Part shown: piece by piece, positions 1 through 64,000 of the stretch
Position numbering within the stretch: the first letter of the stretch is position 1
Layout: the number at the start of each line of letters is the position of its first letter
Assembly (NCBI RefSeq): GCF_964213995.1
Contig: NC_135822.1
Location: forward strand, 68,324,001-68,388,000
DNA from: Mustelus asterias
Taxonomy: Eukaryota
Direction: 5' to 3'
Length of the DNA: 64,000 nucleotides
Notes under the pieces: model-generated
The model's input: only the letters and a program-made list of their open reading frames with translations
Database searches by the model: none
What the model was told of the DNA's origin: nothing
Position numbers and translations under genes: made by a program

Positions 1-791
1 CCTCTGGCCTTGGATACCAGTGGAAGAGTGAGTTCCCCTCTATTAACCTTGGTAATACACCACCTACAATGCAAAGAAAGGGCATCTGCTGCCTCCGCCG
101 ACCTACTCCCCCCCTGCGAGGAGCACAGACCATTCCATCAGAAAACATCAAACCCTGATGATCGAGTTAACGGTTTGCGTGAAGCTGACAGGACCTGCTG
201 TTAAGGTGGCCGGAAGACTGGGAAAATGAGATTTCTGTCAATTTAATCTCCAAACAAAAAAGATGAAGACGGAGACAAGAGGCACGAAAGAGAAAACAGA
301 ATCTGAAAGAAGCGGATCAAATGGAGAACACAGAGCAGAGATCAAAGGAGAATTCACTGTTGCAGCACTGTTTCCCCAACTGGAACGTTCCTGGGATACA
401 AGGCTGAAAAAGTACAGCTCGGCTTAATATCAAGGCTTTGGGGGCCATTTTCTGAGGCAGACACTGTTCAAGGGTAACGTGTTCACACCATTGTGCTGCA
501 CTCCGGGAAGTATTGAAGCATTGATGGTTCGTGCTGGCTTCATTATAATGAAGAGCGTGGGCTCTGTGCACTGCTGGAGGCTCCTTAATGGGCACAGGGC
601 CAGCCAAGGCAGAAACTTTGGAAGCAAGTCAGATATTAAATGCAGCAGCACCATTAAAGGGGCAGGTGCGCAAAAGATTGAGGAGATTAAGGAAAAAAAA
701 AACAATAGGCAGTGTGTTTGTCGAGCTAGCTTTCAGAGTGAGGTGTGTGCACCTGTAAGTGTGATTTGCATGTTGGTATCGGCTGATTTAA

Positions 792-1410
792 AGTCATGGA
801 GTCATAGAGGTTTACAGCGTGGAAACAGGCCCTTCGGCCCAACTTGTCCATGCCGCCCTTTTTTTTAAAACCCCTCAGCTAATCCCAATTGCCCACATTT
901 GGCCCATATCCCTCTATACCCATCGTATAAATGTAACTATCTAAATGCTTTTTAAAAGTCAAAATTGTACCCACCTCTACTACTACCTCTGGCAGCTTGT
1001 TCCAGACACTCACCACCCTCTGTGTGAAAAAATTGCCCCTCTGGACACTTTTGTATCTCTCCCCTCTCACCTTAAACCTATGCCCTCTAGTTTTAGACTC
1101 CCCTACCTTTGGGAAAAGATATTGACTATCTGGCTGATCTGTGCCCCTCATTATTTTATAGACCTCTATAAGTTCACCCCTCAGCCTCCTACGCTCCAGA
1201 GAAAAAAGTCCCAGTATATCCAGCCTCCCCTTATAATTCAATCCATCAAGTCCCGGTAGCATCCTAGTAAATCTTTTCTGCACTCTTTCTAGTTTAATAA
1301 TATCCTTTCTGTAATAGGGTGACCAGAATTGCACACAGTATTCCAAGTGTGGCCTTACCAATGTCTTGTACAACTTCAACAATGCGTCCCAACTCCTGTA
1401 TTCAATGTTC
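792..1410 (-). mobile_element. CR1/HER1-type LINE, 5'-truncated 3' end
   Basis: ORF 879..1412 has the CR1 ORF2 C-terminus (LYKTLVRPHLEYCVQFWSP...FFTQRVVSVWNKLP). 3' UTR ends in a CTCTATGA-type tail. Same subfamily as 38970-40043. Confidence 0.92.
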
Positions 1411-1449
1411 ATCAGTCCTTGTGAATTAATTCATGGTGTTACACTAAAA

Positions 1450-1748
1450 GTAAGTAAAGTTTATTTATCAGTCACAAGTCGGCTTACATTAACACCGTAA
1501 TGAAGTTACTGTGAAAATCCCCTAGTCGCCACACTCCTGCGCCTGTTTGGGTACACTGAGGGAGAATTTAGTCTGGCCAATCCACCTAACCAGCACATCT
1601 TTCGGACTGTGGGAGGAAACTGGAGCAAACCCACACAGACACGGGGAGATTGTGCAAACTCCACACGGACAGTGACCCCAGCTGGGAATCGAACGCGGGT
1701 CCTTGGTGTTGTGAGGCAGCAATGCTATCCACTGTGCCACTGTGACCC
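1450..1748 (-). mobile_element. tRNA-derived V-SINE, type B tail (Rex1-like 3' stem-loop)
   Basis: tRNA-like A/B-box head, V-domain, then GGCGACTAGGGGATTTTCACAGTAACTTCAT...TGTGAC tail. Confidence 0.88.
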
Positions 1749-1855
1749 CCCCCCCCCCTTCCCCCCCGCCCCCGGTGATGAGTGAACAGAATCAGGCTGG
1801 AGTTTGGAAAAGGGCAACAAAGCCTTGAATGCCCTCATGCAGGGGACACTATCGA

Positions 1856-2207
1856 TTTTAAAAAATTCATTCATGGGACATGGGCGCCGCTGGCTGGGCC
1901 AGCATTTATTGCCCATCCCTAGTTGCCCGAGGGCAGTTGCAAGTCAACCACTTCACTGTGGCTCTGGAGTCACATGTAGGCCAGACCAGCAAGGACGGCA
2001 GATTTCCTTCACTGAAGGACATTCGTGAACCAGATGAGTTTTTCTAACAATCGACATCAGTAAACAATCTTAATTCCAGATGTTTCTGTTCTGTGAATTC
2101 AAATTCCACCATCTGCCGCGGTGGGATTCGAACCCGGGTCCCCAGAACATTAGCTGACTTTCTCGATTAATCGTCTAGCGATAATACCACTAGGCCAATC
2201 ACCTACC
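1856..2207 (-). mobile_element. tRNA-derived SINE with RTEX-like LINE tail
   Basis: B-box GGTTCGAATCCC on minus strand. Tail GGGCAACTAGGGATGGGCAATAAATGCTGGCC...GAATGAAT matches the LINE 3' end at 28000-28073. Confidence 0.8.
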
Positions 2208-2926
2208 CACAATCAGCCACAAGGCCTTCACCCTCGCAAGAGTCCAGCACATGACTGCTGACGTCGCTGAAGCACCATCACTCGTTTTTCATATCCGTTT
2301 TTCAGTTTTCAATCCCTGCAGTGCAGGAGAGGCCACTCGACCTATGGAATCTGCACTGACTGTTAACCCACTACATCCACCATTCACCTCCCAACTCCGC
2401 ACTTGCTTAAAACTTGTTACGTCTCTAACGTTTGCCCAGTTCTGACAAATGGTGATTGACCTGAAATGTTTGCCGGAAACCTCCGGCCTCACCGGTGGCT
2501 AGTATCCTCCGATGCCGCTGCAGTGAATGGGGTTTTGGCTGAACGCCGGATTCTCCATTCTCGCTGGCTGTGTGTGGGGGGGGGGGGGGGGGGGGGGGGC
2601 AGTGGGAGCGGGGGTGGGGGGGGGTGTGGTGGGGGTGGTGAACGAGATCACCCATTCACTCTGTTTCTCTCTTTACAGATGAAACTTGATCTCCTGAATA
2701 ATTTTCCAGTCCTTCCGTTTTTTCATTTCAGATTGCCGGGTCTTGGTGCTTTTGTTTATGCATTGCTGCTGGACAAAATGGCACTTTTTTCACAGCTCTC
2801 CTACCAATCTGATGACTTGGCCAAAATCTGTGTCAAATTAGGGACAATTTTCTTCTCACTAAGACGGAACCACTCCCAAATTGAAGTTACAGGTAGCAGG
2901 CAGAAGAAAACAGCAACCCTTCTTCA

Positions 2927-3572
2927 GTCTGGGCTGGACGGAGAGTCTGGTCCCAAGGGGTGAGGTCTGGGTTGGATGGAGACAGTCTGGTCCCAAGGGG
3001 TGAGGTCTGGGCTGGACAGAGAGTCTGGTTCCAAGGAATGAGATCAGGGCTGGACAGAGAGTCTAGCCCCAAGGGGTGAGGTTGAGGCTGGACCGAGAGT
3101 TTGATCCCAAGGGGTGAGGTCTGGGCTGGATGGAGACAGTCTGGTCCCAAGGGGTGAGGTCTGGGCTGGATGGAGATAGTCTGGTCCCAAGGGGTGAGGT
3201 CTGGGCTGGGCAGAGAGTCTGGTTCCAAGGAATGAGATCTGGGCTGGACAGAGAGTCTAGCCCCAAGGGGTGAGGTCTGGGCTGGACCGAGAGTTTGATC
3301 TCATGGGGTGAGGTCTGGGCTGGACAGAGAGTCTGGTCTCAAGGGGTGAGGTCTGGGCTGGACCGAGAGTCTGATCCCAAGGAATGAGATCTGGGCTGGA
3401 CAGAGAGTCTGGTCCCAAGGAGTGAGGTCTGGGCTGGACAGAGAGTCTGGTCCCAAGGGGTGAGGTCTGGGCTGGACAGAGAGTCTGGTCCCAAGGGGTG
3501 AGGTCTGGACTGGATGAAGAGTCTGGTTCCAAGGAATGAGATCTGGGCTGGACAGAGAGTCTGATCCCAAGG
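2927..3572. repeat. 38-bp minisatellite, about 17 copies
   Basis: Unit TCTGGGCTGGACAGAGAGTCTGGTCCCAAGGGGTGAGG, with GGAATGAGAT and 39-bp variants. Confidence 0.95.
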
Positions 3573-4329
3573 TGCAGGAGCGGAGTAGGTGAGAGCCAGG
3601 GTTTGATATCTGATTTCCAATCTACAACGCCATCCAGTGTACCAGGAAAATGCAAATAATCAGTCCCGGGTTTTGAATCTTTGTCTGGAGCAGTCAACAG
3701 GGCAAAAGACAACCGGAATGAACCAGAACAGATTCAGCCCAATGGGATCCCTCTGCCATTCAGCCACATCATGGTTGATCTGGACCTCATCAGAAGAACA
3801 GGTGACATTTTGCCACTTTTTGATGAAGTGCCACCTTGGGTGGGAAGACTGGAGGGTAGCTCATCAACCATGTTGCTAGGTTTTCCCCACATATTTTTAA
3901 AAGCTTGGTCATAAATATAGTAATGGGTGGGTCCATGGTATCACACAGCCAGGCAGAGTCTATCAACCATTGGGGTGTTATTTTTAAAGGGCTCCATGAT
4001 GTAAATGAATAAAAACAGAAACTCCCCTCCTACCCACGCGTCCTGACCCTCCCCCACCATGGAACTTTCCCTTCCTGTCCCGCAACGGAACCAGGCCCCC
4101 CACATCGAAACCCCTCACCCCTCCCCACCCACAATTACCTTATGCAACTTCTGCCTCCCACCCTCCAACAGAAACATGCAACATCCCCCAGGGGACACCC
4201 CCCCGACCCTGCTTCCTGACACTTCCCTCAAGAGCATGTGGATGGGAGGGGGCTGAGTAGAAAGGAGGACTCCCTCATAAGCATGCTCCTGGGCATTTGG
4301 CAAGTCGGCCTTTATCAGTTTGTCCACAA

Positions 4330-4575
4330 CCAGAGGCCCGGGTTCGAATCCCGGCTTGGGTCACTGTCTGTGTGGAGTCTGCACGTTCTCCCCGTGTCTG
4401 CGTGGGTTTCCTCCAGATGTTCCAGTTTCCTCCAACAATCTGAAAAACTTGCTGGTTAGGTGGATTGTCCATGCTAAATTCTCCCTCTGCGTACCCGAAC
4501 AGGCGCCGGAGTATGGCGACTCAGGGATTTTCACAGTAACTTCATTGCAGTGTTAATGTAAGCTTACCTATGACA
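4330..4575 (+). mobile_element. V-SINE type B, 5'-truncated
   Basis: GGTTCGAATCCCGG B-box, V-domain and type B tail. Confidence 0.85.
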
Positions 4576-5189
4576 GTTTAATTTGAAATGGTTAAGTTTC
4601 CTTTTTTGACATTCTAATTTAGTTACAGTGCCCCACCATGAGTTGCCATCCCTGTCATTTTGTCTGTTTAATTTATTGATTACTGTTGGATTAAAAGGGA
4701 GTACAAAGAAAGATTCCCTGGGCCTGGCCGAGGTGGCCATTAACAGGTCCAGGTGGTCAAGGGGGTTGTCTGAACCGATCGTCTACCCCTCTCCCGCAGC
4801 TCCACTCGTGACCTGGTGGTGTTGGAGAGGGAGCATGCAATATCCACTGGCATGCTTCAGACCTTCTGTCACCAGAAGGGCATCACAGGGGCCAGAGTGC
4901 ACCATCACATCTGGGATTGACATTCACTAAGTTTACTTTTGACTTTTTATTTTAGTTACAGTGCCCCACGAAGGGCTTTCACCTCTGCTACTTGTGTTCA
5001 ATTTATTGACGAATGACTTATTAGAAGTGTATAAAGAGGGATTGCAGTTGAATGCAGGAGGAGGAATGGGGGTTCATCCAGCCCAGTTTTCTACCTCTCT
5101 TCTGTGGCTACGTTCATGCCTCCCTTTAAGGGAGCGCACTGTGTTCACTAGCCCCCTCTTCAGGCCTTTAAAGATTATTTATTTATTAA

Positions 5190-5502
5190 AGTTACAGTTT
5201 AAAGTTTATTTATTAGTGTTGCAAGTAGGCTAACATTAACACTGCAATGAAGTGACTGTGAAAATCCCCTAGTCGCCACACTCTGGCGCCTGTTCCGGTA
5301 ACACTGAGGGAGAATTTAGCATGGCCAATGCACCTAACCAGCACGCCTTTCAGACTGTAGGAGGAAACCGGAGCACCCAGAGGAAACCCACGCAGACACG
5401 GGGAGAACGTGCAGAGTCCGCATAGACAGTGACCCAAGCCAGGAATTGAACCCGGGTCCCTGGTGCTGTGAGGCAGCAGTGTTAACCACTGTGCCACCGT
5501 GC
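5190..5502 (-). mobile_element. V-SINE type B
   Basis: Full head, V-domain and type B tail on the minus strand. Confidence 0.88.
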
Positions 5503-5689
5503 CTTCTGCAACCTGTGGCCTCTGCAAGGGCTGGGGTGAATCATTACCCCTCCACCTCCGCCCCCCCGGAATGATGTTTGGTTTAGTTAGGTAAGTTTCC
5601 TTTAACATTTTGTTTTAGTTACAGTTCTCCAGCAGAGGTTGTCTTCCCCTGTCGCTTTTGTTTAATTTATTGATCATCTGTTTTGTTTC

Positions 5690-6030
5690 GGGTGGCACAG
5701 TGGTTAGCGCTGCTGCCTCACAGCGCCAGGGACCCGGGTTCGATTCTGGCCTTGGGTGAGTGTCTGTGTGGAGTTTGCACATTCTTCCCGTGTCTGCGTG
5801 GGTTTCCCTCCGGGTGCTCCGGTTTCCTCCCACACTCCAAAAGTGTACAGGTTAGGTGGATTGGCCATGCTAAATTTCCCCTTAGTGCCCCAAGATGTGT
5901 AGGTCATGGGGATTAGTGGCGTAAATACGTGGGGTTACGGGGATCGGACCTGGGTGGATTGGTCTGTCGGAGAGTCAGTGCAGACCCGATGGGCCAAACG
6001 GCCGCCTCCTACACTCTCGGGACTGCATGA
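5690..6030 (+). mobile_element. HE1-type V-SINE (CR1 tail)
   Basis: GGTGGCACAGTGGTTAGC head, V-domain and GATGGGCCAAACGGCCGCCTCC CR1-like tail. Confidence 0.88.
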
Positions 6031-6129
6031 TATTTCTCAGGAAGCAGGACTGTTTGCTGCTATGCATAGGTCCAATAGCATAGTAGTTCTGCTGCTGCAC
6101 TAATAATTGAGAAGAATATAAGTTTAATT

Positions 6130-6395
6130 CCCATTCTGGCAGGTATGAAAATTTGGAATTTGGTTTTTAAAGGAAATCTGGTATCACTAAAAATCACAAA
6201 TGATGAGATTGTTGTTAAAAATCCATTTGGTTCACTCATGTACTGTCCATGCTCCCTCTGGCCTGTACGTGACTCCAGTCCCACCCATTAGCATTTAACA
6301 CCCATTAAAGTGGATGAGCAAGCCACTTAGTTGTCCCCACCTGGAATGGGCAATAAATTCTCGCTTTAGATGTGACGCGCCTATCCCGAGAATGA
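6130..6395 (+). mobile_element. Decayed RTEX-tailed SINE
   Basis: GGTTCACT..GTGACTCCAG..GGGCAATAAAT segments shared with 1856-2207. Confidence 0.6.
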
Positions 6396-6512
6396 ATGTG
6401 AAAAAACTAATTAATGCCGGCTCATTATTCCATGCTCATTGCTTGCGCCCGATCTTAGACTCGGACAAATTAGATTCCCTCAGATTTGTTGTGATAACTT
6501 GGCAGCACATAT

Positions 6513-6606
6513 TGGGTGGGATTCCACGACCTCGGTCGGGTGAGATCACAAAGTCCCGCCCGAGGCCAATGGAGATTTCCATCCTGGGGCGGTAAAATCC
6601 CGGCCA
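6513..6606. mobile_element. Short Harbinger-like MITE
   Basis: Imperfect terminal inverted repeats GGGTGGGATTCCAC / GTAAAATCCCGGCC. Confidence 0.5.
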
Positions 6607-7705
6607 TTGGATCCGGAGTTGACTGCACTCAGTCTCCTTAATAGCACCGGTTACCTGGGACAGGTTGTTGCTGATGCTCAGTTCATTGAACAGAAGGAGC
6701 CCGGGGAATCACAAAAATAACGTCTGGGCAGGGAACATATATATATACAAAGTATATATACTTCGATTCACACTGAATCTTGGACAATCCAGTGTTGCTG
6801 CTGTGCAATTTATAACATGATGGAACGTGAGTTTGCTATTTTCCCGTGACCTGAATTAGTGCTTGATGCTTCAATCAGAAATAATCCTGTTCATAGTGGG
6901 TGGCATTTAAAAAGCAAGTTCAGATTTTGTTGTACAAAACTATGACATAATTTGAAAGTAAACAGTAGGGCACAGATATCAAATGTACACTCATCGCCTG
7001 AGCTTTACATAGCACTCTCCTATTACATCCATCTAATTAATCGTCCATTATAGGCATGGAGGCCCTCCTCAAAGCCTGGCTCTATTCTTCATGTCTGCAT
7101 CCCATTTGGACCTTGGTCTCTGCTCAGAACCAAGTCCCTACTTAGCACCCGATCTCAGCCTTGTCTCTGGTTTCCAGACCAAGCCCTTGCTTGATCCTGA
7201 TCAGAGCCTGGTGAGGTGCAGGTTCTGACCAGGAACTGAGCAGAGGATGAGCACTGTGCAAAGGGTTTGCGAGGAAAGGTGAGCACTCACACTCTCTGAT
7301 GTTGCTTATCTTTCCCACTGTGTGCCCTCCACCTCCATTTCCACCTACTTCAAATATTGGGTTACCACCCCGCCACCCCTCAACTCTATATTCATGCTCC
7401 TGAAGAAGGGAGTTGGCAATGAGCAGAGGTACTGAGCAGAGAAGGCCAGACTAGCATTTGATCAGAAGCCAGGGCAGACACACAGCTGAACACAAATCGT
7501 TAGCAGGGAGTAGAAATTAACTAAGGTCATTCGGATCAAGTGAGCACCACAGGAGAAATCACACAAGATCATTCGCCTTCTGCTGCCTCATCCATTTCCC
7601 AGCAGCTGGTTTATAATGCCACGGGGAAGGAAGCTGGCATAGGCTGCTCACCCACCTTCTTCTTCAGGTCTGTGATGCAGTGGGAGTGAAGAGTAGCTCG
7701 CCGCA

Positions 7706-7990
7706 AAAACAACTTGCACACACATAGAGTCTTTAACCTGACGAAACATCCCAAGGCACTTCACAGGAGTCCTGTCACACAAACTTTAACGCCCAGGCAC
7801 ATAAAAGGATATTATGACAGATGGGCAAAAGGTAGTCAAAGAGACAGATTTTAAGGAGCATCTTATGTGGAGAACCAGAGTGGTTCAGGAAGGAATTTCA
7901 AGAGCTCAGGGATTAGGGAGTTGAACACACGGCTGCGTAATGGTGGACCGAATAAAATTGGGGATGAGCAAGAGGACTTAACTGGAGAAG
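7706..7990 (-). mobile_element. Decayed L2-type LINE 3' end
   Basis: AACAACTTGCA...CATCCCAAGGCACTTCACAGGAG...TTTTAAGGAGCATCTTA. Homologous to 12600-12884 and 46025-46325. Confidence 0.65.
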
Positions 7991-8176
7991 CAATGTCATA
8001 TTTATTGTCTTTTCCTCCTGCCACTATTTCTGCTCCTTTCTTGAAGGTGCTGAACTAGCAGGATGCTGCCATCAAGCCAAAAAGACGGCCGTGATTCTCC
8101 CATCCCGCTGCGCTAATTTTTTAGGAAGTATTCAATGAGTGGCATGACACTAGGAAGTCATGTGGAACAAAGGGAC

Positions 8177-8416
8177 TGATGCACTATCAATCAAGCAAAG
8201 ACTAGTTTGTATGCAAGAACAAATAGGCTTTTATTAGCAAAAGACTTGGAGCACACCCATGCCGATGAACTGGTCCAGCGACTGAGGCAGGGGGTGGGGA
8301 GCAGTCACCTTTATACCTCAACCAGGGGGGGGAGGAGTCCCAGGCAGGGCCAGCAGGGGCATGTCCAGGCATGTCACACACACACACAGGCAATAAGCTA
8401 ATAGTGGTTTACCACA
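8177..8416 (-). mobile_element. Solo LTR related to the Gypsy element at 54470-59239
   Basis: Minus strand reads TGTGGTAAACCA...GTGCATCA, with GGTATAAAGGT and AATAAAAGCCT motifs shared with the full-length LTR. Flanks GGGAC/GGGAG (4/5 TSD). Confidence 0.82.
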
Positions 8417-8423
8417 GGGAGCT

Positions 8424-9057
8424 TGAACAAAGAACAAAGAACAAAGAACAGTACAGCACAGGAAACAGGCCCTTCGGCCCTCCAAGCCTGTGCCGCTCCT
8501 TGGTCCAACTAGACCAATCGTTTGTATCCCTCCATTCCCAGGCTGCTCATGTGACTATCCAGGTAAGTCTTAAACGATGTCAGCGTGCCTGCCTCCACCA
8601 CCCTACTTGGCAGCGCATTCCAGGCCCCCACCACCCTCTGTGTAAAAAACGTCCCTCTGATGTCTGAGTTATACTTTGCCCCTCTCAGCTTGAGCCCGTG
8701 ACACCTCGTGATCGTCACCTCCGACCTGGGAAAAAGCTTCCCACTGTTCACCCTATCTATCCCCTTCATAATCTTGTATACCTCTATTAGATCTCCCCTC
8801 ATTCTCCGTCTTTCCAAGGAGAACAACCCCAGTCTACCCAATCTCTCCTCATAGCTAAGACCCTCCATACCAGGCAACATCCTGGTAAACCTTCTCTGCA
8901 CTCTCTCCAACGCCTCCACGTCCTTTTGGTAGTGCGGCGACCAGAACTGGACGCAGTATTCCAAATGTGGCCTAACCAGCGTTCTGTACAGCTGCATCAT
9001 CAGACTCCAGCTTTTATACTCTATACCCCGTCCTATAAAGGCAAGCATACCATATGC
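8424..9057 (-). mobile_element. CR1 LINE 3' fragment
   Basis: ORF 8509..9186 contains the CR1 C-terminus. Tail reads (GAACAAA)n on the plus strand. Confidence 0.92.
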
Positions 9058-9733
9058 GTGTTTGTCCATCGATCTCTGAAGGTGGAAGGGCATGTTAGTA
9101 GGGTGGTGAAAGAGGCATATGGGACACTTGCCTTTATCAATCGTGGCATAGATTATAAAAGCAAGGAAAATATGTTGGAGTTGCAATGAACATTAGTGAG
9201 GCCACAGCTAGAGTATTGTGTGCAGTTCGATCACCACATTATAGGAAGGATGTGATTGCACTGGAGGGGGTGCAGAGGAGATTCACCAGGATGCTGCCTG
9301 GGATGGAACATTTAAGTAATGAAGAGACGTTGGATAGGCTTGGGTTGTTTTCATTGGAGCAGAAAAGACTGAGGGGGCGACCTGATTGAGGTGTACAAGA
9401 TTATGAGGGGCATGGACAGAGTGGGTGAGGAGCAGCTGTTCCCCTTAGTTGAAGGGTGAGGGGTAGGAAGTTTGAGGGGATGTGAGGGAAACCTTTTTTA
9501 CCCAGAGGGTGGTGATGCTCTGGAATGTGCTGCCTGGGAGGGTGGTAGAGACGGTTGTCTCACAACCTTTTAAAAAGTACCTGGATGAGCACTTGGCATG
9601 GCATAACATTCAAGGCTATGGACCAAGTGCTGGTAGATGGGATTAAATGGGAGATCAGGTGTTTCTTGCATGTCGGTGCAGATTCGATGGGCCAAAGGGC
9701 CTCTTCTGCACTGTATGATTCTATGATTATGAT
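9058..9733 (+). mobile_element. CR1 LINE 3' fragment, frameshifted
   Basis: Peptides VVKEAYGTLAFINRG and PHYRKDVIALEGVQRRFTRMLPG, then a TATGATTC tail. Confidence 0.88.
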
Positions 9734-11856
9734 TCCAAAAGCTTTAACAGCATTTTTTCTCAGCAATGCTCTTGAACTTGTGTTGTGCTATGGTGGTGAA
9801 AGGCATGCCAAGACAATGGGTGGCATCAGACTAATTGAGCACAGGGGATATCACAATCTAGCCCTTATCCTTGCAACACTGACATATATATGCAGTTCCC
9901 GCAGGGATAACTGGATAATGATCAGGAGAAGGAACCTCACTTGACTTTTCATTACCTCAGGTGCTTGTCACACCACCTGACCAATTGAATGTACGGCAGG
10001 AAACATGCAGAACATTCTTTAGATATACTTAATTCAGTACCACACTGGGCAAGAAGAATATTGAATATTTCAGGGCTAAAACGAAACAAATGTGTAACTA
10101 TTACAGAAATGTGAATGGGAACAACTGATTCATGCAACAGCATCAAGCCTTTCTAACCTCACCTGATCTATAATTATTATTAAGTGCTCCTGCCTCACAT
10201 TTCCTCCTTTGTCATGTGGAATAAATCCTGTTGAAGTGCCCTTATTACTGGTGACACAAGCACTCAGAGCTGGTGAATTGAAGGCATTTTGTGTGCAAAC
10301 TCAACTTGATGGTCAATGGACTGGTTCCACCAGCTGCCAGTTCAAGCTGCGACGTCAATTATTCTTTTCATCTTACTCCGTGTAACTATTTTGCACGGCC
10401 TTTGAGATTTTATTTCCCCGCTAGCTCAGTCGGCAATTGTGAACCTTTCCGTCTTCTGAGGAAAGCGACTTGCCCAAGGGCCACTTCCACGGGCAGTTTC
10501 TCAAAGGAAAGAACTCTTTATTCTCGTCTTAATCTCTCTCTTTCCTTCTCTCCTCTTTCCGAACCATTCCATCAATACCCCGTGTTTTACACTTATGGCC
10601 CCCAAGTACAGGAAACAGAGAGTCAGCCTGGCACGGTAGGCAAAAGAAAGTAACTCACCAGAGGCCTTGTTTCATACAATCCAATTCGCTGCTCTAAGTA
10701 TGGGCGTGCTTGGGCCCTAGAATAAGGGACAGTGCCTGAGAGAGGACAATGGGTGGCATCAGATGTGTGAGTTCATCTGGAAATAGAGTATGGGTCAACC
10801 CTGGTCTCCGAGAATCTGCCTGGTCGCCCTCTGGAGGGATTTTTCCACTAGCTTCCCTCCTTTTCTTCCAGGAATTAGTGTGTTGCTGGGGCGATAAAGG
10901 GGTGCTCCACAAAGCTACCTGAGGGCAAGCACTGATGGCCTGATTGGCTTTTTTCACCCTTCGCTTTGCATGTTGCTAATAGCTACAATTGTGCTCTATG
11001 TGCAGGCTGCACACTTTACAAGTGCAATTTGTATTCTCGTGCTAGCTTGCATGCTTAGAATGGATCGGATGACTCTCACCATCCTTTACGTGCAGCGGTG
11101 CTTAAACTAACGCTGCGACTTGGTCAAGAATTCCCACTGTGCACTGCATTTACAGCGCTGCTTTATTATTTATACGAATGATTATTTATATATAAAACTG
11201 CCGAAGTGAACTACTGATCATTCAGCCCCAGGTTGGACTCTGTGGCTTGCAGCAGCCCTTCTGGCTCCTCGGAGTATAATTATTGTCGCCTGACTTCATG
11301 TTTTTGCAAATTATCTCCATGAATGGTTTAAAGAGTGGGGTGTGGGACATAGGAAAAGGATATTCAGCCCATTGAGCCTCCCGTATCAGCACTTCAGCCA
11401 TCCATCTCAATTACTTGTGTTTTATTTGCCTACCTCTCCCTCCCTTAAATTCTCAAAATTCCACGTTCCCTTTAAATGCTTCAGTTGATTCTGTATCCAG
11501 AGCCCAGAGGCATTAGACATTCCATATCCTCATCCTTCCTGCGAAAGCTTTTTTTTGGGGGGGATTTGCTTTTTTAAGTGCTTTCATTCTAAGATTAAGA
11601 TTTTCTCGCTTTGTTCTGGAATCCCTGACGAGAGGGTAGTACGATTTCTTATCTACCTTGTAAACGCGTTCATTAATTTAGACATCTTAATCAGATCGTT
11701 CATTAACTTTCTCGACTCTGGAGATTATAATGCAAATTTCCCAGTCTCGCTTTATAGTTCATTCACATCAGCTTTCTGAAATATTCCTGGACTCCCCTTA
11801 AGACCAGTGCCCAAATGCACAGCAGCAGGACCTCCTATGTTCTCTGCCTCTTAAGA

Positions 11857-12429
11857 AAGCCCACCAACGCCTCTACTTTCTCAGGAGGCTAAGGAAATTT
11901 GGCATGTCCGCTACGACTCTCACCAATTTGTACAGATGCACCATAGAAAGCATCCTTTCCGGATGTATCACTGCTTGGTGTGGCTTCTGCTCTGACCAAG
12001 ACCGCGAAAAACTGCAAAGGGCTCTGAACGTAGCCCAGTCCATTATGCAAACCAGTCTCCCATCCATTGACTCTGTCTACACTTTCCGGTGTCTCGGAAA
12101 AGCAGCCAACATAATCAAGGACCTCATGCACCCCTCTTCCACCTTCTTCCATCAGGAAATAGTTACTAAAGTCTGAGATCACATAGCAACCGACTCAAGA
12201 ACAGTTTGTTCCCTGCTGCCACCAGACTTTTGAATGGTCCTACCTTATATTTAGCTGATCTTTTTCTAGACTCTAGCTCTGACTGTAACACCATACTCTG
12301 CATCCTCTCCTTTCCTTCTCCCTTATGTACTGCATTGACCGAATGCTCTGTCTGTATAGTGCACAAGAAACAATACTTTTCACTGTATCCCAATACATGT
12401 GACAAGGATAAATCAAATCAAATCAAATC
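11857..12429 (+). mobile_element. Rex1/Babar-type LINE 3' end
   Basis: ORF 11904..12176 (YRCTIESILSGCITAW...SLPSIDSVY) and an (AAATC)n tail. Confidence 0.85.
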
Positions 12430-12599
12430 TTGTGATTCAGCCCAATTGCAACTTAACATTGCAGTGAGATTTAACGTCCGCACATGCCCCAAGACCGGAA
12501 ATTGCCACCCGAACTCAATGGATCTTTGAATGGTCCACCACATCTTCTGTCTCACCCGCTACGATTCCTGCACTGGGTGAGTCAGGAGAATTTTGGCCA

Positions 12600-12884
12600 G
12601 TGTCTTTAATGTGGTCAAACATCCCAAGGTACTCCACAAATGAATTATCATTGAATCCCCTGAGGAGATATTCAGACTGGCGGCGTTAAGTTTGATATTT
12701 TTTTTAAGGAATGCCTTAAAGGAGGAGAGAGAGGCAGAGAGGTTTAAGGATGTAATTCCAAACTTTAGGTTCCGGGCACTGCTGCCCATGGTGCAGAGAT
12801 TAAAATTGGGAACCTGCAGGAGATGCGAAGTGGAGGGTGGTAGGAGTGGTGGAGGTTACAGAGATAGGGTGGGGTGAGGCCATG
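12600..12884 (-). mobile_element. Decayed L2-type LINE 3' end
   Basis: TTAAAGGAGGAGAGAGAGGCAGAGAGGTTTAAGG...GAGGTTACAGAGATAGGG. Confidence 0.65.
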
Positions 12885-13287
12885 ATATAGTCCAGCATCC
12901 CATTATCCTTTCTGACCCCTATTTGTCACCTCCAAGCCACATTTCAATTAGTAGCTCGCCCTGTTTAGATTGTGTTCCCGTATACCATTCTATTTTCAGT
13001 GTTATGCTTCACCCCGGCTTACAGGCAAAACCAAAACAGGAGAGTGTGTACGAGTCCTGTAATTAAAATTTCACTCAGTGACAGTGAAATTCAGTGGAGA
13101 CATAAAATGAGCAGTATTCTCCTGACTGGTCAAAATTAATTTGGCCTGTTCTCCCTTGAGTTCAACACAGGGGTTGAAGAGACTGATGGTCAACGGAACA
13201 TAAAATGAGAGATACGGTACCACAGTGGGGGTTTAGTAATAGAGGTACATCATCTGTGCGACAGTTATGGTTTATTAAACTGAGATG

Positions 13288-13585
13288 GCACCCATGACTC
13301 AGTGGTAGCACTTGTGTCGCTCAGCCAGAGGCTATTCATTAGGTCCCAATCCAAAAAGCTAAGTGCAAAATCTAGTCTGACATTCCAGTGCTGTTGTGCC
13401 AATATTTATTTCTGAGCTGATCATCTGATCATCACCTGGCTGTTTGAAGGATCTCACTCCACAATTTGGCTCCTATATTTCCTCATATTACAACAGTGAC
13501 AGCACCCAAAATGTAATTAATTGTCTGTCAAGTGCTTTGGGATGTCCTGAGGTTCTGAAAGGCAAAACACAAGGCATTCTTTCTT
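13288..13585 (+). mobile_element. Old Deu-type SINE (SacSINE1-like)
   Basis: CTCAGTGGTAGCACT head, CTGACATTCCAGTGC body and L2-like tail GTGCTTTGGGATGTCCTGAGG..GAAAGGC. Confidence 0.6.
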
Positions 13586-13939
13586 GTTGTGTGTGGAGCA
13601 CACTTTTTATTCGGACATCATCATTTGAGACACCTACGCATGCCTACAAAAAAAACCCCCACACATCTTCAGTTATTTCGAGCACCTCGAGATTGTAGAA
13701 GCTGCAGATTACCATCCAGTGAATACATGACAAGTCGGCTACAACAGATGGGGTGCTGTGGTGGATTTGCCCAGTGTTGTCTCACCTCTGGAACCTGGAT
13801 TCAAATCCAATCCTAACTGCCAGGATAAGAGCCTCGAGCCAAATGGGTAGGAAACTTGGATCGATTGATTTGGGGGTAGTTCCTTGCAGGACACGTTGAC
13901 TGGACAAAGAGTTGACAAGATGAGAAATGAAAAGGTTTA

Positions 13940-14237
13940 GTTTAAAGTTTATTGATTAGTGTCACAAGTAGGCTTACATGAATACTGCAACAAAGTTACT
14001 GTGAAAATCCACACTCCAGTGCCTGTTTGGGTACACTGAAGGAGAATTTAGCATGACCAATGCACCTAACCAGCACATCTTTCAGATGGTGGGAGGAAAC
14101 CGGGGCACCCGGAGGAAACCCACACAGACATGGGGAGAATGTGCAAACTCCACACAGACAGTGACCCAGGCCGGGAATCGAACCCAGGTCCCTGGCGCTG
14201 TGAGGCAGCTGTGCTAACCACTGCGCCACCTTGCCGC
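13940..14237 (-). mobile_element. V-SINE type B
   Basis: Head, V-domain and intact TCACAGTA...TACTTGTGA tail. Confidence 0.88.
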
Positions 14238-14613
14238 TCTGGCAGTTTCTGGTGTGTGAAATAAACATATTCTTAGGAGGCTGCCTCTGTTATAGGCCCA
14301 TCTGGTGTCAAAGCTTTTGGCTAAATAAGCAACAGCCACTGTGATCCCCCATCGACACAGTCCATTAAATCTTCACAAAATTCCATAGAATTGGTGAAGC
14401 GCAGCCCAACAGTTAAATATCCTGATGGCCAGACATCAGTCAATATTTCTTCAGATGTTTCATTATTCCCTTTTACAGCATCCCCTTTGTGATATTTGGT
14501 TCAGATAACTGGGGTAGGGTACTTCTTTATCACCTCTAATTATGTCCTGTTCATGCTCAGAGACAATCTCTCCCTCTATTGTCATGATTATGGTGTCTGC
14601 CTCTTCAAGACAG

Positions 14614-15077
14614 AAAGAGTTTAAACAACACCAGGTTCAAGTCCAACAGGTTTATTTGGTAGCAAATGCCATTAGCTTTCGGAGCGCTGCTCCTTCGTCA
14701 GATGGAATGGATATCTGCTCTCAAACAGGGCACAGAGACACAAAATCAAGTTACAGAATACTGATTAGAATGCAAATCTCTACAGCCAACCAGGTCTTAA
14801 AGATACAGACAATGTGAGTGGAGGGAGCATGAAGCACAGGTTAAAGAGATGTGTATTGTCTCCAGACAGGACAGCCAGTGAGATTCTGCAAGTCCAGGAG
14901 GCAAGCTGTGGGGTTTACTGATAGTGTGACATAAACCCAACATCTCGGTTTAGGCCATCCTCATGTGTGCGGAACTTGGCTATCAGTTTCTGCTCAGCAA
15001 CTCTGCACTGTCGTGTGTCGTGAAGGCCGCCTTGGAGAACGCTTACCCGAAGAGCAGAGGATGAATGCCCGTGACCG
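14614..15077 (-). mobile_element. Penelope-like element fragment (pseudo-LTR plus ORF C-terminus)
   Basis: Homologous to about 32430-32900. 11-bp TSD CTTCAAGACAG at 14603-14613 and 15078-15088. Confidence 0.88.
14669..14705 (-). ncRNA. Minimal type I hammerhead ribozyme motif
   Basis: Minus strand: CCAT CTGACGA A GGAGC AGC GCTCC GAA AGCT A ATGG. Core boxes, stems I and II, and a palindromic stem III. Confidence 0.8.
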
Positions 15078-15396
15078 CTTCAAGACAGCACAGCAGAAGA
15101 GGGTCACCTGGCTTGAGGGACCAATGTGAACCGAGAGTGAGTGTTCACCCCAGAGGTGGAGTCCTTTCTGGGGCAGAATAAATCTGGAAGCCATGTGGTA
15201 CACATGCAAGGACTGGAGCAGCTAAAGGCTGCTGCTCCAAGGCAGCCTAGGGTGGCAAATCCCTGTGTCTCTTTATCAATAAATACTTTCTGTTCCTAAT
15301 GAAGCCTGAATCGTCTTGGCAACACCTGGAGTGCCACTAGATAACACCTATTTATAATTTCTATCATAGCGATTGATTTTCTCAACTAAGCCTGGA

Positions 15397-15612
15397 AACC
15401 TGTGGAATTCCTTGCCCAGTTGAGGCTACCTCATTGAATGTTTTTAAGGCAAGGATAGCTCAATTTTTGAACAGTAAAGGAATTAAGGGTTATGGTGAGC
15501 GGGCGGGTAAGTGGAGCTGAGTGCACAAAAAGATCAGCCATGATCTTATTGAATAGCGAAGCAGGCTCGAGGGGCCAGATGGCCTACTCTTGCTCCTAGT
15601 TCTTATGTTCTT
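15397..15612 (+). mobile_element. CR1 LINE 3' terminal fragment
   Basis: GATCAGCCATGATCTTATTGAAT...GGCCTACTC..CTTATGTTCTT tail. Confidence 0.8.
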
Positions 15613-16111
15613 AACCTAAGCTTGGAGTTCACAAGGGGACACCTTGCTCCCTTCATTAAGATGGATATAGGTAATGTCAGATCTGGCTGGAAAAAAAATT
15701 AACGGCATGTTAGTGGCACACACCATTATTAATGTGTAAATTGGTGAGCAGATTCAAGAGGATTGAAAAGCATGTTGTGAGTTGTGAATCTCCAGGTTGC
15801 TTTGCACAAATGATGTCTTGCCCTTATTTTTGAGAAAAGTTGAATTTTCACATTCATTGCCCATTAAATTCATCGTAAATAGTTTAGGCTGATGATTAAG
15901 AGCTTGTCACAATAAATTAGATATTTATGCAATTTCACATCAATATTTCAGTCCCAAAAATTGAACCACTTAAACTGTTCAATCCCGTCCCCACAATTGT
16001 AATTTTTTTCCTGAAGATTGGTAGAAGAATTAATTTAAAAATTTTTAATTTTCCCTTACATTTTCTTTCTATCTCTTCCTTCTGGATCCAATCTTTTTCT
16101 ATGTTTCTGTC

Positions 16112-16300
16112 ATAGTTGAGGCCAAAATGTTGTCTGATTTTAAGAAGAAATTAGGTATGGCTCTTGAGGACTAAAGGGATCAAGGGATGTCGGGGGACGG
16201 TGGGATCACGATATTGAATTTGATGATCAGCCATGATTAAAATGAATGGTGGAGCAGGCTCGAAGGGCCGAATGGTCTACTCCTGCTTCTGGTTTTCATA
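16112..16300 (+). mobile_element. CR1 LINE 3' terminal fragment
   Basis: Same 3' UTR as the element ending at 24277. Confidence 0.75.
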
Positions 16301-17654
16301 TTTTCCTCTCTGTTTATTTACCTTTCTGTGCCTGATTTGACGCTACTTTCCTCTCCTTCATCATTGACTCTGCTTCCCACTGAGTCTCAAATCTCATCAG
16401 GATTTTATTATGTCTGTTGGGGCATTGCCCCTTAAAGGGTCGTGTGCCCTTTCAGTCAACAAAAAACTTTCAGTCAAACAAAAAATGGCCTTAAAGGGGC
16501 AGGGAAAAGTTTATCTCATGCAAGATTCCCCCCTCCAGCCAGATTTGGGCCAATGGTTCTCTGATTTGAAATTTCAACGCCAGATACTCGTAGCCCCTTC
16601 AAGGTCATTTTTTTGTTTTGTGCCACCTTTTACTGAAAGTTGCAAGCTAATAATAACACATTGAGGGCAGTGGGCATCTGGGATTTCAGTGACAACGTTT
16701 ATCCCCTTTGATAAATCTCTTAGTACTGAGGCGCCTCCTCAAGAACTACTCCACAGCCAGGCATCAGGGAATACAGGTCTTCATTCGGTCTACTCGGTCC
16801 ACACTCCAAACGTTGACTGCCCCCGCTCAGCCAGCCCACCCCACACCCCAGGTCACATGACCCATTTTCTTTAAGGGGCTATGTCCCAATATACATAACA
16901 TCCTTATGTTATGTATGTTCTATGATTTGAAATTTCAACGCTAGATACTCGTAGCTACGGGAATATTTCTAAATCACATTTAGTATCAATTTAGCCACTT
17001 AATTTGAAATATTAATAATTAAATTTTTAGCACTAACTTCCCGTTCAAAATTTACATTGATTAATTTAAAATAATTTCTTGTAAGCACAGGGATGACTTT
17101 GAATTAGCAGAAGCAGATTGATTTTGGCTTACACTTAGACAAATTTAGTGGAGTAAAGGACCATCCACAAAGCCTCCAACTGTATTTGTTGTATCTCGAG
17201 TATGGAACTGAAACACTGCCATGTTTACATCAGAAAGAAAACAGCAAAGCTGCGACAATAATTGGCCTATGCATTATAAATACTTTTCATGAAGGCTAGG
17301 CTGAAATTATGAATAAATTAAGATTATAGTGCACAATTTTTAGCAAAGCTAAAAAATCCTCATTGAATTACTCCTTCAACTTACTCATTGCTTATTTCTC
17401 TGATCTTGAATATTGCATGAGACCCGTGTTGTAATTGGGTAAAATCATTTGATACTGAGCCCACAGGCTCACACGATCCCCGGTTGATGTGGAGTTATTG
17501 GTCTCAGCTGGGTTCATGGTAGGAGTGCTACAATAGGCTAGGTGCCCTTGTAGAAAGGGAAGTAAAAGTCAGGCGGATATTCCTGCAACTGGCATTTTGT
17601 AAACAACACGGAAGTTGGAAGGGAGGCAAGTTAACAGTAACCCTGAATAGCCAA

Positions 17655-18584
17655 ACCTACACCTCTGCTTTCTCAGAAGGCCAAGGGAATTCAGCATGTC
17701 TGCCACACCTCTCACCAGTTTTTACAGGTGCACCATAGAAAGTGTCCGTTCTGGGTGTATCACAGCTTGGTATGGCTCCTGCTCACCACAGGAGCCTGCT
17801 GAGTTCCAACTTATTCAAAACTCTTGGCCATTGAGCATCATAAGTTCATGTTCCCACTTATCTTTGCTACCTCTGCATTCTGCAGCAGATCAAATTCAAA
17901 ATCATTCATACATCCCACCCTGGTCTTGGCTTGTCCATGCCGCTTCAGTCTCCTCCAACCCAACATGATAATGTCCTCACTCTTCCCTTTCGACTCAAGC
18001 CTCCTTTGCACCTCCAATTCCATCTGTTGTTAACTTGTTCAGTCTCAACCTTCAGCTTTGATCCTAATCTCATCAAGCCTCTCTCCTCTCTTCCAAAACC
18101 TCCAAAAACCATAGAAAGCATTCTTTTTGGTTGTATCGCAGCTTGGTATGGCTTCTGCTCCGACCAAGACTGCAAGAAACTACAAAATATTGTGAATGTA
18201 GCCCAGTCCATCACGCAAACCAGCCTCCCATCCATTGACTCTGTCTACACTTCACCGCAGCCTCGACAAAGCAGCCAGCATAATTAAGGACCCCACGCAC
18301 CCCGGACATTCTCTCTTCCACCTTCCTCTGTTGGGAAAAAGATACAAAAGTCTGAGGTCACCAACCGACTCAAGAACACTTTCTTCCCTGCTGCCATCAT
18401 TGAATGGGCTTTTCTTAAATTAAGTTGCTCTTTCTCTACACCCTAGCTATGACTGTAACATTACATTCTGCACTCTCTCCTTCCTTCTCTATGTACAATA
18501 TGCTTTGACTATATAGCGTGAAAAAAACAATACTTCTCATTGTATATCAAGACATGTGACAATAATAAATCAAATCGAATCAAA
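17655..18584 (+). mobile_element. Rex1/Babar LINE 3' end containing a ~325-bp insert copied from 45074-45435
   Basis: The Rex1 segment TIES...AWYG occurs twice, flanking non-Rex1 sequence at 17786-18108. Confidence 0.82.
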
Positions 18585-19544
18585 TGCTCAAGCTGTGGCC
18601 TCCTGCTTCTACGCACCTCAGCCACCTCTCATTCCTCCCATTGAAGTCAAGGATCAGAACATCATGGACCAAGTGATGCACGGACAGAATGAGTCCCCCT
18701 CGACCCTCAAATGAAGAAGAGATTCTGAAGAGTGGTATGTAACTCTGGAGACAAACTCAGGCCAAAGTCCACTATGTAAGGCGAGGAATGGCAAAGGGGA
18801 AATAAAATGTTGGAAATACATGGAGCATTGACTGAAAGTTACAGATATTACTGAGAAAGGAGAAAATAATAAATAATAACTGGACGTGCACTGGAAGACC
18901 ACATAAAAATAAGAACTTGGAGATATTTGAACTCCTGAAATTTTATTGATCTTGTGCAATAAAGAGTGACTTTAATGCCAAGAAATGTAATTTTCAATGT
19001 GTAAGCAATACATTCAATCTAATATTGTTTTACTTATGTCATCCTTATATGAGAAAGCAACAGAATCAAATCAAAGGTGAATCATGTCGCAGACAATGCT
19101 TGTGGGTAGGAGAAAGTGAGGGAGGAATCAGCTTGGCTCCAGTTGTTGTCACACTCTCAGCTGAGATAGAGATGCAGAGTCAGAACCAGAATCTGTGCTA
19201 ACTATGGTGATATACTGAGCGAGTGCTGTTTCATCAGAATTGTAGTCTTTCAAATGGGGTGCTGCATCAAGAACAGGCTTGACTATTTTGTTGGCTCAGA
19301 CGGGTACAAAAAATTCCAAGTTACCTTTGTTTTCTCCTCACATTCCAGCCAGCATTCCTCCCTCAACTCCATGGAAGCTGGTCTCCTCTTCTTGTCCCAA
19401 GCTGGTTACTGCCGGTCGGGTATGACTGTGTGGATACCAGTAGGCCTCTGGTAGCTCATCCAAAACATCCTTCTGATTCGGCGGAATTCTTCAAAAGGGG
19501 TCAGCCCTTTAGGACTGAGATGAGGAGAAATATTTTCACCCGGG

Positions 19545-19812
19545 GGTTGTGAGATGAGGAGAAACTTCTTCACTCGGGGGTTGTGATTTTGTGATTCTTT
19601 GCTATTCCATTCTCTGCTGCAGAGGACTCTGTAGGCTGAGTTGTTGAGTATATTCAAGAGTGAGATCAATATATTTCTTCAACACGAAAGGAATCGAATA
19701 TTGGGATCAGGAGAGAAACCAAAGGCTGAAGATCAGCCATGGTCTTATTGAATGATGGAATAGTTTCGAGGGTCCATTTTACCTCTTCCTGCTCCTAACC
19801 CTTCTGTCCTTA
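19545..19812 (+). mobile_element. Decayed CR1 3' fragment
   Basis: GAGATGAGGAGAAACTTCTTCACTC...GATCAGCCATGGTCTTATTGAATG. Confidence 0.6.
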
Positions 19813-20629
19813 TTCCCGAAAGACAACATGGTTGAGTTTGATTCTATCCCTTCATGATATAAACAAATCACACGAGGGTCACCAGTTAGTGATCAGGGAA
19901 ACACTTGCGGATTTTTTTCCTTCCCAAGCAAAGGAATTCTAAACCCACTTGTACTGCCGCGCTGTTGCCTCAGCGGACCCAGCACTTCACAGTCTGCAAA
20001 AGCTAAAAAAATAATGTTTTTTTTTAATACACATCAGCATCTCTGTTTTGTTCTTTGATGACAAAGTTGAACGCATCAGTCTTCATACCTTGGTGGTCAT
20101 TAGGGGCCGTCTAGTGCTCAACACCTGGTACACCTCCTGGCAGTCGCATGCTACAACTGAATTAGTTTTACTGTGACAGTGGTTACTGGCAAGCAGGAAA
20201 ATCAATTGCTTAAACTGGTGATATTCCCCAAGAGCAAGATTTCTGTCAAAGTCATCTTCTCCAGTCATTATCCAACATTCTCAGTGCGGACGACAAGCTG
20301 ACATTCCCAAGAGTCACCGTTTGTGGCTGAGGATCTTTTATTGGCCTTCCATGGACAATAAATGTTAGCTAGGAATTGAATTCTGGTAATTACAGTTCAG
20401 TTGCAAGTTCCAAACCTGGTGAGGTGATAGTCATTCCCAGACGCCCAAAATCTTTCAGGTAGGCTCCCAAAAGGGTATAAATAATGCCACTTTTTTTATC
20501 ACTGAACTATTCAAATGCCCGACCCATTGCAAAGTTGCCTGAATAATTTGCATTATTTAGAAGGATTATTGTCAGAGTTCATATTGCCAATATTAGTGGA
20601 ATAATGCATTTTATTTACTTTTTTATTTT

Positions 20630-20800
20630 ATTTTTATTAGTGTCACAAATAGGCTAACATTAACACTGCACAGGAGTTACTGTGAAAATCTATTTGTTGC
20701 CACACTCCGGTGCCTGTTCGGGTACACTGAGGGAGAATTTAACATGGCCAATGCACCTAACCGGCATGTGTTTTAGACTGTGGGAGAAAACAGGAGCAGA
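20630..20800 (-). mobile_element. V-SINE type B, 3' half
   Basis: Type B tail plus part of the V-domain. Confidence 0.75.
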
Positions 20801-21031
20801 ATATTTACAAAAGATGTAAGTAGAGAAATAAGGCATTTGTCCCAAGCCCAACCAGTCCATGCAGGTATTTAAGCTCCGACTATTCTTCTGTCTAATATTT
20901 TAATGCAGGCATATCATCAAATTAAGGTCGTCTCTGCCATCTTTTTCAACAGCATCATCAGGCCTACTGACCTGATGGGGGTTGAATATTTATGCACTGG
21001 GTTAACTTTCTTTGTGTTTGGGCAAATGATA

Positions 21032-21308
21032 AGTGCTGGAATTCTCCGGTCTTGAATGCCCTTCTGCTGCTGCCAGCGAGAACGAAGAACTTGGCGTGCA
21101 GACAAATCCGTCAGCGGGACCGGACGATCCCAGCTGCGGGTGGGGTTGGAGAATTCTAGCCGATGGGCGGAATTTTCCTGTCCCACCCACCATGGGAATC
21201 GTAGCGGTAGGGGGAGGGGGGGGGGGGGTGATGGACCATACAAAAGTCCGTTGACCTCTGGCGAGAAGTTCCGATTGTGGGGCAAGTGGGCCGGATAATC
21301 GCGCCCAA
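21032..21308. mobile_element. Two adjacent Harbinger-like MITEs
   Basis: TIR pairs GCTGGAATTCTCC/GGAGAATTCTAGC and TGGGCGGAATTTTCC/GGATAATCGCGCCCA. Confidence 0.6.
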
Positions 21309-22346
21309 TGTCTCCACTATTAATTCAGCATGTTGTGACTTTGTGCTTCAGAACTCTACAACTGTAGAATGCATTAGCAGAAGGCAGTGTTAAACCACGT
21401 GACCACTAGGTGTAGTGATGAAAACTCTTCAACTCCAGCTAATTTGTCAAGAAAGAAACTATTTTTTTTATCTTCACGGTTATCTTCTATAATTGTGAAG
21501 GTATTTCCTCCTCTAATTTTTCTCAGAAGTTTCTTCACCTGGTGCCCAGTTTTTCGATGGAGAATTGCGTGATGCTTAGCCCTAAACTTGGTGCTTGTCT
21601 GCTTGTTCTATTGTCACAGGAAATTCACAATAAAATTACAGATTTATTCTTCCATAGTATTTGCTATATCATGGATTTAATACAATCATTCCAGATTATA
21701 TAACCGTTACCCTTGATCCCCTTACCAGACTCCATCTTCCAAACTAAACTTGCTGAAAAGTGCTCATGTTCAACATCCACGATCGTCACAGCTTAGCGAA
21801 GCAGACTGACTTTGGGATCCTCATTCACGTCTTTGAGTCCCTTCATGGCGTTACCTGATCCAGCTTTGACAGCTTCCTTCAGTCACATGTCCCTGTATGC
21901 ACACTGCCCTTCTCAAACACTGATCAATCCCTTCTTCTCCTTTCCTGTCACAGCACCAGTGGCTGTCCCTCCTCAAACAGAGGTTCACAGGCTGGAATTC
22001 TTTGCCCCGGAACCCCGATCTTGTTGTCCTCTTTTAAAAGTCTTCATCAGGCACCTTTTTTATGAACTGTTGCTCCTCCAATCGCGATACCTTTTCTACT
22101 TTCCCTCAAATGCACATTCTGTATTTTTGCCTCCATTGTCCTGTAAAGTGTTTTGAAATGTCTCTGTACATGACAAGTGCTTTCATTACTGTGGTGAGTC
22201 ATGCAATGGATGACCTCGTTGTGTTAGGTGCTCTCAAAAGTATTCAATTATCCAGAGCTGAAATAACTTCATTTTGGCCACTGGGGAAAAAAAATCAGTT
22301 CTTGCAAAAAAATCAGCTTGCAAGTAGCCTTCACAGATAAGGACAC

Positions 22347-22603
22347 TGTGGCCTCTTTGGTGGGTGATCCTTTGCGGGCCAAAGGTCGAAACCAAAGAAG
22401 CATGAGCACATGAACCTGGGCCTATTGGGACTGAGATCGCACACCCCCAGGGCTGTGAGGCTGCAGTTGGAGTTTGGGCATTGTTAGGAGTAGACGTGTA
22501 AAGTGTGCTGTTCAATCCTTTGTTGTATATGGTTCTTCCCAATCAATAAATCCTCTAGTTGGTTACTTGTCCCATTGAGTTGCCGTGAGTTACTGCGGCC
22601 ACA
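22347..22603 (+). mobile_element. Solo LTR
   Basis: TGTGGCC...GGCCACA terminal inverted repeat and AATAAA at about 22545. TSD degraded (ACAC/ATAT). Confidence 0.6.
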
Positions 22604-22685
22604 ATATAGTATCATATTCAAGTAATAATTACATGGAAGGAGGAGAAACATGTGTTGAATCTGAATTGAAGGATCACCATCATAT

Positions 22686-23028
22686 ATAGAAATCATAGAA
22701 ACCCTACAGTGCAGAAGGAGGCCATTCGGCCCATCGAGTCTGCACCGACCACAATCCCACCCAGGCCCTACCCCCACATATTTTACCCGCTAATCCCTCT
22801 AACCTACACATCCCAGGACTCTAAGGGGCAATTTTTTAACCTGGCCAATCAACCTAACCCGCACATCTTTGGACTGTGGGAGGAAACCGGAGCACCCGGA
22901 GGAAACCCACGCAGACACGAGGAGAATGTGCAAACTCCACACAGACAGTGAACCGAGCCGGGAATCGAACCCGGGACCCTGGAGCTGTGAAGCAGCAGTG
23001 CTAACCACTGTGCTACCGTGCCGCCCCG
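22686..23028 (-). mobile_element. HE1-type V-SINE (CR1 tail)
   Basis: Full length, ending in a TTCTATGA tail. Confidence 0.9.
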
Positions 23029-23149
23029 GTATATCACATCTCTGTCAATGAGCTAAATTGTACAAATTATTATCATGTGAATTCCACTGTGCACACAACT
23101 GGTGATAAACTGTATTTGTCTGGGCATATTGCAGAGACATAATTTGTAC

Positions 23150-24277
23150 CATTATGTAAAGTTAAAGTGCATGGGATTGCGGGTAGTGTCTTGAGATGGA
23201 TAGGAAGCTGGTTAGAAGCCAGGAAGCAAAGACTTGGCATAAATGGGTCTTTTTCCGATTGGCAGGCAGTGACTAGTGGGATATCGCAGGGATCTATCTG
23301 TGCTAGGACCCCAACTGTTCACATTATATATTCATGATTTGGAAGAGGGAACTAAATATATTATTTCCAAATTTGTAAATGATACAAAGTTAGGTGGGAA
23401 GGTGAGATGTGAGGAGGATGCAGAGATGCTTCAGCGTGATTTGGACGGGCTGAGTGAGTGGGCATCTGTATGGCAGATACAGTATATTGTGGATAAATGT
23501 GAGGTTATCCACTTTGGTGGCAATAATAGGAAGACAGATTATTACTTGAATGGGTGTAAATTGAGAGAGGGGGATACTCAGCGAGACCTTGGTGTCCTCG
23601 TGCATCAGTTACTGAAAGTAAGTGCGCAGGTACATCAGGCAGTAAAGAAGGTAAATGGTATGTTGGCCTTCATAGTGAGAGGATTTGAATATAGGAATAG
23701 GGATGTTTTATTGCTTTTGTACAGGGCGTTGGTGAGGCCACACCTGGAGTACTGTGTGCAGTTTTGGTGTCCTTATCTGAGGAAGGATGTCCTTACTATA
23801 GAGGAAGTACAGCAAAGGTTTACCAGGCTGATTCCTGGGATGGCAGGTCTGTCATATGAGGAGAGACTAAGTTGGTTAGGATTATATTCATTGGAGTTTC
23901 GAAGAGTGAGAGGGGATATCATAGAAACTTATAAAATTCTGACAGGATTAGACAGGGTAGATTCAGAAGGAATGTTCCCTATGGTGGGGGAGTCCAAACG
24001 AGGGGTCATAGTTTGAGGATAAGGGACAAATGTTTTCGGACTGAGGATAAATTTCTTCACCCAGGGAGTGACGAAGCTGTGGAATTCACGACCACAGAAA
24101 GTTGTGTGATTTCAAGGAGAAATTAGATATAGCTCTTAGTTAAAGGGATCGAGGGATATGAGGGGGAAGGCAGGATCAGGATATTGAATTTGATGATCAA
24201 CCATGATCAAAATGAATGGTGGAGCAGGCTCAAAGGGCCGAATGGTCTACTCCTGCTTCTATTTTTTATGTTTCTAT
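23150..24277 (+). mobile_element. CR1 LINE, RT C-terminal part and 3' UTR
   Basis: ORF 23276..24016 (SVLGPQLFTLYI..SKFVNDTKLGG..LVRPHLEYC). Confidence 0.92.
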
Positions 24278-24685
24278 CCCACATAGATTCTGAGGGATAG
24301 AATATAAAGAAGTGTAAGCTTCCCCATCTCCACCTCAATTTCACCCTTACTCTTCCTGCATATTATTTTAAGTTTCTTTTCTTTAAATTTGTATCCAATT
24401 GTCTCTTATTGCTGTGGCAAAGCATACCACAAATGAAAAAAAAATATTCTTGCAGAACTCCCACACTATAAAAGTGACTGTCCTTCAAAGCTGCTTCAAT
24501 GGTTGTAAAGCACTTCAGGGTATCCTAAAGTTGTGAAAGGAGCTATGCAAATGCAAGTCTTTTTTAAAAAAATACATCACAAGAATACAATTAATCTCAC
24601 CTCCCACTTCATGCTTCCAGCAAATGGTCCTAAGCTGTTGTGTTACTGAAGGTCTGGGGATCGGATATTCATGGAGTTAGGATGA

Positions 24686-24990
24686 GGGCGGCATGGTTGC
24701 ATAGTGGTTAGCACTGCTGCCTCACAGCACCAGGCACTCGGGTTCAATCCTGGCCTCGGGTGACTATCTGTGTGGAGTTTGCACATTCTCCCCGTGTCTG
24801 TGTCGGTTTCCTCCGAGTGCTCCGGTTTCCTCCCACAGTCCAAAGATGTGCGGGTTAGGTTGATTGGCTGTGCTAAATTGCCCCTTAGTGTCAGGGGGAT
24901 TAGCAGGGATAGGGCCTGGGTGGGATTGTGGTCGGTGCAGACTTGATGGGCCAAATGGCCTCCTTCTGCACTGTAGGGATTCCATGAATC
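24686..24990 (+). mobile_element. HE1-type V-SINE (CR1 tail)
   Basis: Head, V-domain and CR1-like tail. Confidence 0.9.
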
Positions 24991-26089
24991 CAGTCATCTT
25001 TAAAGATGGAGAAGGGAAACCAATTCTGTGATTTGCAGTGTAGCAGCGATTTTCACTTGAGGTAAGGGTGCAGGTAGCGAGCCCGCAGCTTGCTCTGCCG
25101 ACCTGGCCAGTTCTATTGTGGGCCTAGGCATCGCATAACTCACCCACAATTTTTGTGGAACTTGGCCAGCTTCCCAAGGACTCATGACTCACAGCTCCTG
25201 TACTTCAGAACTTTTTGAAAGGTTAGTTTAAAAACTCTTACCCATGCCCCCTCCATGCCCTCAGGATACTCATGCTCCTTCCATGGCCATTCACCCATTA
25301 TGCACAATTCACCCTGTAGGCACATTGTACAAAACCAATAAGCCATATAATAACAGTGCCAGTTCTTTGAAAAGGAATTCCATGAAAAAGCACACCCATT
25401 CAAAAATCTCTGCTGCTTTTCTTGAAACCTTATGAAAGTGTCAATCTGATACTTATGATCAGAATTTCAATACTTGAAGCTTTACCCCACTTCACACTTT
25501 TAATTTGTCCAAATAATCATATAGATATTGAAAAAAAAACTGATCAAAGAATATTTCAACCTCATAAAGATGTCAATCAATGAAAGCTATCACCCCACTT
25601 TAGCCTGTGTCAACAGACCCCTGCTATACTAACCCATGAATGAATTTTGGAGCTCAGCCCAGCATTTGTAATGAGGCCATTTGGAGAAGCAGATGTCTGA
25701 CCATTTATTCCTGTTGATACAATTCCCAGGAAGCCTCACCAAAACATGTGAAGTAAATCTTCTGTTAATAAAATGAAAGAATGGCAGTGTCTGATTGACA
25801 CTTCTTCGAAATAAGAGAATCTTCTGCTTTTCAAAGCAGATTCCTGAATGGGTGTTTCTCACGAGCATTTCAAGACTTGCCATTGTTACATGCTTTTGGA
25901 CATGATGTGTACTGGGTGAGTGGACATGGATGGGACTATGGGAGATAAGGGGGAATGGGGAGTGGGTTGGGGTGAAAGGAAGTGAGGGATGAGGATCTGA
26001 ATGCCTTCATTGGTATGACATCCCAGAAAACAAAGGTAGGCATTCTAACTAACCTGCCTTGGCACTTGCATGTCTTCATGGTTGCTTCT

Positions 26090-26725
26090 GAACATAGGAA
26101 CAGGCCATCTGGCCCATTGAGCCTGCTCAACTATTCAATTAGGTCACTTTACTGCACTGTCTCTATTTCCCTTGAAGTCATTAGTCTCCAGAAATCTATC
26201 CCCTTATCCTGACACTATTTTCCCTGGTTTTAGACTCACCAGCCAGGGAAAACATCTAATCTACATGCAACCTGCCATGACCTGTGAGAATTTTACAAGT
26301 TTCATTGAGGTCACCCCCTCAGTCTTTGAAACTCCAGATTACACAGACCTCGGCCGGAATTTTACCGCCATGCCCACCACGGGAATCTGAGCAGGTGAGG
26401 GATGGGCCATGGAAAGGTTCATTGACCTCGGGTGGGATTTTCCGGTTTCGGGACGAGCAAGGCCGTAAAATCCCGCCCCTCGTTTCTTCAATCTCTCTTC
26501 ATAAGGCGATCCAACCATGCCAGGTATTAACCTGGTGAACCTCCATTGCACTCCCCCTATGACAAGTATACTCTTCCTTAGATAAGGAACTGTGCACAAT
26601 ACTCTGGGTGAGGTCTCACCAAGGCTCTACTCAAATCCCCTAACGATGATGGCCAACATACCATTTGCCTTCCTGATTTCTTCCGTACCTGTGTGCGAGC
26701 TGTTAGTGACTCATGGGTAAGGACA
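26090..26725 (-). mobile_element. Decayed CR1 3' fragment with inserted MITE
   Basis: Peptides RALVRPHPEYCAQF and VQWRFTRLIPGM. Confidence 0.7.
26351..26479. mobile_element. Harbinger-like MITE
   Basis: TIRs GGCCGGAATTTTAC / GTAAAATCCCGCCC. Interrupts a CR1. Confidence 0.65.
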
Positions 26726-26749
26726 CCCATTTTGCTGTGGACATTCACA

Positions 26750-27118
26750 TGAGGCAGTGGTGTAGTGGTATATTCATTGGACTGGTAGTCCAGAGACCCA
26801 GGATAATGCTCTGGGGATTCGATGTTCAAATCCCAGATGGTGTCATTTTAATTCCAAAGCAATGTGGAATTCGAAGTCATTAGATGGCCAAAAAACCATT
26901 GTCGATTATCTTAAAGACCCATTTGGTTCAATACCCCTCAGGGAAGGAAATCTGCTGCCCTTCCTTACCTGGCCTGGCCAACATGTGACTCCACACCCCA
27001 GCAATATGGTTGACTCTTAGCTGCCCTCTGATATGGCCCAGCAAGATACTCAGTTCAAAGTAAGGGGAATCAATGTTGGCCTTGCCAGTGGTGTCCAAAT
27101 CCCACGAACAAATAAAAA
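26750..27118 (+). mobile_element. RTEX-tailed tRNA SINE
   Basis: GAGGCAGTGGTGTAGTGGTA head, with body shared with 1856-2207. Confidence 0.75.
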
Positions 27119-27524
27119 GAACTGTGCACTTCCCAACCTCTCACCATTTGAGAAATATTCTGCCTCTCTGCTTTTTTTCTACAAAAGTGAATAGCTCCAT
27201 ATTTATGTGGGGTCGGTGGGCCCAGGTTTATCCGAGCCCCGCTGACCTGGAGTGGAAAAGGTGCATGTGGGCCATTTATATGGAGGCACATCTGTCGCAT
27301 CGGTGGTTTCCCAGCTCAATCTTTCCATCTTGCTGGCAAAGATCTGGTCTCTTGGGCTCACCGAGGTCTTTACCAGATCTCAAAAACATCTCAAAGCACA
27401 TCACAGGTCACAGATGCTGACCAATTTTGCAACTCGAAGGATTGGGTGATGACTGGTGAGCCTGATGAAAGCATCTTTGCCTCTATCACACTTAATATGA
27501 CTGTAGTCTGCTTGAAACCATTCA

Positions 27525-28073
27525 TTCTGTGAATCTACTCCATATACAAGTCAGGAGTGTGATGGAATTCTCCCCACTTGCCTGGATGGGTGCAGCTCCA
27601 ACAACACTCAATAAGCTCGATACCATCCAAGACAAAGCAGCCCCGCTTGATTGGCACCCCATCCACAAACATTCAATCTCTTCACCACCAACGCTCAGTC
27701 ACAGCAGTGTGTGCTATCTACAAGATGCACTGCAGCAATTCACCAAAGATCCTTAGACAGCACCTTCCAAACCCACAACCACTTCCATCTAGAAGGGCAA
27801 GGGCAGCAGATACATGGGAACACCACCACCTGCAAGTTCCCCTCCAAACCACTCACCATCCTGACTTGGAAATATATCGCCGTTCCTTCGCAGTCGCTGG
27901 GTCAAAATCCTGAAATTCCCTCCCTAATGGCATTGTGGGCCAACCCACAGAACATGGACTGCAGCGATTCAAGAAGGCAGCTCACCACCACCTTCTCAAG
28001 GGGCAACTAGAGATGGGCAATAAATGCTGGCCTTGCCAGCGATGCCCATGTCCCACAAATGAATTTTAAAAAA
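27525..28073 (+). mobile_element. RTEX-like LINE 3' end
   Basis: Frameshifted peptide QVRSVMEFSPLAWMGAAPTTLNKLDTIQDKA / RLIGTPSTNIQSLHHQRSVTAVCAIYKMHC, followed by a 3' UTR. Confidence 0.72.
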
Positions 28074-28784
28074 CACAATATTCTTGCTCAGTGATCACAT
28101 GCACATCTCAAAGATCTGGGTATTGAACTATATGCCTGGAATAACCCCAAAGCACACTAATACGTTATTAGTTTTGAAACTATATGATACATTTTAATTT
28201 GTTTAGAAAAAGACAGACAGAAATCAATTGTCTAATAAGTGGAAGCAAGGTTTTTATGTTGTCAATAAGAAACAGCAGAATGCATTGAATAAAAATTGCT
28301 CTTACATGCTCAGTGTTAGAACTTGCAGTGGTGAAATGTAATGAGAGCTCTGTCTGTCTCAAAGGCATTGATTGTCTGCCGTTCTTTCCTTGGGGGGTGG
28401 GGGGTACCATCCAGCTCTCCACATGTAAAATGTGGTAATGAGCTGCAGATTCTGCCATCATACATCAAGCATCCTACCTCCCGAACAGCTTTCATATATT
28501 TGAAAAGGATGATCAATTTATGAACAAAAATCCACATTGGATCTCACCACCATCTTCAAACAGCAAAGTCACTGACTGACATGCTCATTGCAAACTACTT
28601 CAGTCGCTTTCAAGAATGTACTTCAGTGAGTTAGTCAGGCAAAGGTCAAAGAGACAATTTTGACAACTGGCACCTGGGATAAAAAGTAAAAGATAAACAC
28701 ATGTGACCATCACTTCCAATGCAAGTTCCCTGGCAGCTAATCCCCACCCATGTACGCATTTGCCGCAAAGAAGCCAAAGTAAAC

Positions 28785-29286
28785 TTTCACAGATGCACCA
28801 TAGAAAGCATTCTTTCTGGTTGTACCACAGCTTGGTATGGCGCCTGCTCTGCCCAAGACCGCAAGGGACTACAAAAGGTCGTGAATGTAGCCCAATCCAT
28901 CATGCAAACCAGCCTCCCATCCATTGACTCTGTCTACACTTCCCGCTGCCTCGGCAAAGCAGCCGGCATAATTAAGGACCCCACGCACTCTGGACCCTCT
29001 CTCTTCCACCTTCTTCCTTCGGGAAAAAGATACAAAAGTCTGAGGTCACGTACCAACCGACTCAAGTACAGCTTCTTCCCTGCTGCCGCCAGACTTTTGA
29101 ATGGACTTACCTTGCATTAAGTTGATCTTTCTCTACACCCTAGCTATGACTGTAACACTACATTCTTGCACTCACTCGTTTCCTTCTCCATGAACGGTAA
29201 GTTTTGTCTGTATGGCGCGCAAGAAACAATACTTTTCACTCAACACATATGACAATATAAATCAAATCAAATCAAAATCAAATCAA
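28785..29286 (+). mobile_element. Rex1/Babar LINE 3' end
   Basis: ORF 28719..29120 C-terminus (RYKSLRSRTNRLKYSFFP) and (AAATC)n tail. Confidence 0.88.
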
Positions 29287-29589
29287 GTAGAAAAAATGTA
29301 TGACAAGTTCAAGCTATCTGGTTTGAACAGAACAAAGTGAAAACACATTGACAACAGGGACTTTTAAAAAACAGTAATTTATTCAGTAACTGAGCAGCTA
29401 CTTCATGCTTGTACTCTGCCGCCCTGCTGGGAAGAACTCTTGCGCTCCCTACATGTGACCACTTGGTCTACCAGTGCTATCCAAGTAAAAGAAGACTATT
29501 GAAATATTGCATCTGTAAAGTGCCTTCCATGAGTTCTGGACATCCCAATGTGCTTTACTGGCAATGAGATTTTTTTTTCATTGGATACT

Positions 29590-29906
29590 TAGAATCATAG
29601 AAACGTAAAATCCTACAGTGCAGAAGGAGACCATTCAGCCCATCAAGTCTGCACTGACCACAATCCCACCCAGACTCTATCTCCATAACCTACCTAGTCC
29701 CCCTGGCACTAAGGGACAATTTAGCATGGTCAATCCACCTAACCTGCACATCTTTTGGACTGCGGGAGGAAACCAGAGCACCCGGAGGAAACCCACACAG
29801 GCACGGGGAAAATGTGCAAAGTCCACACAATGACCCAAGTCAGAAATCGAACCCCGGTCCCTGGCACTGTGAGGCAGCAGTGCTAACTACTGTGGCACCG
29901 TGCCGT
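29590..29906 (-). mobile_element. HE1-type V-SINE inserted in an older Deu-type SINE (about 29490-30080)
   Basis: HE1 head, V-domain and CR1 tail. Both flanks match SacSINE1-like sequence on the minus strand. Confidence 0.85.
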
Positions 29907-31324
29907 CAAATTTTTGAGGCGTCATAATGAGTGTCATGTAGCAAATGTGGTAGCCAAGCTCCCACAAAAAGCAATTGTTAATGTCCTGATAATCTGGTAT
30001 TTTTCAGTGACGTTGGTTGAGGTATAAATATTCATCAGGACGTGGGGGAGAAATTTCTTGTTCTTCTTTCAACTACATGGAATCAAAAGAGCTGTCAATT
30101 AGCTGTGCACCTGTTTAGCACTTGCCTAATTTTGTCACCTATGCACTCGTGACCTTAGTTAGCGAGGCAATAATTCTGCATTCAATCATTCCCATCAAAT
30201 GTGATCAACCCTCAGAAATACGAAGGAGAAACAAAAGTGTGATGAGTTGTTGTGGGTTCCTGGAGTCCATCTTGATTCCCCTCTGATTTCTGTAATGGCC
30301 TGGTTGAATGTGTTATCAAAATAATGAAGGTACTTTTGTAAGTTGCTCAGAGGAACCCATTATGAGGCTTCTGCTGATGCAGAAGAAGGTATCCAATCAA
30401 ATATAAAGGCCAAAGTCCTCCGAGGCACATGGAATCTAGCCCTCCTTTTAGGTGCTGTTAATGGTGTAGATGTGCTCCTCCTCACCTTCTCTGGGTATGG
30501 ATAGCCGGCATTACCAAGATTGCTTTTTGACACTACATCGGCAAATCACAGTTCGGAGGTTCTTTTGGAAGAAGAAAGCATAAGCACGTTGTTCAATAGT
30601 TCATCTGCTTTAGCTGCAATATTTCGTTACGTTGAAGGAGTTGAGAAGTCAAAGAGATCACCGTTAAAAAAATGAAGCTTGGGAAAAATGAGGGAGGATA
30701 CAGTGACGTTGTCCCCACTGGACAGATTTGACAGCAAGATTCCCTTGCAATGAGGTTAATAACCTGTTGATCTGCTTTTTGGTGGTATCACTTGACAGAA
30801 GACCATTGCCTGGGAGAATTCTCTGAGGCTTTAATGGAGGCACAGTTTCTTTAGTGTCCTCCAAAATCAAACAGAACATTTCAACCCAATTGTTTTGTTT
30901 GGCACCTTGTTATTCATTTGTGAGTTTATTGCCCAAGTAGTACTTAAATATTTAATTGGCACTTTGCAGTGTAACTCCGTATATTTTGTCTTCTCTTTCC
31001 AGTAAAATTTGAGGACAAGCTAAGGGAAATCAAATCGCTCCTATAAAAACTTTTGAAATCACTTTCCCTTTCTGTGAAATTCAGTTGTTAGATCATATAA
31101 GCAGATTCACAAAGGCAAGGGAGTCAGACATAACAACAGTAACAACTGTTTTAAAATAGAACCTTTAAGGCAACAGCATGTCCCATGGTACTTCACAGAA
31201 GTATTATCAAAGGAAATTTAGACAAGATCATGGAAAATGATCATCTGGTGTTCATTGCATTGCTGTGTGTGCAATGTGCAAAAATTGGCTGCTGTGTTTC
31301 TGACAACAGTGACTACACTTCAAG

Positions 31325-31630
31325 TAAAAATGTATTTATTAGTGTCACAAGTAGGCTTACATTAACACTGCAATGAAGTCACTGTGAAAATCCCCAAGTC
31401 GCCACACTCTGGCGCCTGTTCGGGTACACTGAGGGAAAATGTAGCATGGCCAATCGACTTAACCAGCACGTCTTTTGGACAATGGGAGGAAACTGGAGCA
31501 CCCGGAGGAAACCCACGGAGACACGGGGAGAACGTGCAGACTTCACACAGACAGTGACCTAAGCCAGGAATTGAACCCAGGTCCCTGGCATGTGAGGCAG
31601 CAGCGCTAACTACTGTGCCATCGTGCCGCA
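31325..31630 (-). mobile_element. V-SINE type B inserted in a Deu-type SINE fragment
   Basis: Type B tail. The host sequence CAGTGACTACACTTCAA resumes after the insert as TACTTCATTGGCT. Confidence 0.87.
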
Positions 31631-32257
31631 CCTCAGGATTACTTCATTGGCTATTGGTTGTTAAAGGAATCGAATGTCTCTTTTTTCCATTCACGCTGAG
31701 TCTGATCATCTGTACACGGTGAGTCCATTGCTTCACTGTTTACTGGCAGGGAATAACTCACCATGTCAGCTTTCTAACTTCAGGTAACAAGGCAATTAGG
31801 CTGAGGAGGCAAAAGTGGTAGTCTGACTGAGGTGGGCAGAATATTGAAGGAAGTATGAAGGAATAGAAAGGGAATGATTATTTCCTTGAGGAGGGAACTC
31901 CAGCAGAAGGACCATAATCTAAACTTTAGAAGCAGAGCAGAGAAGGATTGCACTCCATCAACAGGCCACAGATGTCAAATCAAATAAGATGTTGAAAAGG
32001 GAAATAGGTAGCCATGTGATAGGTATGAGTGATGTGGAGATGCCGGCTTTGGACTGGGGTAAACACAGTAAGAAGTTTAACAACACCAGGTTAAAGTCCA
32101 ACAGGTTTATTTGGTAGCAAAAGCCACACAAGCTTTTGGAGCTCTTAGCCCCTTCTTCAGGTGAGTGGGAATTCTGTTCACAAACAGAGCTTATAAAGAC
32201 ACAGACTCAATTTACATGAATAATGGTTGGAATGCAAATACTTACAACTAATCAAGT

Positions 32258-32597
32258 ACACGGTACATACTCTTGCAATTCGGCCAACGTTGTCTACCTG
32301 ATACGCTGCAAGAAAGGATGTCCCGAGGCATGGTACATTGGGGAAACTATGCAGACGCTGCGACAACGGATGAATGAACACCGCTCGACAATCACCAGGC
32401 AAGACTGTTCTCTTCCTGTTGGGGAGCACTTCAGCGGTCACGGGCATTCGGCCTCTGATATTCGGGTAAGCGTTCTCCAAGGCGGCCTTCGCGACACACG
32501 ACAGCGCAGAGTCGCTGAGCAGAAACTGATAGCCAAGTTCCGCACACACGAGGACGGCCTCAACCGGGATATTGGGTTCATGTCACACTATTTGTAA
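32258..32597 (+). pseudogene. GIY-YIG endonuclease domain of the Penelope ORF, 5'-truncated
   Basis: NVVYLIRCKKGCPEAWYIGETMQTLRQRMNEH...EQKLIAKF...GLNRD. No RT upstream. Confidence 0.9.
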
Positions 32598-32806
32598 CTC
32601 CCACAGTTGCGTGGACCTGCAGAGTTTCACTGGCTGTCTTGTCTGGAGACAATACACATCTTTTTAGCCTGTCTTGATGCTCTCTCCACTCACATTGTTT
32701 CGTCTCTTAAAGACTTGATTAGTTGTAAGTATTTGCATTCCAACCATTATTCATGTAAATTGAGTCTGTGTCTTTATAAGCTCTGTTTGTGAACAGAATT
32801 CCCACT

Positions 32807-32843
32807 CACCTGAAGAAGGGGCTAAGAGCTCCGAAAGCTTGTG
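32807..32843 (+). ncRNA. Minimal type I hammerhead ribozyme motif
   Basis: CAC CTGAAGA A GGGGC TAAGA GCTCC GAA AGCT T GTG. Confidence 0.75.
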
Positions 32844-33062
32844 TGGCTTTTGCTACCAAATAAACCTGTTGGACTTTAACCTGGTGTTGTTAAACTTCTT
32901 AATAGGTATGAGTGCCAAAGAATATGAAGGGAAATTTTTCAATGGTCATTCTTTCGGTCTGGCACTTGCAACATTATTTTGAGACATTTCAAAAATATTC
33001 ACAGCAATTAAGTAAACCATTCACACTGATCCATGCCAGTGCTTCGGCTCCACATGAGCCTT

Positions 33063-33378
33063 CATAGAATCCTACAGTGCAGAAGTAGGCCATTTGGTCC
33101 ATCAAGTCAGCAGCGACCACAATCCCACCCAGGCCCTATCCCCATAATCCCATGCATTTATCCTTAGCTAGCCCCCCTGACACTAAGGGGCAATTTAGCA
33201 TGGCCAATCCACTTAACCCGCACACCTTTGGACTGTGGGAGGAAACCGGAGCACCCGGAGGAAACCCACGCAGACGCGGGGAGAATGTGCAAACTCCGAA
33301 CAGACAGTGACCCAAGCCGGGAATCCAACCCGGGTCCCTGGCGCTGTGAGGGCAGCAATGCTAACCACTGTGCCGCCC
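33063..33378 (-). mobile_element. HE1-type V-SINE (CR1 tail)
   Basis: Full head, V-domain and tail. Confidence 0.9.
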
Positions 33379-33569
33379 AGGAGCCTTCTCCTTTCCGAGT
33401 TCATCTAGCCCCATCAACTTATTCCTTTCTACCGTATAGGCTGAATTTTACAGGGGGGTGGGGGTGGTTTTGGGGGTAGGGATGAAGGAGCTGCTGTTAT
33501 TCGTCCTCTCTTACAAAAGTTGCTTTCAAACTGACCAATTTTAAAGAAGGCCACCTCGCAGCTGCCGGC

Positions 33570-33884
33570 AGCTGACATGAGCAGAGGCTGGGCCTTCTGC
33601 CTCCCGCCTCCCAGTGGGAGGAAGCCCCGTCATTGATAGCTGACATGAGCAGAGGCTGGGCCTTCTGCCTCTCAGTGGGAGGAAGCCCCATCGTTGATAG
33701 CTGACATGAGCAGAGGCTGGGCCTTCTGCCTCTCAGTGGGAGGAAGCCCCATCATTGATAGCTGACATGAGCAGAGGCTGGGCCTTCTGCCTCTCAGTGG
33801 GAGGAAGCCCCATCATTGATAGCTGACATGAGCAGAGGCTGGGCCTTCTGCCTCTCAGTGGGAGGAAGCCCCATCGTTGATAGC
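33570..33884. repeat. 61-bp minisatellite, 5 copies
   Basis: Unit AGCTGACATGAGCAGAGGCTGGGCCTTCTGCCTCTCAGTGGGAGGAAGCCCCATCATTGAT. Confidence 0.95.
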
Positions 33885-34358
33885 TCCCAGCCAATATGAT
33901 CAGCTGGTAGCTCCAGCAGTCCCGACAGTACCAGAACTCAGCTGTGTGCACAACCGAGACTGCAAAGAGATCCCAGAAAGAAGAGCAATGGGTCCTGGAC
34001 TAGGATAAGTCCTGGGCTGGAATTTTCTAACCAGTCTCTAATTTTAACCACCTCTTCTGAAAAAGCAATGAAAGGGAAGGGAGCGAGGCTGATCAATATA
34101 CTTCTAAGTTAATTTCAATATTATGAGTGAGCCCGTGATGCAAGCAGAGGTGGGCAAGACCCTAATTTCCACTTTAAGCCATCAAAGTAATTCAAGAAAC
34201 CAGGCCTGCCAAGACCTGGTCTGTTTACACCGCATGCCAATCGGTCCCTTATCATTTCATTCAACACTGGAGGACTGTTGCCAAGAGAGAGACCAGCGGT
34301 CACAAATTAGAGATAGAAGAACCTTTAATTTGTAAAAGTACATTCCTTTCACCCATAT

Positions 34359-34360
<2 letters not shown>

Positions 34361-34400
<40 letters not shown>
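34361..34400. repeat. (TG)n(AG)n compound microsatellite
   Basis: Directly visible in the sequence. Confidence 0.9.
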
Positions 34401-34401
<1 letters not shown>

Positions 34402-34589
34402 GAGAAAGGTCAAGTGGGTAGCATTGCATTGGGGTTGGGAATAAATAAACTTCTTGTTGCCTGCTGCTGATTTTTAAAAGTTCGAACGCACACTCAAAGG
34501 GGTAAGCAAATGTGCACCTCCTTCCATACACACCATGTGCTGTGTGCAACAGCTTTTACCCAAATTCTCGCAGGCAAGTCTCCTGGTAA

Positions 34590-35016
34590 TCTTTCTGGTT
34601 GTATCACAGCTTGGTATGGCTCCTGCTCTACCCAATCCATCACGCAAACCAGCCTTCCATCCATTGACTCTGTCTACACTTCCCGCTGCCTCGGCAAAGC
34701 AGCCAGCATAGTTAAGGACCCCAAGCACCCTGGACATTCTTTCTTCCACCTTCTTCCTTCGGGTAAAAGATACAAAAGTCTGAGGTCACGTACCAACCGA
34801 CTCAAGAACAGCTTCTGCCTTACTGCCGTCAGACTTTTGAATGGACTTACCTTGCATTAAGTTGATCTTTCTCTACACCCTAGCTATAACTGTAGCACTA
34901 CATTCTGCACTCTCTCGTTCCCTTCTCTATGAACAGTATGCTTTGTCTATATAGCACGCAAGAAACAATACTTTTCACTGTATGTTAATACATGTGACAA
35001 TAATAAATCAAATCAA
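34590..35016 (+). mobile_element. Rex1/Babar LINE 3' end with internal deletion
   Basis: ORF 34510..34860 C-terminus and TCACTGTATGTTAATACATGTGA stem-loop tail. Confidence 0.87.
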
Positions 35017-37500
35017 GAAGCGCATTTCAGGATGGCATAGCCATCCAGGCCTTTAAAACTTCTTCAGTTAATGTTAATTCATAATTCTTAACTTCTGATC
35101 ATATTCAAAGTGTGAGCAACACAACAAGACATTTGAAAGTCAATTATTTCAAAAGGCTTTGTGAGGAAATAATGACGCTATGGGGGCTACAGGTCACAGC
35201 AGCCTGAGGATGGAATTTTATAAATCCTGCTGTTTTTTTAATCTTTCAAATACAGATGGAGCAAGATCAAACTAATAAGTCAAGCCTTCCTGGAATGATT
35301 AAAGTTCTTCTTTGTTCACTGAAGTCCTTTGACTGTCAGAAAGCCTGACTGAGGAATATTAATGTGCTCTTGGAGCACAGGAGGTGAGAATTACAGTGGG
35401 AAAGTGTTGTATGACCTGCTTGATCAAATAACTCAGCTGATCTGACCATTGCAGTTCAATGCAGGTTACCACTTTCTTCTTTAATCACTCAAATATCCAG
35501 AGCAGCAGGTGCTGGGGATACAACTGACATTGAAAGAAGGATCTGCCATACTGATTGAAAGAGTCATCAATTGGAGATTGCAATGTTCTGAAAGAAAAAC
35601 TTACATTCTGCACATTTCTTTATCACCCCTCTGTGCGTCATGCTGTATAAATTAATCTGAATTTACCGTTGTTAGAGTCACAGAGTCATAGAGGTTTACA
35701 GCATGGAAAGAGGCCCTTTGGCCCAACTTGTCTATGCCGCCCCTTTTTATTAACCCCCCCAAGCTATTCCCAATTGCCCGCGTTTGGCCCATATCCCTCT
35801 ATACCCATAGCAGCAAAACACTGGAACTTACTTCACGCACAGCAAGATCCCACAAACTGTTAAATAAATAACCAGTCAATGTGCTTTTTGTGTACTTGAA
35901 TAGGCAAGAAATCTTTGCCAGAGTTTCAGAGAACGTCCCCCTTCTTCTTCGACTCGATCTTTACCCCATCAGCAAATGCAGAATGGGCTTCACTTTAAAT
36001 GAGGGACAGGACGTCTGACAATGCAACAATATAGGTAGGAGTAGTTCAGATTAGGAAACCTGGTTGGCACGGACGAGTTGGGCCAAAGGGCCTGTTTCTG
36101 TGCTGTATATCTCTACGACTCTATGACTCTAATATCTCAGCAGAAGACTGGAGCGTCCTACATTATATACTTAAATCTTGACACAGAGATGAGAATGCTG
36201 CAGATGAACCAAGTCAACATTCTGCCCGGACTTTCACCATGATGGAGAGGCTCTCTTCATCTTGGCACAAGTCCCAGTAATGGCTATTAATTCAAATCCT
36301 ACCACCGAACAGACCATGCTCCATTTTCAGGAGGATGTGAGTGGAGTCACGCCAGCTCTTGCACGTGCGTAGATTGCTATTGAAATCCCCAGCTACCTCC
36401 ACTGAAGTGGGAATTTGGTCAGCCAGGAATGTGAAACATGCAGGTTAGACTGGACAGGAGGAGGTCTGAACTTGGTAGATTCATCTGGATAGCCAAGGTA
36501 CTCCCAAAGAGAGGTAAGGTGTCCCTTTAGATCTGGCCCTGAAATTACCTTTGGGAGAGGTAAGGTAAGGGAAAGGTAACCACCTGAGATTGTTGAAAGT
36601 AAACAGGATGGTGTGTAAAAAAATCATGAATCCATTGGAACTAAGAAGTTGTCAAAGTACTGTCAAGCTGTCAAAGAACTGTCAAGTTGTCATAGAACTG
36701 TCAGTAAAGGAACCGTGAAAGGATTGTAGATGAGTTGGCATTGAGAGGGTTGGAGCAAAGGGGTGGCAGGGCATGGGTTGACTCAGCTTCTAATCCAGGT
36801 GCCAGCCACCTCCAGAGCAAAAATCCAACCTCTGTGGATGACAGCTGGATTAAATGGGTGGCCATTTTTAAAGGTCGGATTCACAGAGATGGGAATTCTT
36901 CCATTTATATGCACCCAGCCTGGGAATGAAAATTTGGGCCTCTGTTCACTTTGCTTTTCGAATCAGCTTGTAAGTATATAATGCAATGACTTTATTCCCA
37001 TCTTAAAAATGTCACAGTGCCATGGAAACATCACAGTATAGTTGATTTCACGCTGAATGTTTTTTGGGTCCTTTTATCTCAGTGCTCCAAGTGTCGAAAC
37101 AGCCAACTTCACTGAGATTTTGTGATGATGAATGAGAAACAGCCAGATAAGTTGATAACTTTGCAACAGGCATTTCAGAAGTAAAAAAGTCTAAGAAGTC
37201 TAAAGATCGGCTTGTGACTAAGGGTAAGAACCCGTGCTGACTGGCAGGAAGACTGATGTGCAATCTTTAATCTGGCATAAAAATAATTTCTTTCTGTTGA
37301 GATACTGTAATATTCGGGGCTGTAGGTTTAACTAAAAGAAAAAATGTGGGGTTTGCACGTGTAGGTGCAAATGAACAACTGCAGATTTATTGAAAGAGTA
37401 CAAACTGAAACTGAAACAGCAATCAGTGCAACACCCTAATGACATGGCCAATAAATCATGTGATCAGCTCTTGAAGCAATCAAGCGATTACTTAGATATA

Positions 37501-37690
37501 TGGGCTGGAATCCTCTGGCCGTTCACGCTGGTGGGGCACCCCCACCCGCAGGCTTCCTGCTGGTGTGGGGTGACGTCAGTGGGAATTCCCATTGATAGCG
37601 GAGGGACCAGAGAATCCTGCCGTTAGGAAACAACAAGCCATCTCTTGCCAGCAGGAAACACGTGGCTGGGAGGCTGGACAACCTCACCCA
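37501..37690. mobile_element. Harbinger-like MITE, decayed
   Basis: TGGGCTGGAATCCTC start, with CCATTGA and GAGAATCC internal motifs like the other MITEs. Confidence 0.5.
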
Positions 37691-38436
37691 TAATATCCCA
37701 CCCCCTTTTCTTCTGTGGCCATGACGTGATGTGATACATTAAATCAATAATACTTTAGACACAGTACTAGGCATCATCAATCATTATGGACAGTCAATAA
37801 GAAAGTTGATCAGAAGGATGTCCATTCCTCTTTCATTGTATACAATGGAATTTGGCTGTCCTTGAGCCGAGATGTGTGATTTGGAACTTCACTGGGCACT
37901 TCTTCTCTTGGAATTAAGTCTGCATCTTTCTCACATAGTAGCAAAGACACAATCATCAGGCAACTCAGATTCAACTGAGTCTTGACAACGACAATTCGTC
38001 AGCATGGCGTCATCAAGCTAATTCATTTTTGGTTGAACCGTGTAAGAAATTGGATCTATCTTTGCTAAAACTATGGTTGGTACCCATTTCTCACTCGTGG
38101 CATAATTACACACCAACACTCAGTCTCCTGATTGAAATGAGTGTTGTTTTGTCCTCACTTCTCATCTAGAAACTTGAGATTGTTGTTGATGCTCTGCATC
38201 GCGGACATTTCTGGAGGTAAGAATAAATCAAACGTAGTTCTCAACTTTCTCTTTAAGAGTAGTAATGCAGGTGAAATTTGGGTCGTTGCATTAGTAATGT
38301 TTCTACAGGATGCCAAAATCTATTCACACACCATTTTAACAAATATTCCTCTCTTGATCCTTTTAAAGAATGATTCAAGGCTTGGACAAATCTTTCAGCT
38401 AATCTATTGGCTGAAGGATGATAAAGAAGAAGGAAC

Positions 38437-40337
38437 CAAGAACAATACATCACAGGAACAGGCCCTTCGGCCCACCAAGCCTCTGCCAATACGCGGTTTC
38501 TACTGATCTGTTTGCCTCCCATTCACGTGCCTATCAAGATACACCTTAAACATTGCTGACATGCCTGCTCCCAACACCTCCAGGCACCTGCCACTCTCTG
38601 CGTGAAAAACTTTCCCCCCACATCTCCCCTAAACTTCCCACCTCTCACCTTAAACCTTGTAGTCGACCTTTCCACCCTGGAAAAAAGCCTCTATCCACCC
38701 TGTCTATGCCTCTCGTAATTTTGAAGGCTTCTATCAGGTCGCTCCTCATCCTTTGTCTTTCCAGTGAAACAATCCAAGTTTACCCAACTTCTCCTCATAC
38801 CTAAAGCCCTCCAGACCTTGTAACATCCTGGTAAACCTTCTTTGCACCCTCTCCAAAGAATCCATGTTCTTCTGGCAGTGTGGTGATCAAAACTGTACAC
38901 AATCCTCCAAATGCAGCCTAGCTAAAGAACAGGTGCAACATAAAATGCCAACTTTTATACTCGATGCCCCTGACAGAAGCCAGAGGGTGGTTGTAGAGAG
39001 TTGTTTTCCAAACTGGAGGCCTGTGACCAGCGGTGTGCCTCAGGGATCAGTGCTGGGCCCACTGTTATTTGACATTTATAACAATGATTTGGATGAGAAT
39101 ATAGGGGGCATGGTTAGTAAGTTTGCAGATAACACCAAGATTAGTGGCATGGTGGACAGTGAGGAAGGTTATCTCCAATTGCAGCGGGATCTTGATCAAT
39201 TGGGCCAGTGGGCTGACGAATGGCAGATGGAGTTTAATTTAGACAAATGCGAGGAAATGCATTTTGGTCGATTGAACCAGGGCAGGACTTACTCAGTTAA
39301 TGGTAGGGCATTGGGGATAGTTACAGAACAAAGAGATCTAGGGGTACATGTTCATAGCTCCTTGAAAGTGGAGTCACAGGTGGACAGAGTGGTGAAGAAG
39401 GCATTCGGCATGCTTGGTTTCATCGGTCAGAACATTGAATACAGGAGTTGGGACGTCTTGTTAAAGTTGTGCAAGACATTGGTAAGGCCACACTTGGAAT
39501 ACTGTGTGCAATTCTGGTCACCCTATTATAGAAAGGATATTATTAAACTAGAGAGAGTGCAGAAAAGATTTACTAGGATGCTACCGGGACTTGATGGATT
39601 GAATTATAAGGAGAGGCTGAATCGACTGGGACTTTTTTCTTTGGAGCGTAGGAGGCTGAGGGGTGACCTTATAGAGCTCTATAAAATAATGAGGGGCATA
39701 GACAAGGTAGATAGTCAATATGTTTTCCCAAAGATAGGGGAGTCTAAAACTAGAGGGCATATGTTTAGATGAGAGATACAAAAATGTCCAGAGGGGCAAT
39801 TTTTTCATACAGAGGATGGTGTCTGGAACAAGCTGCCAGAGGTAGCAGTAGAGGCGGGTACAATTTTATCTTTTAAAAAGCATTTAGATAGTTACATGGG
39901 TACGATGGGTATAGAGGGATATGGGCCAAATGCGGGCAATTGGGATTAGTTTAGGGGTTTTTAAAAAAAAGGGCGGCATGGACGAGTTGGGCCGAAGGGC
40001 CTGTTTCCATGCTGTAAACCTCTATGACTCTATAACTCTATGACGATGAAGGCAAGCATGCTGTCTGCCTTATTGACCACCTTATCCACCTGTGTTGCCA
40101 TTTTCAGGGATCCGTAGACCTGTACACCCAGGTTCTTCTGCATGTCAATGCTCATAAGTGTTCTGCCATTTACTTTATAATTCGCACCTGAATTTCATCT
40201 TCCAAAATGCATCACCTCTCATTTGTCTGGACTAAACTCCATCTGCTGTTTCTCTGCCCAAGTCTGCAATCTATCTATAACTTGCTGTATCCTTTGACAA
40301 TCCTTGTGACTATCTGCAACTCTGCCAATTTTTGTGT
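38437..40337 (-). mobile_element. CR1 LINE inserted into the Gypsy integrase, itself split by a second CR1
   Basis: 3' tail at about 38440. DTKIGRV..QMEFSPDK at 40219-40337. Confidence 0.82.
38970..40043 (+). mobile_element. Young CR1 LINE (RT domain to 3' tail)
   Basis: ORF 38864..39772 (GVPQGSVLGPLLF..SKFADNTK) and (CTCTATGA)n tail. Confidence 0.93.
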
Positions 40338-40514
40338 CGCAAAGTGTGGATTTTATCTGCTGAATATCATTTACTTTGAAATAATGGTCAACCTCTTGTG
40401 AAGTGAACTGTGAGCCATTATTGCCAACAATCCATTCTGATTTACCAAATTTTCCAAAAGTTTCATCAAGTTTTTCATTGATTTGTTCAGATGTAGTAAA
40501 CCTCATGATAATAC

Positions 40515-41463
40515 TGTTGCAAAATTAAGTTTGTGAAGTTGGAATTTGATGTTGGTAAAGATGTAAAAAAATGTAAAAATGCTAGAGGGGAAAAAAAAAG
40601 CATGGTCCCTTTAAAAGCTGGTGTTTTGTTTCAGTGCTTGGAGGTTTAAATAGCAAAGCACAACCAGAGTCCAAGCTGAAACATCTGCATCAAAAAGTCA
40701 AGCAGTAGTTTTGACAAGACAACCTGCTTTTAAAAAAAAAATTTGCTCAATCAATTTAAAGCAAGCACTCAGCTACCAAGAACCTATAAGAACATAGAAC
40801 ATAGAACAGTACAGCACAGAACAGGCCCTTTGGCCCACGATGTTGATTTGAATATAAGATTTGAATCTGATGGTGTTGACTTCATCAGACCAATCCTATT
40901 GTAGGATAATTGATAGGTCATCATTGGTATAAAAGACAGCGTGGGGGGAAAACACAGGGAAGCAATGGATGAACTGCCTCTCAAGCCTTGAGGTGGAGAC
41001 AGCAGCTCTCAACTCTGCCAGCTTCAGATGTCTCTTAAGAGAACGCACCATCCAACTAGCGAAAGGTACCGAATCGGAAAGAACTTAGAGGTAGAGGAAT
41101 CAACAGAAGAACTCCAAAAGTTTCTGAAAGCTACAAAACCTGGTTGTATATTTTGAGAGTGACTGAATTCTATCGTTATTTTTTTTGGTTAATGAATGTG
41201 TATTATATTTATTTGAACAGCATTCCATTAGAATCTTATTTTATTCAGTATGTTACTTGTCTAGTTAATGTCCCCTGTTGGTTCAATAAAAAAATTGTTA
41301 AGTGTTCATTTTAAAGTGAATGTCAGGTATGTCTTTTAGTTAACATTACTGAAGAACAGTTCACACCTTCCCACACACTTTTAACAGATCACGAAGCGAG
41401 GTATTCCTTTTTAGGGGATTCGGCATTACCTCTCAAAAGGACGTCAACCTTCGCATCGTAACA
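40515..41463 (+). mobile_element. Solo LTR, about 950 bp, containing a short CR1 tail at about 40790-40845
   Basis: TGTTGC...CGTAACA termini, perfect 4-bp TSD ATAC (40511-40514 and 41464-41467), AATAAA at about 41285. Confidence 0.8.
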
Positions 41464-42264
41464 ATACCTGTTGGCCATGTTGAGTGTGCATCAATTATGA
41501 CTAAGAATGTGTCACTCTCAAACAGGCCAGTGAGATCTACACAATCATTGCCATGGCATTTTAGGCCACTCGCAAGGTTGTAAAGGAGACAACGATGGCG
41601 TATTTCTTATTCGTGCACAGGATTGATACTGTCCCACTTTTTCTTCATCATGAGCATCCAGACATGGCCATCAAAACTAGCTGCATGCTAATTCTTTCAT
41701 CTGGACTATACCAAGATGTCTTTCATGTAGCTGTTCAAGAACTCTGCCTTGCAGACTAAGAAGAATGACCGCTTGGATTCATGAGGGCAAGCCAACTTGA
41801 ATCATATCTGGTCCCCCTTGACACCTTGTGAACAGAACCCTCCAGAGGTGCATAGCTGAGTACAGCCCAATGCCAAGGAGCAGAGATGGGGCAATGTTGG
41901 ACGGGTGGAGAGGGGGGGGGGGGGGGGCGTCCCATGGGGGGGGGAGCTGCCAAGGGCTCCATGGTGGTGTTTGAGAAGTGGATGGAAGGAGTTCCATGGT
42001 GGGGGAGGGGAGAGGAGGGAGAGAGGTGATTCTGTGTGGGGAGGTTCCATGTCCATGGGGGGGAATGGGAGTCGAGGAGGTCCATGCCTTTGGGCAGGAG
42101 GTGGTGGGGGTTCTCGTCCGTGGGGGTGTTTGTTTTTTCCTATTTTTGTTTACATTGGAGCATCATCTGAGTTGTTGACGGTGCAGGCTCAGTCAGAGGC
42201 TGCCCCGCCAACATGACATTGTGGGATCTGCTCCTTACTCTTTTTTGACAGAGTGTCAAAAAAA

Positions 42265-42542
42265 ATAAAAGTTTATTTTTTAGTAAGTGGGCTTACATCA
42301 TCACTCCAATGAAGTTACTGCAAAATTCCCCTAGTCACCACACTCTGGTGCCTGTTCGGGTACGTTGAGGGAGAATTGAGCATGGCCAATCCACCTAACC
42401 TGCACAATTTTGGACTGTGGGAGGTGGGCATTTAGAGGAAACCACACAGGCATGGGGGGAATGTGTAAACTCCACACAGACAGTGATCCAAGCCAGGAAT
42501 CGAACCTGAATCCTTGGCGCTCTGATGCAGCAGTGCCACCGT
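42265..42542 (-). mobile_element. V-SINE type B
   Basis: Type B tail and V-domain. Confidence 0.8.
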
Positions 42543-43212
42543 AATATAACAGGTAAAGTCAGTTGTGCAACCAGCAGGCCACCTTCCCTCTGCCTTTCCC
42601 ACCAAAGTTGACACTTTGCCAGAAAATGGCAAAATTGCCTCCTTCGCATCTACTGCTTTTGAAAGGACTTAATTGGTTAGAAAGTATTCTGGCACATCCT
42701 CAGGTCATGAAAGATGCCTTACAAAGGCAAATCATGCATAGACATCCAAGCTGCCAAATGTTCTTTCCGGAGTGTGTCCAACTGTTTAAATAAGCACCAA
42801 AATTCAATTAAGTCTGCCGATTTTCCTAAATACCAGCACCAATTCACCCTCACCTCTAGATTAGCTATTTCATTTTCCATTCCAAGTGACAAGTTTTACT
42901 TAACATCACTGTAGTGGTGATATTGCTAATTATTATTCTGACACTAAAAAACTAGCAGATATCCAAATCATCAGTTCAGCGTGTGAAGAAAGTAAATGAG
43001 ATTCAGTCAGATAGGTGGCAAGTCTCAGAGAGACCTTCCTTCCAAACTCGAAACCCCTGATTTGATGACAACCTGTAAATCATTCACAGGTATTCATTGT
43101 TCTATATACAAATCATCCGTAGCCCTCCTATCGATGCCAGCCTGTAACTCACATCTGACCATCTATTAATCTGTATGCAAACGACCCAAAACCTCTCTCT
43201 CCACTATTCTTC

Positions 43213-43475
43213 AAAGTAAAAGTTTATTTATTAGTCACAAGTAAGGCTTACATTAACACTGCAACGAAGTTACTGCAAAATTCCCCCAGACGCCACAGTC
43301 CGGCACCTGTTCGGGTCAGTGCATCTGACCAACGCGCCTTTCGGACTGTGGGAGGAAACAAGAGCACCCGGAGGAAACCCCACGCAGACACGGGGAAAAC
43401 ATGCAAACTCCACACAGACAATGACCCTAAGCGGGAATCAAACCCAACTGTGCGAACCACTGTGCTACCGTGCGG
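43213..43475 (-). mobile_element. V-SINE type B with internal deletions
   Basis: Type B tail, V-domain and partial head. Confidence 0.8.
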
Positions 43476-44309
43476 TGCCTTATTGCCCGCAAGTGATACG
43501 AGTGACTGCTGTGCTTGGTTATGTTGCAAAAAGCTGGTTTTATTTTTTTTTAAAGTGCACCGTCAGTGAGGTGCGGGAGGTAGCCTCCCTCCAAACAAAT
43601 GAACGCTATTTCAAACTTGACATAATTTATGCAGATGGTTAGTAGTTAGCCAACTTCGCCCTTCCCCTCCATTGCTCATCGAGTGAAAGGGCTGATGCTA
43701 TCTGGAAAGGTTGTGAAAGGAAAATATGGCTCTGTAATAGTCAGCTACATAAAAGATATCACGTTTGTGACAAGATCTGTGGCTCCAAATTGCGTCGGAA
43801 ATGTATCACAAAATCTTTAACAAATGGAGTTCCGTTTACTGATTGCTTTCTGTGTGTGGCGGCAATTCAATTTTTCTTGTTCTTTTTCGTGCGTCAGCAC
43901 ATTCTATTTGTTCTTCCACAACGGAGAAAAGCACTAAATCAGCCATTAACCACAGGGTACAGCCCTGAGTAGATTGATGTTGCAGAATATGCGGAGTTTT
44001 TAGATAATAATTTGACTGTGCTATATTGCTGGAGCAGTGGTTCACACAGGCGCTGGGAAATCAACATGACTTAAATATATTAAGCTGCGAAGCCCTAATG
44101 GGCCACAGGTTAATGATTTTGCTCCCGTAACTGCAGTTTCCAGGAATAATGGATGAGTTGAATTGTACTGTTGTAGTAACAATCGTGCTTTTGCTGTATT
44201 ACAACATCCCAAAAATAGAAACTGTGCCACAAAGCAGAAACTGGATACCAAGCATTGGTGGGAAAGTTGTGCAAGGGGTGAGCCAAAGAGGTGGGTCCAA
44301 AGGAAGTTG

Positions 44310-45073
44310 ATCTGATTTGGTTTATTATTGTCACATGTATTGGGACACAGTGAAAAGTATTGAATTGATTTGATTTGATTTATTATTGTCACATGTATTA
44401 ACATACAGTGAACAGTATTGTTTCTTGCCGCTATACAGGCAAACAATCCGTACACAGAGAGGGAAAGGAGAGAGTGCAGGATGTAATGTTACAGTCATAG
44501 CTAGGGTGTCGAGAAAGATCAGCTTAATTGTAATAAATCTTCAGAGGCAGAAGTCTCTTCACCCTTTATTTACAATTCCAACAGCAGTACCCAGAGGGCT
44601 ATCAGTCAGCAGTCTACTTCGGGAGTGCCAGAGGAACTGACACTCCCGGTTAAATACAAGGAAAAACTCCCTGATTGTCCCATCAATTAACTCCTTAATC
44701 AGGGAGTTCATATTCCAATAGGCCAGCCTCAATGGCCTGATTGAAGTCATTATACTAATATCAGGTAGGTCCATTCAAAAGTCTGATGGCAGCAGGGAAG
44801 AAGCTGTTCTTGAGTCGGTTGGTACGTGTATCTTTTTGTATCTTTTTCCCGACGAAAGAAGGTGGAAGAGAGAATGTCCGGGGTGCGTGAAGTCCTTGAG
44901 CATGCCAGCTGCTTTTCCGAGGCAGCGGGAAGTGTAGACAGAGTCAATGGATGGGAGGCTGGTTTGCGTGATGAACTGGGCTTTGTTCACGACCCTTTGT
45001 AGTCTCTTGCAGTCTTAGTCAGAGCAGGAGCCATACCGAGCTGTGATACATCTGGAAAGGATGCTTTCTATGG
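44310..45073 (-). mobile_element. Rex1/Babar LINE 3' end with doubled tail, split by a solo LTR
   Basis: Peptide TQTSLPSIDSVYTSRCLGKAA and two TGTGACAATAATAAA tails. Confidence 0.85.
44529..44754 (-). mobile_element. Solo LTR, 226 bp
   Basis: TGTAAT...ATTATA termini, flanks TTAAT/CTAAT, minus-strand AATAAA. Interrupts Rex1 cleanly. Confidence 0.68.
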
Positions 45074-46024
45074 CTTTTGGAATTTTGGAAGTTTTGGAAG
45101 AGAGGAGAGGGGCTTGATGAGATTAGGATCAAAGCTGAAAGTTGGGACTGAACAAGGTATAACAGATGGAGTTGGAGGTGCAAAGGAGGCTTGAGTTGAA
45201 AGGGAAGAGTGAGGACATTATCATGTTGGGTTGGAGGAGACTGCAGCGGCAGGGACAAGCCAAGGACAGGGTATGATGTAAAGATGACATGAATGATTTT
45301 GAATTTGATCTGCTGCAGAATGCAGAGGTAGCAAAGATAAGTGTGAATATGAACTACAGGGGCATGATGCTCAATGGCCGAGAGTTTTGGATCAGTTGGA
45401 CATTAAATGAGGTGGAATTCAGCAGGCTTCTGTGGAGATCATTGGACGAGTTCAGCTTGGACTTGATGTAGGCTTGGTGAGAGACAATGAGGAGAATGTC
45501 GTGGTGAGGGATATGTGATGGCACAGAGATGGAAACAGGAGGTACGGCTGGTAACTGGGATGTCACTTCAAATTGAGTGCCATCTTCATTGAGAGAACAA
45601 ATGAGAAGAATAGCAAATCAGTAATGTGCACACATCTGCAGTAAGACATCCTCTGCTTCCTACTTGCCGTGTCTAAAGCCAAGCTAAGGTACTTAACTCT
45701 GGTCCTCACAAAATGTAGGGCAATTAAGGCAAGGAGACAGGTTTCCACAAACTATCACAGCTGGTGTGCTTGAAACCACACTATTGGCATTGTTTGCACC
45801 ACAGTCTCACCATCTAGCCAACAGGGCAAACTGACCACACTCACAGTGGTTACAATTTCCCGACCAAGAGCAAAGTTCTCACCATACATGCTTTTTAAAA
45901 TCCTGTTGAAATAATGTTTGAGTTGAGTTGTTTCAATTTAATTAAATTATAATCTTCAGATTTGGATGGCTGGCACTTTAATTTTGTGGTTGTAAGATCG
46001 ATTGTGAGAAGGTCAATGTGATCG

Positions 46025-46325
46025 CTGGCAACCCTCCAATATATCTGTGCTCCTCTGATCCTGACCTCCTGAGCATTCCAGATATTAATCGCTCCACTAT
46101 CAGAAGGCATACCTTCACCTGCCAAGGCACTAAGCTCTGAAATTCCCTCCATAAACCTCTCCACTTCTCTTTATTTCTGTAAGATGCTCTTTTAAAACAA
46201 AGTCTTCCGTCTGCCCTCATATTTCGTTATGTGGTTCGGTGTTGAATCATGCTTTATAATCCTCTTGTGTCGTGACCTGAGATGTTTTGTTACCTTAAAG
46301 GTGTTTTATACATACATGTTGTGGT
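46025..46325 (+). mobile_element. Decayed L2-type LINE 3' end
   Basis: AATCGCTCCACTAT...AATTCCCTCCATAAACCTCTCC. Homologous to the minus-strand L2 fragments. Confidence 0.65.
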
Positions 46326-47349
46326 TGGATGTTATTGTTGTTGGTTGCAAGTAACAGATTGAACCTGTGCTTTTGCATTCCGTATGTCTCAGCTTACACA
46401 CACTCTCAGAGGCAAATCGAGCCCCACAGACCACAAGACATTATATTCATCAGGTAGAATTGACAGCAAAAAACAGGCCATTTGACCCAACTAGATCACT
46501 GCTGGTGTTTCTGCTGCACATGAGCCTCCTGCTGCCCCAGTTCATCTCACCCATCTACTTCTGTTCCTTTCTCTCTTAGCGAGGTTATGTACCTTCGCCT
46601 TGAATGCAACAATGCTACCTGGCTTAACTACTCCTTGTGGGAATGAGTTCGACACTCTACCTATACTTTGGGTGCAGAAGTTTTTCCTGAACTTTTGAAT
46701 GAATTTATGAATGACTACCTGACATTTATGGCTTTAGTTTTGGTCCCCTCCACAAGTGGAAGATCTTCTCTACATCTCACCTATCAAACCCTTGCATTAT
46801 ATATGAAAAATCTGTCTTCTCTTTTCAATCCATTTCAAGAATTCCTCACAGATACAACCTCCCTGTTCTGGCATCGGTCTTGTGCAGTTTAATGGTACCT
46901 TCTCCAATGTTTCTCTATCCTCTGATAATTTGGAAACCAGAACTGGCGCACAGTACACTCCAAGCTTGTTTGCCAGATGGTGCTGAGAGGAATGATCTGA
47001 GGTGAAACAGAGTTGGATTGGATTGGTATGAGTTGCTTCATGGCTCTGGGCGAGGGAAGGTGGAAAGTCTGCCAATGGTGATTTCTCTCTGGATACCAAA
47101 ATTAGAATTGGAACCACTGTGTGTGTTGGATGGGCTCCTAAATGAACCATACTGCTTCTGCCAGGTCTGTTTACTATGTGAAAGGCCCAGCTACCACTTG
47201 AGTGCAGAACTTAACCATTTTGCATGAGTTTGCTGAACTTTCTGATCTGACGATCACTTGGGGCAGAGGAGGGTAGGATGAATATAACTGTGAAACTTTA
47301 ATCCTGCAGGAATTAGCATCTTCAAGAGAAGAGAGAGACTGAGAAGGAG

Positions 47350-48035
47350 TTTTTTTTTAAATTCATTCATGGGATATGGATGTTGCTGGCTGGACCAGCA
47401 TTTATTGCAGATCCATAATTGTCCTTGAATTGAGTGGCTTGCTCGGCCATTTCATAGTCAACCATATTGCTGTGGATCTGGAGTCACAAGTAGGCCAGGC
47501 CAGGTAAGGACGGCAGACTTCCTTCCCTGAAGGACATTCGTGAACCGGATGGGATTTTACAACAATCGACAATGGCTTCATGGCCATCATTAGACTTTAA
47601 ATTCCAGATAAGGGCAGCACAGTGGTACAGTGGTTAGCATTGCTGTCTCACAGCACCAGGGTCCCAGATTCAATTCCGGCCTTGGGTCACTGTCTGTGTA
47701 GAGTCTGCACGTTCTCCCCATGTCTGCGTGGGTTTCCTTTGGGTGCTCCGGTTTCCTCCCACAGTCTAAAGATTATGTGGGTTAGTTTGATTGGCCATGA
47801 TAAATTGACCCTTGTGTCCGAGGGATCAGCAGGGTAAATATGTGGGGTTATGGGAATAGGGTGTGGGTAGGATTGTGGTCAGTGCAGACTCGATGGGCCA
47901 AATGGCCTCCTCTGCACTGAGGATTCTATGATTTTTATCGAATTCAAACTTCATCTGCCGTGGTGGGATTCGAATCCAGGTCCTCATAACATTACACTGG
48001 GTCTCTGGCTTAGTAGTCCAGTGACAATAACAGTA
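47350..48035 (-). mobile_element. RTEX-tailed SINE split by a plus-strand HE1 SINE (47612-47932)
   Basis: Tail and body at 47350-47610, head at 47933-48035, HE1 between them. Confidence 0.82.
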
Positions 48036-48254
48036 TAAATATACACGGAGTAAGAATTAAATAGTTAGTTTGAAAGACAATAGTAGGAAAAATATGGTGG
48101 AACAGCTTTGAGAACTCTGGATGAGAGGACAGAAGTGTCAACCAATCCTGATTCAACCAAGTTCCAAAAATAAAACACCACCATCATTTTGTGGAGCTGT
48201 TCATAGAAAGAACATTGAAGACACAGAAGAAGATATAATATAGATAATCAAGGT

Positions 48255-49167
48255 GAACATAGAACATAGAACATAGAACAGTACAGCACAGAACAGGCCC
48301 TTCGGCCCACGATGTTGTGCCGAGGTTTATCTGAAACCAAGATCAAGCTATCCCACTCCCTATCATCCTGGTGTGCTCCATGTGCCTATCCAATAACCGC
48401 TTAAATGTTCCTAAAGTGTCTGACTCCACTATCACTGCAGGCAGTCCATTCCACACCCCAACCACTCTCTGCGTAAAGAACCTACCTCTGATATCCTTCC
48501 TATATCTCCCACCATGAACCCTATAGTTATGCCCCCTTGTAATAGCTCCATCCACCCGAGGAAATAGTCTTTCAACGTTCACTCTATCTATCCCCTTCAT
48601 CATTTTATAAACCTCTATTAAGTCTCCCCTCAGCCTCCTCCGCTCCAGAGAGAACAGCCCTAGCTCCCTCAACATTTCCTCATAAGACCTACCCTCCAAA
48701 CCAGGCAGCATCCTGGTAAATCTCCTCTGCACTCTTTCCAGCGCTTCCACATCCTCCTTATAGTGAGGTGACCAGAACTGCACACAATATTCCAAATGTG
48801 GTCTCACCAAGGTCCTGTACAGTTGCAGCATAACCCCACGGCTCTTAAACTCCAACCCCCTGTTAATAAAAGCTAACACACTATAGGCCTTCTTCACAGC
48901 TCTATCCACTTGAGTGGCAACCTTTAGAGATCTGTGGATATGGACCCCAAGATCTCTCTGTTCCTCCACAGTCTTCAGAACCCTACCTTTGACCCTGTAA
49001 TCTACATTTAAATTAGTCCTACCAAAATGAATCACCTCACATTTATCAGGGTTAAACTCCATTTGCCATTTTTCAGCCCAGCTTTGCATCCTATCTATGT
49101 CTCTTTGCAGCCTACAACAGCCCTCCACCTCATCCACTACTCCACCAATCTTGGTGTCATCAGCAAA
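48255..49167 (-). mobile_element. Young CR1 LINE, 5'-truncated
   Basis: Open ORF 48343..49170 (FADDTKIGG...). Tail reads (GAACATA)n on the plus strand. Near-identical to 53414-54310. Confidence 0.94.
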
Positions 49168-50929
49168 CAAAGTTGCTGCAGGGATGAGAAACTATAGTCA
49201 TAAGAAAAGACTTGAAACATTGGGCCTACGTCCACAATAGCAGAGAAGGCTAAGAGGGACTTTGACAGACGTTTTTGAAACTCACAGAGTTTTATGACTG
49301 GGGAGTTAGAGACGAGGCTGAGTCGGTTGTGGGGTGGGTGGGGTGGGGTGGGAGGTCTCCGGCACTGGGGTCGTCAATTTAAAACTCTTGTTAAGAGGTG
49401 AAGAGTGAGGCAAAGAGAAATTCTCTCGGAGCTGAAAATGTTTTGTCAATGACATGGTTGAGGGAGAGATTGTAGATGAAAAGTTGATAAATATCTGAAG
49501 CAGGGGTAGATGTAAAGGATTTGAAAGGGGAGGCTTGGGGAGCTAACACAGGGCACCGGGATTAGTCTTGGATTGCTGTAACAAGGAACTAAGATAGACA
49601 CAATCGGCCAAATGACTGCTTTCTGTACTGTAAACTGCTATGGAAATCTAAGACCACCTCTTTTTCAATAACTAGCAAGCGGACAGAGCAAGAATGTACT
49701 GAGTCTGTTAATCTGCAGAGTTAGGTGTGGTAAAAATCTATGCAAATCCTGCATTACTTCACTCCGTAGTCTTGTGAAGAATAATCAATGATTGCCCTGA
49801 AGGCACTTGCCCATAACTCTAACAAGGTTCAGTTTGCAGTAGGCACGGACATCGCCTCTGATTGCAATGGTTTGAATGTGCGTTATGCATGGCTAATGAT
49901 ATTAAAATTTGTATCAAACAGGTGGAGAACCAAAACTTGAGGCTTGGTGTGAGAACTGAGTGAAAGACTGACTCCAAGCAGATAGCTGGGGATGCTGACA
50001 CAACTGCAGAGCCTTTTGGCATCTATAGCTAAACAGCATTGGCACCCGTTTGAATCACTGACTTCTGACAATGCCAATTTGCAGGACAGTTCAATTGAAG
50101 GTTACCTCAGATTGGAGTCGAACAATCTGCTTTGTGTCACTAATTATACACAGTCAGGAAACACGCAGGGGTGTTCAACAATGTAAACTGACAATTATAA
50201 GTGACAATTCAAAATGGCCAAGCAAAAAATGACTCTACTATGGCCTGATGGGAAATATGGCTAACTTCAGGACAGAAGGTTTTAAACTCCAGCCTGAAAG
50301 TGTGTGGCTGCGAAAAGGAACGATCTTTGTTTACCTGCGACAAATGGTTTTCATTTTACGATGAATAATATCGTCAGCAGGATACTGGACAATGGTTGCT
50401 TTCAAGGGGGAAGCTGTAATGACACATCTTCAATACTAATGTCATTCTAATCGATCATCTGGAGCCAGGAGGCTGATTTTAAGTGCTAAAGTAACTGAGG
50501 ACAACTGCCCTAAGGCGAGGCTGCTTGCAGTAAACCAGTATGGATGATATGCCTATGATCAGTGTGTACGTGTAGAACTGCATGTGGTCCAGCCATTCTC
50601 AAAGAATAAATATTGGAGTTTTGAAGAACAGGATCAGGAGAGATGAGAAGAACCACAGAAGAAGAAAGGAACCTTAAGCTTTAAGCTTGATGAAGTGTGA
50701 CCCCTCTCCATGCCTGGCCAGCTTGAATGGATAGTGACAACCCGACAGGGCAATTAGATGAGTATAAGTAGTTAAAATGTATGTTTGTATGGTTGTTATA
50801 GTAGATTTATAGGGGAATAGAAGCATTGATTTGTGATACAGTGTGAGAAAATCAATGTGCAGCAGTCATAAATATTTAAAGTTTCCCTCTGCTTTCCTAA
50901 TAAAGACGTGAACTGATTTAAAAATAAAG

Positions 50930-51888
50930 GGGGTGGTCTTACCTTTCCGTGGTGCTGGTTGATGGGCAGGTCGAGCCGGTAAGATCACGAGAGAGGCAGA
51001 AAATCAGGTTCATGTCCAATATCTTGCCAATCATGATCTTACTGGCACCAGATGTCTGGCGGGATCAGCCTCACACACAAAATGGGCGCCTCACAGTTGA
51101 TCTCAATATTTTAATCTATTTTAAATAGAATTTAAGTATTACCAGTGAGCCTCGCTGGTGAAGGTCCTCACTGGTGGGGATCACATATGGTCCCCATCAA
51201 CGGGGACCTGTCGTGATGGCCTCGCTGGTAGGACCCGAGGCCCTTAAGGCCCCCCGGGAAGTCTGGGGTGGTGGGTGCACCTTGGGCAGTGCCAGCCTGC
51301 CATGCCAGCCTGGCACCCTGACACTGCCCAGCAGGCACCCTGGAACTGCCAGCCTGGCACACTGGTAGTGCCCATCAGGCACCGGGTGTGGGGCCTGAGG
51401 GGCAGGGCCTAAGGGGCAGATGCTGCGCACTCTGCAACTGGCAATCGATCAGGATGGGGGGGGGGGGGGGGGTGGAAAGCGAGTGACCAGGCTGGGATGG
51501 AGGTGGGGGGAGGGGTGGGGGCTGGTGATCAGTCATCCCATGCAGGTAGGGAGATGTGATCGACTGGGCTGGAATAGGGTCAGGGTGTTGATCGGCCAGA
51601 CTGCGGGGGTGTGGGATCATTTGTGGAGGCCAGTGATAAACAGGGGTGAGGGTGCAGTGTCAGAACTCTCAAAATCTGCGCATATACAATTGCGCCCTCT
51701 GCTGTGAGCTTCCGGCTTTTGGCGAGCTGAGTCCCCAACCCCTCCCGCCACTGGCGAACAGATTTAGCAAAATCTTTTTGCACACTGGCAGAAGTTGGGA
51801 CTTATGACCTCGCCTAAAAAAACGGACGTGAAACTCTCCCATTTTTCACGCTCGGTCGGGACCTAGAATTTTTTGGTAAGATCACCCC
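50930..51888. mobile_element. Non-autonomous DNA transposon (Harbinger-like), about 960 bp
   Basis: 14-bp TIR GGGGTGGTCTTACC / GGTAAGATCACCCC (13/14). GC-rich interior with TGCCA/GGCA repeats. Confidence 0.7.
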
Positions 51889-52341
51889 AAACATTTTGGA
51901 GCAAGGGTCTCGGTTGCCAGGTCCTACCACCAGACTGGCTTTGACCTTCCCTGGGTGACTGTTGAAACCCCTCCCATTGTCCTGATGGAGCAGAATGTAC
52001 AGGCTTCCCTGCCTCCAATAACTCTCAGTCCTTCCCCGATAATCCCATTGTCATTGTGGTCGATATCCCTGAGTTATTCCCTGAATCCTTTGGGGTGGAT
52101 GTGCCTCATTGTGGTCCTGACCCCTCCCCATCTTCATTCCCATTGGGTGAAATTCACCTATTTCGTATTCCACCTGCATTTTCTCTCACAATGAAAGATA
52201 AAATTAGGACGATAGTGAAATGAGCAGGAGTTGCAGTGCTGCCTTCTTTTTGGCACAATATAAGACACCTATTGCCACCAGTGTGTTTGGCACTTTGCAT
52301 GTTTCACTCAGTGGGAAACACCCTTGCCTCCAAGTCACAAA

Positions 52342-52512
52342 GGGTGGGATTTTCCGGCCCTTCCCGCCAGTGGGAACCTTTGGTCCCAGCGAAGACGATC
52401 ACTGCTGTGAGTGCCCCAGCTGCGTGAAGGGCAGGCCATGCAAAACACCCCAGACATTGGCGGGGCATGGAGATCCTGCCGGTGACCAATCTCCTCTGCT
52501 GGAAAACCCACC
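52342..52512. mobile_element. Harbinger-like MITE
   Basis: Imperfect TIR GGTGGGATTTCCGGC / GCTGGAAAACCCACC. Confidence 0.55.
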
Positions 52513-52649
52513 ACAGGGATGCTGGGTGTTGGGGCAACACTCTGGAATTTCATCATACCTCCCTCAGAGAATTCTTCCTACTTCCTGTCCAACATTCAAC
52601 TCCCGTAAAATATCTCTATGGTGTACTGAGTGCGGGACAGTGGCACACG

Positions 52650-53252
52650 GGCGGCACGGTGGCACAGTGGTTAGCACTGCTGCCTCAGTGCTCCAGGGGC
52701 TCGCGTTCAACTCCAGCCTTGGGTGACTGTGTGGAGTCTGCACATTCTCCCCGTGTCTGCGTGCGTTGCTTCCGGGTGCTCCGGTTTCCAAAGATGTGCG
52801 GGTTAGGTTGATTGGCTATGCTAAATTTCCCCTTAGCGTGAGGGGGGTTAGCAAGGTAACTATGTGGGGTTACGAGAATAGGGCCTGGATGGGATTGTGG
52901 TCAATGCAGACTTGGTGGGCCAAATAGCCTCCTTTTGCACTGTAGGGATTCTTTTTATTGAATTCAAGCTTCATCCGCATTGATGGGATTCGAATCCAGG
53001 TCCTCAAGGCATTACTCTAGGTCCCTGGCTTACTAGTCCAGTGACAATAACACTACAAGTATACACTGAGTAAGAATTAAATAGTTAGCCATGCCATGCT
53101 AAATTGCCCATTAGTGTCCCAAGATGTGTAGGTTACGGGATTAGTAGGGTAAATACATAGGGTTGCGGGGATAGGGGCTGCGTGGGATAGTGGTCGGTGC
53201 AGGTTTGATGGGCCGAATGGCCTCCTTCTGCGCTGTTGAGGTTCTATGATTC
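52650..53252 (+). mobile_element. Chimeric HE1 SINE with duplicated 3' half and captured flank
   Basis: Full HE1, then 137 bp matching 47933-48068, then a second HE1 3' half. Confidence 0.8.
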
Positions 53253-54469
53253 TAAGGGTATTCAGTTCATTTCTGCCTGGTGGACTTGTGCAAAATTGCT
53301 ACCCATTTATCTACAGAACAACATGCACCATACCATAAAGAAATCCACTGCATGTGGAAGCTCTGGGGAACGCCTAAGAGACCCAATACGATGCTTGTTT
53401 TAAGCATTCATTTAGAACATAGAACAGTACAGCACAGAACAGGCCCTTCGGCCCACGATGTTGTGCCGAGCTTTGACTGAAACCAAGATCAAGCTATCCC
53501 ACTCCCTATCATCCTGGTGTGCTCCATGTGCCTATCCAAGAACCGCTTAAATGTTCCTAAAGTGTCTGACTCCACTATCACTGCAGGCAGTCCATTCCAC
53601 ACCCCAACCACTCTCTGCGTAAAGAACCTACCTCTGATATCCTTCCTATATCTCCCACCATGAACCCTATAGTTATGCCCCCTTGTAATAGCTCCATCCA
53701 CCCGAGGAAATAGTCTTTCAACGTTCACTCTATCTATCCCCTTCATCATTTTATAAACCTCTATTAAGTCTCCCCTCAGCCTCCTCTGCTCCAGAGAGAA
53801 CAGCCCTAGCTCCCTCAACCTTTCCTCATAAGATCTACCCTCCAAACCAGGCAGCATCCTGGTAAATCTCCTCTGCACTCTTTCCAGCGCTTCCACATCC
53901 TTCTTATAGTGAGGTGACCAGAACTGCACACAATATTCCAAATGTGGTCTCACCAAGGTCCTGTACAGTTGCAGCATAACCCCACGGCTCTTAAACTCCA
54001 ACCCCCTGTTAATAAAAGCTAACACACTATAGGCCTTCTTCACAGCTCTATCCACTTGAGTGGCAACCTTTAGAGAACTGTGGATATGGACCCCAAGATC
54101 TCTCTGTTTCTCCACAGTCTTCAGAGCCCTACCTTTGACCTTGTAATCCACATTTAAACTAGTCCTACCAAAATGAATCACCTCACATTTATCAGGGTTA
54201 AACTCCATTTGCCATTTTTCAGCCCAGCTTTGCATCCTATCTATGTCTCTTTGCAGCCTACAACAGCCCTCCACCTCATCCACTACTCCACCAATCTTGG
54301 TGTCATCAGCAAATTTACTGATCCACCCTTCAGCCCCCTCCTCTAAGTCATTAATAAAAATCACAAAGAGCAGAGGACCAAGCACTGATCCCTGTGGCAC
54401 TCCGCTAGCAACCTGCCTCCAGTCCGAAAATTTTCCATTCACCACCACCCTCTGTCTTCAATCAGACAG

Positions 54470-54799
54470 TGTGGTGAGCCATCGTGGGTTCCCACGAGAT
54501 AGTACTGAGCCAGGGTCTGGCCAGTACTACAAGTATGTATATATGTTGCTGCTGGGGTTAGGGATGGGTTGTTCTACTTGTTGCTGTTGGGGTTAGGGTT
54601 GGGCTGTTACACCTTGTATTATAGTTATTGTGGTACATCCCAGTCGGGCTCCGCCTCCTGGGAGAGGTATAAAGGTCTCTGCTCTGTCTGGGACCCCTCA
54701 GTCTGGAATCGTGTATATAATTAGTAGCTTCGTTGTTACAGCAAATAAAAGCCTTTATTTCCTGAGCATCTCAAGCCTCGTGTGTGATAACGCACATCA
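54470..54799 (+). repeat. 5' LTR
   Basis: TATAAA at 54668, TATATAA at 54714, AATAAA at 54744. Confidence 0.96.
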
Positions 54800-54800
54800 A

Positions 54801-54815
54801 TTTTATTTGCTGTAA
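54801..54815 (+). promoter_or_regulatory. Atypical primer-binding site complementary to own LTR
   Basis: TTTTATTTGCTGTAA is the exact reverse complement of 54736-54750. There is no TGG to pair with a tRNA CCA end. Confidence 0.7.
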
Positions 54816-54853
54816 ATAAACTCTCGTCGGAAAAAAAAAACGATATAGAGAGT

Positions 54854-57800
54854 ATGGAGCAGATACTGAAGCCTGAACGCCTTACACTGGATCCACGTGC
54901 GGCGGGCGCTTCTAACACCTTCGACCACTGGTTGAAATGTTTTGAGGACTATCTGGCAGCCTCCGCAGCGGTCACCACAGATGATGACAGACTCCGGGTC
55001 CTCCATGCGAGGGTAAGCGACACTGTCTACCTCGCGATCCGTGCGGCCACCGACTACACAAAGGCCCTCGAGCTTCTTAAGAAGCGTTATATTAAACCGC
55101 CCAATGAAATACATGCTCGTTACCTCTTAGCCACTCGACGACGGCAGTCCGGCGAAACGACGGAGGAATACGCGAACGAGCTCCTACAGCTAGCCAGGGG
55201 CTGTAACTGCAAAGCAGTGTCGGCAGAGCAGAATATGAACGACCTCGCTCGAGATGCGTTTGTGATGGGAGTCGGATCATCATACATCCGACTCAAACTC
55301 CTGGAGAAAGATAATCTTGACCTCACCCAGGCAATAGAACTAGCGGATATGTTGGAGACGGCCTCCAAAAGCCTAGTATTGTATCCTGAAAACCACGTGG
55401 AGACAACGTGGCAGGAGCAGTCACTGATCCCTCCTCGTCCTTCGGGTTCGAAATGCTGCGTGATGGCGTGCTCACACTCGGGCCAGACGACGGCAGCAGC
55501 TCCGGGCGGCCTGCGGTGTTACTTCTGTGGGGGAGCGAAGCATACTCGGCAATGGTGTCCCGCTAAAGCTGTGTTGTGCTCCGCCTGCGGTAAGAAGGGG
55601 CACTATTCGAAAGTGTGCCAATCTAAATCTGCTTCTCGGAGCAGCAGTGCGGCCTGCGATTCCTCGGAGCCCGGTTCTTCGTCGTCGGCATCGTCGAGGG
55701 TTTCGTCCACGTGCGAGGCCAGGACGACGCCATTACGGTCGACGGACTCGGAGAGGTGTGACCACCAGGGGTCGCTGAGTTTGGTGCCATCACCCACGTG
55801 CGACCTATGGGAGCGGCCATGTTGGTCGGCACCCACCGCGAACGACCAGCAGGGGTCATCCTCGTCAATCTCAGCCGCCTGCAGTGGCGCTCATGAACCA
55901 ACGGTGGCGTCGATCATCCTGGACCAGGCCAAGCCTCATAGACTTGACAAGTCTATGATGGACATTCAGGTAAACGACCACTTGATTTATTGTCTGTTTG
56001 ACAGCGGGAGCACTGAGAGTTTTATCCACCCAGACGCTGTGAAGCGGTGTGGACTCCGGATTCAACCTGTCAAACAGACAATTTCTATGGCATCAAGGTC
56101 CCGGTCTGTCACCGTGCTAGGGAGTTGCTTGGTAACTTTAACGGTGCAAGGCACAGTTTACGAGCGTTTCAAGCTCCTGGTGTTGCCGCACCTTTGCGCG
56201 CCAATACTTCTCGGACTAAACCTCATGGTCCACTTGAGGAGTGTAACCCTACAGTACGGTGGGCCACTCCCTTCGCTTTCAGTGGGAGAACAGCAGCCAC
56301 CAAATTGCCCAACGCGCCCCGCCTGTAGCCATTCGACGCTGAAGATTACCACATCCTCCCTGTTCCAGAATCTTGTGCCAGGCTGCAAGCCCATTGTGAC
56401 TAAGAGTAGGCGTTACAGCGCTGAGGATCGGATCTTCATTCAATCTGAAGTTCAGCGGCTCCTCAAGGAAAGGATCATACAACCTAGCGCTAGTCCGTGG
56501 AGAGCGCAGGTCGTGGTGGTCAAGAGTGGGAACAAACCCCGGATGGTCATTGACTATAGTCAGACCGTTAATAGATACACGCAGCTGGATGCGTATCCCC
56601 TCCCGCGCATATCTGACATGGTCAATCAGATTGCGCAGTACCGGGTGTTCTCCACCATAGACCTCAAGTCTGCCTACCACCAACTCCCCATTCGCCCAGA
56701 GGACCGACAATACACGGCTTTTGAGGCGGATGGTCGCTTGTATCATTTTCTCAGGGTTCCCTTTGGTGTCACCAATGGGGTCTCGGTCTCCCAGCGTGCT
56801 ATGGACCGAATGGTGGACCAGAACGGGCTGCGGGCTACCTTCCCGTACCAGGATAACGTCACCATCTGCGGCTATGACCAGCAGGACCATGACACAAATC
56901 TCCTGAATTTCCTACGCACTGCATCTCGCCTGAACCTGACCTACAACAGGGAGAAGTGTGTGTTTCGTACGCGCCGTTTAGCCATCCTCAGATACGTGGT
57001 GGAAAACGGGGTCATTGGCCCTGATCCAGATCGTATGCGTCCCCTCTTTGAACTTCCCCTGCCCACTAGTGCAAAAGCACTGAGAAGATGCTTAGGCTTC
57101 TCCTCTTATTATGCACAGTGGGTTCCCAATTACGCGGACAAAGCCCGTCCGCTCATCAAGTCCACTTCTCTTCCCCTAACACCAGAGGCCCGATTGGCCT
57201 TTGATAAACTAAAAGCCGACATCGCGAAAGCTACGATGCACGCTGTTGATGAGTCCATCCCCTTTCAGGTGGAGAGCGATGCATCTGATTTCGCCCTGGC
57301 CGCCAAACTTAACCAGGCGGGCAGGCCCGTCGCCTTTTTTTCCCGCACCCTCCAAGGCCCCGAAATCCGGCATTCAGCGGTGGAAAAGGAGGCCCAGGCC
57401 ATTGTGGAGGCCGTCAGGCACTGGCGCCATTACTTGGCGGGAAAACGGTTCACCCTGATCACGGACCAGCGGTCCGTGGCGTTCATGTTTAATAACACGC
57501 TGAGGGGCAAGATCAAGAACGACAAGATCTTGCGGTGGAGAATTGAACTCTCCACCTATAACTATGACATCATGTATCGTCCAGGGAAACTCAATGAGCC
57601 CTCGGATGCCCTCTCGCGTGGAACATGCGTCAGTATACAGGAGGACCGTTTGCAGGCTCTCCATAATGACCTATGCCATCCTGGGGTCACTCGGCTCTAC
57701 CACTTTATAAAAGCCCGCAATTTGCCCTACTCGGTGGAGGATGTCAGGTCCATAACAAGAAGCTGTCGGGTATGCGCGGAATGCAAACCTCACTTTTACC

Positions 57801-58405
57801 GACCTGACCGGGCACAATTAGTCAAGGCCACTCGTCCCTTCGAAAGACTGAGTGTCGATTTTAAGGGCCCCCTTCCCTCAACAGATCGGAATGTGTACTT
57901 CCTCAACATCATTGATGAGTACTCAAGATTCCCTTTTGTTATTCCCTGCTCTGATACATCCGCTGCCACGGTTATCAAGGCATTCCGTGATCTTTTTAAC
58001 CTGTTCGGGTACCCCAGCTATATTCACAGCGACAGGGGCTCGTCGTTCATGAGCGATGACTTGAGGCAATACCTGCTCTCATACGGGATTGCCTCTAGTA
58101 GAACCACGAGCTACAACCCTCGGGGTAACGGACAGGTGGAACGTGAGAATGCTACAGTCTGGAAGGCTGTCTTACTGGTGTTGAAGTCAAAAAGCCTTCC
58201 AGTCTCCCGTTGGCAAGAGGTGCTCCCTGATGCGCTCCATTCCATACGCTCACTCCTGTGTACGGCAACCAACGCTACTCCCCATGAGAGGCTGTTTTCA
58301 TTCCCTCGGAAGTCTTCCTCTGGGACCTCATTACCGTCTTGGTTGACGTACTCAGGACCTATCCTCCTGCGGCGACATGTAAGGGCCCGCAAGTCCGGCC
58401 GGTGA
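54854..58405 (+). CDS. Gag-Pol polyprotein (two CCHC knuckles, protease, RT, RNase H, integrase)
   Basis: CYFCGGAKHTRQWC and CSACGKKGHYSKVC; LFDSGS; IDLKSAYHQ..VPFGVTNG..YQDN; ESDASD; H-x4-H..CxxC; VDFKGP, SDRG, QVER. Apparent 1-nt deletion near 58398. Confidence 0.95.
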   Translation: MEQILKPERLTLDPRAAGASNTFDHWLKCFEDYLAASAAVTTDDDRLRVLHARVSDTVYLAIRAATDYTKALELLKKRYIKPPNEIHARYLLATRRRQSGETTEEYANELLQLARGCNCKAVSAEQNMNDLARDAFVMGVGSSYIRLKLLEKDNLDLTQAIELADMLETASKSLVLYPENHVETTWQEQSLIPPRPSGSKCCVMACSHSGQTTAAAPGGLRCYFCGGAKHTRQWCPAKAVLCSACGKKGHYSKVCQSKSASRSSSAACDSSEPGSSSSASSRVSSTCEARTTPLRSTDSERCDHQGSLSLVPSPTCDLWERPCWSAPTANDQQGSSSSISAACSGAHEPTVASIILDQAKPHRLDKSMMDIQVNDHLIYCLFDSGSTESFIHPDAVKRCGLRIQPVKQTISMASRSRSVTVLGSCLVTLTVQGTVYERFKLLVLPHLCAPILLGLNLMVHLRSVTLQYGGPLPSLSVGEQQPPNCPTRPACSHSTLKITTSSLFQNLVPGCKPIVTKSRRYSAEDRIFIQSEVQRLLKERIIQPSASPWRAQVVVVKSGNKPRMVIDYSQTVNRYTQLDAYPLPRISDMVNQIAQYRVFSTIDLKSAYHQLPIRPEDRQYTAFEADGRLYHFLRVPFGVTNGVSVSQRAMDRMVDQNGLRATFPYQDNVTICGYDQQDHDTNLLNFLRTASRLNLTYNREKCVFRTRRLAILRYVVENGVIGPDPDRMRPLFELPLPTSAKALRRCLGFSSYYAQWVPNYADKARPLIKSTSLPLTPEARLAFDKLKADIAKATMHAVDESIPFQVESDASDFALAAKLNQAGRPVAFFSRTLQGPEIRHSAVEKEAQAIVEAVRHWRHYLAGKRFTLITDQRSVAFMFNNTLRGKIKNDKILRWRIELSTYNYDIMYRPGKLNEPSDALSRGTCVSIQEDRLQALHNDLCHPGVTRLYHFIKARNLPYSVEDVRSITRSCRVCAECKPHFYRPDRAQLVKATRPFERLSVDFKGPLPSTDRNVYFLNIIDEYSRFPFVIPCSDTSAATVIKAFRDLFNLFGYPSYIHSDRGSSFMSDDLRQYLLSYGIASSRTTSYNPRGNGQVERENATVWKAVLLVLKSKSLPVSRWQEVLPDALHSIRSLLCTATNATPHERLFSFPRKSSSGTSLPSWLTYSGPILLRRHVRARKSGR

Positions 58406-58845
58406 TCGAACAGGTCCATCTCCTCCACGCCAACCCTCAGTATGCCTATGTGGCATACCCTGACGGGCGAGAGGACACGGTCTCGATCCGAGACCTGGCA
58501 CCAGCAGGGGACGTAGAAACCCCTGTCGCTCCCATACCCCCTGTTACAAACCCCATAACTCTTGTTTCCCCTCCGGACACGGCGCGGGCAGCATCGGGAC
58601 CATTACTTAACCCTTTTACTCCCGTGTACAGCTTGCCTGAGTCCAGAGGATGGTCGCCACTTCAGGGCGTGTCGGAACTCCATGGATTACCATCACCTCA
58701 GGGTCAACCGGCCCGTGAGACTGTGGAGGAACAGTTGGACATCGCCTCTGGGAGAACGCCACCGCGAGTGCCTACTCCGGTGTCATCGCCGGTATTGAGG
58801 AGGTCACAACGACGGTGCGGTCCCCCTGACCGTCTGAACTTATAG
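58399..58845 (+). pseudogene. Frameshifted integrase C-terminal tail
   Basis: PVIEQVHLLHANPQYAYVAYPDGREDTVSIRDLAP...LRRSQRRCGPPDRLNL, ending just before the PPT. Confidence 0.85.
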
Positions 58846-58895
58846 ACTGATGACAAATTATTCTGTTTTTTTGTACCCCGCCGGCCTTTGTCTTC

Positions 58896-58909
58896 AAAGG
58901 AGGGGTGAA
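58896..58909 (+). promoter_or_regulatory. Polypurine tract
   Basis: AAAGGAGGGGTGAA abutting the 3' LTR. Confidence 0.88.
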
Positions 58910-59239
58910 TGTGGTGAACCATCGTTGGTTCCCACTAGATAGTACTGAGCCAGGGTCTGGCCAGTACTACAAGTATGTATATATGTTGCTGTTGGGATTA
59001 GGGATGGGTTGTTCTACTTGTTGCTGTTGGGGTTAGGGTTGGGCTGTTACACCTTGTATTATAGTTATTGTGGTACATCCCAGTCGGGCTCCGCCTCCTG
59101 GGAGAGGTATAAAGGTCTCTGCTCTGTCTGGGACCCCTCAGTCTGGGATCGTGTATATAATTAGTAGCTTCGTTGTTACAGCAAATAAAAGCCTTTATTT
59201 CCTGAGCATCTCAAGCCTCGTGTGTGATAACGCGCATCA
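58910..59239 (+). repeat. 3' LTR
   Basis: 323/330 identical to the 5' LTR by manual comparison. Confidence 0.96.
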
Positions 59240-59794
59240 GACAGCCAGTTACCTATCCAATCGGCCAACTTTCCCTCTATCCCACACCTCCTTACTTTCA
59301 TCATAAGCCGACCATGGGAGACTCCACCAATTACATAGAATTCAAATTCTATCAAAGGGACCTTTACTTAAGTGCACAAAAATTACTCCAGTAGAAGTCA
59401 ACACCAATGCCAAAAGATTGGGAAAAGGCAAGGTCACCTTTGCTAATCCTTTTGTTGTAACTTGCATCTTTGGGCAGAACACCCTCACCCTGGGAAATGA
59501 CTTATATATTTTCAAAGCTGCTATTAAATATCCTGTCACCAGCAGACGGTCAGGTATAGTTCAGAGTTCCTGTTTTCTCAGTGTCTGAGGCTCCAAGGTT
59601 TAAAGCAGCTTTATTGCTTTCTGAAGGGGAAGATGATAATCAGTTGTAATATCAGATTGTCTGAATTTTTAACCTGATCTGGACCAGGAGTCTGAATTTC
59701 ATGAAATATTGTCCAGCATATGTGAAAGTCAATGACTTCAAGGATTGTCTGCCTCAGATTTACACATGTCTTTTTGTTGAAGACTAAAGGAATG

Positions 59795-60170
59795 AAAGAA
59801 AGGGACTTGCATTGCTCTGGTTCTCTCACACGTCTCTTGCAGTTTTTCATGTGTGATCAATTATGTTGAAGGCAAGACATTGCAGCGACCATTAAATGCA
59901 CTGTATGTACACTCAAACATCCATGACGTGAATGACAAGTTAATATGCACTTCCTAGATGCCCCACACTTGGCAGAACACCAGGGTTTCTTGTTTGCACT
60001 TGAACAACTGGAACAGGCAGCAGAGATCTTGGTTTAACATTTCACTCAATCTCTGACATCACACTCCCTCAGTATTGGAGTGGCTGCCTAGATTGCGAAC
60101 TCTGAGTGCGCCCCAGATGGAGAACCTTCTGAATCAGACGTGAAGGTGCTTCTAATTGAGACAAGGTAAC
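59795..60170 (-). mobile_element. Old Deu-type SINE (SacSINE1-like), decayed
   Basis: AAAGAAAGGGACTTGCATT...ACTCCCTCAGTATTG...AACCTTCTGAATCAG. Confidence 0.55.
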
Positions 60171-60302
60171 ACACAAAAGTCGTCAAGGAAATGTGGCACA
60201 AATCAGCCCAAAATGAATCTAAACATGTCTAAGTATGGCGTTTTGCTTCAGAAACTTATCAAGCTCTATCAGATTTATTTTTCTCTCCTTCTCCCTAGTT
60301 CA

Positions 60303-60577
60303 GGGTGGCACAGTGGGTAGCACTGCTGCCTCACAGCGCCAGGGACCCAGGTTTGATTCACAGCTTGGGTGACGGCTTGCGTTGCACGTTCTCCCCATGT
60401 CCACCTGGGTTTCCTTCAGGTGCTCTGGTTTCCTCCCACAGTCCGAAAGACGTGCTGGTTAGGTGCATTGACCGTGCTAAATTCACCCTCAGTATACCCA
60501 ATAGGCACTGGAGTGTGGCGACTAGGGAATTTTCACAGTAACTTCAGTGCAGTGTTAATGTAGGCCTACCTGTGACC
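60303..60577 (+). mobile_element. V-SINE type B
   Basis: Head, V-domain and type B tail. Confidence 0.85.
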
Positions 60578-60769
60578 TTGCTGTGTTCATCTCACATCCC
60601 CTTAACTTTATCTTCACCATCCACCTCAACCACTCTGTGTGGCAGCAAGTTATACTTTTTTGCCACCTTCTGGGAAATCAAGTTTCTCCTAATTTTTCGA
60701 CTGGAATCATTGGTGACTATCATTTCTTGAGGTGCTCCAGTTCTTGTCTTCCTGACAACTGGAAACAGT

Positions 60770-61860
60770 GGCCAGAGTTTTATGCGATAATAGCAGGCGC
60801 GCGCCTGACCTCAAAGAGTGTAAAATCTCACATGAAGGTGTTGGGCACGTGTCCCAATGTTATCAGGCACTTGCGGTATCCCCCATGATAACCTAATCCT
60901 ATGCTCATGGTGCTTTAAGCTTCCATTTCTGAGTGTCTTACTGCACCCCACTCCCTTGGCACTGGCAGTGGCAATGGAGGCAGATGGCTGACTGTGCTAT
61001 TGTGTCGGTCCTGATGACCTTGGCTGTCATCCTCTGGCCTGTGGGGTCTGGGTAGGCTCTGCCTGAGAGGGTGCGATTGGTAACATGGCTGGACACTCAG
61101 TTGGTGCAGCCTCAAAAGATGCTATGGTCACTGGGAGAGGGAGTGAGGAGCTGCCACCCTCCTCTGGAGTGCCATGAGAGGAATCCACAGGGACAACGGG
61201 CAACTTGTCTGCCAGTGGGAGGTACCTGGACTTCCCTGCTGACCATTAATGGATGGGGATCTAGCAAAGAGGCTAGGCGCCTTATACATTTCTCCAACTG
61301 CCAGTGACCTGCTGAGGTCACTGCCGCTTTGTGGCCTTGCAGGCTTGCACCCTGCATCAGGAACCCTTGATTCTCTTCCTGGCCGTTCCATGACAGTCTC
61401 TACTCTCTCATTGGCGGAGGCTGTACACTCAGTCTCAGGGTCAATGCAGTGCTCAAGGTCACTGATGGACTCTTCCATGACGGAGACCATGGCACGCTGA
61501 CTCTCAGTTATCTCTGCCAGATCTTCCTGTACCTCTCCGCTGGAGATCCAGCATCTGCCACCTGATGGATAACACCAAAGACTCATTATCTGCCTCGGAT
61601 TCATCATGGCCCTTGGTCTCCAGCAGTTTGCCAACAGCGCCGTGGGTACTCTCTGCCTTGCCTGTCCCTCATGCGTGTGGGCTGTGCCCTCTCCATGATG
61701 TACGACCATCTGAGCTGACAAACAAAAGCCCATCAAGGTTTGTGGTTGGAAGCAGAACTCACGGCTGCTCCTGTCCTCACCCACTTGCATGTCCATCAGA
61801 CATGAAATTCAGGCCAGTGGGTTCCATGTCTGGTAAAGAGTTAATGATTATATTAATTAG
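60770..61860 (-). mobile_element. Possible decayed Harbinger-type transposon remnant
   Basis: TIR-like start GGCCAGAGTTTTATGC and a coiled-coil-like minus-strand peptide (EVQEDLAEITESQRAMVSVMEESIS). No diagnostic domain. Confidence 0.35.
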
Positions 61861-62765
61861 TCAATCATGTTAATGATAATGTAAGCATGGCATCAGGGTC
61901 AAATAACCAAGAGGTTCTAAGAGAGGGCGGCACAGAAGAGTCTGTGGCCAGATAATATGTCCTGACCATGATGCCTTTGTAAATAGTGTAAATATATGGT
62001 TTAAGAAAATACTGACCGTCTCTAAGTCATCACCGCCACTTCCTGAGTAAAGCGGATTTTTCCCGAATTCCCCTTTGGATTTATCAATCACTCCTTAAAT
62101 TTACAATTTCTCGTCCTGGACTCCCCGATAGATTTTTTTTTTCTTATGAAACCATTTCATTGCTTCACGGAAATAGCACAAGGAGGAATATTTTCTCATG
62201 TTAAAACTGTGAAGTGGTGAGATTTTCCAATGAGTGAGGACAGTTGAGCAGTTATTCCACTGTAATACGTACAGACAGCGTTTAGCAAAGGGGAATGTTT
62301 ATTCCACTTTTGGAATTTGTTGGGTTTAAGATTTTGTAGGCAGATGTCATCACGGAATCATAATCAGTTCACGTGTGAAGGGAAGTAGATGATACCACAG
62401 CAAGTGAAGCACAGTGAAATTGTGTTAACTGAGCTGCTGTGATTTCTGCTTTTTGTCCCTTTCTTGTTGCAAGCAATAGCAGGTCCTGCACAGATTGTGA
62501 TATTACAATAGCATGGAAATGTTAATGGTCTTGGAAGGAAACTTAACCCAGCAGGCAGCGAACTCTCCAGACGAATTGATGGAAATTCCAGCACATCTCT
62601 CAACATCCTCAGAATGGGTGCAATCTCAGCCAGATTGTTTCTTCCAGTTGGACTGGTGTTGTGCTGTTAATCTACATTCAGGAAACACTGGGTAAGGTAT
62701 ATGACAGTAAGAAGTTTAACAACACCAGGTTAAAGTCCAACAGGTTTATTTGGTAGCAAAAGCCA

Positions 62766-62802
62766 CACAAGCTTTCGGAGCTCTAAGCCCCTTCTTCAGG
62801 TG
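62766..62802 (-). ncRNA. Minimal hammerhead ribozyme motif
   Basis: Minus strand: CAC CTGAAGA A GGGGC TTAGA GCTCC GAA AGCT T GTG. Confidence 0.75.
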
Positions 62803-63212
62803 AGTGGGAATTCTGTTCACAAACAGAACTTATAAAGACACAGACTCAATTTACATGAATAATGGTTGGAATGCGAATACTTACAACTAATCCAGTCTTT
62901 AAGAAACAAAACAATGGGAGTGGAGAGAGCATCAAGACAGGCTAAAAAGATATGTATTGTCTCCAGACAAGACAGCCAGTGAAACTCTGCAGGTCCACGC
63001 AACTGTGGGAGTTACAAATAGTGTGACATAAACCCAATAACCCAATATCTGGAGACAATACATATCTTTTTAGCCTGTCTTGATGCTCTCTCCACTCCCA
63101 TTGTTTTGTTTCTTAAAGACTGGATTAGTTGTAAGTATTCGCATTCCAACCATTATTCATGTAAATTGAGTCTGTGTCTTTATAAGTTCTGTTTGTGAAC
63201 AGAATTCCCACT

Positions 63213-63249
63213 CACCTGAAGAAGGGGCTTAGAGCCTCGAAAGCTTGTG
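63213..63249 (+). ncRNA. Minimal hammerhead ribozyme motif
   Basis: CAC CTGAAGA A GGGGC TTAGA GCCTC GAA AGCT T GTG. Confidence 0.72.
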
Positions 63250-63585
63250 TGGCTTTTGCTACCAAATAAACCTGTTGGACTTTAACCTGGTGTTGTTAAA
63301 CTTCTTACTGTGTTTACCCCAGTCCAACGCCGGCATCTCCACATCATAAGGTATATGAGACATTAACAAAACTTGGAAGCCAAGGCATCACCTGTGAAAA
63401 GCGAAAATCAACCTTACTGACTTCGTGGCCAAGAATTGTAATCGCACCATTCTCATTTTTCATCCATGAAACAAAATCCATTCTGGCAGGTGAGCTCTGT
63501 GTGTTGCAGGCGGCATGGTGGCACATTTGATTAGTATCATATATTGTTGGTATGAAATAGAAGATATATATATCTAATGGGTGGA

Positions 63586-63877
63586 ACGGTGATACAGTGG
63601 TTAGCACTGCTGCCTCACAACTTCAGGGACCTGGGTTCGATTCCCGGCTCGGCTCACTGTCTGTGCGGAGTCTGCACCTTCTCCCCGTGTCTGCGTGGGT
63701 TTTGTCCGGGTGCTCCGGTTTCCTCCGAAAGACCTGCTGGTTAGGGGCATTGGCCATACTAAATTCACCCCCAGTGTACCCAAACAGGCGCCGGAATGTG
63801 GCGACTAGGGGATTTCCGCAGTAACTTCATTGCAGTGTTAATGTACGCTGACTTGTGGCACGAATAAATAAACTTAA
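63586..63877 (+). mobile_element. V-SINE type B
   Basis: Head, V-domain and type B tail ending AATAAATAAAC. Confidence 0.87.
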
Positions 63878-64000
63878 AACTCATGGAAATGTCACTCGCT
63901 GTATTTATAAAGGCAGAAAATAGAATGAGAGGTCCAGGGTGCACACCCAAAACAGGAGGTTGGCCCTATGCAGGTGCAAATATAAACCCTCCTTGCAAAA

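Follow-up and report, generated by a model that had tools for sequence, protein, structure and literature searches.

The locus analyzed here raises the question of how a retrotransposon without the TGG of a tRNA primer-binding site behind its 5′ LTR begins reverse transcription. It lies in a 64,000-nt stretch of DNA from Mustelus asterias (contig NC_135822.1, positions 68,324,001–68,388,000 of the forward strand), hereafter the window, whose own numbering is used throughout. A young, full-length Ty3/Gypsy element occupies positions 54470–59239, with all of its features on the plus strand. It is flanked by a 5-bp target-site duplication, GACAG (54465–54469 and 59240–59244), and embedded in an older CR1 LINE; read by eye, the LINE is interrupted after 53489–54457 and resumes from 59245, behind the duplication. 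The 5′ LTR (54470–54799; 330 bases, TG…CA) differs from the 3′ LTR (58910–59239) by 7 mismatches, and a polypurine tract with a terminal AA (58896–58909) precedes the latter. The gag-pol frame (54854–58405) comprises Gag, protease, RT, RNase H, and integrase and is broken near its end in this copy, the C-terminal part of the integrase being found in a different frame (58288–58845). Elsewhere, the window contains long near-perfect inverted repeats of one related repeat family (62704–63311, 264 bases, 80 apart; 32030–32901, 189 bases, 455 apart) and tandem arrays at 2903–3594 and 33599–33903 with periods of 38 and 61 bases.

Complementarity between the LTR and the primer-binding position

An earlier note on this DNA had described the bases at 54801–54815, the primer-binding-site position (the site), as an exact reverse complement of bases 54736–54750 of the element's own LTR (the arm). 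Direct inspection of the sequence agrees with this at 15 of 15 positions, with a single spacer base (54800) between the LTR-terminal CA and the complement and with TGG missing after the 5′ LTR. The accompanying details are likewise correct: AATAAA lies within the arm (54744–54749), a TATATAA box starts at 54714, 22 bases ahead of it, and the arm's other copy, within the 3′ LTR (59176–59190), is followed by no complement. Within the window, the 15-mer is confined to the two LTRs and the site, with no further occurrence at one or two mismatches. The longest comparable complement reached at most 11 bases in 20,000 dinucleotide-shuffled LTRs and at most 13 bases at ~63,000 other window positions. 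The predicted fold of 54700–54860 includes the arm/site helix (z −2.9; 3 of 200 shuffles equally stable). Run X15 shows one difference within the arm and has no cover over the primer-site portion.

A solo LTR of a sister family (8177–8416, minus strand; arm at 8229–8243) provides an out-of-sample test. The arm sequence quoted for it in the earlier note is correct, and full-length members of that family had been predicted to carry a site complementary to it. Four contig runs mapped on 8120–8290. The three contigs of run X5 exit the LTR end with letters that agree with the prediction at the spacer and at the initial 13 of 15 bases; X1 and X6 gave mixed, uninformative junctions (agreement 0.39 and 0.48) and X8 gave nothing. 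A variant at 8236, within the sister arm, is common (unphased).

Covariation of arm and site in related families

A protein alignment (n = 38) was used to find 89 related loci, 80 of them from metagenomes (the best 80 of at least 341 confirmed) and 9 from genome bins. The Gag start was matched in 43 loci, and 39 had sufficient upstream DNA (L013, L043, L076, and L086 were excluded for short upstream DNA). Our scan, blind to LTR ends, searched around the Gag start for the perfect inverted repeat of greatest length. It found a perfect stem of at least 13 bases in 33 of the 39 testable relatives, drawn from those best 80 of at least 341 metagenome loci and the 9 bin loci; the same scan reached this length at 8 of 400 random places. 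In stem-bearing relatives, the right arm always begins just past the terminal CA, and the left arm lies 24–68 bases upstream. Six of the scanned relatives had fewer than 13 perfect pairs: L005, L056, and L084 show the stem in register with one or two mismatches, L019 and L065 are decayed copies of stem-bearing families, and no stem was seen by the scan in L035. Eight more loci without a clear Gag start yielded a stem in three cases (L042, 11 pairs; L053, 14; L070, 15), and a hard minimum of 13 bases was abandoned on account of the 11-base stem of L042.

Several loci call for comment. The listing of two-LTR elements omits L031, L042, L067, L081, and L087 (nested, circular, or microsatellite repeats), of which L067, L081, and L087 came back in through the Gag-anchored scan; the row given as the 3′ arm of L087 was disregarded, as it is not a real LTR. 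L019 and L031 belong to the L006 family and show long insertions or an inverted neighbour, probably the result of nested insertion. The contigs that carry the retrotransposons L081–L089 belong to genomes labelled bacterial MAGs, which probably reflects host contamination of these bins, with animal contigs in mixed samples. Scans of viral contigs returned no relatives.

To count pairs, the register was set one base past the terminal CA, and positions 1–13 were scored in 36 anchored elements (L019, L026, L035, and L065 were unanchored). These comprise 462 Watson–Crick pairs, 6 mismatches, and no G·U pair, numbers that overstate independence owing to shared ancestry and to the origin of many loci from few assemblies; TGG at the LTR end occurs in 0 of the 36. 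Among 22 family representatives (19 clusters by Gag DNA, one of them split in four), 285 of 286 core pairs at positions 1–13 are Watson–Crick and none is G·U, although the scan sought perfect stems and was thus biased against G·U, and the neighbouring stem, in which 14 of 94 pairs are G·U, was chosen with G·U allowed. The covariation between site and LTR that the earlier note proposed to look for in relatives is thereby found. When arms were permuted among families (20,000 trials), the mean was 183 pairs and the maximum 219, compared with the 285 observed. The representatives carry 21 different 13-mers, with two to four pair types at each of positions 5–13, and the complement to the own LTR spans 13–19 bases, that to other families mostly 4–6; cross-family matches above 11 were found only between two close kin. 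Pairing declines at positions 14–16 and reaches background level by 17–20.

Individual copies show the same behaviour on a smaller scale. Compared with six copies that are 96–99% identical to it, L009 carries a compensated double change (one event), and L044 keeps perfect pairing through a compensated change in its A-run. In L008, an identical arm mismatch is present in both LTRs (4923–4935 and the 3′ LTR) while the primer site is unaltered, which fits, as expected, an error during the copying that made the insertion. By eye, the complement seems to run on past a one-base T-run difference at the 5′ edges of the arms of L002, L067, and L073, possibly a result of slippage.

Judged by this covariation, the complement is a trait of the lineage, fixed in register and co-changing across ~20 families. 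RT identity across stem-bearing loci ranges from 47 to 100%, and the trait is scattered over the whole RT tree, which was built without outside references. Tree neighbours of stem-bearing loci include proteins from an anemone, a coral, a damselfly, a spider, nematodes, flatworms, a sea slug, and a sea cucumber. Rays and catsharks supply the nearest named homologues (73–85% RT identity), and the hosts given for homologues overall include sharks and rays, cnidarians, insects, spiders, nematodes, flatworms, molluscs, and echinoderms.

Proposed self-priming and its alternatives

Where minus-strand synthesis starts determines the 3′ end of an LTR, so the primer must anneal within 1–2 bases of the terminal CA. 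The first ATG follows the LTR at no more than 20 bases in 7 of the 22 families, and an alternative primer site would not fit there. The one sequence complementary to the site is the element's own arm, and it is very probable that a fragment of the element's RNA serves as its primer for reverse transcription. The proposal of the earlier note that self-priming extends beyond the chromodomain-bearing group is well supported, if indirectly, by the covariation in ~20 families and by the solo-LTR prediction.

If this reading is correct, the arm would fold onto the primer-site position in the full-length RNA, and the element's own RNase H, whose acidic residues do not vary among the 38 proteins aligned, would, by analogy with Tf1, cut at or within one base of the 3′ end of the arm, just before RCCT. 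The freed 3′ end would then prime a minus-strand strong-stop DNA of ~50 bases, which would jump via the 10–30 bases that separate the cut from the poly(A) site. More tentatively, the primer may be copied to restore the site, as happens in retroviruses, and this would explain the strict Watson–Crick co-change without G·U. Ty1 and Ty3 are reported not to inherit the site from their primer (PMC5371799), so that this copying step is put forward as hypothetical.

The RCCT motif directly 3′ of the arm (54751–54754; each column kept in 19–21 of 22 families) is a candidate cleavage-site context and is often paired with a downstream AGGY in a short hairpin. A stem of at least four pairs stands beside the duplex in 19 of 22 families and one of two pairs in the window element, although three to four pairs can arise by chance. 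The RCCT/AGGY hairpin would form a three-way junction at the predicted cut, a weak one in the window element. In the self-primed Tf1/sushi chromoviruses, an extra stem is said to lie beside the primer duplex.

According to the earlier note, a transcription start near 54736 would support self-priming; the note also cited a TATATAA box. That box (54714–54720) is present but missing in the sister LTR, and a conserved pair of elements points elsewhere. A TATA box at 54668–54675, common to the sister solo LTR, is followed after 32 bases by an initiator-like motif at 54698–54704 with its A at 54700, the predicted start site; TATAAAGG and the initiator recur at this spacing in both LTR families of the window and point to 54700, 36 bases before the arm (for the initiator motif TCAKTY, see PMC3601003). 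Relatives show no TATA box or initiator at a fixed distance upstream of the arm; 3 of 22 have TATAWA at up to 120 bases. A start at the arm is in turn favoured by the initiator-like A at arm position 11 (17 of 22) and G at position 10 (20 of 22), by the 11-base stem of L042, and by a duplex length that never exceeds 19. Given the conserved TATA–initiator pair, the primer may lie within R and not at the cap as in Tf1; we would put an arm at the cap and an arm ~36 bases within R at about even odds.

Self-priming by the 5′ arm has to be weighed against other sources of the primer and other uses of the duplex. The 3′-end copy of the arm, on the same or a co-packaged RNA, might pair with the site and prime from there, circularising the genome. 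Because the arm is upstream of the predicted poly(A) site, it would be within the RNA 3′ end for any start site, and the primer site of Ty3 is reported to be split across both RNA ends (PMC5371799). We nevertheless give this route little credence: a cut there would remove the repeat required for the first jump from that RNA, and the 5′ arm, which is predicted to pair with the site by folding back, is just 24–80 bases away.

Another use of the duplex would be to conceal the poly(A) signal of the 5′ LTR. A canonical AATAAA or ATTAAA is found inside the arm in 14 of 22 representatives, the other eight having variants or none; in L002, L003, and L085, the hexamer lies outside the duplex, in L002 and L085 as an unmasked AATAAA downstream. 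For the window element, the predicted unpaired probability of AATAAA is 0.06 in the 5′ context versus 0.22 in the 3′ context, and in each two-LTR element whose arms are both readable, the last 7 bases of the arm are predicted to be less accessible in the 5′ than in the 3′ context. The suggestion that the duplex hides AATAAA in the 5′ LTR only is consistent with this lower accessibility, but a weak local hairpin (54743–54760) is predicted to pair AATAAA in both LTR copies and would hide the 3′ copy too (0.22). Likewise, the idea of one hairpin that both primes and masks agrees with the hexamer in 14 of 22 arms but not with L044, which pairs without it, nor with the unmasked AATAAA of L002 and L085. 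As pairing persists without the hexamer, the poly(A) signal is not what stays constant across families. In roughly two thirds of the families, masking of the 5′ signal is a plausible side effect; it is not the conserved function, and we consider it rather unlikely to matter. In HIV-1, the poly(A) hairpin hides AAUAAA of the 5′ repeat in a stem that is local and present at both ends of a tRNA-primed genome; here, the partner strand is the primer-binding position.

It could still be argued that hiding the 5′ signal is all that the duplex does and that priming occurs by other means, given that the hexamer ends the arm in 14 of 22 families and that all readable two-LTR elements have a predictedly less accessible arm end in the 5′ context. 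This we consider highly improbable, since 8 of 22 families keep the pairing without the hexamer and the compensated change of L044 falls in the A-run. Moreover, a masking hairpin would require neither the one-base register at the LTR end nor the exclusion of G·U, which the neighbouring stem uses freely (14/94), and the element would be left with no primer site.

A tRNA half, a tRNA fragment, or another host RNA priming in trans, with the LTR arm merely similar to it, is barely credible. Half-tRNA priming is known for Copia elements (PMC6317226), and the site has a few conserved columns (C at position 10 in 20/22), but the 21 distinct 13-mers of the 22 families each fit their own LTR, and a conserved host RNA cannot follow them; in addition, TGG is missing, and Rfam gave no relevant match over 54400–55000. 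Chance or an assembly artefact as the source of the complement has a practically negligible probability and was rejected on the shuffle controls and the covariation across families: some relatives are collapsed, circularly permuted contigs, but two LTRs with exact 5-bp target duplications are present in the window element and in 11 of 13 checked elements, and LTR shuffles, arm permutations, and random-place controls all contradict it.

Relation to known self-priming elements and Gypsy lineages

Tf1 is an established case of priming without a tRNA, and its kin are assumed to share this mode, which raises the question of whether the present element belongs among the chromoviruses. By its domains, it is not a chromovirus. 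As had been claimed, there is no chromodomain; no Pfam chromo family was found in the C-terminal frame or in any of the 38 aligned proteins. The GPY/F motif, which bears on chromovirus assignment, is absent from the last 200 residues of 85 long homologues. The two CCHC knuckles noted in Gag are present at residues 243–256 and 263–276 (55517–55618) and recur in 74 of the 85 long homologues. They fit the description of this Gag as Mag-like, and we take the Gag and RT motifs of the element to resemble those of Mag.

In Tf1, the transcript's initial 11 bases are reported to pair as the primer, with RNase H cutting between bases 11 and 12 (PMC7175516). Tf1 and Tf2 of Schizosaccharomyces pombe, Tj1 of S. 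japonicus, and Tf1/sushi elements are described as lacking a tRNA site and as having a primer-binding position complementary to their own 5′ LTR, and the Tf1 primer as a product of RNase H cleavage (PMC7175516, PMC4600332, PMC5341516). The duplex of Tf1 comprises 11 bases, compared with 13–19 here (11 in L042). Unlike Tf1/sushi, the present lineage has no chromodomain (0/38) and two CCHC knuckles (74/85), where chromoviruses usually have one (PMC2577118). Unlike Tf1, its arm mostly holds the poly(A) signal and may be within R, and it is known from sequence alone. A published criterion describes a self-primer as at least 10 bases complementary to the own LTR and situated 0–5 bases after the 5′ LTR (PMC6317226); the complement here exceeds that length, with 15 bases in the window element and 13–19 in the 22 representatives. 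From a similar complement, self-priming has been predicted for the plant Copia TAR lineage (Houba, Osr-1) and for Tcn1 chromoviruses (PMC6317226), which belong to another superfamily or clade and to plant hosts. An origin outside the chromoviruses therefore has a precedent, and the trait would have arisen more than once.

The Mag lineage (A, B, and C clades) shares with the element two CCHC arrays (PMC2577118), a single gag-pol frame, and a broad animal range (PMC6238403). It differs in the RT motif (56846–56857 in the window element), which here is mostly YxDN: among homologues P0001–P0239, YxDN or FxDN is found in 173 of 239 and DD in 61. An Asn-ending motif may mark the lineage; stem-bearing elements occur with both Asn-ending and DD forms, and the motif is thus not tied to self-priming. 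In the text consulted of three surveys (PMC6238403, PMC8556966, PMC2996953), the term PBS occurs 0 times and self-priming goes unmentioned. Two other clades were rejected. CsRN1 elements are reported with a tRNA-Trp site, a CHCC Gag motif, and a 4-bp target duplication (PMC2582038), all of which are missing here, and only the LTR start TGTGGYG fits. The Saci2/lennie clade is described with 4-bp duplications and tRNA primer sites (PMC12471100), compared with 5-bp duplications in 11 of 13 elements and no tRNA primer site here. Accessions of our tapeworm homologues do not appear in the available supplement tables of PMC12471100, and searches of a protein atlas and of solved structures did not yield a clade name.

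In the literature searched, we found no paper on self-priming in a non-chromovirus animal Gypsy lineage, and an earlier mention in Repbase, GyDB, or subscription journals is possible. In its most far-reaching form, the model would be that of an animal-wide, non-chromovirus lineage whose primer is cut from inside a capped RNA at the poly(A)-signal segment, whose duplex both primes and silences the 5′ signal, whose site is rewritten in each cycle and so co-evolves with the arm, and which escapes silencing by tRNA fragments; we offer this combination tentatively and regard it as unlikely to hold as a whole. If self-priming itself is correct, a second and very widespread Gypsy lineage of animals would make tRNA-free priming a common strategy that has arisen again. 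Elements of this kind would be missed or mislabelled by annotation that requires a tRNA match, and, being self-primed, they would presumably be beyond the reach of 3′ tRNA fragments. The lineage would then be a natural system in which to test how a reverse transcriptase generates its own primer and by what means poly(A) signals at the 5′ end are suppressed.
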